A stretch of DNA of 61,755 nucleotides, counting the filler, from Globobulimina sp. (taxonomy: Eukaryota), in assembly GCA_003354225.1 (NCBI GenBank). It is 20 parts of 20 records of this genome, joined end to end, with 100 filler letters (N's around TTAATTAATTAA, not from the genome) between each part and the next. Parts side by side here need not be neighbours in the genome. Positions count along the whole stretch, not along the records: positions 9,288 to 12,282 come from PIVH01004092.1; 19 more parts are not named here. One strand, 5' to 3'. This document shows positions 1 to 61,755 of this stretch, piece after piece. The position numbers and the translations under genes were made by a program. The notes beneath the pieces are model-generated. The model was not told the DNA's origin. It was given only the letters and a program-made list of their open reading frames with translations, and did no database searches. Every line of letters starts with the position of its first letter. Within the stretch, counting starts at the first letter, position 1.

Positions 1-2182
1 TTTTTGTGAAATAAGATCAATGATATTTTTGTTTTTATCTGTGCAAATCTGATATTTTTTGTTTTCCTACCAAAAACGCCAATTAGTCAATGTTAAGCTT
101 GTGTCAGATAAACAAGTGGGAATATAATCTTCCCATTCTTGTTTTGCGGACAGAGTGATTGTGTTTGATGGTATTGCCGGTGTGAAGGGCAGAGCATTGC
201 GACCACAATCTTTATTGAATGGAATGAATATGTTTTTGCAAAATATGGACATTACAATGCGAAGAGATCCTACCAATTGGCGACCAAGGATTAATAAAAG
301 ATTTTGTAGGAAGGATATGGAACAGAGGAAGTCAAATAATTATTTTTATCTTGATGGAGCAGATTGAAATTCGTATGTTGATTCTACGTGGTCTGCATCT
401 GGTTTGTTTCAATTAAATGCACTTTGTCTAAATGAATGCGTTGATGAAAATGTGTAACTAATCAGGTTGTCCAGCCTCACTGTTCTATTTTAATGTATAT
501 GCGTAAAACACAGTGTGATGATACGTGTGGTTTCTGTGTCACCGAAAAACTTTCTTCATATTAAAAAGTAAAAACTGTCTTCGTGCTTTTATTAAAGTGA
601 TGAGCAACCAAACACAAACAAAAAGGAAACAACGCATTGTTAAAAATGCGTATGTAGACATTGATTCTGTTGATATAAAGCATGGAGATGGATATTGTGA
701 TTGGATAAGAATTACGAAACAAAAATTGAAGGTATTTGCCAAAAAAACAGATATACCAAAAAAAACAGATACATTGTATAAATAATTTAAAAACACGCCG
801 CTTTTTTACAAAACAGGTGAGACAATCTAAATTATTAGAGGTTAAAATCACTGAAATCGAACTGGTTGTCAATGACACAATAAATAGCTCAGCTGCGAGT
901 GGTCATTTTTTGGTTAAAAAAGAAATAATTGATGATACATTGAAGAAATTATACGGTTTGATTGATAAATGGAAAGGTTTTGATTTATCAGGCACCAAAA
1001 CCAAAAAAGCATTAACTCGATTTCGAGATTATTTTGTGAAATCCAAGAAATGGTTTGATCAAATTAAAAAGAAGGTATTTGGTATATTTTGGTTGTCTGT
1101 GTTTAGGGCCATTCCATCGGTTTGTACATTCAAACTACATTCACTGCATTCACTGCATGTACATTATTTTAATTGTCGCTTATTTTTTGTGTGTAGTCTA
1201 TTGACAGCAATCGTCAATTATTATTGTCTATAATTAAAGAATTATTTGTGCGAAAAATTAAATATAACAATACAAAATTAGTACCGCCCATAAATACGGG
1301 GCCAGTCATTGCTTCTAAAGAGTTACAAAATCATTTATTACATTTAGATGATTGTCATTCAATAAAAATACAAGAATGGAAACATGAATACGCAAATAAT
1401 AAGCAAAGAGCCGCCGCAATACGGCATAAAATCGAATCGCAATTATTTCGTTTGGCGGCAATTGCAAATAGTCATAGTGTCGCCATACATGGCCAAAATA
1501 GTGCTGGTCAGACTCAGAGAGCAACATTCCAAGCCAGAACAGATTCAGACAGCAACATTCCAAACAATAATGGTGTTGATGTACGCACCGTTATTCCAAG
1601 CAATATGAGCAATTCTTATGGTGCAATCCGTGGCATTTCGTATCAAGTCTCCAGTCTAAGATATACTCCGCTTGTACCTCAAAACAGTTTGGTACCGGAT
1701 ACCAGTTCAATTGTATACTCATTTTTGCTTTATGTACTTATCGATAAATAATTAACTTATTAAGTTTACACTTTACACAGATCAATATTTAATATTACCG
1801 ATGCCGATGCCGATGCCGATGCCGATGCAGATTCAGATTCAGATTTTCCATGCAGATGCCGATTCCATGTTTTAATTTATCACTTTGGTAAATTATAAAC
1901 TGTGTATTCTGTATGCTATATATCATTTCTTTTTTACTGTGACACTATCTATAATTCTATATATAATTAGTATTCAAATATTTTATTTTAATTGTCAAAT
2001 ATTTTATAATTAGTATTGTGATTATTCAACAAAAAACAAATACTTCGAAACAATATCATAGCGTCCCTTAAAAAAAAACAAATACTAACATACAAAAAAG
2101 AAATAATTGCCAGCGAACTGAAAGATTTATTTAACTGTGCATCAAAAAAAAATCGTTCAGTTACATTTAATCAAATCACAGC

Positions 2183-2996
2183 ATGGCAACAAACGGTAAA
2201 CTAAAAAAGCGAAAATCACTACCACCGAAACCACGGGCACCAAAACCACCAAAAGTAAGTAAAAATGGCGCAACCAAACGCAAAATAAGCAAACCAAAAA
2301 AACCAACACCTCCCACTCCAATGTCCCCATCTAAACCAAAGAAACCACCAAATCTAAAATCGCCACACAAACCACCAACTCCAACTCCACCACATAGTTA
2401 ATTAATTTATATTATATTTTGTATACAAACAGTTAACAGCAATAAAACACAAACAAAGAGCCAAAAAAAAGCAAAAAAAGAGTGCCACCGCCTCCAATAA
2501 ACCGTATCAAATCCCGTTCAACAATCCGTCCCTCACTACCTCGACAACAGTCGCATTCAACCATTACTATGAAAAACAAAAAGAAGAAACCGCCTCCAAA
2601 ACGAACAAAATCATTAACCAAAGAAGACAAAAACAAAAAGCACAAAAACAAAAAAAAGCGCAAATGTAAGCGACCGCCGCGTGCACCGCCACCGCCCATA
2701 AAACCCATATTTAACCATCCGACCATTGGGGAATTTTACAGTAAGCGCACGCACAAAAAACAACTGCGAACAAGAAAGCTGCCATCCAAACCAAAGGATG
2801 TCAGTATTTATTTCATTTTAATGGCGAAAATCTATCCATATACAATCAGCATATGCTTACAACACAAATTAAGCCAAATATTGGCGAAATTGAGTAGTAT
2901 GTTGGCAGGGAATGAAGAAATATTAGCGCTGGTTCTCGCTGGTCGTAATGACCGCGATCGTTCATTGTCGTCGATCAGCAAGAAAATAAACGCCAA
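2183..2996 (+). CDS. Lys/Pro-rich low-complexity protein, spliced, 3' partial
   Basis: Consecutive K/P-rich ORFs 2183-2401 and 2482-2996 separated by an AT-rich GTTAAT...ACAG intron-like stretch near 2397-2439; no recognisable domain. Confidence 0.4.
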
Positions 2997-3096
2997 NNNN
3001 NNNNNNNNNNNNNNNNNNNNNNNNNNNNNNNNNNNNNNNNTTAATTAATTAANNNNNNNNNNNNNNNNNNNNNNNNNNNNNNNNNNNNNNNNNNNN
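2997..3096. other. Artificial contig-joining spacer N44-TTAATTAATTAA-N44 (first of 19)
   Basis: Identical 100-nt spacer, giving stops in all six frames, starts at 2997, 6093, 9188, 12283, 15377, 18471, 21565, 24658, 27751, 30844, 33936, 37028, 40120, 43212, 46304, 49395, 52486, 55576 and 58666; contig lengths fall from 2996 to 2990 bp. Confidence 0.99.
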
Positions 3097-3232
3097 AATA
3101 TATTATCTACTAATATATATATTATCTAAACTAATATATATATTATCGATAATATATATATTAGCGAGCTCATATATATATTATCAAAAAATCATATATA
3201 TTATCCAAAAAATTAGGTAATATATGTATTAC
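3097..3232. repeat. Degenerate ~20-bp tandem repeat with a TATATATATTATC core
   Basis: About six spaced copies of (A)TATATATATTA(T/G)C at the contig start; related copies recur near 3415-3435 and 3476-3490. Confidence 0.7.
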
Positions 3233-3375
3233 ATGTCTGGAGAAAGCAGACGGGTCACCCGGTACATTAACTGTAGACAGTTTTCTAGTTGAGTAACTTT
3301 TTTAATATATGATCCCGTGCCGAACTCCTACTTATGCTACCTACTTTCTAACTGACCTAGACGTATGGGGAAACA

Positions 3376-3469
3376 TTTTCCATATGACCAGTGGAGAGCG
3401 GTAGGCACATATGGATCATATATATATTACCTATTTTTGCCTTTAGCTCTCCACAGGTCATATGGAAAA
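3376..3469. repeat. Long imperfect inverted repeat (hairpin)
   Basis: TTTTCCATATGACC-a-GTGGAGAGC-ggt-AGGCA (3376-3407) pairs with TGCCT-tta-GCTCTCCAC-a-GGTCATATGGAAAA (3438-3469). Confidence 0.85.
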
Positions 3470-3490
3470 CTTTTGATAATATATATACTA

Positions 3491-4294
3491 CAGTGAAGTA
3501 AGCTTAAAATGACGTTTTTTCGAACATCTTCATAATGCGTTCGTAACGTCTCCCAGCAAAGCTCAAGCATTGATGATCATCTTCTAAATTATCGTGGTTT
3601 CAACATGGTTTGATTACAAGTTCAAATTTGGTTAATTCAAAGGCAGAAACCTGCCCAAATATAAATTTGTATGCCCCAAGTACCTTAAATATTGGTGAAT
3701 GAACAATGGATCATTACACATCGTATAAAGAATGGAATTTATGGGATTAATGTAAAATTAATCATTGTGAGTTCTACTCCATTATAGATATCAACCGGCG
3801 AAAAGATATAATGGAGTAGAACTGAACCAGTATGGCTTGTGGCAGATCATGGTACACCAAACTAGCATCCAGCAAAAGTATTTTACAAGATACACAATCA
3901 GATTTTACTCATATGTACGTTTACGTGGAGATAGTTTTTTTGTATGCATTTCTCGCTGGAGTTATTGTATTTTACAAAACAAGCCTTAAACAACAAACAA
4001 ACACATAAACGCAACAAATATAAACAATCACCAAATACACTTTTTATAAAATAATATATAATATAACTATTCCTTGAGCTCGTTTATGTTTAACATCTAT
4101 TCGTTAAATCCTTGCACTTAACAAATCCAGCGACGACCTAAAAAAAAAGCTAAAAACACAGAATAAGTTCATACTCTTATTTAGTATTCTTTGGAAGGAT
4201 ACTACTCAAGGAGTGAAAGAATTTTGTCAAAAAGTCTTGATCCTTCTGAGAAATCACCTGCACGAAAAAACTTCATTTTAAGCTTACTTCACTG
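3491..4294. mobile_element. Non-autonomous Tc1/mariner-superfamily-type DNA transposon (MITE-like), 804 bp
   Basis: 32-bp TIRs CAGTGAAGTAAGCTTAAAATGA(C/A)GTTTTTTCG at 3491-3522 and 4263-4294 with one mismatch; TA target duplication at 3489-3490 and 4295-4296; CAGTG termini; no transposase ORF. Confidence 0.85.
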
Positions 4295-4433
4295 TATATA
4301 TTATATGGAAAGTTTTTTTAAAGAGTTCAATTTAGCTTCTGTCCAATTGATTTTCTTAAATTTCTTTTTACAAATAAACACCCGCCATGGTTGAAACAAT
4401 GTAGCATTCAAAGATTTTTTAGAGTAACATTCA

Positions 4434-4885
4434 AGGATTGGTTAAGATTGGTTAGGATTGGTTAGGATTGGTTAGGATTGGTTAGGATTGGTTAGGATTG
4501 GTTAGGATTGGTTAGGATAGGTTAGGATAGGTTAGGATAGGTTAGGATTGGTTAGGATTGGTTAGGATTGGTTAGGATTGGTTAGGATTGGTTAGGATTG
4601 GTTAGGATTGATTAGGATTGGTTAGGATTGATTAGGATTGGTTAGGATTGATTAGGATAGGTTAGGATTGATTAGGATAGGTTAGGATTGGTTAGGATTG
4701 GTTTGGATTGGTTAAGATTGATTAGGATAGGTTAGGATTGGTTACAATTGGTTAGGATTGATTAAGATTGGTTAGGATAGGTTAGGATTGGATAGGTTAG
4801 GATTTGTTAGGATTGGTTAGGATTGGTTACGATTGGTTAGGAAAGGTTAGGATTGGATAGGTTAGGATTGGTTACAATTGGTTAG
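4434..4885 (+). repeat. Telomere-like 10-bp tandem array (GGTTAGGATT)n, about 45 units
   Basis: Read directly; variants include GGTTAGGATA, GATTAGGATT and GGTTACAATT; strongly strand-asymmetric and contains TTAGG. Confidence 0.95.
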
Positions 4886-4889
4886 AAAA

Positions 4890-5742
4890 TAAGGCAAATT
4901 TTATACGTTATTCTTGTCAGTGTATACTGGCACAATTTTAGATGAAATGTTAGTATTATTCCAAGAAAAGAAACAAGTTTATATTGTATTGGATAATTCA
5001 TTTGAAATTATTAATAATTATAAAAGGATTAACGACGCAAATCATGCATTTATAAACACCGACAGATACAGCTTCGACTCAGATGTCGTTGCTTTGTATG
5101 ATTCAATGATTTTGGATCAATGTATCGAGATTTTACAATATATTCAGGATGATTTAAATTATAATTGTTTTAAGTATCATTTTATGATTGATTGCCTATT
5201 ATTTTTCCGTGATAACACATTCATAAAATACAAAGACTGGACACGCAAAATGGTAATCTGTATAGGAACAGGCACTTCGCATTCCTGTCCATTAGCAAAT
5301 CTATGCTTATATGGATATGAGATTAAGAATTTAGATATCTTTTTACATTCAATTTCGTTTAAGTCCCATTGCGATATTCCTTTAAGGAAACGGTATATCG
5401 ACGATTTAAAAACAATCATCCATATCAATGATGACCAATTTGGCGATGAAATTGAAAAATTAGGTTATTTAGAAAATATATCCAAAAAACCTTGAACTAA
5501 AAACAAAATATTCGAAAAGATCTATATTTTTGGATATGTATACAATTATATGTCATCAAACAAACACAATCGTAACGTTTATGCATGAAAAGCCATTGAA
5601 TTTACACATTAATTTGCATTTTAATTCGAATAATCCTTTTAAAACACAAATCATTCACAAAGACAATTTAAGAGTATATTACCTGTTGACTTTGCAGAGA
5701 AAATCAAAATATCTCTTTGCAATAAAACAGATGATAAATTAA
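4890..5742 (+). pseudogene. Penelope-like retroelement reverse transcriptase, 5'-truncated and frameshifted
   Basis: ORF 4914-5495 has RT motifs DVVALYDSM, GTGTSHSCPLANLCL and RYIDD; the next frame gives FLD...IVTFMHEKPLNLHINLHFNSNNP, matching the PLE thumb/linker pattern FLD...T..Y.KP....YL...S.HP; no GIY-YIG seen. Confidence 0.8.
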
Positions 5743-5993
5743 TGAGATATTTAAATTAATCTTTTTAGTTTATTTTTGTATACTTTTTCCTTTATTTAAT
5801 TTTTTCATAATTTCTATTTTTTTAGTTCGGTTTTTATGAAATCATACACATTCGTTTTACATGGTGTTTTTATGGTGTTTTTATGTTATCGTTTGTGTTT
5901 TTATTATGTTTCACAAAAAGTGTGACAGACTCAAAGTTTTTTTGAATTTTTATCAAGAAACTTTCAGTATTTTCCTTTCACCTTAGTTTATAA

Positions 5994-6031
5994 AGTGTGA
6001 ATCAGTCCTGTTTTGGACGAAACTAGTCACT
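5994..6031 (+). ncRNA. Minimal type I hammerhead ribozyme-like motif with variant core, Penelope-associated
   Basis: AGT-GTGAATCA-GTCC-TGTTTT-GGAC-GAAAC-TA-GTC^ACT: stem II GTCC/GGAC, palindromic stem III ACTAGT, GUC triplet, stem I AGT/ACT; same strand as and downstream of the PLE RT. Confidence 0.65.
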
Positions 6032-6624
6032 ATTTTAATTTACAATTGTTTAAATATAGATATTATCTATCACTTTAGACTCACGTCTCCCCNNNNNNNN
6101 NNNNNNNNNNNNNNNNNNNNNNNNNNNNNNNNNNNNTTAATTAATTAANNNNNNNNNNNNNNNNNNNNNNNNNNNNNNNNNNNNNNNNNNNNAAAATAAA
6201 ATTATGCTATGTATTACTTATTGCATTATTACATATTACATATTGCATATTACATATAACTCAAAAACATACATTTTTAGTTTTTGTAATAGCAAGACAC
6301 TGTTCTCAATAACAATCATTCCTCCCATTTCGTCCCAGTTTGAAAACAAAAACTTACGTTTTTGACAGATTGCTAAATGTGCGCTTGTTGCAAGTTATTT
6401 AATTTAAAATATAGGAGTGTAATAATTACGATTTACGATATCGATGATTTCACAAACGAGAATGAAAAAAATGACAATTCTACGTAGGTAATAAACTTAA
6501 AAATGATATCATCGATTCCAAAAATCTCTTTTACTGTACATGTAACAAAACAACACAAACAAGCTAGCCTTAAAAAGTTTTAACAGATTGAAAAAAAAGA
6601 AACAGATTGAAAGTTATAACGCTT

Positions 6625-8979
6625 TTAATAACAGATTGAAAGATAAAAAACGAGCAACACATACAACGGACGAACAATAATTTGATTTGCATCATCAGCT
6701 TCTTGTGTGGTTGTAGTTGAGTTAGTGGCTCCGGATGTTGTTGTCATGTTAGTTACTGGATTTAATCGGATTCGGGCTAAATATCCATCGCCACCATTTA
6801 ATAGGTTATCCGCAAATGTTAAATACATAAAATGATCCTTTCCGAGATTAATACTTGTTAATAAACCATAATTATTTGTATTAATACTAATAACACCAAT
6901 ATCACCATGCTCGGCGTTGGAAATCGCAATACGAACACCATCAACCTTTCCCCCTCGAATGTCATTATAATAGCATTGCCATAAATTACCCCAATTATCA
7001 AATTCAATGTCAGCAATTATTGTGCCATCATCAATAACACTTTCATCAATGTTACTCGTATCATACGTTAAGGCATTATTCAATGATGCATCAGTTTCTT
7101 CATATTGCATATTACCAAAATCCCATTCTAATGTTGGATTATTTGGACTAAATCTCTCATTTAAAACACCCAATAAATTCACACTAAATACATTGCCAGA
7201 AACATCATTGGTAATACCAGAGTAACCATACTCGGACGTAATCAAAGACTCTACATTTTCATTATTAAAATTAGAGGCTGATACTCCCCAAATACCATTA
7301 ATCCCATTTTGCGGATTTACAGCTGCCAATGCTATATCACTGAGATATAAATAATCATTAAAATAATGTATAGAATAAGGACCACCAAAACGTAACCCAT
7401 TAACTTTATAAATCTCATCTATAATCTCCCCAGTTTCAATATCAATTTTTGCAATTCCTTGCGAGTCCTGTAATGCAACGTAACCATTCCCTTCAGAATC
7501 AAGTGTTATTCCATACGGACGCCCCGCAATTTCGCCAATAGCAACGATATTATTATTCTCTAATTTGTATAATCTTCCTCTGGAAACGTCTAAAAATAAT
7601 AAATAACCGGTCTCATTATCACCAACCCATACACTGTCTTGTAACTGTCCATATTTTGCAGAAATCAATATTTCAATCTCAAAATCACTGATCATGTCAA
7701 TAAATCGCCAGATATTAATAAACGAAACATCGCCAGATGCCACTGTCAAAATGTTATTTACAGTTAATAGCGTCGGATCATGCGACCACAGAGCAATATT
7801 TTCGTCTAAATTGGCCACCGAAAAATTCAATTCAGGCATAAATTCTTCCAATAATGCAACAAATGGAGCATTCATAAATAGCCCCCACGCAGCCTGTCCG
7901 GCTCCAGTGTCTGGATTATATCTGTCATTGTAGGTTGATACAGTTATATTTGAAGCGCGTTGGGCATCACCCAAACGAAAATATTCCTCCTGTAGTCTCC
8001 AAACCCATGGTAAATAATTCTGATAGGATTTGCCCATATTACCAATATCACCCCACATTACAGCTGTGCTACGAAATAACAATGACTCGTCACAATTTGG
8101 TAACAGCTCAATACGCGAGGCACCGCAATCATTTTTTATTAACGGTAGAATAGGATCATTACCGTATAGAGTTGCATTGAGAAACGCTTCTAAATCCGCG
8201 GTTATTGTGGCAAATTCGTCAATATATTCATAAGTTAATGTATTCTCGACCTCCCCCAATGCATTCTCACCGATATAGGCTGATAATGGTGTAGCCCAAT
8301 CACAGTCACACGAGGCATTGGCTAATATTTGACGCATCATATCGATACTTCGCGCGATGACAGTGTCAGTTAAGCCTTTTGCAGCAAAAAAAGCATTATT
8401 TAATCCATTGTGTTGCATTCGCAAACTAACCGCTGCCATTAATGTAATTAATTTATCGCCAGAATCAAATTGAATAAGGTCTCGATACCACGCAGTTTGT
8501 TCTAAAAGATAATAAGATGTGGTGACGGCATCCAATGCATGAATATTGGTATGATAATATTTGGAATGGGTTAAAATGTTTAATGGGTAATTTTTTTCTG
8601 CTTCGTCTACATAGCGTAATATTGTATCGATGGAAATATTCGTATCATTCAATATTTTTAGCCCAGAATCTGATGTAAATATTTTATACAATGTAACAAC
8701 TAAAGGTCTACCATTTACTAACGGTTCTAAACCAAACGCATGATGATTAAACTCGTAATCATTAATGTCATATTCTGATAACGCATTTGATGCATGCGAC
8801 CAGGCATTTTGAGCAAATAAAAATGGTTCACCTGTTCCCATTGCTGCATAAACAACGCATGTCGCCAAATATTGGATTACTAATATAAATACTGTATATA
8901 TATATACATATTTGAATGTGGTACATGTATAAGAAAATAGGAGTACATATACAAATCCGTGCTGTATATATTGATGCAT
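6625..8979 (-). CDS. Class I phosphodiesterase-like domain (HD motif lost) fused to an SMP-30/gluconolactonase-like beta-propeller; predicted signal peptide and GPI-anchor tail; start uncertain
   Basis: PDE motifs YHTNIHALD, AAVSLRMQHNGLNN, GDIGN and WVWRLQEEYFRLGD; propeller motifs such as PYGITLDSEGNGYVA and ADIEFDNWGNLW; hydrophobic N-terminus; Thr-rich spacer followed by a terminal hydrophobic tail. Confidence 0.8.
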   Translation of the reverse strand: MHQYIQHGFVYVLLFSYTCTTFKYVYIYTVFILVIQYLATCVVYAAMGTGEPFLFAQNAWSHASNALSEYDINDYEFNHHAFGLEPLVNGRPLVVTLYKIFTSDSGLKILNDTNISIDTILRYVDEAEKNYPLNILTHSKYYHTNIHALDAVTTSYYLLEQTAWYRDLIQFDSGDKLITLMAAVSLRMQHNGLNNAFFAAKGLTDTVIARSIDMMRQILANASCDCDWATPLSAYIGENALGEVENTLTYEYIDEFATITADLEAFLNATLYGNDPILPLIKNDCGASRIELLPNCDESLLFRSTAVMWGDIGNMGKSYQNYLPWVWRLQEEYFRLGDAQRASNITVSTYNDRYNPDTGAGQAAWGLFMNAPFVALLEEFMPELNFSVANLDENIALWSHDPTLLTVNNILTVASGDVSFINIWRFIDMISDFEIEILISAKYGQLQDSVWVGDNETGYLLFLDVSRGRLYKLENNNIVAIGEIAGRPYGITLDSEGNGYVALQDSQGIAKIDIETGEIIDEIYKVNGLRFGGPYSIHYFNDYLYLSDIALAAVNPQNGINGIWGVSASNFNNENVESLITSEYGYSGITNDVSGNVFSVNLLGVLNERFSPNNPTLEWDFGNMQYEETDASLNNALTYDTSNIDESVIDDGTIIADIEFDNWGNLWQCYYNDIRGGKVDGVRIAISNAEHGDIGVISINTNNYGLLTSINLGKDHFMYLTFADNLLNGGDGYLARIRLNPVTNMTTTSGATNSTTTTQEADDANQIIVRPLYVLLVFYLSICY

Positions 8980-9728
8980 ATGTAAAAAGATTGTGATACA
9001 TACAGATTCGTTTGACAAAAGACATATTATAAGAGGATTTATATTGTAATTAATTATAACAAGTATATAGTAGTGGGGCCACATTCAGCCAGGGTCTAAG
9101 TCTGGCTCCATACTCACCGATTGCTTAAACATCCCGGCGAGGAAATAAAGTTGGTGGGGTCTGATGCCCCTTGGAAGTTTGAAGGATNNNNNNNNNNNNN
9201 NNNNNNNNNNNNNNNNNNNNNNNNNNNNNNNTTAATTAATTAANNNNNNNNNNNNNNNNNNNNNNNNNNNNNNNNNNNNNNNNNNNNCGTTACTATTATA
9301 AAATACAGTGATCCAGAAATACGATATTCGAATTTATGCCATTTGGTGCAAGGGTTTGCAAATTGCAAGTGATATTTTCCTTGCTACAAAACTGAGTTTG
9401 TCATTACAGAGGAATTTTTCGACACACCTTCTCCTTTGCCATGGGAGCGTGTGATTGATAATGATGGATGAAAAATTTTTAATTTACCTGGAATTGCACC
9501 GAATGGATCAACTGCAAATGTTATCTTTACGAATGATAGCCAGCAAAACGTACTCAACACGTACAATAACGTTATCCGATAATACATAATACCAATTAAT
9601 GCAAGTTTGCGACTTTAGATGATTGGCTTTGCGAATCTGACAGAAAGCAGCTGATCAACCAACTAGACAGTCACAGAATATATATGTTTCAGTATCAGTT
9701 CAAAGCAAAAATTATATAAAAAAAAGAA

Positions 9729-9961
9729 TGGTTCGGGTAGGATTCAAACCTACATCGTTGCGAATTGGGTCCTGCATTGGTTGAACTGTATTATGCGGAC
9801 AAATTACGGCCTGTAAATCCTTGGATTTTCAGGGGATCTCAAAACCGCGAGATCCTAACGGCCAAAGAGAGAGTTGGTTAGTAACCACCATATTGATGCA
9901 GGTAAACCTGCTGAGACGACCGAAATCGTAGACGCATTCTCTATCATTGAGATACCGAACC
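9729..9961 (-). tRNA. tRNA-Arg(ACG) with a 161-nt intron (9765-9925) at the canonical 37/38 position
   Basis: Acceptor stem GGTTCGG/CCGAACC plus A73; D arm TCTC-AATGATA-GAGA; anticodon arm TGCGT-CT-ACG-A^T-TCGCA; T arm GTAGG-TTTGAAT-CCTAC; followed by TTC and a T8 Pol III terminator. Confidence 0.8.
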
Positions 9962-10756
9962 TTTTGTTTTTATGCTAACAGCAAAACATAGATATTTATA
10001 ACATTGCGTGATGTGACAACATCTCATTTATGGGATTGACATTGGTATGAAGTTCATGTATATGTAATGGCCAATTCACACTTGTGAAGTTTTCCAAATG
10101 CTCAGAACTTCAAGTTTCTCTTTTTATTGACAGAGAATAAATAGCCAAATGCATCGGTCCTATTGTTACTGCGTAAGATATTTATTATATTTCATCCTCG
10201 CAATCTGTACATATTTTTTTACCATATGTGGTCGTTACGGAATGTTGGTAAATGACCTATTTTTTGGTAATCATGAATCTCAAAGTATGAAAGATATAAA
10301 ATTAAGTATATGTTTTTAAAATACTATCAATATCCGACGTATAAATGATAGGATCTTGCGACTGATATCGAGATTTAGACCAATGAGGTCGAGAGTATTT
10401 AAATCGTTGCGACGTTTCGGTCGAGACAATGACTTTTACGAACACGTTTGAGTTTTGTAAATTAAATTAGAAAAACATTAAGTTGCACACTAAAAAATAG
10501 ACAAACAAACACACAATTTAAAGTTAAAAAAATGTATAATATAAAAAAGTCCGAACCCAGGACAAAAAAGAAAAATAAAATATAGGGATCTTTCGACATA
10601 AAAAACAAAAATAAAACTACCTATAAACAAAAAATAGAATTCAAACAATTTTTATAAAAACGATAGTAAAGAAAACATAAAATTAAAAATAAAATTATAA
10701 TAATTAAAAACATTTTTACATGGCCACATCTGAATAATTTATTTGATAATAGTTTC

Positions 10757-12240
10757 TTATATTTTTCCTTCATTATTCTGTGGATTCATCAAATCATTTA
10801 TCTGCTGAAATAATTCAATCCTATCACCAAATATTTTTATTCCAAACGACAGCAAATCATTTTTGTCCAAATATTGCAAATCTTTTCCACACACATTCTG
10901 TTCCGATAACATTTGAAATAATATATTTTCATATTTCTTAAAATATCCATCATTGATTGTTATTATCCATTTCAAAATATGATGAGAACTCCATTCATTT
11001 ACATTTGATGGCAACGATTTTAATATAATATCATTTTCTATATTTTCTCCATTTTTTTGATTGGTTTTTCCAAAATCAGTTTTTGTTTCATTTGTTTTTA
11101 TATTAATATTGGTGTACAGATCTTCTGTGTCTTGTTTATTCATCCCAGGAATATCCCCATCGTACATGTACATATTGACATTGTTTTGAATCTTCGTCGC
11201 ATTCACTTTATTCATTTCCGTAGCAACATCAGATTGTGTGCGCACGCGTGCACTCCGTAAATGAGTCGTCTTTGATGTTAAATTAGTTTCTGTCTTTTTT
11301 CGGTGTTTTCTATAAAATAATATTCCAATACAACAAACACATAATACACCAATAACTGTTGCAACAAATATCCAAATATCCAATATTATTAACAATGACT
11401 GTGATGTTGGAATATCTGAAGGAGTTAATGACGGAGTGGCAGGGGCCAATGACGGCGATGTAGAAGGAGACACTGAAGGAGACACTGACGGAGTGGTAGG
11501 TGTGAATGACGGTGGATAAGTGAGTGATGCTCTTGGCTCAGTCGGTGAAACACTGGGATCGTTGGTAGGGGATTGAGTAATTTGAGTTGGTGAGGCTGTA
11601 TAATGTATGAATGACTATAGAATTATAACTATATATATATATTAAAGATACCTATGGGTGATTGCAATGTTATCATTGCATAATTACCAACCGGACAGCC
11701 TGTGTCACCATTACAATATACCAAGCAATTATTATTACAATGTAATATTGTGGTTGTTTGGCATGATTCTTGTGCGCCACACGTAACTACACATTCATCA
11801 CCTATTTGACAATAAATATTCAATCCAATTCCGGAATCCCAACCCAATAAATATACATTGACATCATTGCCATTACTTTCCACTGTACCATAAAAACATG
11901 CATTAGCACCAGAGCAATATATATTTGTAGACGCTGTAATTACACTCAACTCACATGCCTTATACCCCAAACAATACACATTATCTGCTCCATTAATATT
12001 TGTGTCATCACAGGAATCATAACCCTCACACAATGCTGCTCCTTTGGTAGTAATGTTTGCTGAATAACATGAACTGCGAGCACTACAGGCCAGAATGTCT
12101 GATGTTGCTGCAGCCGTAAACTGAATAGCGCCGTTATATCCGCATGACTCCAAACCACGGCAACACACAGGTCCTCCATTGGATATATTCATATTAACAC
12201 TTTCTTGTTGTCGATAATTATCATATATAAAAATATTGGA
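10757..12240 (-). CDS. Type I membrane protein with CxGxxSC repeats, Pro/Thr stalk, TM helix and cytoplasmic SAM domain; spliced, 5' partial
   Basis: ORF 11629-12192 (CRGLESC, CEGYDSC, CLGYKAC, CSGANAC) joins through an AT-rich intron near 11598-11651 to the PT-rich/TM/SAM ORF (WSSHHILKWI...GKDLQYLDKNDLLSFGIKIFGDR). Confidence 0.75.
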
Positions 12241-12717
12241 TGAATTATTGCAAAGCGAATCAATTTTATAATCAATATATTTNNNNNNNNNNNNNNNNNN
12301 NNNNNNNNNNNNNNNNNNNNNNNNNNTTAATTAATTAANNNNNNNNNNNNNNNNNNNNNNNNNNNNNNNNNNNNNNNNNNNNTTATTTTATTTTTTACCA
12401 GGTGTTTTTCAACACCACCAATTTTACTGAATTACTGATCTGTTGCAATCACTATGTACACAATATATTAATATTAAACTAGTTGTCCGAAGCGAATGAT
12501 GTAAAAAGCTCACAGTTTTTGTGATTCTTAACATTTATAAAGCAAGCATGGATGCCAGGCATAATCCATTCAAACCAGGCATAATCCATTGTGGTTCTTA
12601 ACCAAAAACCAGGCATAATCCATCCAAATAAAGTAAAGTTTTAAAAAAAATGTTAAGGTTTACAATGGCAAACGTGTTGCAACTCATAATATCATACATA
12701 AATCTTGCAATATATCT

Positions 12718-13563
12718 ATGTGTGCTGCTAAAATGAATGGATCATTCACGGACATTGATGGAGAATATTTATACAGAGAATTATCAACAGACAATATCAA
12801 TGAATATCAGAATGCTGTGCCAATTGACAAATTTAATTCAAATTTTGATTCCCAGCACATAACTTTTGAAGATGAAGAAATGTCAGAAACAGAAGAACGG
12901 AAAAACTCAGATGAATATCACCAAAAAGAAAGAAAAAGGTCATCGCTTTTCCCATCGCTCAGCAGATACAATTCTTTATTGTCAATATGTTCCTTAAGCA
13001 GTGAGACCGAGGAACTCTTCGATTTGGCCAAACAATATAACGTCAAAAGAGAAACGATAAAGAAATGCGCAACGCTCACAATCCAGCAATTTACTGATTT
13101 CAGAGCGGTTTTTGATTACATCGATACGGATAAATCCGGATCAATTTCTGTCGATGAATTTTGGCAAATATTCAATAGAATCGGCATTGACATTGAATTT
13201 GCAAAACAAGACATTCAAGGCTTTCTACAGAAAGTTGACATCAATGAGGATGGAGAAATCGATTTTGATGAATTTTTAATTATGATGTCAGGTTCTTTAT
13301 CATTGCAATTTGATAAAAATCTCATCAAGAAATCATTTCAGACGTTTTCTGAAGACTGGAATGATAATTTGGACGATGTTAATAAAGTGAAAAAAATCAT
13401 ACATCAATTGTATTGTGTGTTGCCTGCTGATATTAAACAATCTGAAAACAGTAAACAAACGGACAAGATCAGTGTGGAAGAAATCGACGACTTATTGGCA
13501 GCATTACCAATCTCAAACAATGGATATTTAAACATTCACCAGTTTGTTCATAGCATTATGTAA
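12718..13563 (+). CDS. EF-hand calmodulin/centrin-like calcium-binding protein with N-terminal extension
   Basis: EF loops DTDKSGSISVDE and DINEDGEIDFDE. Confidence 0.85.
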   Translation: MCAAKMNGSFTDIDGEYLYRELSTDNINEYQNAVPIDKFNSNFDSQHITFEDEEMSETEERKNSDEYHQKERKRSSLFPSLSRYNSLLSICSLSSETEELFDLAKQYNVKRETIKKCATLTIQQFTDFRAVFDYIDTDKSGSISVDEFWQIFNRIGIDIEFAKQDIQGFLQKVDINEDGEIDFDEFLIMMSGSLSLQFDKNLIKKSFQTFSEDWNDNLDDVNKVKKIIHQLYCVLPADIKQSENSKQTDKISVEEIDDLLAALPISNNGYLNIHQFVHSIM

Positions 13564-13638
13564 TTAATTGTGAGAGTGTGTCACTGTCGCTGTGCAAGGA
13601 TATTTACTCAAAACATGCAGTCAAAAATATTTTATCAA

Positions 13639-13944
13639 TCAGAAATCGGAAACTCTTCCTCCTTTTTCCCAATCTCCGTATCTCGTAGGTTCCGGTCCTT
13701 GTGGTCCGCCGATTTCTTTGACATCTTTTGGATCTTTCCGTTTTTCGAGATCCTTCGATTTATTCTCATTTTTTTTTGCAATGTTGTCATCACTTAGATT
13801 TTCATCTTTGTTGGCCTCTTTGTTTACGTCTTTGTTTGAGATGGTGCAAAATGAACATCTTTGGTGGATACCGCTGAGATATATGGTTCTGACTGATACA
13901 GTCTTGATAGCCTTTGTGATATAAATTTGTAATGAAGCTGACAT
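13639..13944 (-). CDS. SDHAF4: Succinate dehydrogenase assembly factor 4 (DUF1674)
   Basis: Signature EIGGPQGPEPTRYGDWEKGGRVSDF at the C-terminus; first ATG at 13944 with a targeting-peptide-like N-terminus. Confidence 0.92.
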   Translation of the reverse strand: MSASLQIYITKAIKTVSVRTIYLSGIHQRCSFCTISNKDVNKEANKDENLSDDNIAKKNENKSKDLEKRKDPKDVKEIGGPQGPEPTRYGDWEKGGRVSDF

Positions 13945-13985
13945 CTTTTGCTGTGATTTTTCAAAACGTACTGTAGAGTGCAAAC

Positions 13986-14470
13986 ATGTCTGCAGAAACA
14001 AACCAAGAATATAAAATTCAGCCAAATTGTAGACAAAAGTTAACAAAATCGAAGCGTTTGAGAAAATAATTAACTTTTGTTTGTTTGATAAGGTTTAAAC
14101 CAACGTTGGTCAAAGATGTGATGAGAAAGTATATGGAAGAAACATTGCGTGGTGAAAAATATGATGGTGATAAAGTATCGAAATGGACGAAAGAAATTTC
14201 ACATAATATCAAGACTTTTTTAAAAAGTTAAATTTGTTATTCCGACAGAAAAAAAGAATTTAATAATGTATACAACTGAACATGAAAGGTTGTAACTGGC
14301 CAAGATACAAATATATGGTCCAAGTAATAATAGGAGAGAATAAAGGCCAGGGCGTTAAAGTTGCATCAAAACAGTTTTGGGATGAAAACAATGACTCGAT
14401 GGCTGTTCAGAATTTTGTGAATCAGTCATTGTATTGCGTCTCAATTGCTTATGGCGTCTACCATTATTAG
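13986..14470 (+). CDS. Tctex-1 family dynein light chain (TCTEX1D2-like), 3 exons
   Basis: Introns 14039-14092 and 14227-14288 restore the frame: ...KFKPTLVKDVM...YDGDKVSKWTKEISHNIK...PRYKYMVQVIIGENKGQGVKVASKQFWD...YGVYHY. Confidence 0.88.
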
Positions 14471-14871
14471 CAAAATACAATCTGTTATTCCGTTATTTAA
14501 TTTGTTCTCACATCAGTTCAGAAGGACTACTCCTTTGTATTGAATTTGTTATAACTTTGTTTTGAGTTTGCATAAAAACTGAGCGAATTATATACAAATA
14601 TTTTGAATGAAATGTATACAAAAAATGCTACAATATTAGCTATTAAAAAAACCCTGGTTACCATTATCTCGGTATACATGGCCTGGAATCAAAAGCTTTC
14701 TTTTTAGTAACTAGTCGTCATATATGTCAAATGGTGCATGTTTGATCAAATGGTGCATGCCAATTTGATGAATGTATTATGCAGGAATCAGGATGCAGTT
14801 CGATGACAACGTAATTTCAACGTCACTTAATTTAATCAAATTTCATCGATCTTATCAAAGTTGTAACTCAA

Positions 14872-15376
14872 ATGAAACATAATAAAGATGTTTTATCAAA
14901 GATTATGCAATATCTACATTTCCACGAGATATTTGATGTAATCCTGGTATGCAAATCGTGGAAAGAAACATGTGATTTTGCATTTTTTAATCGCTTATGT
15001 ACATCACGGAATAAATCTATTCCAAAGGATTATGGTCAAGGTCAAAGTGTACCATTTAACATACATAAGGAGCGGTTTTGGAACATCCATATCATTGCAA
15101 GAGAACGCATTCAAACTATAGTTGCAAACAACTCACACACACAACAACACTTTGATTGTATACTAAATCTTTGTTACAACCACACTCAAATACAATTTCA
15201 TGTGGAAACATGGAGACTATTAACACAAATATTTGATGAATACACTCTAACAAACACAAGAAATTTCATTCCACCACAAATAAATAATGTGCATTTTCTG
15301 AAACAACTTGTACACGAAATAAATAAAACGGATTCGCATTATCTTCAAATTGCGGCAAAAACAATAGGTATTTTAT
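14872..15376 (+). CDS. F-box-like protein, 3' partial
   Basis: N-terminal DVLSKIMQYL...VILVCKSWK F-box pattern; runs into the spacer. Confidence 0.65.
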
Positions 15377-15564
15377 NNNNNNNNNNNNNNNNNNNNNNNN
15401 NNNNNNNNNNNNNNNNNNNNTTAATTAATTAANNNNNNNNNNNNNNNNNNNNNNNNNNNNNNNNNNNNNNNNNNNNCACTGTTTTTTTTTTGTTGCTTGA
15501 AATAATGTCATGTTTGCAATTGCACGCAGGGATACTCTCAAACTATATCCATTATGTCTGTATC

Positions 15565-16521
15565 ATGGATGCGGCGAATCTGAACGTAAAGAGAGGCTAT
15601 GATGAGATATTGCCGAAAATCAATGTAGAATTCGAAGAGTCGCAAGTTGAGCTAAAAACGCATGTAAATGATTCATTGAAGAGTTTGGATATAAATTTAC
15701 GAAAACATTACAATGGCGACAGCAAAATGCACCGATATAACCGAAATAAGCCACAGATCGCATGGGATAAAATAATTAATGTCAATAGGAAATCCAAGGC
15801 GAGAATACCTATAAAGGCATACAATTTCTATAAAAACCCGCTAATGGCCTCGCCGATGCATATTCACGACGTGATTGCGAAAGTTCGCGACTATGCCAAC
15901 GAAGAGTATGAGAAGAAAACCTATGATGAGTTTGAAATGGTGAAAGTGCAGAAAAAGAATTTTAAAGATCAGCAATTGAGAGAGCACGGAAAGTTTAATT
16001 TGTTGAAAAATTATGGGGTAAAATTTGATTCTGCAAACTTTATAAACCATGAAGTGATTCAGAATTTCTTTGGTAATCATTACTATCATTTGGGGGATAT
16101 TTTATTTGAGATTCCTGAGTTGTATGAAGCGTTTGAAGATTATTTAAAAACGAAACTATCCGCAGAGAATTTATATTTTTTACGACAAATTGACGATATT
16201 TATTTTAATTTGGATCATGTGACATTTAATCATAACATTGCGATACAACAAGCAAAGAATATTTTTGCTACATTTATTTCGGATGACAGTAAGCAACAAA
16301 TTAATTTGGCGGGCGTGGTTCGTAAAAAAATATCAAAGGATTTGAAGAAAATCTATAAATTTAAAGATCCATTGTCTATTTTTGATAAAGCGTATGATAG
16401 CATATCGCATTTAATTCATAAGGAATCTTTACCAAATTTCTACAAATCACAACATTTTAAGAATTGGTACGAAAAGCAACGACAAAAAAATGAAAAAGAA
16501 AGGAAAATGATGAAAAAATAA
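15565..16521 (+). CDS. RGS-domain protein
   Basis: FEDYLKTKLSAENLYF...AKNIFATFI...QINL...IFDKAY...ESLPNFYKS matches the RGS consensus. Confidence 0.88.
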   Translation: MDAANLNVKRGYDEILPKINVEFEESQVELKTHVNDSLKSLDINLRKHYNGDSKMHRYNRNKPQIAWDKIINVNRKSKARIPIKAYNFYKNPLMASPMHIHDVIAKVRDYANEEYEKKTYDEFEMVKVQKKNFKDQQLREHGKFNLLKNYGVKFDSANFINHEVIQNFFGNHYYHLGDILFEIPELYEAFEDYLKTKLSAENLYFLRQIDDIYFNLDHVTFNHNIAIQQAKNIFATFISDDSKQQINLAGVVRKKISKDLKKIYKFKDPLSIFDKAYDSISHLIHKESLPNFYKSQHFKNWYEKQRQKNEKERKMMKK

Positions 16522-16797
16522 TTGTTGAAAGCCGTTTGAAGACTCAATTGTAAATAGAATTGTTTTTTTGTGTGAAATTAATTAATCTCTATAGGCATTT
16601 TTGTTTTATCGTAAACAGATTTTTCCGATAAAGCAAAAATGCCTTATACAAGTTGTAATCTCTATGTCATCAAAAATCTGAAAATGACAGTTTGGTCATG
16701 GAGATTCTCAGTGGGTGAAACGATATATCCTTAACAGAAATTTCTAGGAACAATAAGACATCAGAAATAAATAATTGCTCCTGAAGCCAACAAATAT

Positions 16798-18452
16798 TCA
16801 ATGAATAATAATATCCGCACAAAGTGGTAAATGATCAGACGGATGGTCTGAATTTGGTAATAATGGAAACGATTCACACAAAACCTCCTCTTTTTTCAAC
16901 TCCATTTCAAGCCATTTATCATCCTTTTTATTTTCATCTTTCTCGTTTAATAAATGATAAGTTAATTCCTTTTGCCATGGCATTTCCAAAAACGATTTAA
17001 CTCCACATTTGTTTGAAATGAATATATAATCCAATGTTTCCGTAAATGATTGCACGCGATTCGTAAACTTTGGTTCTTTATATTTATTTCTTTTATTAAC
17101 CACTGAATAAACAGATTTCCATTTTATTTTAATATTCCAATCTGGCAAATCGCCCACATATTCAACCTCTTTCTTACTCATTTTGACACATCCGGTCCCC
17201 GACGAATTACTATGTTGTTTTTGATACCGTTTCTCTCTTTCATTGATCCTACAAAATGGATGATCGGTGTGTCCCTTTTCCAATATACCGTCAACCATTA
17301 ATGTATAAACACCACTCTTTGCGCCTCCATCGGGTAGAAATGGATCAAATTCATCCTTTTCAGATTTAAATGGCATCGAATTGGCGTCAACACCAAAGAT
17401 AATCGGAATTGTGTTCACATCAAAATCACTCTCCTTTTTTTCTTCACCACTCCATTCTTGCAATAACTTTTCGAATTCAATATTAAATATCAATGTTTGC
17501 GTAGCTTTTATCTCGGGATTTTTTGGATCCCTATTCAGTATTCATCAATGTTTATATATATATTAAGTTAATATTTGTACTGACATAGAAAGTAGAAACT
17601 TAACCAAAACAAATGTGATGAGCACACTATAAATTCTTTGTTTGTGGCCTTTGATTTGAAAAGAATGACAATCACAACATCACAGCAGGCACTTACAAGT
17701 GATCTGAACATAGATTTGTTGGAACCTAATAATTTGTCATAATTTGTGTCATATTGTAACAATTTTTTACTATTTTTAGGTGGCTTTTTTATGAATTTAT
17801 TTAATCTTAATACTTTATGCTTAATTACTGTAAATTTAGCATCTTTCCATATGATACAGTCCGATTGTGACAGTCCAGCAAATTTTGCATCAAATAGGTC
17901 TCGCGCTGCATGCATACCAATATAGCCAATGCTTTTTAAAGGTTGTTGCATTTTATTTTTCCACGCAGAGGGTGTGGTTTCTTGGATACATACAATATCT
18001 GGCTCATATGCCTGCAATTGGCATAATATGGATTGGTAGCGATAACTCCATGCTCTGCATAGTTTTGGACAATAATCGTGTCTGTCTGACAATGCATAGT
18101 GAATGCCGTCTGCTAAAATATTGTATGTCATTACACGGACAGACGTCACTTCATTTTCTTTATGCTCAGTTTTGTTTTCATCCATTGACATTGGTACGAA
18201 ACGGCGATCGTTTTTATAAAATTCAATTAATTTAATGTTGGATCTTATTTTGTGTGGACTTTTTTTCTTCTTTTTTTTCTTTTTTGATGTGGTTAGTTTT
18301 TCATTTGATACTTCTGTTGTGTTCCATTCAGTTGGTATTTCTGTTGTGTTCCATTCACTCACTACGTCTGTTGTCCTCCATTCACTTGACACTTCCGTTG
18401 TTTTCCATTGACTCGAGGTTGATGGAGAAGTATCCGTGAGTAAGGAACCCAT
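16798..18452 (-). CDS. CCR4/nocturnin/PDE12-like EEP nuclease, 2 exons
   Basis: Motifs MTYNILAD, DIVCIQE, SHLFW^DP, GVDANS, TLDYIF and PSDHLPL; intron 17531-17604; N-terminal EW(N/R)TTEV repeats. Confidence 0.9.
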
Positions 18453-18570
18453 GTTTGGGAAAGATAAAGTNNNNNNNNNNNNNNNNNNNNNNNNNNNNNN
18501 NNNNNNNNNNNNNNTTAATTAATTAANNNNNNNNNNNNNNNNNNNNNNNNNNNNNNNNNNNNNNNNNNNN

Positions 18571-19020
18571 GGTCCCCGTGCCTTTTTTTTTGACAAATCT
18601 GCCGTTTTTAACCGTTTTATACAGGATATAATTTTGTAGGTCAGCATTACCATCGGATCTGGCAAATGGCAACACATTCACAGGTGTTTTGGGCGAGATA
18701 TCTTTGGGTTCCATGGACGATAATGGCTTAATTACTGAATTTAATAATGGATTAACTTTGGCCTTCAAAGTTTGTGCATTCAGAGTCGAATCTGAATTTA
18801 CATTTATATTTTTCAGGCTGTTTGTTTCGTTTTTGTTTTCATTTTTGTTTTCGTTTTTTTTTGTGGGTTGATTTTTATTTTTGTTGATTAATTTTCTTGC
18901 TTGTGAAAATTTAATATGTTTTCCAACTTTTTTGCTGAATGCAATTAAATGATTCACCTCCTTTGGTTTACCATATTTTGCAACATAGTCATCGTATAAA
19001 GATTGGTGTTCGTCTGTCAT
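18571..19020 (-). CDS. Hypothetical protein, 3' partial
   Basis: ATG-initiated ORF running into the spacer; no domain recognised. Confidence 0.5.
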
Positions 19021-19176
19021 AATTTTTGTAAATTGAGACTACAAAACAGTGGCATTTAATTAACAAAAAGAAAAACTTTTGACACTAAAACTTAAGTTTA
19101 AACAATGTCGCAACTATTAAACAAGAGTGAATATAAAAAAAGACGCATTCATATATATATATTACTGCCAATTCTT

Positions 19177-21564
19177 TCATCGCCACACGAGGCATCCATT
19201 TATAATCTGGTTATTTACGCAGCCATGCTTTGATATGATAATCTTGTGCTCACTCTTTATTTTATCAATATTTGTTCCTTGATACACATTATTTATAACA
19301 TACACATCAATCCTAAAATTATAAAATGTAAAATCAGGTCTATAGATTTGAATATGCCGTGCCATTGCATCGCTATATCGTTCATCAATTATTATTTCTA
19401 TTTGTTCTATATGTGAGTGTGGATTTTGTTGTATAAATGATAATATCGAATGATATATGGATACGTTTGTAAGAAATGATAAATCTTTTTTCTGTGCATT
19501 ATAAAGTATCCGCTCTGTATTTGGAAATACTGTCAATAACTTATTCAAATGTATCCAACCATAATCATAACAGTACACCAAAAACAATAACCGAACATCA
19601 CATCTTCTGTTCCTAAATCTAATCGTAGTTACATTTAAACAGTGATTATGCAATAATTGACGAAAATATTCAGGACAACTTTGAAATTCATGACAATGTC
19701 TTCCTGTCGGATAATATCGATGTAATTCGTGTGATAATAATCTCCACACCATTTGTTCCTCAGAATCTGCTCTCCCTGACAATAAATTGCCATTTTCACT
19801 GTGGACCATTGTAGAATTTGGCATCATGTCATAATCATATATGTCAATCATGGAATATGTCATTTGTTTCAGACCTTTTACATATTTCACACAATTAATT
19901 CCTGATAGAGGAACCATTATTGTATTAAATTGTAACTGATACAAACCACCAATTGTGAATATCTCCTGTTCATTGACATAATCGCTGACCCATTGACAGT
20001 CAAAACATGCAATTCGATCATCATGATCCCAATATGACTGCTTCCATTTAACTCTCCAATATTCTGAATCCAATCCTATCTCCAGAACCATACCTGTATT
20101 GCCGCTAAAATTGTAAGCAACTTCAAAACTTTTGGTTGTGCTGGTTGGCCCTTTTATATATGGAGCAACTGTATGAAAAGTACGAGTTTGATCGATGCCA
20201 TGAAACAGACGAATGCGTACGCCAGCACAGTCATACATACTCATCCCAAAACATTCCACATTTTCCCTCAACAATTTACCCATAAAATAATATTCTGTAT
20301 GCCTTCGTTTCAAACTCTCAGCTGTTTCATTGGTGTGCAAACGGTATGTTTCAGTAAATTTTGATTGAAGTTCAGTATAATTGCAATATACCATCTGCGC
20401 AATCAAATGATCCAATGTCATTATGGAATGATATATTAATTCATAACACTGAGCTGTTGTCTGTCGAGGACAAAACATTTGCCGCGCAATTGCAGTTTGT
20501 CTTAATGTCACAGCTTTGTTACTTAAGTTATTCCATTGCGCCAGCGACAGGGTACAAATCTGATTCTGTATCAGTTCTTGCTTCAAATTTTGATACCTGC
20601 GACGAATGTACCAATCATTGAGAGAATAACCGCGATTTGCTGGTGGAGATCCTATATATGTTTGACTCCATAGGTGAGCATCATCCTTCGTTGCTATGTT
20701 GTTTCTGTAATAATCCCAATAAAAATATCTAAATCCCATACTATAACTAAGTTGTGTGACTTCTGTAAGTTCTGTTGACTTATTTGTAATAAATCTCCGC
20801 CTTCTGTTTGTATATGGACGTGTGTAACATGTCGCACTTTCGAACGGCTGCGTATTTACTTCTAAGTCATCAATCTCAGCAACTGCAGATAAAATATCAT
20901 CTTTGCTACTCTTATTGGAGCCAGATACATCATCAATGTTTGATGAGTTTTGTTAATAAATTTATGTGCTGTGTCAAATGAATGGAAATAAAAACAATGA
21001 ATTCTATCCAATAATTGCTGCCGAACAATATCTTGAGCATATTCGTTACCAAAATATAATTTTTTCAATTCATTATCATGTTTGGAATATTTATATTTAT
21101 CTCTGTCATTACGTTGCATTGATAAACAGTTTGCACCATGGTATAGCTTTTGTTTTTTTGTTTGATGATTACTTTTGTTATTTAATATATTATATATGTC
21201 ATCAAACTCATATTTATGAATTTTTAACAAATGGTTAAAATCATTCGATAATTTCACGGCATCCACATTTTCATCAAATACACCTTTGCCTTTATTTCGA
21301 TATAAGTGATATTTTTGTAAGGTATCACTTATACTCTTCAAAGGAATACATTTTGACAGCTTGCACATATTGTTGCTGAATGTCTGATTTTTAATTATAT
21401 TTTTCTGCATTGAGTTTTGACTGAGACTGATTCCATGTGATCTGAGATCAAAATAGCCGGTATCAGGTAATGCCTCCAACACAGTAATAAGTTTTGTCAG
21501 CATGTCCATATTCTGTGTATCTGTTTGATCATATTTGAATTTCTTTGGTGGTAGTTTGCCTGCC
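19177..21564 (-). CDS. Large protein with an ADP-ribosyltransferase-like core; one frameshift near 20945; 5' partial
   Basis: LFHGI...GPTSTTKSFEVAYNFS...GMVLEI...WVSDYVNEQE has ARTC-like motif order; the upstream ORF 20862-21509 overlaps an open frame leading into ORF 19177-20739. Confidence 0.6.
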
Positions 21565-21664
21565 NNNNNNNNNNNNNNNNNNNNNNNNNNNNNNNNNNNN
21601 NNNNNNNNTTAATTAATTAANNNNNNNNNNNNNNNNNNNNNNNNNNNNNNNNNNNNNNNNNNNN

Positions 21665-21915
21665 TTTTGCGCAACAAAGAGAAGGATAAACTGCTTTTTC
21701 ATATCAATGGATTTAGAAAGAAATGGAATGGGAATCAAAAAATTACACTAAAACTAGATTATCAACGTAAAACAATAATATTTTACAGAGATGGAGAATA
21801 TGTTGGAAAATCTAACATTAATTCTGATAAATCATACTATTTTGCTATGTTATTATGCGCTCAAACAACAAATAATTTTAGAATAATTCAAACTGATAGA
21901 GATCTATTTGAATAA
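21665..21915 (+). CDS. C-terminal fragment of a SPRY/B30.2-like domain protein
   Basis: W..NQKITLKLDY..KTIIFYRDGEYVG...YYFAM pattern. Confidence 0.55.
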
Positions 21916-22135
21916 ATGAAGTTAATTTCCATTTAAAAGCAAGCAATTGATAATTATCACTAAATCTAATTTAAATTTGTATGATTATGTACTTTCTTTG
22001 TAGACTATCCTTGCACTGCTTTGTAAAAGAGTTTATGAGTGGCATGTTTAAGAAAGGAATTGAAAGCTATCCAAAATGGGCAATGGACGCTTTTACTAGT
22101 GTTGGAATTAAGTGGTAAATGTTTTCCACTTTAAC

Positions 22136-23598
22136 ATGATGTCGCGACAAACTAACAACAAAGGAAGGCAAAACTCTCAACGCGTCACCTATATTGTAAG
22201 TGGTGCCTTCATTTGTTCCATTCTGGGATATTACTGTTATTCACAATTCACACAATCATCTAAAAGCCTCAACCCAATGTCAAAGACACTGCCAAAACCA
22301 CCAAACAACTCTCACAAAATAATAGTTAAATCAAATAAAATTCCACAGATTTTTCGAATGTATTTTAATTTCCTCAATAAAATATTGACAAAAAACGCAG
22401 CACACTAAAATCTGGAAGATCAGGTCCAATAAAAAGTTATCACTGGATGCTTGTTTACAAAATCCATCCATCGCCGAAGCAGCAAATGCATTGCGAAATG
22501 GTGAGATAATTGCGTTTCCCACAGAAACTGTCTACGGTTTGGGCTCGAATGCGTTTTCCAACAAAGCAACGAATAAAATATTTCTCGCCAAAGGAAGACC
22601 AAACGACAATCCATTAATTGTTCATATTTCGGAAATAAAGCAACTGCATCAATGGATATTAAATAAATCGGCTGTTCTAAACCCAATAATTGACAAATTA
22701 ATGGACTCCTTTTGGCCCGGCCCATTATCCATTGTACTGCCATATATTTGCGATAATAAAGAAAGTGATATGGATTCAACGAATATCATCTGTTCCACAG
22801 TGAGAGGCGCAGGCAAATTGCAGTCGGTTGCTGTCAGAATGCCGTGTAATAACATTGCCAGAGCTTTGATATCGCTCTCTCGCTGTCCCATAGCTGCGCC
22901 CTCCGCCAACATATCGGGCAGACCCTCGCCAACCAACAGCAAACATGTCATAATTCATAAATGATATGGATGGCCGCATTTACGGCATATTGGATTGTGG
23001 AGAGACAAAGAGTTGTGACATTGGACTGGAATCCACTGTGATTAAAATGGATGAGATGAATAACAGACTCATCATATTGCGGCCCGGCGGCATCACAAAG
23101 GATATGATGCGTTGTGTGGTGGGAAAGTATGGCGTTGACATTAAATATGCAAAGGAGCTAAAAAAGGGAAGTGGCATTGTTGAGGCTCCGGGGATGAAAT
23201 ACAGGCACTATGCACCAAAGAAACCCTTGTTTTTAGTGGCTGATATTGGTTTATTTGGCGATATGTATTGGTTTTATAAATTAAAGAATGAGATTGAAAA
23301 TGTTGTGTTTATCATAACAACGCAAAATGTCCTGGCTCAAAAATGCAAAGAGAATAAAAATATATTATTGATTGGCGATGGCGACAATTTAAATGAGATT
23401 GCTTCCAATTTGTTTATTATTTTACGCAAAATTGACGACGAGGAGCAATACAAAAATACAAAGTTAATATTTTGCCAAGTGTTTAAGCAATGTGATATCG
23501 GAGTGGCTGTTATGAACCGATTAAGCAAAGCGGCGCAATCAAATAAAATTATAAGAAACCTGCTTGATTTGCAAACCATTGCTTGTTTGAATGAATAA
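22136..23598 (+). CDS. SUA5: Threonylcarbamoyl-AMP synthase Sua5 (YrdC plus SUA5 domains); intron 22325-22400; 7-bp duplication frameshift at 22948-22954
   Basis: Motifs IAFPTETVYGLG, KGRPNDNPLIVH, FWPGPLS, AAPSANISGRPSPT, GLESTV, LRPGG, APGMKYRHYAP and AVMNRLSKAA. Confidence 0.93.
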
Positions 23599-23656
23599 TG
23601 AATTGTTCACAAAGTGTTTGAATTTATTGCGGAAGGGTTAGAAAGTCCGAATCATG

Positions 23657-24506
23657 TCAATGAACATATTTATTTAAATGGTCAGTTTGTTCACATATTT
23701 CCACATTTATACTGTCAACATTCCCTTGTTTTAAACCAAAGTTTGTTTCGTCATCGCGGTCATCTTGATCAACAACTTGTGATTCGATGCCATTTTCATT
23801 ATTTGTGAACTCCTTTTTTACAGTGTTCCAAAATATTGTCCATTGTTTGCAATATGACAAACTTAAAACCTTATTTATTGGTTGAAATTGCATAACACAG
23901 CATATTGAATTTATCACCAAATCTAAAATTAAAAATATGGGAGAAGCGCCATCAATTAATGCAGCGAGTATTGTTGCAATCAGCGTAGATAGAATAGCAA
24001 TGACTGACCATTTTACAATTCTATTCAATGTCATTTTAACTGATTTTTCAATGTTTCTATATTTCCATAAACCAAAAAAATAAGAAAACTACAGAATAAA
24101 TTAAATCGATTCCACCATAAATTGGGACAAAATGTTTTAAAGCATATGGGCTGAAATTGCATCGATTGTCATCAATCTCAGCCAATGGCTCGATAATTAT
24201 GGCAAAAATGATGAAACACAGACCAATAACAACGATGATAAAGGAAAATATATAAAATGCAAACCATTTCAGGGCAGCAGATGTTTGTTGTACATCAGAC
24301 TGACTTTGCAGTTGCGACTTTAATCGAAATAAAATAAATTGATAATTGCATATCTTGTGGCAAACAGTGAGTAGAACAGCAATAATCATTGGAATATTGC
24401 ATGATTTTAACGAATGGCCATAAACAAAGCATATCACACAAAATCTATTCATTAATACCAACAATCCGAATATCAATACACCAATTGATAAAGTTCGCGT
24501 ATTCAA
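23657..24506 (-). CDS. Multi-pass (7TM/GPCR-like) membrane protein; apparent homopolymer frameshift near 24075
   Basis: Two adjacent hydrophobic ORFs join in frame if one T is removed from a T7 run. Confidence 0.55.
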
Positions 24507-25127
24507 CCGTTTAAGGTATTGTATTACGGTTATTTACATATAAAATCTCCGTCTATTTGTATGCATAAAACGAAAAGTTTTGATTCTTTGCAGCTAAAAT
24601 ATTAATAAATAGTGGCTGCATTACCGTCTCTCCAATTTGAATGCTCAAACATTTCGCNNNNNNNNNNNNNNNNNNNNNNNNNNNNNNNNNNNNNNNNNNN
24701 NTTAATTAATTAANNNNNNNNNNNNNNNNNNNNNNNNNNNNNNNNNNNNNNNNNNNNCATACGGGTATTCTCGAAGTTTTGTGATAAAGTCTAATTGTTT
24801 TTGTTTTATGTTGTACCATAAGATAGAAATATATATATGATACTAAACTATATATGGCAGCGAGAGAATGATGATAAGAGATAGGTAATGCCACATAATT
24901 TGCTGTTTGAGTCACGTGATAGGATGTTGCAATCCGAAAATGTTATTTTAGTGAAAATGTTTGAAGCTCGTCATGACCATAAGATTTCTACGATTATGTG
25001 AGCCAATCAACAAACTTTAAACAAATAAATTGTAATTGATCGAATTGGAGGCAAATATAAATATTAAATTATATATAATTTTATGAATGGAATATCTATT
25101 ATGTTTGCTTGCAATGGAAATAGATAT

Positions 25128-25637
25128 TCATAATGCAGTAAACGTGAAATAATCCCGGTGTTGAGTTATTAGGGTATCATTTGAAATTATTTTACTTTTG
25201 TTCTTGTTCCCAAATAAACTATACATTGCCACACCAATTGCAAATATTAGAAATGTATACAATGCATACATTCGAATATTACTAGCTTGTAATTGCAATT
25301 GCATTGGCGGGAAATTATCCGATTTATACTGTTGGTTGACAGTGCATGGATTTGTTTCATCTGTTTCCTCATTTATTGCATCATCATCATCTGTTTTATG
25401 TATCCAAATACATCCTGGATCATCTTTGCATTACACCCATTCAGTTCTACGACATGCATTATGCGATGAAAGCCATGAACATTGGCGAAATATATTACCA
25501 GCTTCATCATATTTCAACTCACCGGCTGCTTCACATTCAGATTGTGTTTGAGGGCAAGTACATGATCCTGCATCACAGCCTGAGCTATTGTAATAAATGC
25601 TTAATAATATCAATGACAGAACTGAAAAACATGCCAT
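25128..25637 (-). pseudogene. Small Cys-rich signal-peptide plus single-TM protein with an in-frame TAA at 25431-25433
   Basis: MACFSVLSLILL...CRRTEWV*CKDDPGCIW...ALYTFLIFAIGVAMYSLF; the same frame stays open for about 100 codons after the stop. Confidence 0.6.
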
Positions 25638-25699
25638 CTTTATCTTTCTCAACTTAATCCACTAACTTACTTCAAAATTTACTTAACTCCATTAACTAG

Positions 25700-27256
25700 A
25701 TGGTAAGCATTGCCTGTAAAGATTGCCATTGGGAGGCATATACTATAAATGGTTCGACCTGGCGTACATCCGGCACCGTAAAAAGATATCCTAGCTTATA
25801 TTGTGATTCATGTTGTGGCGGTTCACATTCTTTATGGTCGTGGTCTGGAAATATTGTTAAATATGAATGCCGAGGCTGTAGCAATGTTCTTTATCCGGTT
25901 GAATGGTCCGATTGGAGAGCAAGACCAAAATCTGTATATTATGGTCGATGTAGTAGCTGTAAATCTGCAAAAGAAACAAAAGAGCGAATAGAACGAGAAC
26001 GAAGAGAAGCAGCAGCTAAAGCAGAACGATTAAGAACTGCTAAAGACAAAGCTGAATATTGTCCAGAGCATTATTCGTTTAGTTGTAATGATTGGGCCGA
26101 TGTTAATTATTCAATTGATTCACATAATTTCGTATGGAGTAAATGTATCATTAATTGTAAAGCCAAACGACATTCTGTATATTATAAACCTGATTTTAAT
26201 AATTCATCACATTTATCAGCTGGCCATTATCATCAAGAAATTACAAATAAATTAGCACTCTCTGAATGTCAACAATGTAAACGAGACACTGCCAACGCAG
26301 CTGCATTGGCCGCCGCATCTAAAACCGCTGAAGCAAAAATTAGCGCATTATCCACAGACGAGATGAATTTAGAAAATATGCTGAATCAATGCACAGCGAC
26401 AGAAGCTACAGAATCTAAAACCGATTCAAGTGCTGCAATACGTGATATTGAGAAAAAAGAGAAGGAGATAACGGATTCAATTCTCCTGTTTCAAACTGTG
26501 AAGGCTGAAATATATACAGCTCAACAAGAAAATAATGCAACTATCGGAAATATTGAGGCAACACCAACCTATACATCAGAAGCTGAATTAGATGCCGCTG
26601 TGGCTACATTACAGCGTATGCAGCAGAAATGTGCTCAAAGCAAAGCAAAATTACATGACCAAATTGAAGATGCGAATAAGCGCGAAGTTGATTTGTTAGA
26701 TGAACAAAATAAGGTAAATGCGGAAACGCGACAAAAATTACAGGAACAGAATAAGTTAAATGATATACGGTCGAGAATCAGTTCCGCCAAATCAAAGTTA
26801 ACTGGATTTAGCGGCGCTGAACTTAATGCGAAAGGCGATGAAATTAAAAAATTGAATAAACGGTTTGATAATTTATTGATTAGTATGCAGGGCAAATATA
26901 AGGATAATAAACAAAGAATTGATGAATTAACACTTTGTCAAAAAAGAATGAAGAAAATTGGCGCAATAATAAAGCGAGAAAAATCTGATTGTTTATATTT
27001 GATACAATTATTAAATGCTGAATGTGAAAGAATTAGTGCTGCGACGGATGATGCAATGGATAAATTCGAAGAAAAAACCAATTATTTTTTGTCTGTCACT
27101 GTTGGTCTAAAACAAGATTTGGTGGAGCAATTAATTGATTTTGATTTAGAAGATATCGCAAATTTAACCAAAGATGAGTTAGTTAACGATTTCAATATTG
27201 ATAAAGCGTCGTTACCCAAACTATTACGATGTATTAAGAAGCTACAAACAAATTAG
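25700..27256 (+). CDS. Protein with N-terminal Cys-pair (zinc-binding-like) repeats, a long coiled coil and a C-terminal SAM-like region
   Basis: 518-aa ORF with many CxxC pairs in the first ~200 aa, a heptad-rich middle and EDIANLTKDELVNDFNI near the end. Confidence 0.75.
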   Translation: MVSIACKDCHWEAYTINGSTWRTSGTVKRYPSLYCDSCCGGSHSLWSWSGNIVKYECRGCSNVLYPVEWSDWRARPKSVYYGRCSSCKSAKETKERIERERREAAAKAERLRTAKDKAEYCPEHYSFSCNDWADVNYSIDSHNFVWSKCIINCKAKRHSVYYKPDFNNSSHLSAGHYHQEITNKLALSECQQCKRDTANAAALAAASKTAEAKISALSTDEMNLENMLNQCTATEATESKTDSSAAIRDIEKKEKEITDSILLFQTVKAEIYTAQQENNATIGNIEATPTYTSEAELDAAVATLQRMQQKCAQSKAKLHDQIEDANKREVDLLDEQNKVNAETRQKLQEQNKLNDIRSRISSAKSKLTGFSGAELNAKGDEIKKLNKRFDNLLISMQGKYKDNKQRIDELTLCQKRMKKIGAIIKREKSDCLYLIQLLNAECERISAATDDAMDKFEEKTNYFLSVTVGLKQDLVEQLIDFDLEDIANLTKDELVNDFNIDKASLPKLLRCIKKLQTN

Positions 27257-27850
27257 GCTTATTTTATTCAATCAAAACCTATCCAAAAGTAGCCGTCATT
27301 GGAGCACTCCACAAAATACATAAAGGCCGACCATTTTCGTGGCGACCCGTACTTTGTTTAGGTAGCCATCCTTCAAATTTCTTTCAAACAGTTTTAAATA
27401 AGAAACTAAATGGATATCTTGCAATTTTTCGCTATCACACAAATTATAACATTATTTTAGAGAATTCCTACCAACTTAAAAATGATTTGAATCACATCAA
27501 AGAAAATTATATATTTATTAATCATGAAATTATCCAAAGAGCCAGCGATGTATCAAAATTATATGAATCATTAGGTTTATGTGACATTGTTACCGCTGTT
27601 CAATGGCTGATGGATTTTATTAAAATAAATAAGTTATGCTATGCATGTCGTTCCTTTTCAGTTTTACTACATTATTACTTTACAGCCATATGATTTCTAT
27701 AATGGAGTATATCTCAATAAAATTTTTTAATAAATCACATAAATTCTATTNNNNNNNNNNNNNNNNNNNNNNNNNNNNNNNNNNNNNNNNNNNNTTAATT
27801 AATTAANNNNNNNNNNNNNNNNNNNNNNNNNNNNNNNNNNNNNNNNNNNN

Positions 27851-28133
27851 GTTAAAGGAAGAGGTGAAGCAATTGAAAGATGGCAATGATCATAGCAATA
27901 ATAATGAGTATGTGGTTATGGATGAGTCTGACTCTCAGGAAGTCAGGGAATGGTTAATGAAAACAGTTAAATTACCAAATTATTATGACTTATTCATACA
28001 AAATGGATTTAACTCATTGCAAGTTATAAAAGAAATTAATGATAAAAATGATTTGAGATATATTGGAATAAAAATGAAAGCACATCAAATTATGATAATG
28101 AATAAGATAAAGCTGTTAAAGAAACAGAAATAA
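27851..28133 (+). CDS. C-terminal SAM-domain fragment
   Basis: VREWL..VKLPNYYDLFIQNGF...DLRYIGIKMKAHQ. Confidence 0.8.
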
Positions 28134-28651
28134 TCATTTTTTTTGAAATATTTTAAATATATCAACACTTAACGATTTTAACGACCTGAGCGTACGTTCA
28201 TGATAAAAAGTCATTTGTCACAGTTACCAAATCCTAGAACGCAGGACTTCGAAGATTTTTTGTGTGTGTGTTCAGTGACTTCAGTCTGTGTGTGTGTTCC
28301 GGAGTGCCAGCCAATAAATCTGCAGCGAATTCAAACTTATCAATATTCATCATACAGCTTTCGTAACATAATATGTTATACAGAGCAACATAATATGTTA
28401 GTTATTCATATAAAACTTCAGAATTGAAGTTTCTCTTTTACAGAGTATCTGATTGATACAATACAAGTGCAATACAACAAAGCAAAAGTCAAGCAAAATG
28501 ACGCAAGAGTTAGTGTGGTCATACCTACTATCAAATGAAAACTGTGAACAAAATGGCAAGCTAAAAAAACGCAACAGTTGCTGTATCGTATTTTTCTGTC
28601 TTATTCTGACATTTAAGTCGTGTGTTAACCAACCCGCCATAAATAAGCAAA

Positions 28652-30843
28652 ATGAGGAATATATTTTTATTGATGAGGAAAAGTCTGAAAGAAGATTTAA
28701 GGAGAAGCAAAGGACTCGCCTGCGAGATGCTATTCCCAGTGGTCGTTTTTTTATTATTTGCATTAATACGAACATTAATCAACAAAAAAGAAGTGGCAAT
28801 AAATTATGCAGACAGCCCTGGTGAAAAAATATTGGTTGACTATGATTATAAATCGATTAATGACACAAGCAAAGCATATCAAGATATCGCCCGTTTAATC
28901 TGTGCGAAGCCAGACTTCCGATCACTAGATTTGGGTTTTTATCCTGCATCATATTTAGCAATAATTCCATCGCCAGAGAGCAATGATAAAGTCAGACACA
29001 TTGTGGATGAGATGCAGAATTATTGGGATATATCCAAATTAAAATGGGATCAGAGCATTTGTAATGATCCAATTTACTCTCTCTTTTATTACAGTTGCAG
29101 AGCTGAATGCAAATATGATGAGTTAGAATTTACTGAAGGGTCAATTTTAAAATATTTTAATTCCGACGAAGAATTATCACAATATCTTAATGATGCTAAA
29201 TATAGCAGCTTTTCATGGGACCCAACCAATACAAATGATGATGGCATTCGACCGATTGGTTTTGCCGTTGTTTTTGATGAATACGACGATTGGAATGCAA
29301 TTACATATACGTTGAGAGGCAATGCTTCGTCGGTCCCCACCACTGAAGGTCCCACAGTTAATATATTTGAAAAGAATTTTGCTGCGTTATATTATAGTGG
29401 GTATCGACTATATTATGAAAACGGATTGGTACACATTCAAAATTTGATAAACCAAATAATTACGGAAAAAATAGCAAATTTAAATAATATAAATAGAGAA
29501 GAATACCAATTCCAATATGGGATATATCCAATGCCAACAGGTGCATATTTATCAGATGATTTCTATAAGGTCTTAGCGGGAATGTTGCCATTTATGATGA
29601 TATTAGCATTTATTTATCCATACTTTGTAATTACTGGTTCTGTGGTCGAGGAGAAATCCGCCAAAATCAAAGAGGGATTGAGAATGATGGGTGCTTCAAC
29701 TACATCATATTGGGTATCACTGTATGGTTATTTTGGGTTAAAATTCCTAATTATTGCATTTTTATGTACATTTACTTCGTGGTTAACCAATGTATTTGAA
29801 TTTAGTGATTTTATTATAGTTTTTATTTGGTTTACATTATTCTTATTCACTTTGCTGACTTCGGCAATTCTGTTTTCTACGTTTTTTGATAATAAAAAAA
29901 CCGCATCTATGGTGAGTTCCATCTTTCTGTTGACATTATATTTTTTGAGTGCTGCCGCCGATTCGATGGATAAGGAATCGCAGAAAGTATATTTATGTTT
30001 ATCTGGCCCTGCGTGCTTTGCAATGAGTACAAGTAATTTTGGTAAATATGAAGAAGGTCTTATCGGTTTACAATGGGATAATATTTACGATGAATATCAA
30101 TATTTTAAATTTAGCACTGGTTTAATTATGATGGCGGTGGATTGTATTATTTATATTATTTTAGCAATGTATTTCGATCGAGTGATGCCGTCCAAATATG
30201 GACAGCGTTTACCGCCATATTTTATATTTCAACAAAGTTTTTGGTGTCAAAAAACGGAAAATAACAAAATAAGTTCAGAAAAAGAAGCTATTCTGAAATC
30301 AAAGAAATATGAAAAAGTTTAGTTTACTCATCACAGTTTTTCCGTGTTGTTTGTTTTACATTTTTGTGATTAGATTGATAAAAAGGAGGTACCTTCCATA
30401 CAAGTTCGCAATTTAAAGAAGGTATTTTCAACCGGTTTTAATTCCGAACCACTGGTGGCTGTGAATGGTACTTCTTTCGATATCTATGAAAATGAGATAT
30501 TTTGTTTATTGGGTCATAACGGTGCCGGAAAGACAACAACCATATCAATGTTGACTGGTATGTTAAATATTACATCCGGTTCAGCTAAGATTAATGGTAA
30601 AGACGTAGCCACTGAAATGTCACAAATCAGACAATCTTTGGGGTAAATGAGTTTTTTTTATATTTATAATATTTATTAATATTTATATTTGTAATAATTA
30701 ATAAATAGTGTATGTGTTCAACATGACGTGTTATGGCCAACGTTAACGGTGCAAGAGCATTTAACATTATTTGCAAACTTAAAAGGCGTGGCCAAAAATA
30801 AAGTTCAGCAAGAAGTCGACGCCATGATTGCGTCTGTAAAAAT
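28652..30843 (+). CDS. ABCA-subfamily ABC transporter, 3' partial
   Basis: VEEKSAKIKEGLRMMG, YFDRVMPSKYG, Walker A GHNGAGKTT and LGVCVQHDVLW; introns 30317-30373 and 30643-30708 restore the frame. Confidence 0.93.
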
Positions 30844-30943
30844 NNNNNNNNNNNNNNNNNNNNNNNNNNNNNNNNNNNNNNNNNNNNTTAATTAATTAAN
30901 NNNNNNNNNNNNNNNNNNNNNNNNNNNNNNNNNNNNNNNNNNN

Positions 30944-32230
30944 TAATATTTTGTCAGTGTGGGTTTAAATTCCAATATCAAAAAAAGTGAATTTAAGCGG
31001 AAACATTTAAATATAATAATTGTATTAGATAGATCCGGTTCGATGTGGTGCAAAATGCCAAATGAATATGGTTCGTCAAATAATTCCCGAATGGAAGTGG
31101 CGAATCAAGCGTCTCTTGCTTTGTTAAAACATTTGACTCCGAGAGATAGGTTTGGATTTATTGCGTTTGATGACAAAGTAGAGGTCATTCAAAAGTTACA
31201 ATTAGTGGGCGATATTAATATGGAAACAGTAACAAAGAAAATATTGAGTATCAAAGCTGGCGGAGCCAATGAGTTCTGCGATGCGTATAAAAAAGCAGTA
31301 AAATTCTATGATAAATTATTTAAAGATAATAATTACGATGTTAGCAGCGGTGAGTATGATAACCGTATTATGTTCATTACCGATGCACAAATTCATATTG
31401 GTTGCAGCGATCCGAATTTATTAAAATATGTTAAAAACGATGCTGAGAAAAGAGTGAAGAATCGAATTTATACTACTTTCATTGGAATTGGATTAGATTT
31501 TTATTCGCATTTATGTGAAGAGATAGCTTCATGTCGAGGCTGTAATTATTATTCTGTGAAAACTACAGACGATTTTATACTAAAAATGGACCAGGAATTC
31601 GAGTTTATGGTAACGCCGTTAGTGTTTAATGTGTGTTTGAAATTAAAATGTGAAGGAAATGTATGTGAAATTGAAAAAGTGTATCGAACAAAAGATAAAA
31701 AAGCGCAGCAAATTATGGAAAGTGGAGAAGTCACTAAAATCGGAACGTTATTTCCAACTTTAAAATCAAAAAAAAAAGGTGGTACCAAAGGGGGTATACA
31801 GTTAATAAAATTAAAAAAAAATACCAAGTTGTTGGATGATGACAATATGAATATTGAGTTAGAAGTAACGTATGAATGCAGAAATGGTAATAAGTATAAA
31901 AATTGCCAATTGGTTGTGTTTAACCCACCAAAATTAACATTGATAAATGATATGATCGACATTTATGATGATGATGATTTAGAAAACGATGAAAATGAAA
32001 ATTTTTATGATAATTTAGGAATTAGAAAAGGAATATTGTTATGCAAATATGTTTCGTTGATGAAAGATTGGATAAGTGAGCCAAAAAACGCTCAATATAA
32101 AAGAGTATTGTTTCCAAAATTTTTAAAACATTTTCAAAAAGAAATGAAATATTGTAATGATAAGGAATTACAAAAAGAAGTTGAAATTATGCAAAAAATC
32201 ATTGAAGAAGATATTATTGATGGAAATTAA
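30944..32230 (+). CDS. von Willebrand factor A domain protein, 5' partial
   Basis: MIDAS motif IVLDRSGSM, plus RIMFITDA and TTFIGIGLDF. Confidence 0.85.
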
Positions 32231-32362
32231 AATTATTCATTGTGTATTTGAATTAGTGTTCAGTTCAATTATTGCAAATTTTTTGATTGTTAGTTGATCG
32301 TCATTTTGTGCTGCGAAAATCGCAAAAAATTACTTTTTTCACTCGTGCAAACATTTTGAATC

Positions 32363-33523
32363 ATGGGCAACAACTTTAACGTAAGTTGCATTAGTTCACC
32401 ATCTGAAATGCCATCAAAATCAGATAGGTATACTATCAACACAGACTCAGCGATATCAACGCCTTTAATAAGCTTCCTATCGTCACCCTCATTTAATTTG
32501 ACAGTGTCAATATCATTACAAACATTGGAGCTTCAAAGCATTTTATCAAATTATTGCCCAGAAAATTCCATAATTAATCAAACCACGCCCAAACAATTTG
32601 TTGTTGAATGTGATCAACAAACAACGTTTTACACTGTTCTCAAACAATTATCTTTGACACATTTGCTCGAGATACATGCCATAAAGTTAATATTTGACAG
32701 TGCGCACTTTATAAATTATAATAATTTTATAATATAATTAATTAATTATAGGGTATGTATTGACGATGGAATAAATGATGCGATGGAAGTTGAGAATATT
32801 GGCGAAACCATACTGAATAATAAGAATAATAAGAATAATAATTCAGAACACGAGGTATCAAAAATAAGTGTACTACTTTGTGATAATTGGCATTCAAATA
32901 AATTAAATAAAATAAATCAAATTGATGCGTTAATCAATAATCTTATCACTGAAACAAAAATGCAATGTACTAAATTGAAAGAATGTAAATCTTTGGAGAT
33001 GTTGTGCCTTAAATATGACATAACAGCGAATGACATACGCTCTCGATTTGTAGATATCGATGCATTGATTGATATGCATGGCAATGATATTGCACATTTG
33101 GAGTGTTTAGTACTTCCATATCATAATATTAATAGGGATAAAAACCGAATGCTGAAGCAAGTGACGAGAAAGATAAATAAAATGGATTATGATTTACAAC
33201 ATATTGCATCAAAATGGCGCATTAAAAGCATGGAAATCGAGAAATATTTAGCAAATGCTTTGGATGAATATACTAAAAAAATATTGCGAAAATATAAATT
33301 GTGGAGCACAGAACAAGTCATATATTGGATACAATTTACATTAAAAAATGAAGTCATGTTCGATGAGACAGATATTGAAAATTTAAAAATAGCAAATATT
33401 GCTGGGATAAATCTAGATAATATGGATCGGGATATTCTGGAATTGGTTGGAATTGAAGATGAAATGTTACAAAATATAATCCTCGCATCTATACAAAATG
33501 TAATCATTGCATCCATACCGTGA
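32363..33523 (+). CDS. Hypothetical protein with C-terminal SAM-like domain, probably 2 exons
   Basis: MGN- start; AT-rich intron-like gap near 32700-32751; WSTEQVIYWI...NIAGINL...LELVGI. Confidence 0.6.
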
Positions 33524-34911
33524 CATGACACGAAATTAAATGGTTATTTGGAGTAAACCAAAAAAAAAGCCAAAAACGAGTACTAAACATAAACTGTACA
33601 CAAATTGTATTTAAAGTTAATAAGTTTACATTAGTTTCTTTTTGTTGTGTAAGTGTGTGTTTTCCTTCTTTTTTCTTCCTTTTTTTTTCTATTCTTTCTA
33701 CTTCGACGTTTTTTTTTCGAAAGCAGAACAACATACGCATTTGAACTCAGTTCTTTAAACAGATCAGACTGAGTTTAATAATTCAATATGACGGCGTCAG
33801 TAAAAACAATATGTAAGCCCTTTACTGAAATACCAAAATTATGGGATTTTTTATTTTCTTTTGGCTTTCATTTGAGTCCAGCGGCGCATATTATAGTTCA
33901 TAAAAAAGAGATTTTGTTGGAAACGGCACCAACATNNNNNNNNNNNNNNNNNNNNNNNNNNNNNNNNNNNNNNNNNNNNTTAATTAATTAANNNNNNNNN
34001 NNNNNNNNNNNNNNNNNNNNNNNNNNNNNNNNNNNATGCTGAACCTATTTTAGGGGTTGAACAATGGACGTATTGGATCCGACAGAAGGATCAACAACGA
34101 TGCTTCCTCTATAGCGGACACTTTCTGTGTTTATTTTACCATTTTATAACCAATCTCCATTCCATGGCTATAGACTGAAAGAGAAGAACTGAAAAGTTTT
34201 TTGTTTTGGAGTATTATAATGAATATTTTCTTTCAATGGATGCCGTCCTCATAATCAAAATAGTCAATCACAGGTCGTATGAAACGAGAGGGAAAACTGG
34301 TACCAATTGGAATTATTATTATTTTACATGTTTTTTGATGGAACAAAATGGGGAAATTAATTCGGAATATAATAAAAAATAAGTGGAATTCCATTGGGAA
34401 TCGATTATATTATATTAACAAAAACAGGAATGAATATTTAATCAATATGTAAATAGAGAAAGAGTTATTTTGTGTGTGGTACTTCATGGTGAATAAAACA
34501 ATTTGTATTTGTTGGAGCTTTTAAATTGGATGCATATCAAAACATTTTTGAGAAAAGTTTTATTTCTGAAATAATAAAAAAACAAAGAACAAAAAAAGTA
34601 ATTTTGATTCTCAGCCAGTTCTGAGCAAATCACTCTCCTGTAGTCGCTCTTGACAGTCATAATGTCGTCAAACAAGCAATCTAAATAGACCCCCAACCAG
34701 CACCCACCTTCACACCCGCACCGACCACCGCACCCACCCCACCTACGCACCCACCAATGAAACAATGAAACTTTCGGCGATGACAATGAAACTTTTACGG
34801 CTTTAATAATAAATAAATAGTAAATATTAAAATATGAAAGAAATAAAAATATTTTTATAAACATACAAAACTGACAAAAACAAAGAAAAAGAAAAAAAGA
34901 AATAAATTAAA

Positions 34912-37027
34912 TTAAACCAACATATATTGGAATTTATCATTCATTTTTTTTGGTTTACATAAATTGCACAAATCAGTAAATCTTGTTTTGAGTAACCATA
35001 CGATTGAAAAAAAGATTTGATACAATGATGGTGCCACTAACAATGAGAAGAAAATTATTCGTAAATGAACATGTTCTGTTAATGGTTGTATTGCCAAAGC
35101 AATTATCACATCCAACAATATTATGGCTGATAATAATTTAATTGTTGTCCGTTTTGGATTATTATACCTTTCCTCGTTAACGCCATCGGGCCGCGTGCCC
35201 CAACTTAAATCGTCGATGTTTGCGCATGCATTGATAAACATAAATGATACATAAAATGGAGAACATAAAAAATAATGAAAGCTGCTCTTCAATAATTTCG
35301 TCAATGTTTTAATATCTTTGCTAACAAACGGTGCCAATACGAATGATTGCAAAATGAATGTCATTTGAATAAAAACCACGGCGAAATTAAATGGATTCCG
35401 GAGCAAAGTGTCCATGTTTGAGCTGATTACGTCTATCAACTGCATCAATGTACCAATCAGTGTCAATAAACCAAATAAATATGAGATCACAAACGTTAAT
35501 TGCACCATTCTTTCCCTTTTCATTCTTTTTATTTCACTTTGTCCGCTGCTCACAAAATAAATAAACACCAAATACATGCACCACGATACAATCATGCATA
35601 GAGTGATAATTTTATCTTTGTGCGAATCATAGCCGATTGCATCTAATATTGCTTCCAAACCATATTCAAAACTGATTGTAAATATCAGCGGCGGTGATAA
35701 TGCCAACATAATATACATTAATAACTGCATATACCACAAGGATAACACATAAAATCTTCGAAATGGATGGACTTTCCATTGCGAAAAGGATATCCTTTGC
35801 AATACAAACAACACCGTCGCAACACTCCCATTCAACCATCTCCTTCGTTGCTTCATTAATTGTGTTAAATTCGGCTGCGGATCAAAATAAAATATACATT
35901 CGGCAATCAATGAATGTCGGACTGGCAACTTGCATTTCAATATGGACGCTATAGTCAATATCCTATCTTCTGCCAATTTCATATTTCCTAATACCAAATC
36001 AACATTTTGTGCATCATTCTTTTCATTGATTTGCTCGAAATACCAGCCTCGAACCTCATCCTCCAACAAATACGACGACCGATAGAAGCCGCACGGCCCA
36101 GGTATTACCGGCAAGAAACCGCCCAACAAAAAACAGCCGATGGTGCCATACAACGCTTCAAATTCAAACGTTTGACACGCTCGCAATTGCGCGCTGCCTT
36201 CAATCTTTTTTATTATCTCAGCACTATTCTCCTTGACATCACTTTTTTCATCACTCAAAAAGATGGGACTCTGCCACCACCTTTTTGCAGTTTCATCGTA
36301 TCCAACGACAGAGTCCAAGTTGGCAATGTTGATGGTATCGTTTTGAGCAATGAAGTTTTGCAGCCCCAACTCTTGCGACATGGAATATATTCTCGCTCTG
36401 CCGGTGCAACAGACCACATCCTGGTTTTTCGCCTTTTTCATATGTTGCATCATTTGGTATAAACCCTCTCTGTTCATCGTGGAATATGCGTCGGTAAAAA
36501 ACATATAGTCGCATTTGCACCATTCGGCAAAGCCATATTTCCCTAAAAACCATTCGTGCGAATTTGCTTTTTTTCTGTTATCAATTTTGATGATTGTTGT
36601 CAGCTTTAACCATAATTTCTTGCCTTCGGAGTTAAATGGATTGATACACAATTTCTGATTGAATTTAGTTTGTAAGATTACAGTTTTATGCTTTTCTTCA
36701 TCAAACTGATTAATATTGCAATCAGCACTGCATTCGCAATTATATAACTTTGCCAAATATCGTTTCGTTGATATATCTGCTTTAAACCAGCCATCCGAAA
36801 CTAATAAAACATTAAAATGAGTGAATTTGTATCGAGATTCTTTCTTTTTAATGTACTCAAAATTGAAATATAATGAACGTAATGTTGCATGGATTTCGCT
36901 GGCCTTCTCATTGTAAAATGGCACAATTACTGCGATCGAATCGGTTAATCGGTCAATTTTCTTTGCCAACTTTCCATGCTTTATGTCATCGATCACGAGT
37001 TGGTCAAAATATTTATGTCCATTTTCT
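34912..37027 (-). CDS. Chitin synthase (GT2), 5' partial
   Basis: Motifs IPGPCGFYR, LAEDRIL, QRRRW and DDLSWGTR, followed by multiple TM helices. Confidence 0.92.
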
Positions 37028-37127
37028 NNNNNNNNNNNNNNNNNNNNNNNNNNNNNNNNNNNNNNNNNNNNTTAATTAATTAANNNNNNNNNNNNNNNNN
37101 NNNNNNNNNNNNNNNNNNNNNNNNNNN

Positions 37128-38680
37128 GGTTCAGGTGTAGGCCATTCTGTTGGTTCTGGAGCTATATTACATGTATATATCAATATCAATATCAATATGT
37201 AAATCCGACAAAATCAGAATAAAAAAACACTATACAAACTTGGCCATTCAGTTGGTTCAGGAGCTGTGTGTATACATAATTAGAATCAACAATTAAATTG
37301 CAATGATAAATAATAACACTAAACTGGGGTATTCTGTGGGTTCTGGTGTAGGCAATTCTGTTGGTTCAGGAGTAGGCCATTCAGTTGGCTCTGGTGTTGG
37401 ATATTCTGTCGGTTCTGGTGTAGGCCATTCAGTTGGTTCAGGAGCTATATATATATATATATATTTTATTAATCCGATAAAATCAAAATTAAAAACATCA
37501 TATCAACAGAACTTGGCCACTCTGTGGGTTGAGGAGTTGGTGCATCAGTCTGTAGTGTGCAAATCGTTGGCAATAAACAATGTTCAATGATATCATCAAA
37601 CTCCGCAATGCTAACACCTTTGCTACGATCTCCAACACAAATCCTATCCGAATTATTATCTGTTAAACATAACAGATATTTCTTTGCAATCTTTTTCTTG
37701 ATTACATTTTTTGCTTTGGACGCATCGATTAAATTAACGGCGTAAACCTCAATTCCGTTTGTATCTAAGTCTAAAGGACACGGACAAATATCCATTTGAT
37801 AGCAAGCAGAAACAATTACCATTTTAACATGTCTATCATGATCAGTATCAAATTGCGATATTGCAAATTCAACAGCACTCCGTAGATCTATCTGACCCGC
37901 ACCACCTTCCATACACTCGCCTTGTTCTCGAATAGTTTGTACGTATTCATTTGGTCGTTTTTGTAACAATTCTTCATCAAAATCTACAATTATTTCGGGC
38001 TTTCCATTTGTTTGAAATTCTAATGTTTGCACCCTCGATAATGGATAATCTAATAACAGAGAGATAATTTCACCAACACCTTCCAATAAGGCGTCACAGT
38101 CAGCTGTTTTTAGAGCGCATGTGTTGTCGTATAATACAATAAAATCAAATTTCTTATCATCTCGCAGTTCACAAACATCTCTGATTGGCGAATTTGTTGG
38201 TTCGTACGTTGGCCAATTTGTTGGTTCTGGAGCTGTGTATATACATTATAGAAACTGATAAAATCCGACAGTAAAAACATTATTACAAAACTTGGCCATT
38301 CAGTCGGTTCTGGAGTGGGCCATTCAGTCGGTTCGGGTGCTATATATATATAGCCGATCCGATAAAATCGGAGTGTAAAAATATGAACGCAAAACTTGGC
38401 CATTGGGTCGGTTCAGGTGTTGGCCATTCCGTAGGTTCAGGTGTTGGGTATTCTGTAGGTTCTGGTGCTACATATATATAATTATAAAAACCGATAAAAT
38501 CTGAATTAGAAACAATATGACAAAACTTGGCCATTCTGTTGGCTCAGGTGTTGGCCATGCTGTCGCTATGTAAAAGGGGAAACGTTATAACTATGAGATG
38601 CTATGTATGTCATGCAATATTATTACAAAACTTGGCCATTCTGTTGGCGAAGGTGTTGGCCGCATTGTAGGTTCGGGAGC
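37128..38680 (-). CDS. Mucin-like surface protein with (PTEWPT/PEPTE)n stalk exons and a VWA-like domain; many introns; partial
   Basis: Repeated APEPTEWPT-coding exons separated by similar 56-78 nt GTT...AG introns; VWA-like exon 37513-38105 (DLRSAVEFAISQF...KMVIVS...GIEVYAVN). Confidence 0.75.
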
Positions 38681-39232
38681 TAATGGTTTTATAATTTATA
38701 GCGTGTGTTGAGTGTGTGTATGTGTTTGGGGTTTTTGTACAAATCAAAACTTGGATCATCATAATTTGATTTTGCCCATAAACCTCCTGAGACGGAATAA
38801 TGATTTTTCTTCTTTTTCTTGATTGCTTTGTCTGTTTTTTATACGATATGTTTGTTGTTATACGATATATAATTGTGTCTTGATTGAGAGTGTGTTTTCG
38901 TTATCATTCCTATGAAAACACTTAAAATATCCATAAAAGACAAAACTTGAGTTTGGAGGCCATCGGTTTTTGGTATCACTATCGCTGTAGCTATCACTAT
39001 CGGACAATACAACTACTTGTACGATGTTATGAAATTGATTTATATACATTTGAATTTGAAGGTGTAAACAAACTCAACTTTGAAATGAGGTCATGAGGCA
39101 TGATAATGCGACTGTATATTTAATATTTGGCACGATAAAGAGTGTAATAAGTATGTATATCAATTTAATAAACATACTGAGTAAACAAAATGATTTCATT
39201 TTTGAATTTGTTGTGTAAGGAGAGGATGGTGG

Positions 39233-40119
39233 ATGCACAGTCAGCTAAAAACGCATGTTGTTCAAACTACTAACTATAACTCGCAATATATAATCAATTT
39301 TATTAATACTTGCATAGGTGTTGGCATACTGGCAAAGCCATATGCAATTGAAATTGTTGGATGCTATTCTATTGTGTCCATATCCATGGCAGTATTATTG
39401 GTCACTTACACTGCCTGCTTAATTGCCAAAATAACGGCCAATACATTTAATATATCGGATAAAATAATGTACGAAATGGTAAATAGTAACATTGAAAGCG
39501 ATCAAAATGAAGAAACAGAAATAATCGAAACTGATGTTGATATTTTACAAACAGAACAAGCAAAAAAATCCATTTCAAGCAATGGGGTACAAAGCTATGG
39601 GTTCCTTTGGCGAATATTATGTAAATATTGTTGTTTTGGTACAGATGACAGAAATGTGTATTACTACATTGATAATTGAATTTTGTTTATTTGTTTGGTT
39701 ATATGTACATTGCCATTTATATTTGTTGTAAATTGGAAGCAATTAACATTTGTATCTATGATATCTGTCATTGCCATTGGTTTTATTTTATTGGCAGTTA
39801 TTGCAATATATGTGTTGACTGTATTAAAATTCGGGAATAAATCTGTGCCGACTCAATATTATGAATTTAATTCTGTTAATACATTTAAATCAGAAAATAC
39901 AGCACAATACGCAGTGGATAATATGATGTTAATTTCAAGGATATTTTTTAGTTTTCTTGTATTTAGAACCGGAATGACAGCACATTCGACACTTCCTGTA
40001 TTAATTCAAGGATTAAAAGACCAAAGGTGGAGCAACATTGTATATTTAATACTAATGTCTTCCATAATTGCTGCACGTGTTTGTGTCAAATTTGCTTTAT
40101 TGATTACAGGTTTCCATAT
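39233..40119 (+). pseudogene. Aa_trans (AAAP) amino-acid transporter with at least two frameshifts; 3' partial
   Basis: IINFINTCIGVGILAKPYA N-terminal motif; the TM-coding frame switches near 39565 and 39680. Confidence 0.65.
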
Positions 40120-40785
40120 NNNNNNNNNNNNNNNNNNNNNNNNNNNNNNNNNNNNNNNNNNNNTTAATTAATTAANNNNNNNNNNNNNNNNNNNNNNNNN
40201 NNNNNNNNNNNNNNNNNNNCAAAGACCGCTTTAATTTAAGAATGTTTTTTTTTTACACGAACACTAACTCTGTCGTTTTGTTTTACACTCTAGCTAACCC
40301 AAAAACCTTGCCAATCACAAAAGAAGTGTTTAGAAGTTTAAGCCTAAAAAGTCAATTATATCTCAGAATCAAACAACATTATTAATAAATTAAATTAGCA
40401 ATGTTTCACGATAATAAAGTGCTAAGCCTCGGCTTGTTCGCGTACAACGCCAATAATATTTGAACAGCAATAAAGCCAAACAACTGTTTTCATTCAAATT
40501 CGTCCTATTTGCAGCATAATTATGATGCGTAAATAATTTACAAAATTGCACTAATCATATTTAAACAACTCATTTAAGCTGAAATCGTATTGCCTAACTT
40601 TGGTTGCATTATAATCGCTATGAATTAAATATTATAATTAATGTACCTAGTTTTTAATTGTTTGCCAGGAAGTGATGTGTCTTTGTTGTTGATATTCTAA
40701 TTGGTAGGATCGTGGACTGATGGAGACATGGCAAGAATAATTTATGCTCACTCAACTCACTCATCTTTTAGTTAAAAGTTAAAAC

Positions 40786-42294
40786 ATGGAGCCAACAAAA
40801 ATAACAAAAAAGAAAAAGAAACAAAATTTTGTAAAATATTCATACTGGAATCCTCGACCAAAAAATAAATGCATTGGATTTAGTGAGAAACCAATTTATT
40901 TAATTTGTAGTGATTTCTATGCAAATTTATGTTCAAAAATTGAAGCAGATAAGAATAAATACAATATTTTTTGGGAATTGATAAAAGCATACAAATTGAA
41001 TGATAATCAATTATATGGGAATAAATTGCGCATAATAGAACCATCGGTAGCAACAAGAGAAGATTTATTATTATATCATGATGAAAATTATATTTGTTTG
41101 TTGGAAACAATTGAAAATTATCCCCCATATTCAAGACAAACACAAGAAGAAAAAGATTTGATCACAGAATATGGCCTGATTGACGATTGTCCGATATTTG
41201 ACGATTTGTATGAATATTCATTACATATTGTTGGGTCATCTCTGCTCTGCGCACAGTTATTAAAAGAAAACAAAACAAGAATCGCCATTAATTTTGGTGG
41301 TGGCAGACATCATGCTTTTAGTAGCAAAGCAGCTGGATATTGTTATGTAAATGACATCATTTTATGCATTGATTCATTGTTATTATGTGATAGATTTAAC
41401 AAAATATTATATTTTGATTTGGATTTGCATCATGGCGATGCCATACAAGCCGCATACTATTCCACTAGCAACGTATTCTGTGCTTCGATACATTACAAAG
41501 ACATTGATTTCTTTCCACAAACAGGTTGTGGCGAGAAAACTAAATTTGGTGATAAAAATGGTGAATTTTATAATTTAAATATTCCAATTTCAAAGTTTGA
41601 ATTACGCGATGACGCATTTTGTGATATAATAAATAAATTATGCCACAGATTGAATTATTTGTACCAACCGGATTGTATCGTAGTATGTTGTGGCTGTGAC
41701 GGATTACAATCTGATAAATTGCAGAAATGGAATTTAACTATAAATGGTATCTCAAAAGCTGTCAATACGATCATTACACAAATGGATAAACCCACTGTTT
41801 TGTTAGGTGGAGGTGGCTATAATCCGGTGGATACTGCAAAATGTTGGACTAAAATTGTTAGTAACACTGCACAAATACCCATCACAAATGATATACCATA
41901 TCACAATAATTTTACACAATTTGCACCTCATTATTTATTAAATCAGATTATAGTACCAATCACGCATCAGAATAAGAAGACGAATCACAATCATAAAAAA
42001 AATATCCATGCTATGCAACTCATATATGCACATTTAAACAATTTTGAACGCTTATTTGTCCAAACAAATTTGAAAAATAATAAAAACATTATTAAAAATG
42101 GAGTCAAATCAATAAAAAATAACAAAAAAAATAAAAACAAAAAAAAACAGCCCGAAATCAAAGAACAAGAAGATATTGACTTAACCACTGATAATAATAA
42201 TGATGATAACAATGACAATCAGCCAGTTGGCACAAAACGAAGCAAACCAACAACTAATACTTGCCGGTCACGTAGAAAACGCAGAAAATTATAG
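40786..42294 (+). CDS. HDAC8: Class I histone deacetylase (HDAC8-like)
   Basis: Motifs YGLIDDCP, GGGRHHA, GYCYVND, DLDLHHGD, FFPQTG, CGCD and GGGGY. Confidence 0.88.
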   Translation: MEPTKITKKKKKQNFVKYSYWNPRPKNKCIGFSEKPIYLICSDFYANLCSKIEADKNKYNIFWELIKAYKLNDNQLYGNKLRIIEPSVATREDLLLYHDENYICLLETIENYPPYSRQTQEEKDLITEYGLIDDCPIFDDLYEYSLHIVGSSLLCAQLLKENKTRIAINFGGGRHHAFSSKAAGYCYVNDIILCIDSLLLCDRFNKILYFDLDLHHGDAIQAAYYSTSNVFCASIHYKDIDFFPQTGCGEKTKFGDKNGEFYNLNIPISKFELRDDAFCDIINKLCHRLNYLYQPDCIVVCCGCDGLQSDKLQKWNLTINGISKAVNTIITQMDKPTVLLGGGGYNPVDTAKCWTKIVSNTAQIPITNDIPYHNNFTQFAPHYLLNQIIVPITHQNKKTNHNHKKNIHAMQLIYAHLNNFERLFVQTNLKNNKNIIKNGVKSIKNNKKNKNKKKQPEIKEQEDIDLTTDNNNDDNNDNQPVGTKRSKPTTNTCRSRRKRRKL

Positions 42295-42400
42295 AATGTT
42301 TTTTTTTTTGTTTTTTTTTTCTTATTTAAATGTCAATTATGTCAAGAAGTATGAGTATGAGTCTTAGTACAGGTTGTCAATTAAGAGTTATTTTACTTAT

Positions 42401-43211
42401 TTATAATTCTTGCTTTGTGGTCGATTCTTCGCCCTCTAAGAAACCATTTAATACATTCATTCTCAAAACAAAATTATCCCTTTTCTCTTTTGTTATACTT
42501 TTGATAGCCGATGTTGTCATTTTTTTTAATCGATTACGTTCATTTGAAGCATATTCATCTCCTTTATCAGTAATTTTGCCGGTATACTTTAAATAATATT
42601 TACAATCAGATTCTCTATCTTGACAAACTTCATTTAATTCTTGCAATATGGCATCTCTTTCATTAGAATCAGAAAGAGTTAAAAATTTATTTGCCAATAT
42701 ATCCAATTCTGGGAATCTGCCAGCCTATAAATTATATAATACATCGCATATATAATATAAATGCATACAATACAGTAATACTTAACAGATCGACTCAATG
42801 TTCCATCCATATTTCTTCTGGTTCCAGCATTTTCATTTAAAAATGAAACAAATGCATCAGCAGTTCGTGCCGATTTATATTCTAAAACATCATCAGAATT
42901 TTTAGGGAAAAAACGAATTGTTGGATAGCCTTTGACATCGTATCTGGAACTAACCACTTCATTTTCTGTGGCATCTACTTTTGCCACAACAACATTTTCC
43001 TCGTTTTTAAAGGCAGAGGCAACTGCGTCGTAAACTGGTTTTAATTTTTTGCAATGTCCACACCATGGCGCATAAAATTCAACCAATACATCTTTACTTT
43101 TATCCAACGCAATTGCATCAAAATTACTATCTGTTAATGTTGTCACCGCTGATGGTGCCTCCAACACTTTTGCTGATGTCCCTGATCTCTTACTAATAAA
43201 TGAAACAACTT
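42401..43211 (-). CDS. ER protein disulfide isomerase (thioredoxin plus ERp29-like C-terminal domain), 5' partial
   Basis: VEFYAPWCGHCK and GYPT; intron 42725-42786; C-terminal KQEL retention signal. Confidence 0.92.
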
Positions 43212-43575
43212 NNNNNNNNNNNNNNNNNNNNNNNNNNNNNNNNNNNNNNNNNNNNTTAATTAATTAANNNNNNNNNNNNNNNNNNNNNNNNNNNNNNNNN
43301 NNNNNNNNNNNCCTATCAAGAAATTATGAATGGTGGATCCGTTGAATTTGAAATGGCAAATAAGCCAAATAAAAAATGGGCAAGCAGCATTGAATCAAGA
43401 CCACCATCAATTACAAAAACTCATATCAAATCTTAATAAACGTTGTTCGAACAGCTTTGCTTCCTCTTTAATATCATATGTTTTCTTAGATCCTTCCTTT
43501 TCAGAAACTCCTTTAGTCAGAAACTCTCAGAGTCAGAGTTGTGTCGCCTAAGTTTTACGATAAGTTCTGTGCTAA

Positions 43576-45120
43576 TCAAATATGAAACAATTTTCTGAAA
43601 TCATCTGGAGATTTATTTGATTTATTCAATATATTTTGATTGAATGCTTTCTTATTATTGTGCTCATTTGTTATTTTTTTGTGTTTAAGCTTTGATTTTC
43701 TGTGTCCAATGGAACGTGGTTTAAATGCTAACTTATCCACAAAATCTGAAGACACTTTACTTACTTCCTTTTTATATCTTTCTTCCTCCGATTTATATCT
43801 TAAAACTTGAATAACGTTATTTTGATAAACACAGTTATTACATTTCAACGCCTTTTCAACCGAGCTATTATCCACAAATTCGACATAACCAAATCCTTTC
43901 AAACTATTTCTATCTTTCATTAATCGGATCTCTTTAATCTCACATCCATCCAACACACTTTTGATACATTCATTCGCTTCATTTTGATCCATATTCTTAT
44001 CCAACCCCTTCACAAAAACAGTATTATAATTCGCATCATTCTCACTTTCAATGTTCCGATATCTCTCAACTCGCAATATTTTGCCTTGAACCGACTGTCC
44101 ATTTAATTCCTCAATACATTGTATCGCAGACTTTTTATGGCTATATTCAATATATCCAAATCCACGCAATTTACTGTTATGTTTTGCATTTTTGTCAGTC
44201 GGCAATTTAATGCTTGACACTTTGCCATACTCTTCAAATAATTTTGTGATATCTTTTCTGTTCATTGTTTTACGGAAATTCACCACAAAAACACTACGTT
44301 GTTCAAAAGTGCCTTTCTCTGAAACAGCCACATAATTTTCATCATTTCTCTGCCTCTTTTCATTAACATTCTCATTCATTTTATTCTCATTCATTTTCGC
44401 CTTTTTCTTGACTGGCTCAACATATTTAATTTCAATGTCATTAGCAATACCAACGCTGACACTGCTTTTTCTTTTTTTTTTCATCCGCTTTTCTTCATTC
44501 TTTTTCTTTCGAATCTCTTCTAATTTCAATTTCTTTTTATATCGACATTGGGCATCATTCAGTGACTGTACATCGCCGCACATCCTCTCAAATAACAGTA
44601 ACTTTTCCGCAATATATTGCAGACCGCTGTCGGTATCCAAAACATGCATAGCTCGGTGGTATAGCTGCCGAATGCGATAAATATTATTCTGTCCATGCGG
44701 TAATTGTTTGTTATTCTTCATTTTCGCCGATTTCACAGCTTGTAACTCACCAAAATTCGCCTCCCATTCAATAAACAAAAGCCATAAATTCCATTCTTTC
44801 CCTTGTTTCTTAATCAATTGCTCCCACAAACTGCGAGCACCGCCAATATCCCTCACAAAACGCGACAAAAAGTCCGTATAAAAAGTGTAAAATATAGGTA
44901 TCCATCGGTTGCAAATAATTCCATCTCTTCAAACACCTGTTTTGCGTCGACAATTAACGCATTATCTTCCTTCAACTCGTCATATCTTTCACTCATTGCA
45001 CAGTGCGCTCTGCGTCGATAATACTCACATTTGGCAATCACAATTTGCATATATTTGTCCATTTGCATGGCACCACCAAACGTCACAGCATCTTTCCTCT
45101 TTTTCTCATTATCCAACAGA
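43576..45120 (-). CDS. SART3/Prp24-like HAT plus two-RRM protein; 5'-truncated; homopolymer frameshift near 44880
   Basis: HAT-like ARSLWE...LWLLFIEWE; RNP1 motifs RGFGYIEY and KGFGYVEF; terminal AFKPRS...KSPDDFRKLF (Lsm-interaction-like motif). Confidence 0.85.
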
Positions 45121-45122
45121 AA

Positions 45123-45899
45123 GGTGCTTTTAGTACATTGAGCATAAATTTATTTGGATCGATTGTTGGTGGATCGCGAGTACCGTATCGGATGAGTTTA
45201 GATGGACTATTACCTGCTGTTTTGAGTAAAGTTCATCACCAAACAAGAACACCATTTACATCTATTTTGTCATACGGAATTATATCGCTATTCATCTCAA
45301 TGTTTGTGGATTTAAGTGATGTATTATCGTTTGCTTCGACATCAGTTTTAGTAAATCATACCATCGTTGCTCTCGGAACATTATTGATTAGATATTGCCC
45401 CGCATCATTACAGAAAATGCGTAGTGAAGATATGCCGGTTGATATGTGTACGGATATACAATTAACATCATTTTGGTCTGATATGATGATTTATAAATTT
45501 ATATGTTCATTGTTTTTTATTTCGTTGTTAGAATCATTTGTTGCTGTTAATTATGATTATTTTGAGAAGAATGATTTGAGAGTGTTGTGGATAATAATTG
45601 TAGTGATAGGTGGCATTATTGTGTTGGTGCAAATTGTAGTGATTATATATTTGGATAAGACACTTCCTTGGAAAGATTGGATGGATTCTAAAGATACTCC
45701 ATTGGAGAATTTGATGTTGGTGCCATTATCACCTTATTCTCAGTGTTTGTTGATAATGTTTAATTGTTATATGATTGCAAGTGCCGGAATTATATACTTT
45801 GCGCAATATCTCGCATTGCTAATATTTGGAATAATAATTTATATTTTGTACGGATATCAGCATAGTAATATGAACGTTTCGAGGCAATCATTACTGTAA
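45123..45899 (+). CDS. Cationic amino-acid transporter (APC/SLC7-like), C-terminal half only
   Basis: SRVPYRMSLDGLLP...KVHHQTRTP, LLIRY, VPLSPY and YILYGYQHS. Confidence 0.85.
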   Translation, partial: GAFSTLSINLFGSIVGGSRVPYRMSLDGLLPAVLSKVHHQTRTPFTSILSYGIISLFISMFVDLSDVLSFASTSVLVNHTIVALGTLLIRYCPASLQKMRSEDMPVDMCTDIQLTSFWSDMMIYKFICSLFFISLLESFVAVNYDYFEKNDLRVLWIIIVVIGGIIVLVQIVVIIYLDKTLPWKDWMDSKDTPLENLMLVPLSPYSQCLLIMFNCYMIASAGIIYFAQYLALLIFGIIIYILYGYQHSNMNVSRQSLL

Positions 45900-46403
45900 A
45901 TAAACATCTTAAAACCAGACTTTACTTCTGGTGATCATGATCTTCCTCAGCTCTGAAAGTAATAAACAGCTTTGTTTTTTGTTTGCGTATGGTTTATTTA
46001 CTTATTTTATTTTCTTCGTCAAAAAGTTAACTTGAAAAATCATTTGGCGGAGCTGTATATATTATCCGCATTATGTTTCCTCACTTCTTAAAACTATGTT
46101 CCGCAAAAATAGTGCCATACAAAGTATAGCTGAATTATAATTATTGAAATAAAATGCTACAAATCACCAATTGGAAAATTAACAATTAATAAATAACAAT
46201 CATTAAAATTAGTTCTGCAGCTGTGTAACATGATGCAAGTACACTAAATTTAACTTTTTGTGTGCTAAAAATATAAACATACACTAAATTTAACTTTTTG
46301 TGCNNNNNNNNNNNNNNNNNNNNNNNNNNNNNNNNNNNNNNNNNNNNTTAATTAATTAANNNNNNNNNNNNNNNNNNNNNNNNNNNNNNNNNNNNNNNNN
46401 NNN

Positions 46404-46721
46404 TGGGAGGGTGTTTTATTGACTCTACCAGTAAATTACAGAAAAAACACTCGTATAATTCTCATTTACCTCTCAAAGTTATCGGACAAGATTTTTCGTG
46501 TAGTACCCGGTACAATGGAAATTTCCCTCGATAGCCGAGTGATAAAGGGGTCTAATTTTCTCGAACTGTTGTACTCCTTACACAATAATCTACAAAAACA
46601 TCACCCCATTGCCATGCCTCAATTTCTATATTTGCTTTCCCATGCTACCGGACTGCCATCTTTTACTATTCAAAATGTAAGATTGCGAAATATCTTGTTG
46701 TCGCTCCGTAACCAGTTGTGA
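46404..46721 (+). CDS. Polinton/Maverick-associated hypothetical protein, 5' partial
   Basis: EISLDSRVIKGSNFLELL...P.AMPQFL..L....LPSFTIQN resembles a recurrent Maverick ORF pattern (E...DG..I.GSN...L...P.G...F...L...N.P...I.N); recalled, not searched. Confidence 0.55.
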   Translation, partial: WEGVLLTLPVNYRKNTRIILIYLSKLSDKIFRVVPGTMEISLDSRVIKGSNFLELLYSLHNNLQKHHPIAMPQFLYLLSHATGLPSFTIQNVRLRNILLSLRNQL

Positions 46722-46773
46722 TGTACCGTTGAGATAGTTAGAGTACAGGTTTTGTGTATTATTTGATGTTACC

Positions 46774-47142
46774 ATGTGCGATAATGGACTGTATTTTTGT
46801 TTCTGTGAATTATGTGTGAGTAAAAATAAAGTAAAAATCGAAAATCTTTTTTTCCAAGCTACAAAATGTCATATAAAGGTTACCATAACCGAGGCAAAGA
46901 AGGGTACTCGAGCTTACCACAATATATTGGACTGCGTGTTCAGAGACACTGATTTGGTGGAAAAAATGAAGAGATCTGTCGTTATGGCACATTTTTTCCA
47001 TTTGGTGGACAACGACCCAATTTTAACTCACAAAGAAGCGTTCGAGTACTTGATGATGGGAGATTACGACCCCATAACAAGACTGAAATTTGACGAGGAC
47101 TTCAGAGACAGATTTATCAGACAATTAAACACTCTGAATTGA
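46774..47142 (+). CDS. Hypothetical protein in the Polinton-like contig
   Basis: 122-aa ATG-initiated ORF, co-oriented with its neighbours; possibly spliced. Confidence 0.45.
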   Translation: MCDNGLYFCFCELCVSKNKVKIENLFFQATKCHIKVTITEAKKGTRAYHNILDCVFRDTDLVEKMKRSVVMAHFFHLVDNDPILTHKEAFEYLMMGDYDPITRLKFDEDFRDRFIRQLNTLN

Positions 47143-47452
47143 TACAATGTCAAGCACCTCTCTTATTGTTCACCTACCTAAAATATGACAATTTGTGGAG
47201 TAAATTACGATATATTGTTCAAATGTTTAGGTTTTGTAATTGCACTTTACCGGGTATATGAGATTTGTATTTACCGCCTTTATTAAGATGTGCAGGATAA
47301 TGCGCCAGAGTTTAATAATCCGCACAGTCTAAAACCTTCACGCACGAACGCGAGTTGAAACTAGGTCATTTTATTTAAAGTGTCGTTTCTACATCGCACT
47401 CCCGCGCGTGCCTGTGGTAGTGCCGCTGGAGGTTATTTTAATAAATATCGAC

Positions 47453-48336
47453 ATGTCTAAGGTAATTTATTCTAATAACTATCCTATTGTCAAGCTTATA
47501 TTAAAACTGTTTTCAGAAGTTTTTGATAGAAAACTTTGTGGAAGATCAAGCAATCGATGTGGACACCGATGGAGATGATGAACAGGAGGATGAAGATGGA
47601 GATGCTGATGAAATGGGAAGTTTCATAGACGATAATGAGGAGGAGTATGATGAGGATGAAAGTGTGTTTAATTTGAGGTTGAACATCCCCTCACCTCCTT
47701 CGTCGAGGGGGTTACGAGGTAAGCACTTTACTGTTTTTGAAATAGGCTAGAATCCCGAAAATGGTGAACATTGTTGTAGTGTTTTTGATGGATAACTTGG
47801 GAAATACTCAAATTATTACTCTCAACACAAATCAGTCAGCAAACTAATGAAGTCGTTTGTTGTGTGTTTTGGGGGGGTGGTCCAGTAAATACTAAGTTTT
47901 TATGTTTCACTTTTTTAGCTGTTGTCGACAACAATGGTGAAAATAGTAATATTGATGGTGATTCTGGTGATAGTGAAAGTGATGGGTCAGTGGTAGGTAG
48001 TGTCCAACACCCCAAAAGGCGAAGAATTCAGATCAGTGGTAAGTTTTGTATGATTAGTAGCATTTTTGAAGCAAATTGTGGAGTAATAAATGGTTGTGCT
48101 TCCATTAAAGACCTAAGCAATAATGATCGAATGATAATAAGCAACGACAAAGATTTTTTGTTGCAGATAGCAGCAGCAGCGGTGAGGAAACCAACCCAAG
48201 TCATAATGGTGAAGTGGACATTGGCGATGATGATGATGAAGAAATTAACACAGCGAGCGATAAGATAATAAGGGTTCCTGGACCCTCTTTGACACAGTAC
48301 AGAAATGGAACTGGCAAAGATACCATAAGAGTAAGA

Positions 48337-48370
<34 letters not shown>

Positions 48371-49140
48371 TTCTATTACAAATATTAATTGCATGTTAAT
48401 TTTAACAGAATATCAATGTAAAACATTCTGGACGAAATTGGAGAACAATTTCAACTTCAAGTGAAGATGATGATGATGATGTTCCCCTGTCCACGGTCGA
48501 GTTGGTGGAAGAATCGGATGGAGAAGCAGCGCCCACTTTGTCTCGAGAGGTTGGATTATCTCGATCACCATCACCCGAAGTGGGGACCTCACATCCAGGT
48601 CCTAACGCGTCAGACCCTAGACAACGTTCAAGATACTCGAGAACTGGTGGGAGTCGATCTCCTCCGAGTTTAGAGATGATGGAAGCGATAGGAGGAACTA
48701 GACAAAATCATGAAGGTGAACAAGAAATAATCGAAAATTATTTAAGCACAATAACCGACGCACACGATATAAATATTAATGATGAAATTAATGGAAGAAT
48801 AGAAATTAATTTTCCTTTAGGCGATGGTATTGTAAATAGGAGTGTATATCGGAGAATGTTAGCTGTATTGTTCAGAGTTCTAAGGGGAAGGACTGCAAAT
48901 GTAAATTTTGAAGCTGGTCTGTTGCTAAAAAGCAAAATTAATGACAGACTAACTCATTTCTATGCCTCGAGGAACACAAACATATTTAGACGTAGAATAC
49001 TATTCCATGGGGGAGTTATAAATGATGTGCTTAATTTGTTAATGTCTGTAGATTTTAGTAGAATAGGACATAATGTTAGACCGGATACTGATTATTTATT
49101 TATTCGCGTTACTAATTTGATTATGGTTGCATATTTGTGA
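47453..49140 (+). CDS. Five-exon gene: acidic FIDD-motif N-terminus plus a domain resembling the N-terminal region of Polinton-type pPolB proteins
   Basis: Exons 47453-47461, 47517-47718, 47919-48038, 48167-48330 and 48409-49140; all four GT-AG introns keep the frame; motifs FVEDQAID...SFIDD and NFEAGLLL....RLTHFYASRN...RPDTDY...VTN. Confidence 0.75.
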
Positions 49141-49160
49141 ATAAAATTTAAAAATTTCAG

Positions 49161-49394
49161 AAAAAAATTATCTCATTGGCAAACGAGAGTTAGCTGGAGA
49201 ATCACACACCGATTCGTTTTTCTGTTGTATAGCTATCTTTATCCTTTGCCAAGAGAGGTTTGGTGGGGGACTGAAATACGTGAAAAGATACAAAAACAAA
49301 GCTAAAGAACTGCGTCGTCGGACAAGAAATGAAATACCAAATTTATTCAAAATGGATGAAACTCTCGATTTTGAACAACTATCAAAACCGAACC
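49161..49394 (+). CDS. Downstream exon/ORF lacking an upstream start codon (KNYLIG...DSFFCCIA...), 3' partial
   Basis: Open frame from 49145 to the contig end behind a TTTCAG acceptor at 49160; YLIG...DSFFCCIA resembles the IG...DNLCFFRCLA motif that normally follows the preceding domain. Confidence 0.55.
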
Positions 49395-49494
49395 NNNNNN
49401 NNNNNNNNNNNNNNNNNNNNNNNNNNNNNNNNNNNNNNTTAATTAATTAANNNNNNNNNNNNNNNNNNNNNNNNNNNNNNNNNNNNNNNNNNNN

Positions 49495-49770
49495 GATTTG
49501 ATTGTAATTTAAATTTCCTTTTTTACTCGATTCAAACTGTAATTTACGTATCGAATTTTTAAATTTCTTTTTATAGCCATGAGCTGTGATATGGCAGTCT
49601 TCAATCACAGAATCCATATCATCTTCATTGTAACTTAGCAAATCTTCGACAATCAAACCATTTTCAACAAAATAATCAATGAACTTATCCAATCGTTGTT
49701 GTTTTAACCAATCTGTGATATTCATAGGTTCTTCTCCTCCCTCGCCAGTATCAGCAGCTTGAGCTGCCAT
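49495..49770 (-). CDS. N-terminal SAM-domain protein, 3' partial
   Basis: ITDWLKQQRLDKFIDYFVENG...DLLSYNEDD. Confidence 0.75.
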
Positions 49771-49875
49771 GTTTACGTAAGTCGTAAACGAGAGTATTGT
49801 TGAAATTAAAAAGTTTTGTATTTATATCTAATATATAACAAAGGGGGTGTGTTATGTATCAAAACTCATCGTCTA

Positions 49876-50667
49876 ATGAGTGATCGTCCACTAATGAGTG
49901 GCCAAACTAATCGAGAAAATGAAGAAATGTATGAACTTGAACTTGATAACAGGAAAAGATGTAAAATACGTCGGTTACAATCAATGTCAGGATATGGATG
50001 CGCAATTATTGGGTTTCTTATTGGTTCATTGATCACAGATATGGATCAATCATCGTTTTTGGTGAAACCATTTATATTTTATTCAAATGATAATATGTTT
50101 CATACAAATCCAAGTGATTCCATGTTGTCATTTTGCAAAATAGTGTTTAATTCTTTTTATCTGTTTCATTTTATTCGAAGAATCATTGAATCACTGACTG
50201 CAAATTATCAACGGACAGATGCAATATTCACAGTGTTTGGTAGTGGCATATATTATGGATTATTATCGTTATGGAATGGATATTGCATAAATCAACAAAT
50301 TTGGAAATATTATGGTGTCCCGCATTTGTCATTTATTATAATTGGAATAATTATATTTATTTTGGGTGAATTTGGCAATGGATATCATCATTATTTATTG
50401 CTGAATATGAGACCAAACGGATTTAAAGGACATGTTATTCCGAATGGTGCTTGTTTTTCGTTTTTAAGCTGTCCTCATTATTTCTGTGAATTGGTCACAT
50501 GGTTTGGCTGGTTTATAATGACTGGGTTTGGTGTTGGACCTTTATTCTTATTCATTTTATCTTTGATCACATTAATATTTCGAAGTAAAGATAAACATCA
50601 AAAATATAAACAAGAATTTAAAGAATACCCATTGAACAGAAAAGCTCTCATTCCATTTATATTTTGA
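49876..50667 (+). CDS. Steroid 5-alpha-reductase / enoyl-CoA reductase family protein
   Basis: HFIRRIIES, GNGYHHYLL..R, IPNG..F..LSCPHYFCE...W and YP..RKALIPFIF. Confidence 0.9.
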   Translation: MSDRPLMSGQTNRENEEMYELELDNRKRCKIRRLQSMSGYGCAIIGFLIGSLITDMDQSSFLVKPFIFYSNDNMFHTNPSDSMLSFCKIVFNSFYLFHFIRRIIESLTANYQRTDAIFTVFGSGIYYGLLSLWNGYCINQQIWKYYGVPHLSFIIIGIIIFILGEFGNGYHHYLLLNMRPNGFKGHVIPNGACFSFLSCPHYFCELVTWFGWFIMTGFGVGPLFLFILSLITLIFRSKDKHQKYKQEFKEYPLNRKALIPFIF

Positions 50668-50859
50668 TTTTATAAATTACCAAAAAACGTTTCTATAGTT
50701 TTAATGTTAATGTTTCTGGTTTGTTACATTTAAGCTGTTTTTAATCTAAATATCTGACGATCAAATTGCACTCATTTCAATGACAAAAAGTAGTATCAAC
50801 AATAAAAAAAACAAAGGTAATGATAAATAAAAGCAATATATAGTCGACGTCACATGAAT

Positions 50860-51410
50860 CAATATCAATATCATGATCTGCAGTAATTCTTATATGACTG
50901 TGCTATGGTTGTGTTTCTTGTGTAGAGCGTGAGATATATTGATTTCTTGGTTTTCATAGTGGAATGATATTGAAATGATTGAATTATTTATTTGCTTTTT
51001 TTATATTTGCCTTTATTCATTCGTTTGAGTTCATCCTCTGGCCAATAAGCAATGGGACAGCCGTGTCTATCCCCGACATTTAAACAGAATCTATAAAACC
51101 AATGATCTGTGAATTATTAATAAATACAATCAATTTATTTGGAGAACAAACGAATCGAATCGAATCGAATCGACATACATTTTGGTGGAGGTTCTGTGTC
51201 ATGCAAAAACTGTACCAACTCATTTTTCGAACCGATATAGCGATATGTTTTCGCGACACGATACAAAGCATCATATTTATGAGGTCCTTTATCTGCAATT
51301 TCATGCATTCCACGTTTTATAACACAAGTCATCGCTTCATACCACCCTTTTGGTGTTGGATATGTACGAAATTGTGGTGGTTTCTTGATTAATGGTTTTT
51401 GCTCAGACAT
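50860..51410 (-). CDS. Hypothetical protein, probably 2 exons; 3' end approximate
   Basis: ATG ORF at 51410; GTATGT intron containing (ATTCG)n near 51095-51178; a downstream frame continues. Confidence 0.45.
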
Positions 51411-51459
51411 TGGAAAATGTTAGTTAAAGAAGATTTATTTTAGGTGAAAAACAAATTAA

Positions 51460-52485
51460 ATGGCAGCAGACAGCCATGAAATTCCAAAGTATCAACGCAA
51501 CGTTAATTTCGAATATTTAGTTGATGGCTATTCTCGTAAATTAAAACAAAACATTCCATCAGCCATCAGTCAAATTATTTTATTGTATCATCCCAAAATG
51601 AATGGATATGAATATAAATGGAAATTAAACCTCAATTATTTGAACCTGAATTCTCTCGATGAATCGTTTAATAATTTCGATTCGAATGCGTTTGACGTGG
51701 GGCTACCAAATAAATTCTTCTTAAGAGCAAAAAAAACCGATAATAATATTGTTTCAGTGCACTTAATGTCCTTTCCTTTATCATCGAAATTTGGTTCGAT
51801 GATAATCCATTCTCAATTTTATTGCGACGAATTACAGGAACAGTCTTCAAATATATGTCCCGTAAATGCGACTTCTTCATCAAATCATAAGCCGTTTGAG
51901 ATTGAGGCAACCCGTTGGTGCCTAGTAATATCAACATTGACAGCACCTTCATTTACCATTGAATGCACATTAAATATTCTAAAAATTTCAGCATTTACGG
52001 ATACAAATAGCAGCCAACAAATCTGGCATAGAAGTCGTAGCAACAATAATCATCGCAACAATATCGTATTATATAATTATCAAATCATTTCGCATAAAAC
52101 TGATAATATGCAGTTTTTGTGGAATATACATTTACAAAACAACGTGAAACAAATCAAACAAATCGTGAGTGGTATTTATCATAATATTTTTCAATTTATT
52201 GTGTGGAGCCCAAATGTCGCCAGAAACAATAATTTAAAGTTTGGAATTCAAATTTGTGGCCTTCCACACAATGCGCATCGCATCGGTGTAAAGATGGAAT
52301 TGTCATATTTTAATCACACAAATAATGAAATGACAAATATTTTATCTCGTATTGACACATTCGGATACGACAAATGTATGTTATTACTCGACGAAGCTCA
52401 AAATAACATTTTAGCCAAAAAGTTAGTCAAATACAATAAATTGCAAATATTTTGCAAAGCAAATATCATCGCACGATATGGCATG
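51460..52485 (+). CDS. Hypothetical protein with LVDGY.R...IP..I..II..Y N-terminal motif and MATH-like beta regions, 3' partial
   Basis: Long ATG-initiated ORF; YKWKL...SNAF and FLWNI...SGIY patterns resemble tandem MATH-like folds. Confidence 0.6.
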
Positions 52486-52585
52486 NNNNNNNNNNNNNNN
52501 NNNNNNNNNNNNNNNNNNNNNNNNNNNNNTTAATTAATTAANNNNNNNNNNNNNNNNNNNNNNNNNNNNNNNNNNNNNNNNNNNN

Positions 52586-54350
52586 TTTGCTTTCTTCTTC
52601 CAACACATACAGGCAACCAATGCAATTATCCCACCTAACAGCGCTCCAACAATAAATATCAAAATCATCACAATTAAAATAGTATCATTTGTTATCATTT
52701 CATTGAAACCAATAGACTCAAATGATAGTGCTACATCCGTCACATTGCTCGGACTCTTTGATGGTTTGTCGGTTATCCCTAACTCCCCAGTCGTCGGTGC
52801 ATAGGTTGTGGGAGCTTTTGTAGTCGGTGCATTGGTTGGATTATTCGTGGGAGTGCTGCTTGGAGTGTTGGTTGGGTTTAATGTTGGAAATGCAGTCGGC
52901 AGTGCAGTCGGAAGAGTGGTTGGCCCATCGGTCATGACATGAAATGAGTAAATATACAAAAAATAAGCGCTAGTATTTTTGTCGAAATCTGCAGCATATC
53001 CTGGTATGTGATCATCCCACAAAGTGTTCGGTGCAATGGAATTATACCAATCTGCTTCTTGTGCATTACCATCCAAATAAGCCTCTGCCGACGAAGATAA
53101 TCCTAAGCCTTTAAACTCTCGCGGAGTCCCAATGTATGCACTTTGATCGGACATACGTACTGCTTCAAAGCCAGCAATTAAGTCTTGTGTAAGCCACGAT
53201 GTCTGTTTCCAGATGATCTCAGCCACTGAGCCTGTATTTATATATACCAATTTAAAATTATATTTACCGCTTTCATCCAAATAATCCGCATTCAGGTAAT
53301 CAAATGAACCAATTCTGCAAAAGGTATTGGCTGAAATATTATTCTCATTCTCTAAACCTGACGTTTTCACTTCAGACGAAAATATGCCATTATCGACATT
53401 CAATAAATGTGATAACAACTCGTCTGAGCATTAATTATGTCAACATACAATAAGAAAGAATATACATTGACTCAACATTGAGGTTGTACAATATATAGAG
53501 CTTCAGAGCGAGCTATTCTATTTTTAAAAGCAGGAGTTCCGAGATTATGCGCTCTGTTCGGTCCAACAGCATTCCACCAATTGGAGGCATTACCATTGCC
53601 ATTGCCATCCAAATATGTTTCTGGTGAGTTGCAAGCAGCCAAACCACCAAATATATCTAAGCTGAACACCCCAGTTTGATCAGCAACGTTTATAGCTTCA
53701 TATCCTGTGATAACATTATCTGTGAGCCATGACAATTGTGTCCAAACCAGTTCATCATAGCTTCCATCTTGATTGGAAAAGATGAGTTTAAATCGAAATT
53801 TGGCATCATTGTGTCGGTAAAACCAGGGATGTAGATTTCCTATGATACTGTAAACATTGTTGTTAATATCATTTTCGTTTTCTACGCCGGTGGTTTTCAG
53901 TGTAATGTTAAAATATCCGTCTTGGATATCTTGTAATCGTAATATCAGTAAATAGGAATTTAAATTAGAGGTTGCAGGCAGCGAACAAATGGGATATGCA
54001 TAACGTTGATTGGATGGTTGGCAGTCAAACGAATTCGTGTTACCATTCGCAAGACAAACATCATTCCCTTGTGTCCATTGCCAGGCACATGCTCCATTTT
54101 GGATTACAAGGTTGGAATCAATGGAACAGAAACTGTTGGTTGCAGTATTACAAAGTGACAATATTTCATTCAAATGTTGTTGATTTGAGATTGTAGCAAT
54201 TTGTTGGCGGTTGCATGGATTGACTGTGTTGATGTTTGTGAATGAGAATGTGTCTAAGAAATAGTTATTAGAGTGAGATGTGTAAATTGCGGCATTGCTT
54301 TGTCTAAATGCGATCAGACTCGCAACCAACGCAAACAGACTCGTGACCAT
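52586..54350 (-). CDS. Type I membrane protein: signal peptide, lectin-like N-terminus, two copies of an unassigned ~165-aa domain, PT stalk and TM helix; 3' partial
   Basis: Intron 53424-53476 joins the two ORFs; duplicated motif G.ENEN.I..N....IG...F.L......E..W.Q.SWLT...I.G(F/Y)EA...F.GL....E.YLDGN...W.N...PN...A..LYI. Confidence 0.8.
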
Positions 54351-54422
54351 TCGTTAGATATGCAATTAAGTTTTCAAGTTGTTTTATTATAAAAAACATA
54401 TACAAAATATTAACATTACAAA

Positions 54423-55397
54423 TCATGAAAGCCAAAACTGAAAACCGTCCCAAATCTCAACATATCCCATAACACATTTTATCAAATCATTAAGTATATT
54501 ATCCGGAGATTGCCGCATCAATTCATGCCACCACTGAGGACGCACTTTGTCTTCGTATGAAAGATAAAGAAGATACCGTAGCAGATTTAAAGCGGATGCA
54601 AATAGCACATAAACTTCTTTATTGTTGAGATAAATATTATTCTCGTGATTTAAATACAAATCTTGAAATAAGACGGACAAAGATGCGAAACATCGATCTC
54701 GCCATTTGGATAAACCATATTTCCTGAAAAATAGGTGGATCATATAACCAGTAAACAATGTTGACCCCGTAAATAATAATCTGGCTAACATTGAATTCAT
54801 TTTATCAAAATTTGCGAGACCAAATTCTCCAAAACCAAATAAGTAAATATAATGCAATAAATACGAATAACTGCGCTTCCTTTTTAGTGTTTTATCAATC
54901 TCAAAAAATAAAACATCCGTCGTGGCCGAGGACGAATATGTTTCCATAATATAACGTTGAGACGCCTCTGTATACAAACTAGCGAATGATGTGTTAAGTT
55001 CAAGTCCATACAATAATTCACTGCGCGATGGCAATGGCGATGGGACATAATCACCGCATCGATATTCAGCGCGTAAGTTAGCAAATAATAAATATTTGGC
55101 GAATGTGTTGTACATTATATCTTGCATTCTTTTAAATTTCAAGCTTTCTTCGCAAATATCATTCATATCAATATGTATTAAGTTATGCCATTTTTTACAA
55201 ACCACCGATACACCACAGAGATATTGAGTGGCCATTAAAAAACCAAAACAATGACGTAGCAAATCAGTTGGTATTGTTTGGACCAAAGGAAATTGTCTCC
55301 GGGGCCGCGGACAATAGGCGTTACCCAAACTATTGTTGATAATATGCAGAATTCCGCCGGTTTCAAGACGATACTCCAAGGACGTCGACACTCCCAT
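54423..55397 (-). CDS. F-box-like protein
   Basis: IPTDLLRHCFGFL...VSVVCKKWH. Confidence 0.7.
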   Translation of the reverse strand: MGVSTSLEYRLETGGILHIINNSLGNAYCPRPRRQFPLVQTIPTDLLRHCFGFLMATQYLCGVSVVCKKWHNLIHIDMNDICEESLKFKRMQDIMYNTFAKYLLFANLRAEYRCGDYVPSPLPSRSELLYGLELNTSFASLYTEASQRYIMETYSSSATTDVLFFEIDKTLKRKRSYSYLLHYIYLFGFGEFGLANFDKMNSMLARLLFTGSTLFTGYMIHLFFRKYGLSKWRDRCFASLSVLFQDLYLNHENNIYLNNKEVYVLFASALNLLRYLLYLSYEDKVRPQWWHELMRQSPDNILNDLIKCVMGYVEIWDGFQFWLS

Positions 55398-55822
55398 GCT
55401 TGTGGAGTATTAAGTTAAACTGACACTGTATCTTAACGATATATTCCAAAAGATAACCACCACCCTGGTCGATCAGTTGTATACATTTGATTCAATTATC
55501 TGAGAAACGCTTTGCAAATCCAGAAACTGTTTGCTATAGGTTTGTCTTGTGTTTGCAAATCCAGAACAAAGCCAGNNNNNNNNNNNNNNNNNNNNNNNNN
55601 NNNNNNNNNNNNNNNNNNNTTAATTAATTAANNNNNNNNNNNNNNNNNNNNNNNNNNNNNNNNNNNNNNNNNNNNTCTGGTTTTTAAAGGAGGGACTTGT
55701 CTTAATAAAGTGTATTATTCGTATTATCGGTTAAGCGAAGATCTTGATTTTAGCATGATATTGCCCTCTAATTTGTGTTCGGCTTAATCCGGTCCTCGCC
55801 AACAAAAAAAACATTTTACAAA

Positions 55823-57400
55823 ATGTCGTGTTCAAAGCAACTGTTGGTTCGATTGGATGCAACCTTGTCAAACATAGACCAAATGAAACGCGATTTGAAT
55901 AGCATTAAACAGGCAAAACAAAGCGAGGATAATAATAAAATAGGAAAAGAGAAATTGCTCGACATCAAAAACGAGATTAAATCATTGGACGAATACTGTA
56001 AAAAAGTAAAAGGAGAACAGTTATCATTGAAAGAAGAGACAAAGAGTCTGAAGGATGAAGTGAGTGCATTGGAATTGGAAAAGGATAAAAGAATAAAAGT
56101 AAAAGTAAAACGAAGCGTGTATCACCAAAATGCGATTCCAGACTCGATTGTAAATAACAAAGAATTGCAGAAAGCAATGGAACGCGGTTTGCCATCAAAT
56201 TATAATTTTGAAATCAAAAAAACAATTTGGAGATTATGTGAATGTGAACCAAAATGCAAACGTGTGGCTTTACAGTTTCCTGAAGGATTACAAATGTATT
56301 CCTGTATTATAGCAGATATTTTGGAGCAGTTTGTTGATGGCATTGAATGCATAATTTTAGCGGATGTGAGCTATGGAGCGTGCTGCATCGACGATTATTC
56401 CTCATTGGCATTGCAAGCCGACTTCTTAATACATTATGGACATTCATGTCTGATCCCAATCACTAAGATAAACGACACGTATTACCAGCGGACATTGTAT
56501 GTGTTTGTCGAAATAAATATAAATCAGACACATTTAATAGAAACAATCAAACTGAATTTCGACACAGACAAAAGAATGGTCATTGCGGGCACCATTCAAT
56601 TTGTTGGTATTTTGCAAAATGTGAAGCAAGAATTATGTGCAAATCATGGTTATGCCGCTGAGAATATCGTAATTCCTCAATCAAAGCCATTGTCGCCATC
56701 AGAAGTGTTAGGCTGCACTGCCGTGGATTTGTCGCATTTATTGATTGATTGTGTGATATTTGTAGCGGACGGCAGATTTCATTTGGAATCTTTGATGATT
56801 TGCAACCCCGCAATCGATGAAAAGGATGGCTTTTTTAGATACAATCCCTATGATAACAAGATAACGAAGGAAGTGTATGACAGGAATTTGATGCATAAGC
56901 TGCGATATAATGCGATTTCAATCGCAAACAGCAAATATGACGCGACATGGTGTATTATTCTGAGTACATTGGGAAGACAGGGAAATGAACACATTTTGGA
57001 TAGAATTTGTAAAATGATGAATGATAAAAAGATCGAATTTGTTATTCTTTTATTGTCAGAGATTTATGCGTCTAAATTGAAGCGGTTTGATTTAGAGCGA
57101 ATACAATGTTTTATTCAAATTGGATGTCCGCGTTTGTCAATTGATTGGGCCACAAATATCACACATATCCCTTTGCTGAATGCGTACGAAGCCACTGTTG
57201 CTTTGCAGCAAATTGAGTGGCAATCCGTTTATCCGATGGATTATTATAGGAGTGATGGCGGCGTCTGGTCCAATTATTATATGACGCAAAAAGAGAAAAA
57301 GGAAAAGGAAATGCAAAGAAAGCTCAGACGAAAGGAACTAAGGAGACAGAGATTGATAAAGAAAAATAATAAAAAAAAGATCGTTGTTCAGTATCAATAA
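55823..57400 (+). CDS. DPH1: Diphthamide biosynthesis protein 1 with N-terminal coiled-coil extension
   Basis: LPSNYNFEIKKT, ALQFPEGL, YGACCIDD, HYGHSCL, EVLGCT, DGRFHLE, TLGRQG, CPRLSIDW and YPMDYY. Confidence 0.96.
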   Translation: MSCSKQLLVRLDATLSNIDQMKRDLNSIKQAKQSEDNNKIGKEKLLDIKNEIKSLDEYCKKVKGEQLSLKEETKSLKDEVSALELEKDKRIKVKVKRSVYHQNAIPDSIVNNKELQKAMERGLPSNYNFEIKKTIWRLCECEPKCKRVALQFPEGLQMYSCIIADILEQFVDGIECIILADVSYGACCIDDYSSLALQADFLIHYGHSCLIPITKINDTYYQRTLYVFVEININQTHLIETIKLNFDTDKRMVIAGTIQFVGILQNVKQELCANHGYAAENIVIPQSKPLSPSEVLGCTAVDLSHLLIDCVIFVADGRFHLESLMICNPAIDEKDGFFRYNPYDNKITKEVYDRNLMHKLRYNAISIANSKYDATWCIILSTLGRQGNEHILDRICKMMNDKKIEFVILLLSEIYASKLKRFDLERIQCFIQIGCPRLSIDWATNITHIPLLNAYEATVALQQIEWQSVYPMDYYRSDGGVWSNYYMTQKEKKEKEMQRKLRRKELRRQRLIKKNNKKKIVVQYQ

Positions 57401-57909
57401 AACTCCGACTCACTTGCAACATCTTCACATTTTCATATGTGCATTATCCATAAGGGGTTGTTCTTATACAATAATTTCCATAAGTTAAGCATTGGTATAA
57501 GAAAGCAGTATTTATATCATTTCAAATGCACGTTAATCTTTGTATGTATACTGCGCTACATTACATTTTGCGTGATGTTTTTGTATGTTATTTGAAATTA
57601 TTGTATACACAAAATTATAAAGAAGATTAAAAGTAAAAAGTTTGTGGGTTTTGGATCTTAAAAGATACAAGCTGTCGAACCTAAGTACCGGATAAACTGT
57701 TTCACGACAATCTTATGATTATTTATTAAGTTAATGTCCGAGCACATTCTGTGCCTTTTTGGGGAAAAAAAAAAATTAAATTGCATTTTGAGTATGTCTT
57801 ATTTGAGTATGTCTTATTTAATACTTAGTTATATTATAAAAAATTAAAATTGAACAACTTTGAATCCACAGAAAAATAAGAAGAGAATCGAAGTGGTATT
57901 ATAATTAAA

Positions 57910-58665
57910 TTACAATTGTTGTATGGCAATAATTACAGTCTTTCTATGACCCAATTTCTCGACACCAATCTCTTTTAAATCTTCATCTGTCATTGATTTG
58001 ATTGCAACGAAATTATCAAATCCATTTTCAAGAAATTTTGTATAATATACATCCTTAAAATTATTTGGAACAGCCACTGATTCTTCAAACCATAATTTAA
58101 TCCCTCCATCAATATCAACATCATAATGCACAGCAACTGCTGCTGATGGAATTATAGCCATTTCTTGGACAGCTACACGTCCTTCACCTTCAAGCAAATG
58201 TTCTTCTTTTCGTTTTGTCGGATTATTAATTAAATGCAATGAACATATTAAATGAACACATAATAAAACCACAGCTACAATGTCAAAGATCATTGATTTT
58301 CCCATTGTTCTGTCCTGAAACGAATTGCCATCATAATAATAATAATTTTGCCAACATCCGTTCACAGCGTTTTTTGTAAACCAATGGATCATTGCAATGA
58401 ATAAAGTCATCGTCGGAATGAGTGTTTGGAAACATATCATAAATGAAAAAATATACATTTTATGTGTTTTTCTTGGTTTATGTATACAACACAATATCCC
58501 ACCAAATAATGAAAGAGACGATGATATCAACGCTGTCATATTACAACAAAACCATACTTTGCCGGTTCGTCTTGGATTATCTAAATAAGTGCAATACTCT
58601 GCATTGACAGAATCAATACAATCAGTATATGCGGTCAACCATTTATTTGATGAAATAACAGCATC
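57910..58665 (-). CDS. Multi-TM protein with C-terminal SAM domain, 5' partial
   Basis: Three hydrophobic segments followed by YYTKFLENGFD...MTDEDLKEIGVEKLGHRKTVI. Confidence 0.8.
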   Translation of the reverse strand, partial: DAVISSNKWLTAYTDCIDSVNAEYCTYLDNPRRTGKVWFCCNMTALISSSLSLFGGILCCIHKPRKTHKMYIFSFMICFQTLIPTMTLFIAMIHWFTKNAVNGCWQNYYYYDGNSFQDRTMGKSMIFDIVAVVLLCVHLICSLHLINNPTKRKEEHLLEGEGRVAVQEMAIIPSAAVAVHYDVDIDGGIKLWFEESVAVPNNFKDVYYTKFLENGFDNFVAIKSMTDEDLKEIGVEKLGHRKTVIIAIQQL

Positions 58666-58765
58666 NNNNNNNNNNNNNNNNNNNNNNNNNNNNNNNNNNN
58701 NNNNNNNNNTTAATTAATTAANNNNNNNNNNNNNNNNNNNNNNNNNNNNNNNNNNNNNNNNNNNN

Positions 58766-60063
58766 CAAATGGGGAGAATGATGATTTTATCACAGCTTTG
58801 CCCATTAATGACTACAATGTCAATGAGCCAACAGATGGATACTGGTCCGATGATCACCAAAATATCCAACAATTAATGAACGATTACAATATAACTTCAG
58901 GTGGTAACCAACAGCCATTGCAACCGCATGCGCACAAACAAGAGGATTGGCAATGTGCCATTTGTACATTGATTAATAATTATCAATTCATAGAGTGTAA
59001 CGCCTGCGGTGAAGCCAGGAAATATTCAAATAAACAAAATACAAATAAAACACGACAGATAATGCATGATAACAATGTTTACGACGACGAGGATGATATC
59101 GATGATGAGAAGTTATTGACCATGGATGACGACGAGAAATCGATCTATTTTCCATTTGTTAATTTTGTAGCAAATCATAAGACCATTAAATCCGTATCAA
59201 TCCATATAAATAAACGTGGTAAAAATGGGATAAGTTTAATAAATCGCATATTATTAAGTATTGCCAAAAGGAGAAATAATTTAGAATCATTTTATATTAA
59301 TTGCGATGAATTACATTTAAATTATTGTGTAAAATATTTGGTTTTAGCTATAAAGCAACATTCATTTAAGCGTTTTTCATGTCATTTTTTTGCAAATGAC
59401 GAAACATCGGTTTCTAAAGTTATTGATGCATTTAATTGCAAACCACACATTAATTTGACGTTTTTATCAATAAATGGGAGTGGATCACAGGTTGCCAATC
59501 AAAGTATTACTCATTTAATTCAATTTATTTCTAAACATAAAGATTTGGAATATCTCAAGTTGTGTTATTTTACGGGGATTAATTATATAAATAATAATTG
59601 GAATGTGTTTCTTAATAATTTACTACAATTACAAACACTTAGTTTCGTTGCATTTGGTGAATTATTGGTTGATAATAATGCAACAATCAATAATTTATGT
59701 CAATTTGTACAGCGATGTACCACATTACAATCTATTGATCTTTTTATCTCACAGCAAAGTTACGAAGGACATGGCGGATCACTGGAGAATACAAAAAAAT
59801 TTATATTTTATACATTTAAAAATCAAATGCAACAAATTGAGCAAACTCAAATAGGCTTAGAAGTATATTGCAAAATGCCGTTAGAAATCGTTGATTTAGT
59901 TGTTATGTTTGCATTCGATTTGAATGGAAGATTTAATATCAACATTAATGGATTACCCGATGGCGATCTCGCGGATGTTGGACATCAATTTATTAAATTA
60001 AAACAGGCCCAATCAAGAAATTGGAGAATCACTAGAGACTTGCAACTATTTACTCATTTGTAA
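58766..60063 (+). CDS. RanBP2-type zinc finger plus LRR/RNI-like protein, 5' partial
   Basis: WQCAICTLIN......CNAC; repeated L..L.L/I segments downstream. Confidence 0.75.
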
Positions 60064-60142
60064 CAAAAGTTTTTTTGCATCCTTGCACATTTTAAATATA
60101 GATAAAAGATTAGAAATTACAACAATGGTTAAATTATTTAAA

Positions 60143-60644
60143 TTAGTCGCCAGACGCACATCCTCTGCAGCCACAATGAATGCATTCGATTACTTTATCC
60201 TTTGCCAAATCTGCTTTAGGCACTCGGCAAATACACGCTGTGCCAAAGGTATGGTTCTGTGGTTGGATGCATTGCATACAACATAAGCGCTCAAATCCAG
60301 ACTGTGCACATGTTAGTAATTGCAATTGATAGATGGAGCAAGGAGTTGCTGGAAAAGAAACATACCTTTTTCCATTTTGCAATGAGATTAGCATCGACGT
60401 AGCGTTGTCGTATACAAAATTCGTAGACCGGTTTTTTTATTTGTTTCTTTTTATACATTTCAAAGATATAACGGGATCGCTGGTGATGTATTTTGATGAT
60501 TGGCCATGTGGTTTCTGCTTTGCGTTTGCCGTCATGTGATTCCAACACCGCTTCGCGCATTCTTTCCTCAAATTCATCGAGTTTGTCTTCCAATACTTGG
60601 AACCCTTTGGGGAATTTCGTTTTTTTACGACGAATGCGAGGCAT
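60143..60644 (-). CDS. BUD31: Pre-mRNA splicing factor BUD31/G10, 2 exons
   Basis: WPIIKIHHQRSRYI, DANLIAKWKK^SGFERLCC and CIHCGCRGCASGD; intron 60302-60365 with GTATGT...TACTAAC...CAG. Confidence 0.96.
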
Positions 60645-60963
60645 CTTTAATTTAGGATTAGAGTTTTTTTTAATTTTTTCAGTCAGAGTATATTACAGGC
60701 ACCATTTTATCATTTAGACATGTTATTATTATTTAGATATATGATAATTGATGATGACGGGCAAAAATGAAGCTCACCGACCAGTACTAGTAATAATCCA
60801 ATATTTTCTTTTCATTACAGCACTGACTCCAACGTACTGAAGAACTGCAGCTGCTACTTTATCGATCATTAATCGTAATCACGCAATACCGCTCAATCAG
60901 AATGCACGCGATAAGTTTTTGAAAAAATCGGTACTTATCGGAGAGCCCTATTATTATTAAGTG

Positions 60964-61494
60964 ATGACATTGAAAATATTAGAAATATTGGTTGGTTTAG
61001 TTTTATCTCAATCTGTACCAACAGAGAGTGAACCACATCCTAGAAACTCTCGAAATTTGCTGTCTGCAAACAATACAATTGCAAGAAAATTTGTTCTTCA
61101 TAGAAATGTAAATTTATCATCAGAATCTCAACAGGAAAAAAGTGATAGCGGACTTACACAAGCTTGGAAACTTTATAGTGGTCGCCTTCCTTTCAAATAT
61201 CCGTGGCCACTGAGACGTTTCGCAAAAAAAATCACTGGAAAAGATTTGAACGAATTGGCTGATTACTCAGAATTTGTTAACCACAAAATCAAAGCTGTAC
61301 AGGATACACAAGCAAAAGTACAACAAAAATGGTTGGACACATTGAGAAATGGCTCAGGACTCGATATTGAAATGTTGTTGATGCCGCCTTTGTTGTTGAT
61401 TGTAATTTCTTACAGTTGGCAAGCTGCACTTTGGATTGTACTGTATTTGGCTGTTTGTGTGTTTTTCCGTTGTTACATGGACTCGACACAATGA
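60964..61494 (+). CDS. Small protein with a signal peptide and C-terminal TM helices
   Basis: Hydrophobic N-terminus and two C-terminal hydrophobic segments in one ORF. Confidence 0.55.
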   Translation: MTLKILEILVGLVLSQSVPTESEPHPRNSRNLLSANNTIARKFVLHRNVNLSSESQQEKSDSGLTQAWKLYSGRLPFKYPWPLRRFAKKITGKDLNELADYSEFVNHKIKAVQDTQAKVQQKWLDTLRNGSGLDIEMLLMPPLLLIVISYSWQAALWIVLYLAVCVFFRCYMDSTQ

Positions 61495-61755
61495 TCAATT
61501 GCACTGACAAATTTTGTTGATCTCGTTTTGTTTTTGCCTTTAAAATGTCCTTTGTAGCTATTGTAAAATAACAACAGATTAATTCTATGTTGTGCCACAT
61601 CACATAGTTTGCTTGCATTTAGACTCACTTTGATATGATGTTAAAAACAATTAAATGATTATAAATACTAAATTAAAATAGTTTGAAAAAAAACATACGT
61701 TACTTTGTTATTATATATATATAAACAAAAAAAAAAGAAATATAAAAATACATTA

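Follow-up and report, generated by a model that had tools for sequence, protein, structure and literature searches.

Eukaryotic pre-tRNAs with an intron are expected to form the A-I pair, between position 32 and the third-last intron base, and the bulge-helix-bulge consists of two 3-nt bulges set 4 bp apart at the junctions. The arginine tRNA with anticodon ACG is an uncommon intron host. Archaeal tRNA introns can host box C/D guide RNAs, animal tricRNAs depend on a helix-bulge arrangement at their junctions, and tRNA-derived SINEs consist of a contiguous 5' tRNA-like part, then a body and a tail. In the part of PMC4090602 that treats them, canonical introns of eukaryotic tRNAs span 6-133 nt, and the eukaryotic endonuclease is said to measure from the tRNA body and to accept a variety of local sequences. 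A green algal tRNA intron of ~64 nt is called 'unusually long' in an excerpt of PMC13578239, which also names TATA-like and CAA motifs upstream and poly-T downstream as known flanking signals of tRNA genes. TricRNAs are circular RNAs from long metazoan tRNA introns (excerpt of PMC4536317), and excised tRNA introns are described as stable circles in animals and as regulators in yeast (excerpts of PMC4536317 and PMC13079951). Our literature search turned up no study of tRNA introns in Foraminifera or Rhizaria.

We analysed a 61,755-nt stretch of eukaryotic nuclear DNA with a GC content of ~33% (the window, in what follows). It codes for phosphodiesterase-like, HDAC8-like, chitin synthase, EF-hand, RGS, RRM, F-box and Dph1 proteins, and all three stop codons are in use in its ORFs. 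The nearest relatives of these proteins are metagenome, EukProt or MMETSP entries, and the best named match of Dph1 is from the foraminiferan Reticulomyxa filosa (46%); for the HDAC8-like protein and a lineage-specific ORF, no close relative with a name emerged. A foraminifer-like host is therefore plausible, as a tentative assignment. A 1.7-kb gap with a minus-strand ORF on each side holds a split gene for tRNA-Arg(ACG), which we interpret as probably a member of a multi-copy nuclear gene family of Pol III type with a very long intron at the canonical position. A second full copy lies on a metagenome contig, L001, which was the sole match to a 25-mer from the 3' exon. The parts of the window copy are listed here from 5' to 3'.

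Upstream block, 9962..10035, minus strand, 74 nt: common to L001; looks like a Pol III promoter/start region.
Split tRNA-Arg(ACG) gene, 9961..9729, minus strand: yields a cloverleaf once the 161-nt insert is removed.
5' exon, 9961..9926, minus strand, 36 nt: in the ARAGORN cloverleaf after excision.
Insert, 9925..9765, minus strand, 161 nt: between positions 37 and 38, one base 3' of the anticodon.
5' arm of the insert, 9925..9873, minus strand, 53 nt: near-identical in L001.
Centre of the insert, 9872..9819, minus strand, 54 nt: hairpins GGATCTC../..GAGATCC and CCTG.AAATC/GATTT.CAGG.
3' arm of the insert, 9818..9765, minus strand, 54 nt: hairpin GTCCGCAT-15 nt-ATGC(A)GGAC.
3' exon, 9764..9729, minus strand, 36 nt: in the ARAGORN cloverleaf after excision.
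Trailer TTC-T8-ATATAA, 9712..9728, minus strand, 17 nt: 17/17 identical in L001.

ARAGORN called no tRNA at this locus or elsewhere in the intact window, with intron mode on or off, and a scan of the window with Rfam returned nothing at gathering score, the tRNA model included. Once 9765-9925 had been cut out, ARAGORN reported tRNA-Arg(ACG) with a score of 105.3, and the original prediction, which had placed a 161-nt insert in such a gene at these positions, thereby had its coordinates right. In one control, an arbitrary 161 nt was deleted from each of 55,432 constructs before an ARAGORN scan; a tRNA appeared in 11 of them, all with deletion starts at 9762-9773, and starts at 9763-9766 gave Arg(ACG) with an unchanged score. 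A second control, with deletion lengths of 8-300 nt at every fourth start, produced 12 junction-spanning calls, 10 at the tRNA-Arg locus and two near 47.8-48.1 kb. These last two, split 'Phe(GAA)' calls, were judged false, being AT-rich and irregular with stem mismatches and extra loops. With these set aside, the deletion controls gave a cloverleaf only at the tRNA-Arg locus, which counts in favour of an intron-bearing gene. The score of 105.3 barely exceeds the 101-104 of the two spurious calls and therefore cannot by itself tell gene from noise; the distinction comes from the regular stems together with copy, flank and family evidence.

After excision, the cloverleaf has an acceptor stem of 7 bp, a D stem of 4 bp, a T stem of 5 bp and an anticodon stem of 4 bp plus U.U at 31:39, and ARAGORN gives 7 nt for each of the anticodon, D and T loops. 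The 5' exon contributes the 5' strand of the acceptor, the D arm, the 5' strand of the anticodon stem and the loop as far as the ACG anticodon and A37, its 3' end reading CTACGA. Position 38, the 3' strand of the anticodon stem, the variable loop ACGAT, the T arm, the 3' strand of the acceptor and the discriminator A come from the 3' exon; CCA is not encoded, and TTC directly follows the discriminator. Several tertiary positions fit a real tRNA (standard numbering: U8-A14, A15-U48, C13-G22-G46, G18, T54-A58, U33 and A37). G19 and C56 are near-universal in cytosolic tRNAs and are part of the internal promoter core. Neither is found here: the D loop (AATGATA) has G18 followed by A19 in place of G19, and the T loop (TTTGAAT) has U56 in place of C56. 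This double change, which retains a Watson-Crick 19:56 contact as A19:U56, cuts both ways, being structurally coherent yet touching the internal promoter.

The L001 copy (positions 675-926) is again a tRNA-Arg(ACG) gene, its insert being 180 nt long. The similarity of this copy to the window runs from 10035 to 9712 (83.7% over 349 columns) and is found nowhere else in either sequence; the two are unrelated beyond these limits, and L001 therefore represents a separate gene copy elsewhere in the genome rather than the same locus. The 5' exons are identical (36/36), the 3' exons agree at 34/36 positions with both differences at variable-loop positions 44-45, and all four tRNA stems are kept. Outside the exons, the upstream blocks match at 67/74 positions (6 mismatches, 2 indels), and the inserts show 143 matches, 7 mismatches and 9 indel events, or ~95% identity over aligned positions. 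A copy in unrelated flanks with every stem preserved and exon changes confined to the variable loop would, on this comparison, favour an intron-bearing gene. Counting all events, the exons changed at 2/72 nt and non-exon sequence at 24/235 nt (Fisher p=0.053), so that a deficit of exon changes is suggestive, no more. Since the two full copies are ~95% identical, conservation has little power to show selection on the insert.

We also compared window positions 9300-10700 with contigs of four public runs (X1-X4) from two studies; X2 belongs to the other study and bears another organism label than X1, and the single-copy flank is absent from it. In X1, depth was 3.8-4.4 in the single-copy left flank and summed to 56-182 in bins over 9723-9957, a 15- to 45-fold rise between the tRNA ends, summed contig depth not being the same as copy number. 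The same bins summed to 155-366 in X2. For the upstream block at 9962..10035, summed depth was 28-44, versus ~3.9 for single-copy flank. The tRNA-Arg gene, and exactly this, is covered by many short contigs that are distinct variants, with loose contig ends at the tRNA ends (9729 and 9956-9970), and two X2 contigs lead from a loose end at 9729 into another trailer that again has a T-run ~10 nt past the tRNA end. The unit that recurs, 10035..9712, comprises upstream block, both exons, insert and terminator, and is thus the entire gene and not the insert alone.

Within this family, intron lengths range from ~107 to 180 nt, with 161 nt in the window copy. The shortest form arises from a joint 9818>9873, present in X1, X2 and X4, at which exactly the 54 central nt are gone and an insert of ~107 nt is left. 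A 118-nt X2 contig is identical to 9786-9903. In one contig each from X1 and X2, the 3' exon is joined to a different insert end (loose end 9766), which indicates that exons outlast insert sequence, and no exon variant occurs among the variant sites listed. Some contigs carry part of the unit only, and one joins insert-like sequence to other sequence. Among the contigs listed, the 54-nt skip is the sole joint and no exon-exon joint occurs, such contigs showing presence and not absence.

The flanks carry signals of Pol III type. Upstream, the TATA-like TATAAATA at -39..-32 (window 9993-10000) and CAA at -5..-3 (window 9964-9966) are intact in both copies; downstream, a T8 run (9718-9725), a Pol III terminator-like signal, begins 3 nt past the discriminator A. 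A TATA-like motif ~30-40 nt upstream, CAA before the mature 5' end and a long poly-T tract are shared with the plant and yeast tRNA genes described in the excerpt of PMC13578239; unlike in those genes, the conserved block here reaches -74, beyond these motifs, and its sequence suggests a promoter role.

The insert occupies the canonical intron position between 37 and 38, and because TT follows both junctions, the junction can slide by up to 2 nt with the mature sequence unchanged. Its GC content of 0.46 equals that of the exons (0.458); as the original prediction had noted, it exceeds that of the flanks (0.32-0.34 over 500 nt). Enforcing the cloverleaf on the precursor came at no cost relative to the free fold (-69.3 versus -68.8 kcal/mol in the window copy; -81.5 versus -80.9 in L001). 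The 3' arm ends with a predicted single-stranded CCAA right before the 3' junction, CCAA|U lying between the 3'-arm hairpin and the anticodon stem. The A-I pair is impossible, as C32 stands opposite a C at the third-last insert base, and there is no bulge-helix-bulge: positions 32-35 (CTAC) are unable to pair with insert positions -6..-3 (ACCC), and constrained folds contained none. At 161 nt (window) and 180 nt (L001), the inserts also fall outside the 6-133 nt given in the excerpt of PMC4090602. Given the description there of an endonuclease that measures from the tRNA body, the missing A-I pair and bulge-helix-bulge lower confidence in splicing and are still compatible with it. Like nuclear introns spliced by Sen/TSEN, the insert lies one base 3' of the anticodon, is predicted to pair with the anticodon and to leave the 3' junction single-stranded, and belongs to a multi-copy family with Pol III-type flanks; unlike them, it is 161-180 nt long, lacks the A-I pair and interrupts a tRNA body with A19:U56.

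The insert is more stably folded than its shuffles (MFE -44.5; z -2.20; 4/200 shuffles at least as stable), as are its antisense (z -1.95; 9/200) and the whole precursor (z -2.56; 2/200). Its structure is thus real, modestly beyond chance. Both the MFE and the centroid structure of the insert contain the GCAGG/CCTGC hairpin, an 8-bp GGATCTCG/UGAGAUCC hairpin, that is, GGATCTC(G)/(U)GAGATCC, and the CCTG.AAATC/GATTT.CAGG hairpin. TGGTT/AACCA is replaced by another 4-bp helix in the MFE of the window copy and is found in the L001 fold and in the two-copy consensus fold. All helices named in the original prediction were recovered in their places, and so was its sequestered anticodon, the ACGAU/GUCGU helix forming in the whole-precursor fold. 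The consensus fold also paired the anticodon arm with the 3' arm of the insert in a long helix, which we rejected: it would break the anticodon stem, and with two near-identical sequences it is not separable from the equally stable cloverleaf.

The insert is best read, from the alignment of copies, as two apparently conserved arms of ~53 nt around a hairpin centre that seems to vary by slippage and indels. In the 5' arm, the first 10 nt of the insert make a 5-bp hairpin with A34-A37 and the first insert base, and the hairpins GCAGG-TTTA-CCTGC and TGGTT-ACT-AACCA follow. At 9915, the window copy has C and the majority variant G, which makes the anticodon-masking hairpin 6 bp long; the L001 base is present in every X1 and X2 contig. 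The centre is indel-prone and missing from some copies. In L001, 22 nt of it are locally duplicated, the hairpin loops differ and contain indels, and the inner AAATC/GATTT hairpin is lost, but both basal stems, GGATCTC/GAGATCC and CCTG/CAGG, are kept. In the 3' arm of L001, a C>T and a G>A change replace a bulged helix of 8 bp by a perfect one of 7 bp in a shifted register, and the G>A at 9771 accounts for ~60% of depth in X1 and X2.

This last change bears on a two-fold switch that the original prediction had suggested, in which a long-range helix GGT..CCTGCAT/ATGCAGG.ACC competes with the GCAGG/CCTGC hairpin. The long-range pairing is indeed possible on paper, but the switch is disfavoured: the helix is absent from the MFE and centroid, and G>A at 9771 weakens it in most other copies, both of which speak for local hairpins over a two-state switch. 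We therefore favour the predicted local 3'-arm hairpin, with one compensated event as thin evidence. Two further origins of the insert were considered and rejected. A group I or II intron had no Rfam match at gathering or permissive thresholds, and 161 nt is too short for one; a decayed tandem duplicate of the tRNA halves found no support in 12 local-alignment tests with 1,000 shuffles each (all p at least 0.13).

The simplest view is that the insert is an intron, rich in structure and tolerated, and not a gene hosted by the tRNA. Judging from the conserved motifs, TFIIIB would be placed on the TATA-like motif at -39..-32, and transcription would start near the CAA at -5..-3 and stop in T8, 3 nt past the tRNA end. 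In the modelled structures, the transcript would form a normal cloverleaf with its D loop and T loop in contact through A19:U56, and the anticodon would be masked in a hairpin of 5-6 bp with the first 10-11 nt of the insert. The tRNA splicing endonuclease, measuring from the tRNA body, could then cut at 37/38 and at the single-stranded 3' junction, after which ligase would join the halves, CCA would be added, and A34, converted to inosine, would read CGU, CGC and CGA. If the gene is spliced in this way, it shows that nuclear tRNA introns removed by proteins can be far longer than the 6-133 nt of the PMC4090602 excerpt and provides a cytosolic-type tRNA in which G19:C56 has been swapped for A19:U56.

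Several observations count against an intron-bearing gene and would be at home in a tRNA-derived dispersed repeat or pseudogene family, an explanation that we consider doubtful and still give some weight. Its Pol III transcript of 233-252 nt, if made, would not be spliced into a decoding tRNA; the tRNA-like ends would supply promoter, processing and stability signals, the 'insert' would be the body of the element, and the family would be an ordinary tRNA-derived repeat. G19 and C56 are lost, the A-I pair and bulge-helix-bulge are absent, the insert exceeds the range quoted in the excerpt of PMC4090602, and the ARAGORN score is close to those of false positives. The insert of the window copy contains a T4 run, a point against the gene, and there is a large excess of variant contigs, some with part of the unit only, as in decaying repeats. 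Substitution divergence does not clearly differ between insert (7/150) and exons (2/72). As in tRNA-derived SINEs and tRNA-like Pol III RNAs, there are many diverged copies, a tRNA-derived promoter region and a Pol III terminator. Unlike in SINEs, however, the cloverleaf is complete and interrupted at 37/38, the repeated sequence stops at the tRNA 3' end and upstream DNA is included. The unit holds 74 nt of untranscribed-looking upstream DNA and ends at the terminator, which points to gene duplication at the DNA level and not to retroposition of an RNA. In the two full copies examined, we found no tail, no target-site duplication and no body past the tRNA 3' end, and the flanks are unrelated. 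Both copies also keep every stem and the compensated tertiary pair, and the insert lies exactly at 37/38.

The original prediction had further suggested that the insert may be a functional or mobile RNA. This gained no positive support, the repeated unit being the whole gene and the copies ~95% identical, and we regard it as unlikely. The broadest version, also unlikely, is that dozens of Pol III tRNA-Arg genes in a foraminifer-like protist produce an abundant intron RNA of 107-180 nt with a function of its own, or that an unspliced RNA of 233-252 nt is a new tRNA-shaped Pol III RNA. In the first case, the invariant arms could close an anticodon-masking scaffold before splicing, with a centre that varies by copy, and the excised RNA could persist, possibly as a circle; in the second, the product could be a tRNA-shaped RNA with a giant anticodon arm. 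If true, the first would set the record length for a family of protein-spliced nuclear tRNA introns and give Rhizaria their first tRNA-hosted RNA.

Quite unlikely, in our view, is a role of the insert, once excised, as a functional small RNA, stable in linear or circular form, with the arms as scaffold and the centre as an exchangeable module. In its favour, the arms hardly differ from copy to copy, a run of the other study contains an exact 118-nt match, and the hairpin stems have survived loop indels as well as one compensated change that shifts the register; animal circles and yeast regulators offer precedents (excerpts of PMC4536317 and PMC13079951). Yet the copies are ~95% alike, the centre can be deleted outright, and the fold z is modest with a similar value for the antisense. 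The Rfam check of the insert came back negative: no family matches it in either copy, and no match reaches any gathering score. The best match (E=0.007) is on the opposite strand of L001, over the insert end, 3' exon and trailer, with no counterpart in the window, and a permissive scan of either copy (E up to 10) gave nothing else than inconsistent sub-threshold noise. The insert has no TGATGA C box, a single CTGA and an internal ACA with none near the end. These results agree with the earlier judgement that it is not recognisable as a group I or II intron, a snoRNA or a known ribozyme.

Like tricRNAs, the insert is long, structured and located at 37/38 of a multi-copy tRNA gene, and by analogy a ligase could circularise its ends; unlike for tricRNAs, the helix-bulge arrangement of the junctions cannot be drawn here, and the lineage and the tRNA differ. 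It shares with archaeal introns that host box C/D RNAs a length of at least ~100 nt in the anticodon loop and the potential for a second gene product, but it has no C box, no Rfam snoRNA match and no bulge-helix-bulge, and its host is a eukaryote. The tRNA-Arg family also offers a cheap way of testing whether tRNA introns give rise to stable or circular RNAs in organisms other than animals, yeast and archaea.

We consider it very unlikely that the insert is a small MITE-like mobile DNA and that a progenitor tRNA gene multiplied after receiving it in its anticodon loop. The TT on either side of the insert, its GC content above that of the genome, its many hairpins and its occasional joining to other sequence would all suit such an origin. 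Against it, chance would be expected to produce a repeat of 2 nt, the insert lacks convincing terminal inverted repeats, and GC is equal in insert and exons. BLAST (word size 7) found no second copy of the unit or the insert within the 61.7-kb window. Insert depth is not above exon depth in X1, the sole run with single-copy flank cover; in X2-X4, it exceeds one or both exon bins. Searches of other sequence collections gave 0 matches in viral contigs to a 27-mer of the 5' exon and 0 to a 20-mer of the insert; the latter had 8 matches in unrelated bacteria, none longer than 20-23 nt, which we attribute to chance.

Mitochondrial tRNAs commonly have a D loop that lacks GG and a T loop that lacks C56. 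Such loops and the high depth of the unit would be explained if the gene were a NUMT-like nuclear copy of a tRNA gene from an organelle, but this is the least credible of the explanations, and an organelle origin of the unit is unlikely: the copies sit in different nuclear flanks with Pol III-type signals, they appear as many short variant contigs and not as one deep long contig, the 24-mer of T arm and acceptor had 0 matches in 185,579 prokaryote genomes, and retarian (foraminiferan) mitochondrial genomes have no tRNA genes according to an excerpt of PMC10127745, an argument valid only if the host is retarian.

An intron-bearing tRNA-Arg(ACG) gene, the reading that we prefer, also meets a demand in the codon usage of the window. 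We counted 5,543 codons from 11 of the 39 ORFs of at least 150 aa, picked by Pfam match or length. In these 11 ORFs, CGA occurred 66 times, CGT 26 times and CGC 17 times (109/5,543 codons), versus 97 times for AGA. Codons CGA, CGU and CGC are in use, and a decoder with anticodon ACG/ICG is therefore required. As ARAGORN in both modes and the Rfam tRNA model miss the gene, this decoder would be reported missing in genomes of the lineage.

When ARAGORN was run after artificial deletions of 8–300 nt, it called a 'tRNA-Phe(GAA)' at 47757–48117 (+) following the removal of either 251 or 174 nt, with scores of 103.9 and 101.1, respectively, and with both deletions ending near 48061. We judged both calls to be false positives: they have mismatched stems and extra loops, and the underlying sequence appears to be coding or AT-rich. 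They show that a brute-force search for split tRNAs carries a background of approximately two loci per 62 kb.

The intergenic region that holds the split tRNA-Arg(ACG) gene also contains two other stretches where contigs of the public runs reach a high summed depth, at 10052–10145 (up to 231) and 10334–10660 (up to 187), compared with roughly 4–10 in the vicinity. Loose contig ends from the same runs fall at 10075–10113 and 10341–10484, and the two stretches are probably further dispersed repeats. Neither matched Rfam at E ≤ 1, and the fold of 10334–10460 was no better than that of shuffled sequences (z = −0.2).

Across the entire window, 38 runs of 44 N each occur in pairs with a period of about 3,092 bases, as in the following examples, and continue to 58722–58765:

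2997–3040 and 3053–3096, paired N runs
9188–9231 and 9244–9287, paired N runs

Because their spacing is regular, these runs look like masking rather than assembly gaps. About 440 nt separate the closest pair from the tRNA-Arg(ACG) gene, with no overlap between them.

Three open reading frames were also considered, two in the window and one on L001, the metagenome contig bearing a second copy of the tRNA gene:

6625–9084, (−), 819 aa, cyclic-nucleotide phosphodiesterase domain match
L001 1271–2695, (−), 474 aa, many hydrophobic stretches
19177–20739, (−), 520 aa, no Pfam domain

In the first, the match is confined to the C-terminal portion of the phosphodiesterase domain (profile positions 144–237 of 238), and its N-terminal ~80 residues appear non-coding, so the true gene probably has an intron or starts later than modeled. 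The L001 frame, located 345 nt downstream of the second tRNA-Arg(ACG) copy, showed no similarity to the window by tblastx. For the 520-aa frame, we found 36 relatives at E ≤ 1e-5, 34 of them in a single style of EukProt entries (closest, 74% identity); it looks like a member of a large lineage-specific paralogue family.
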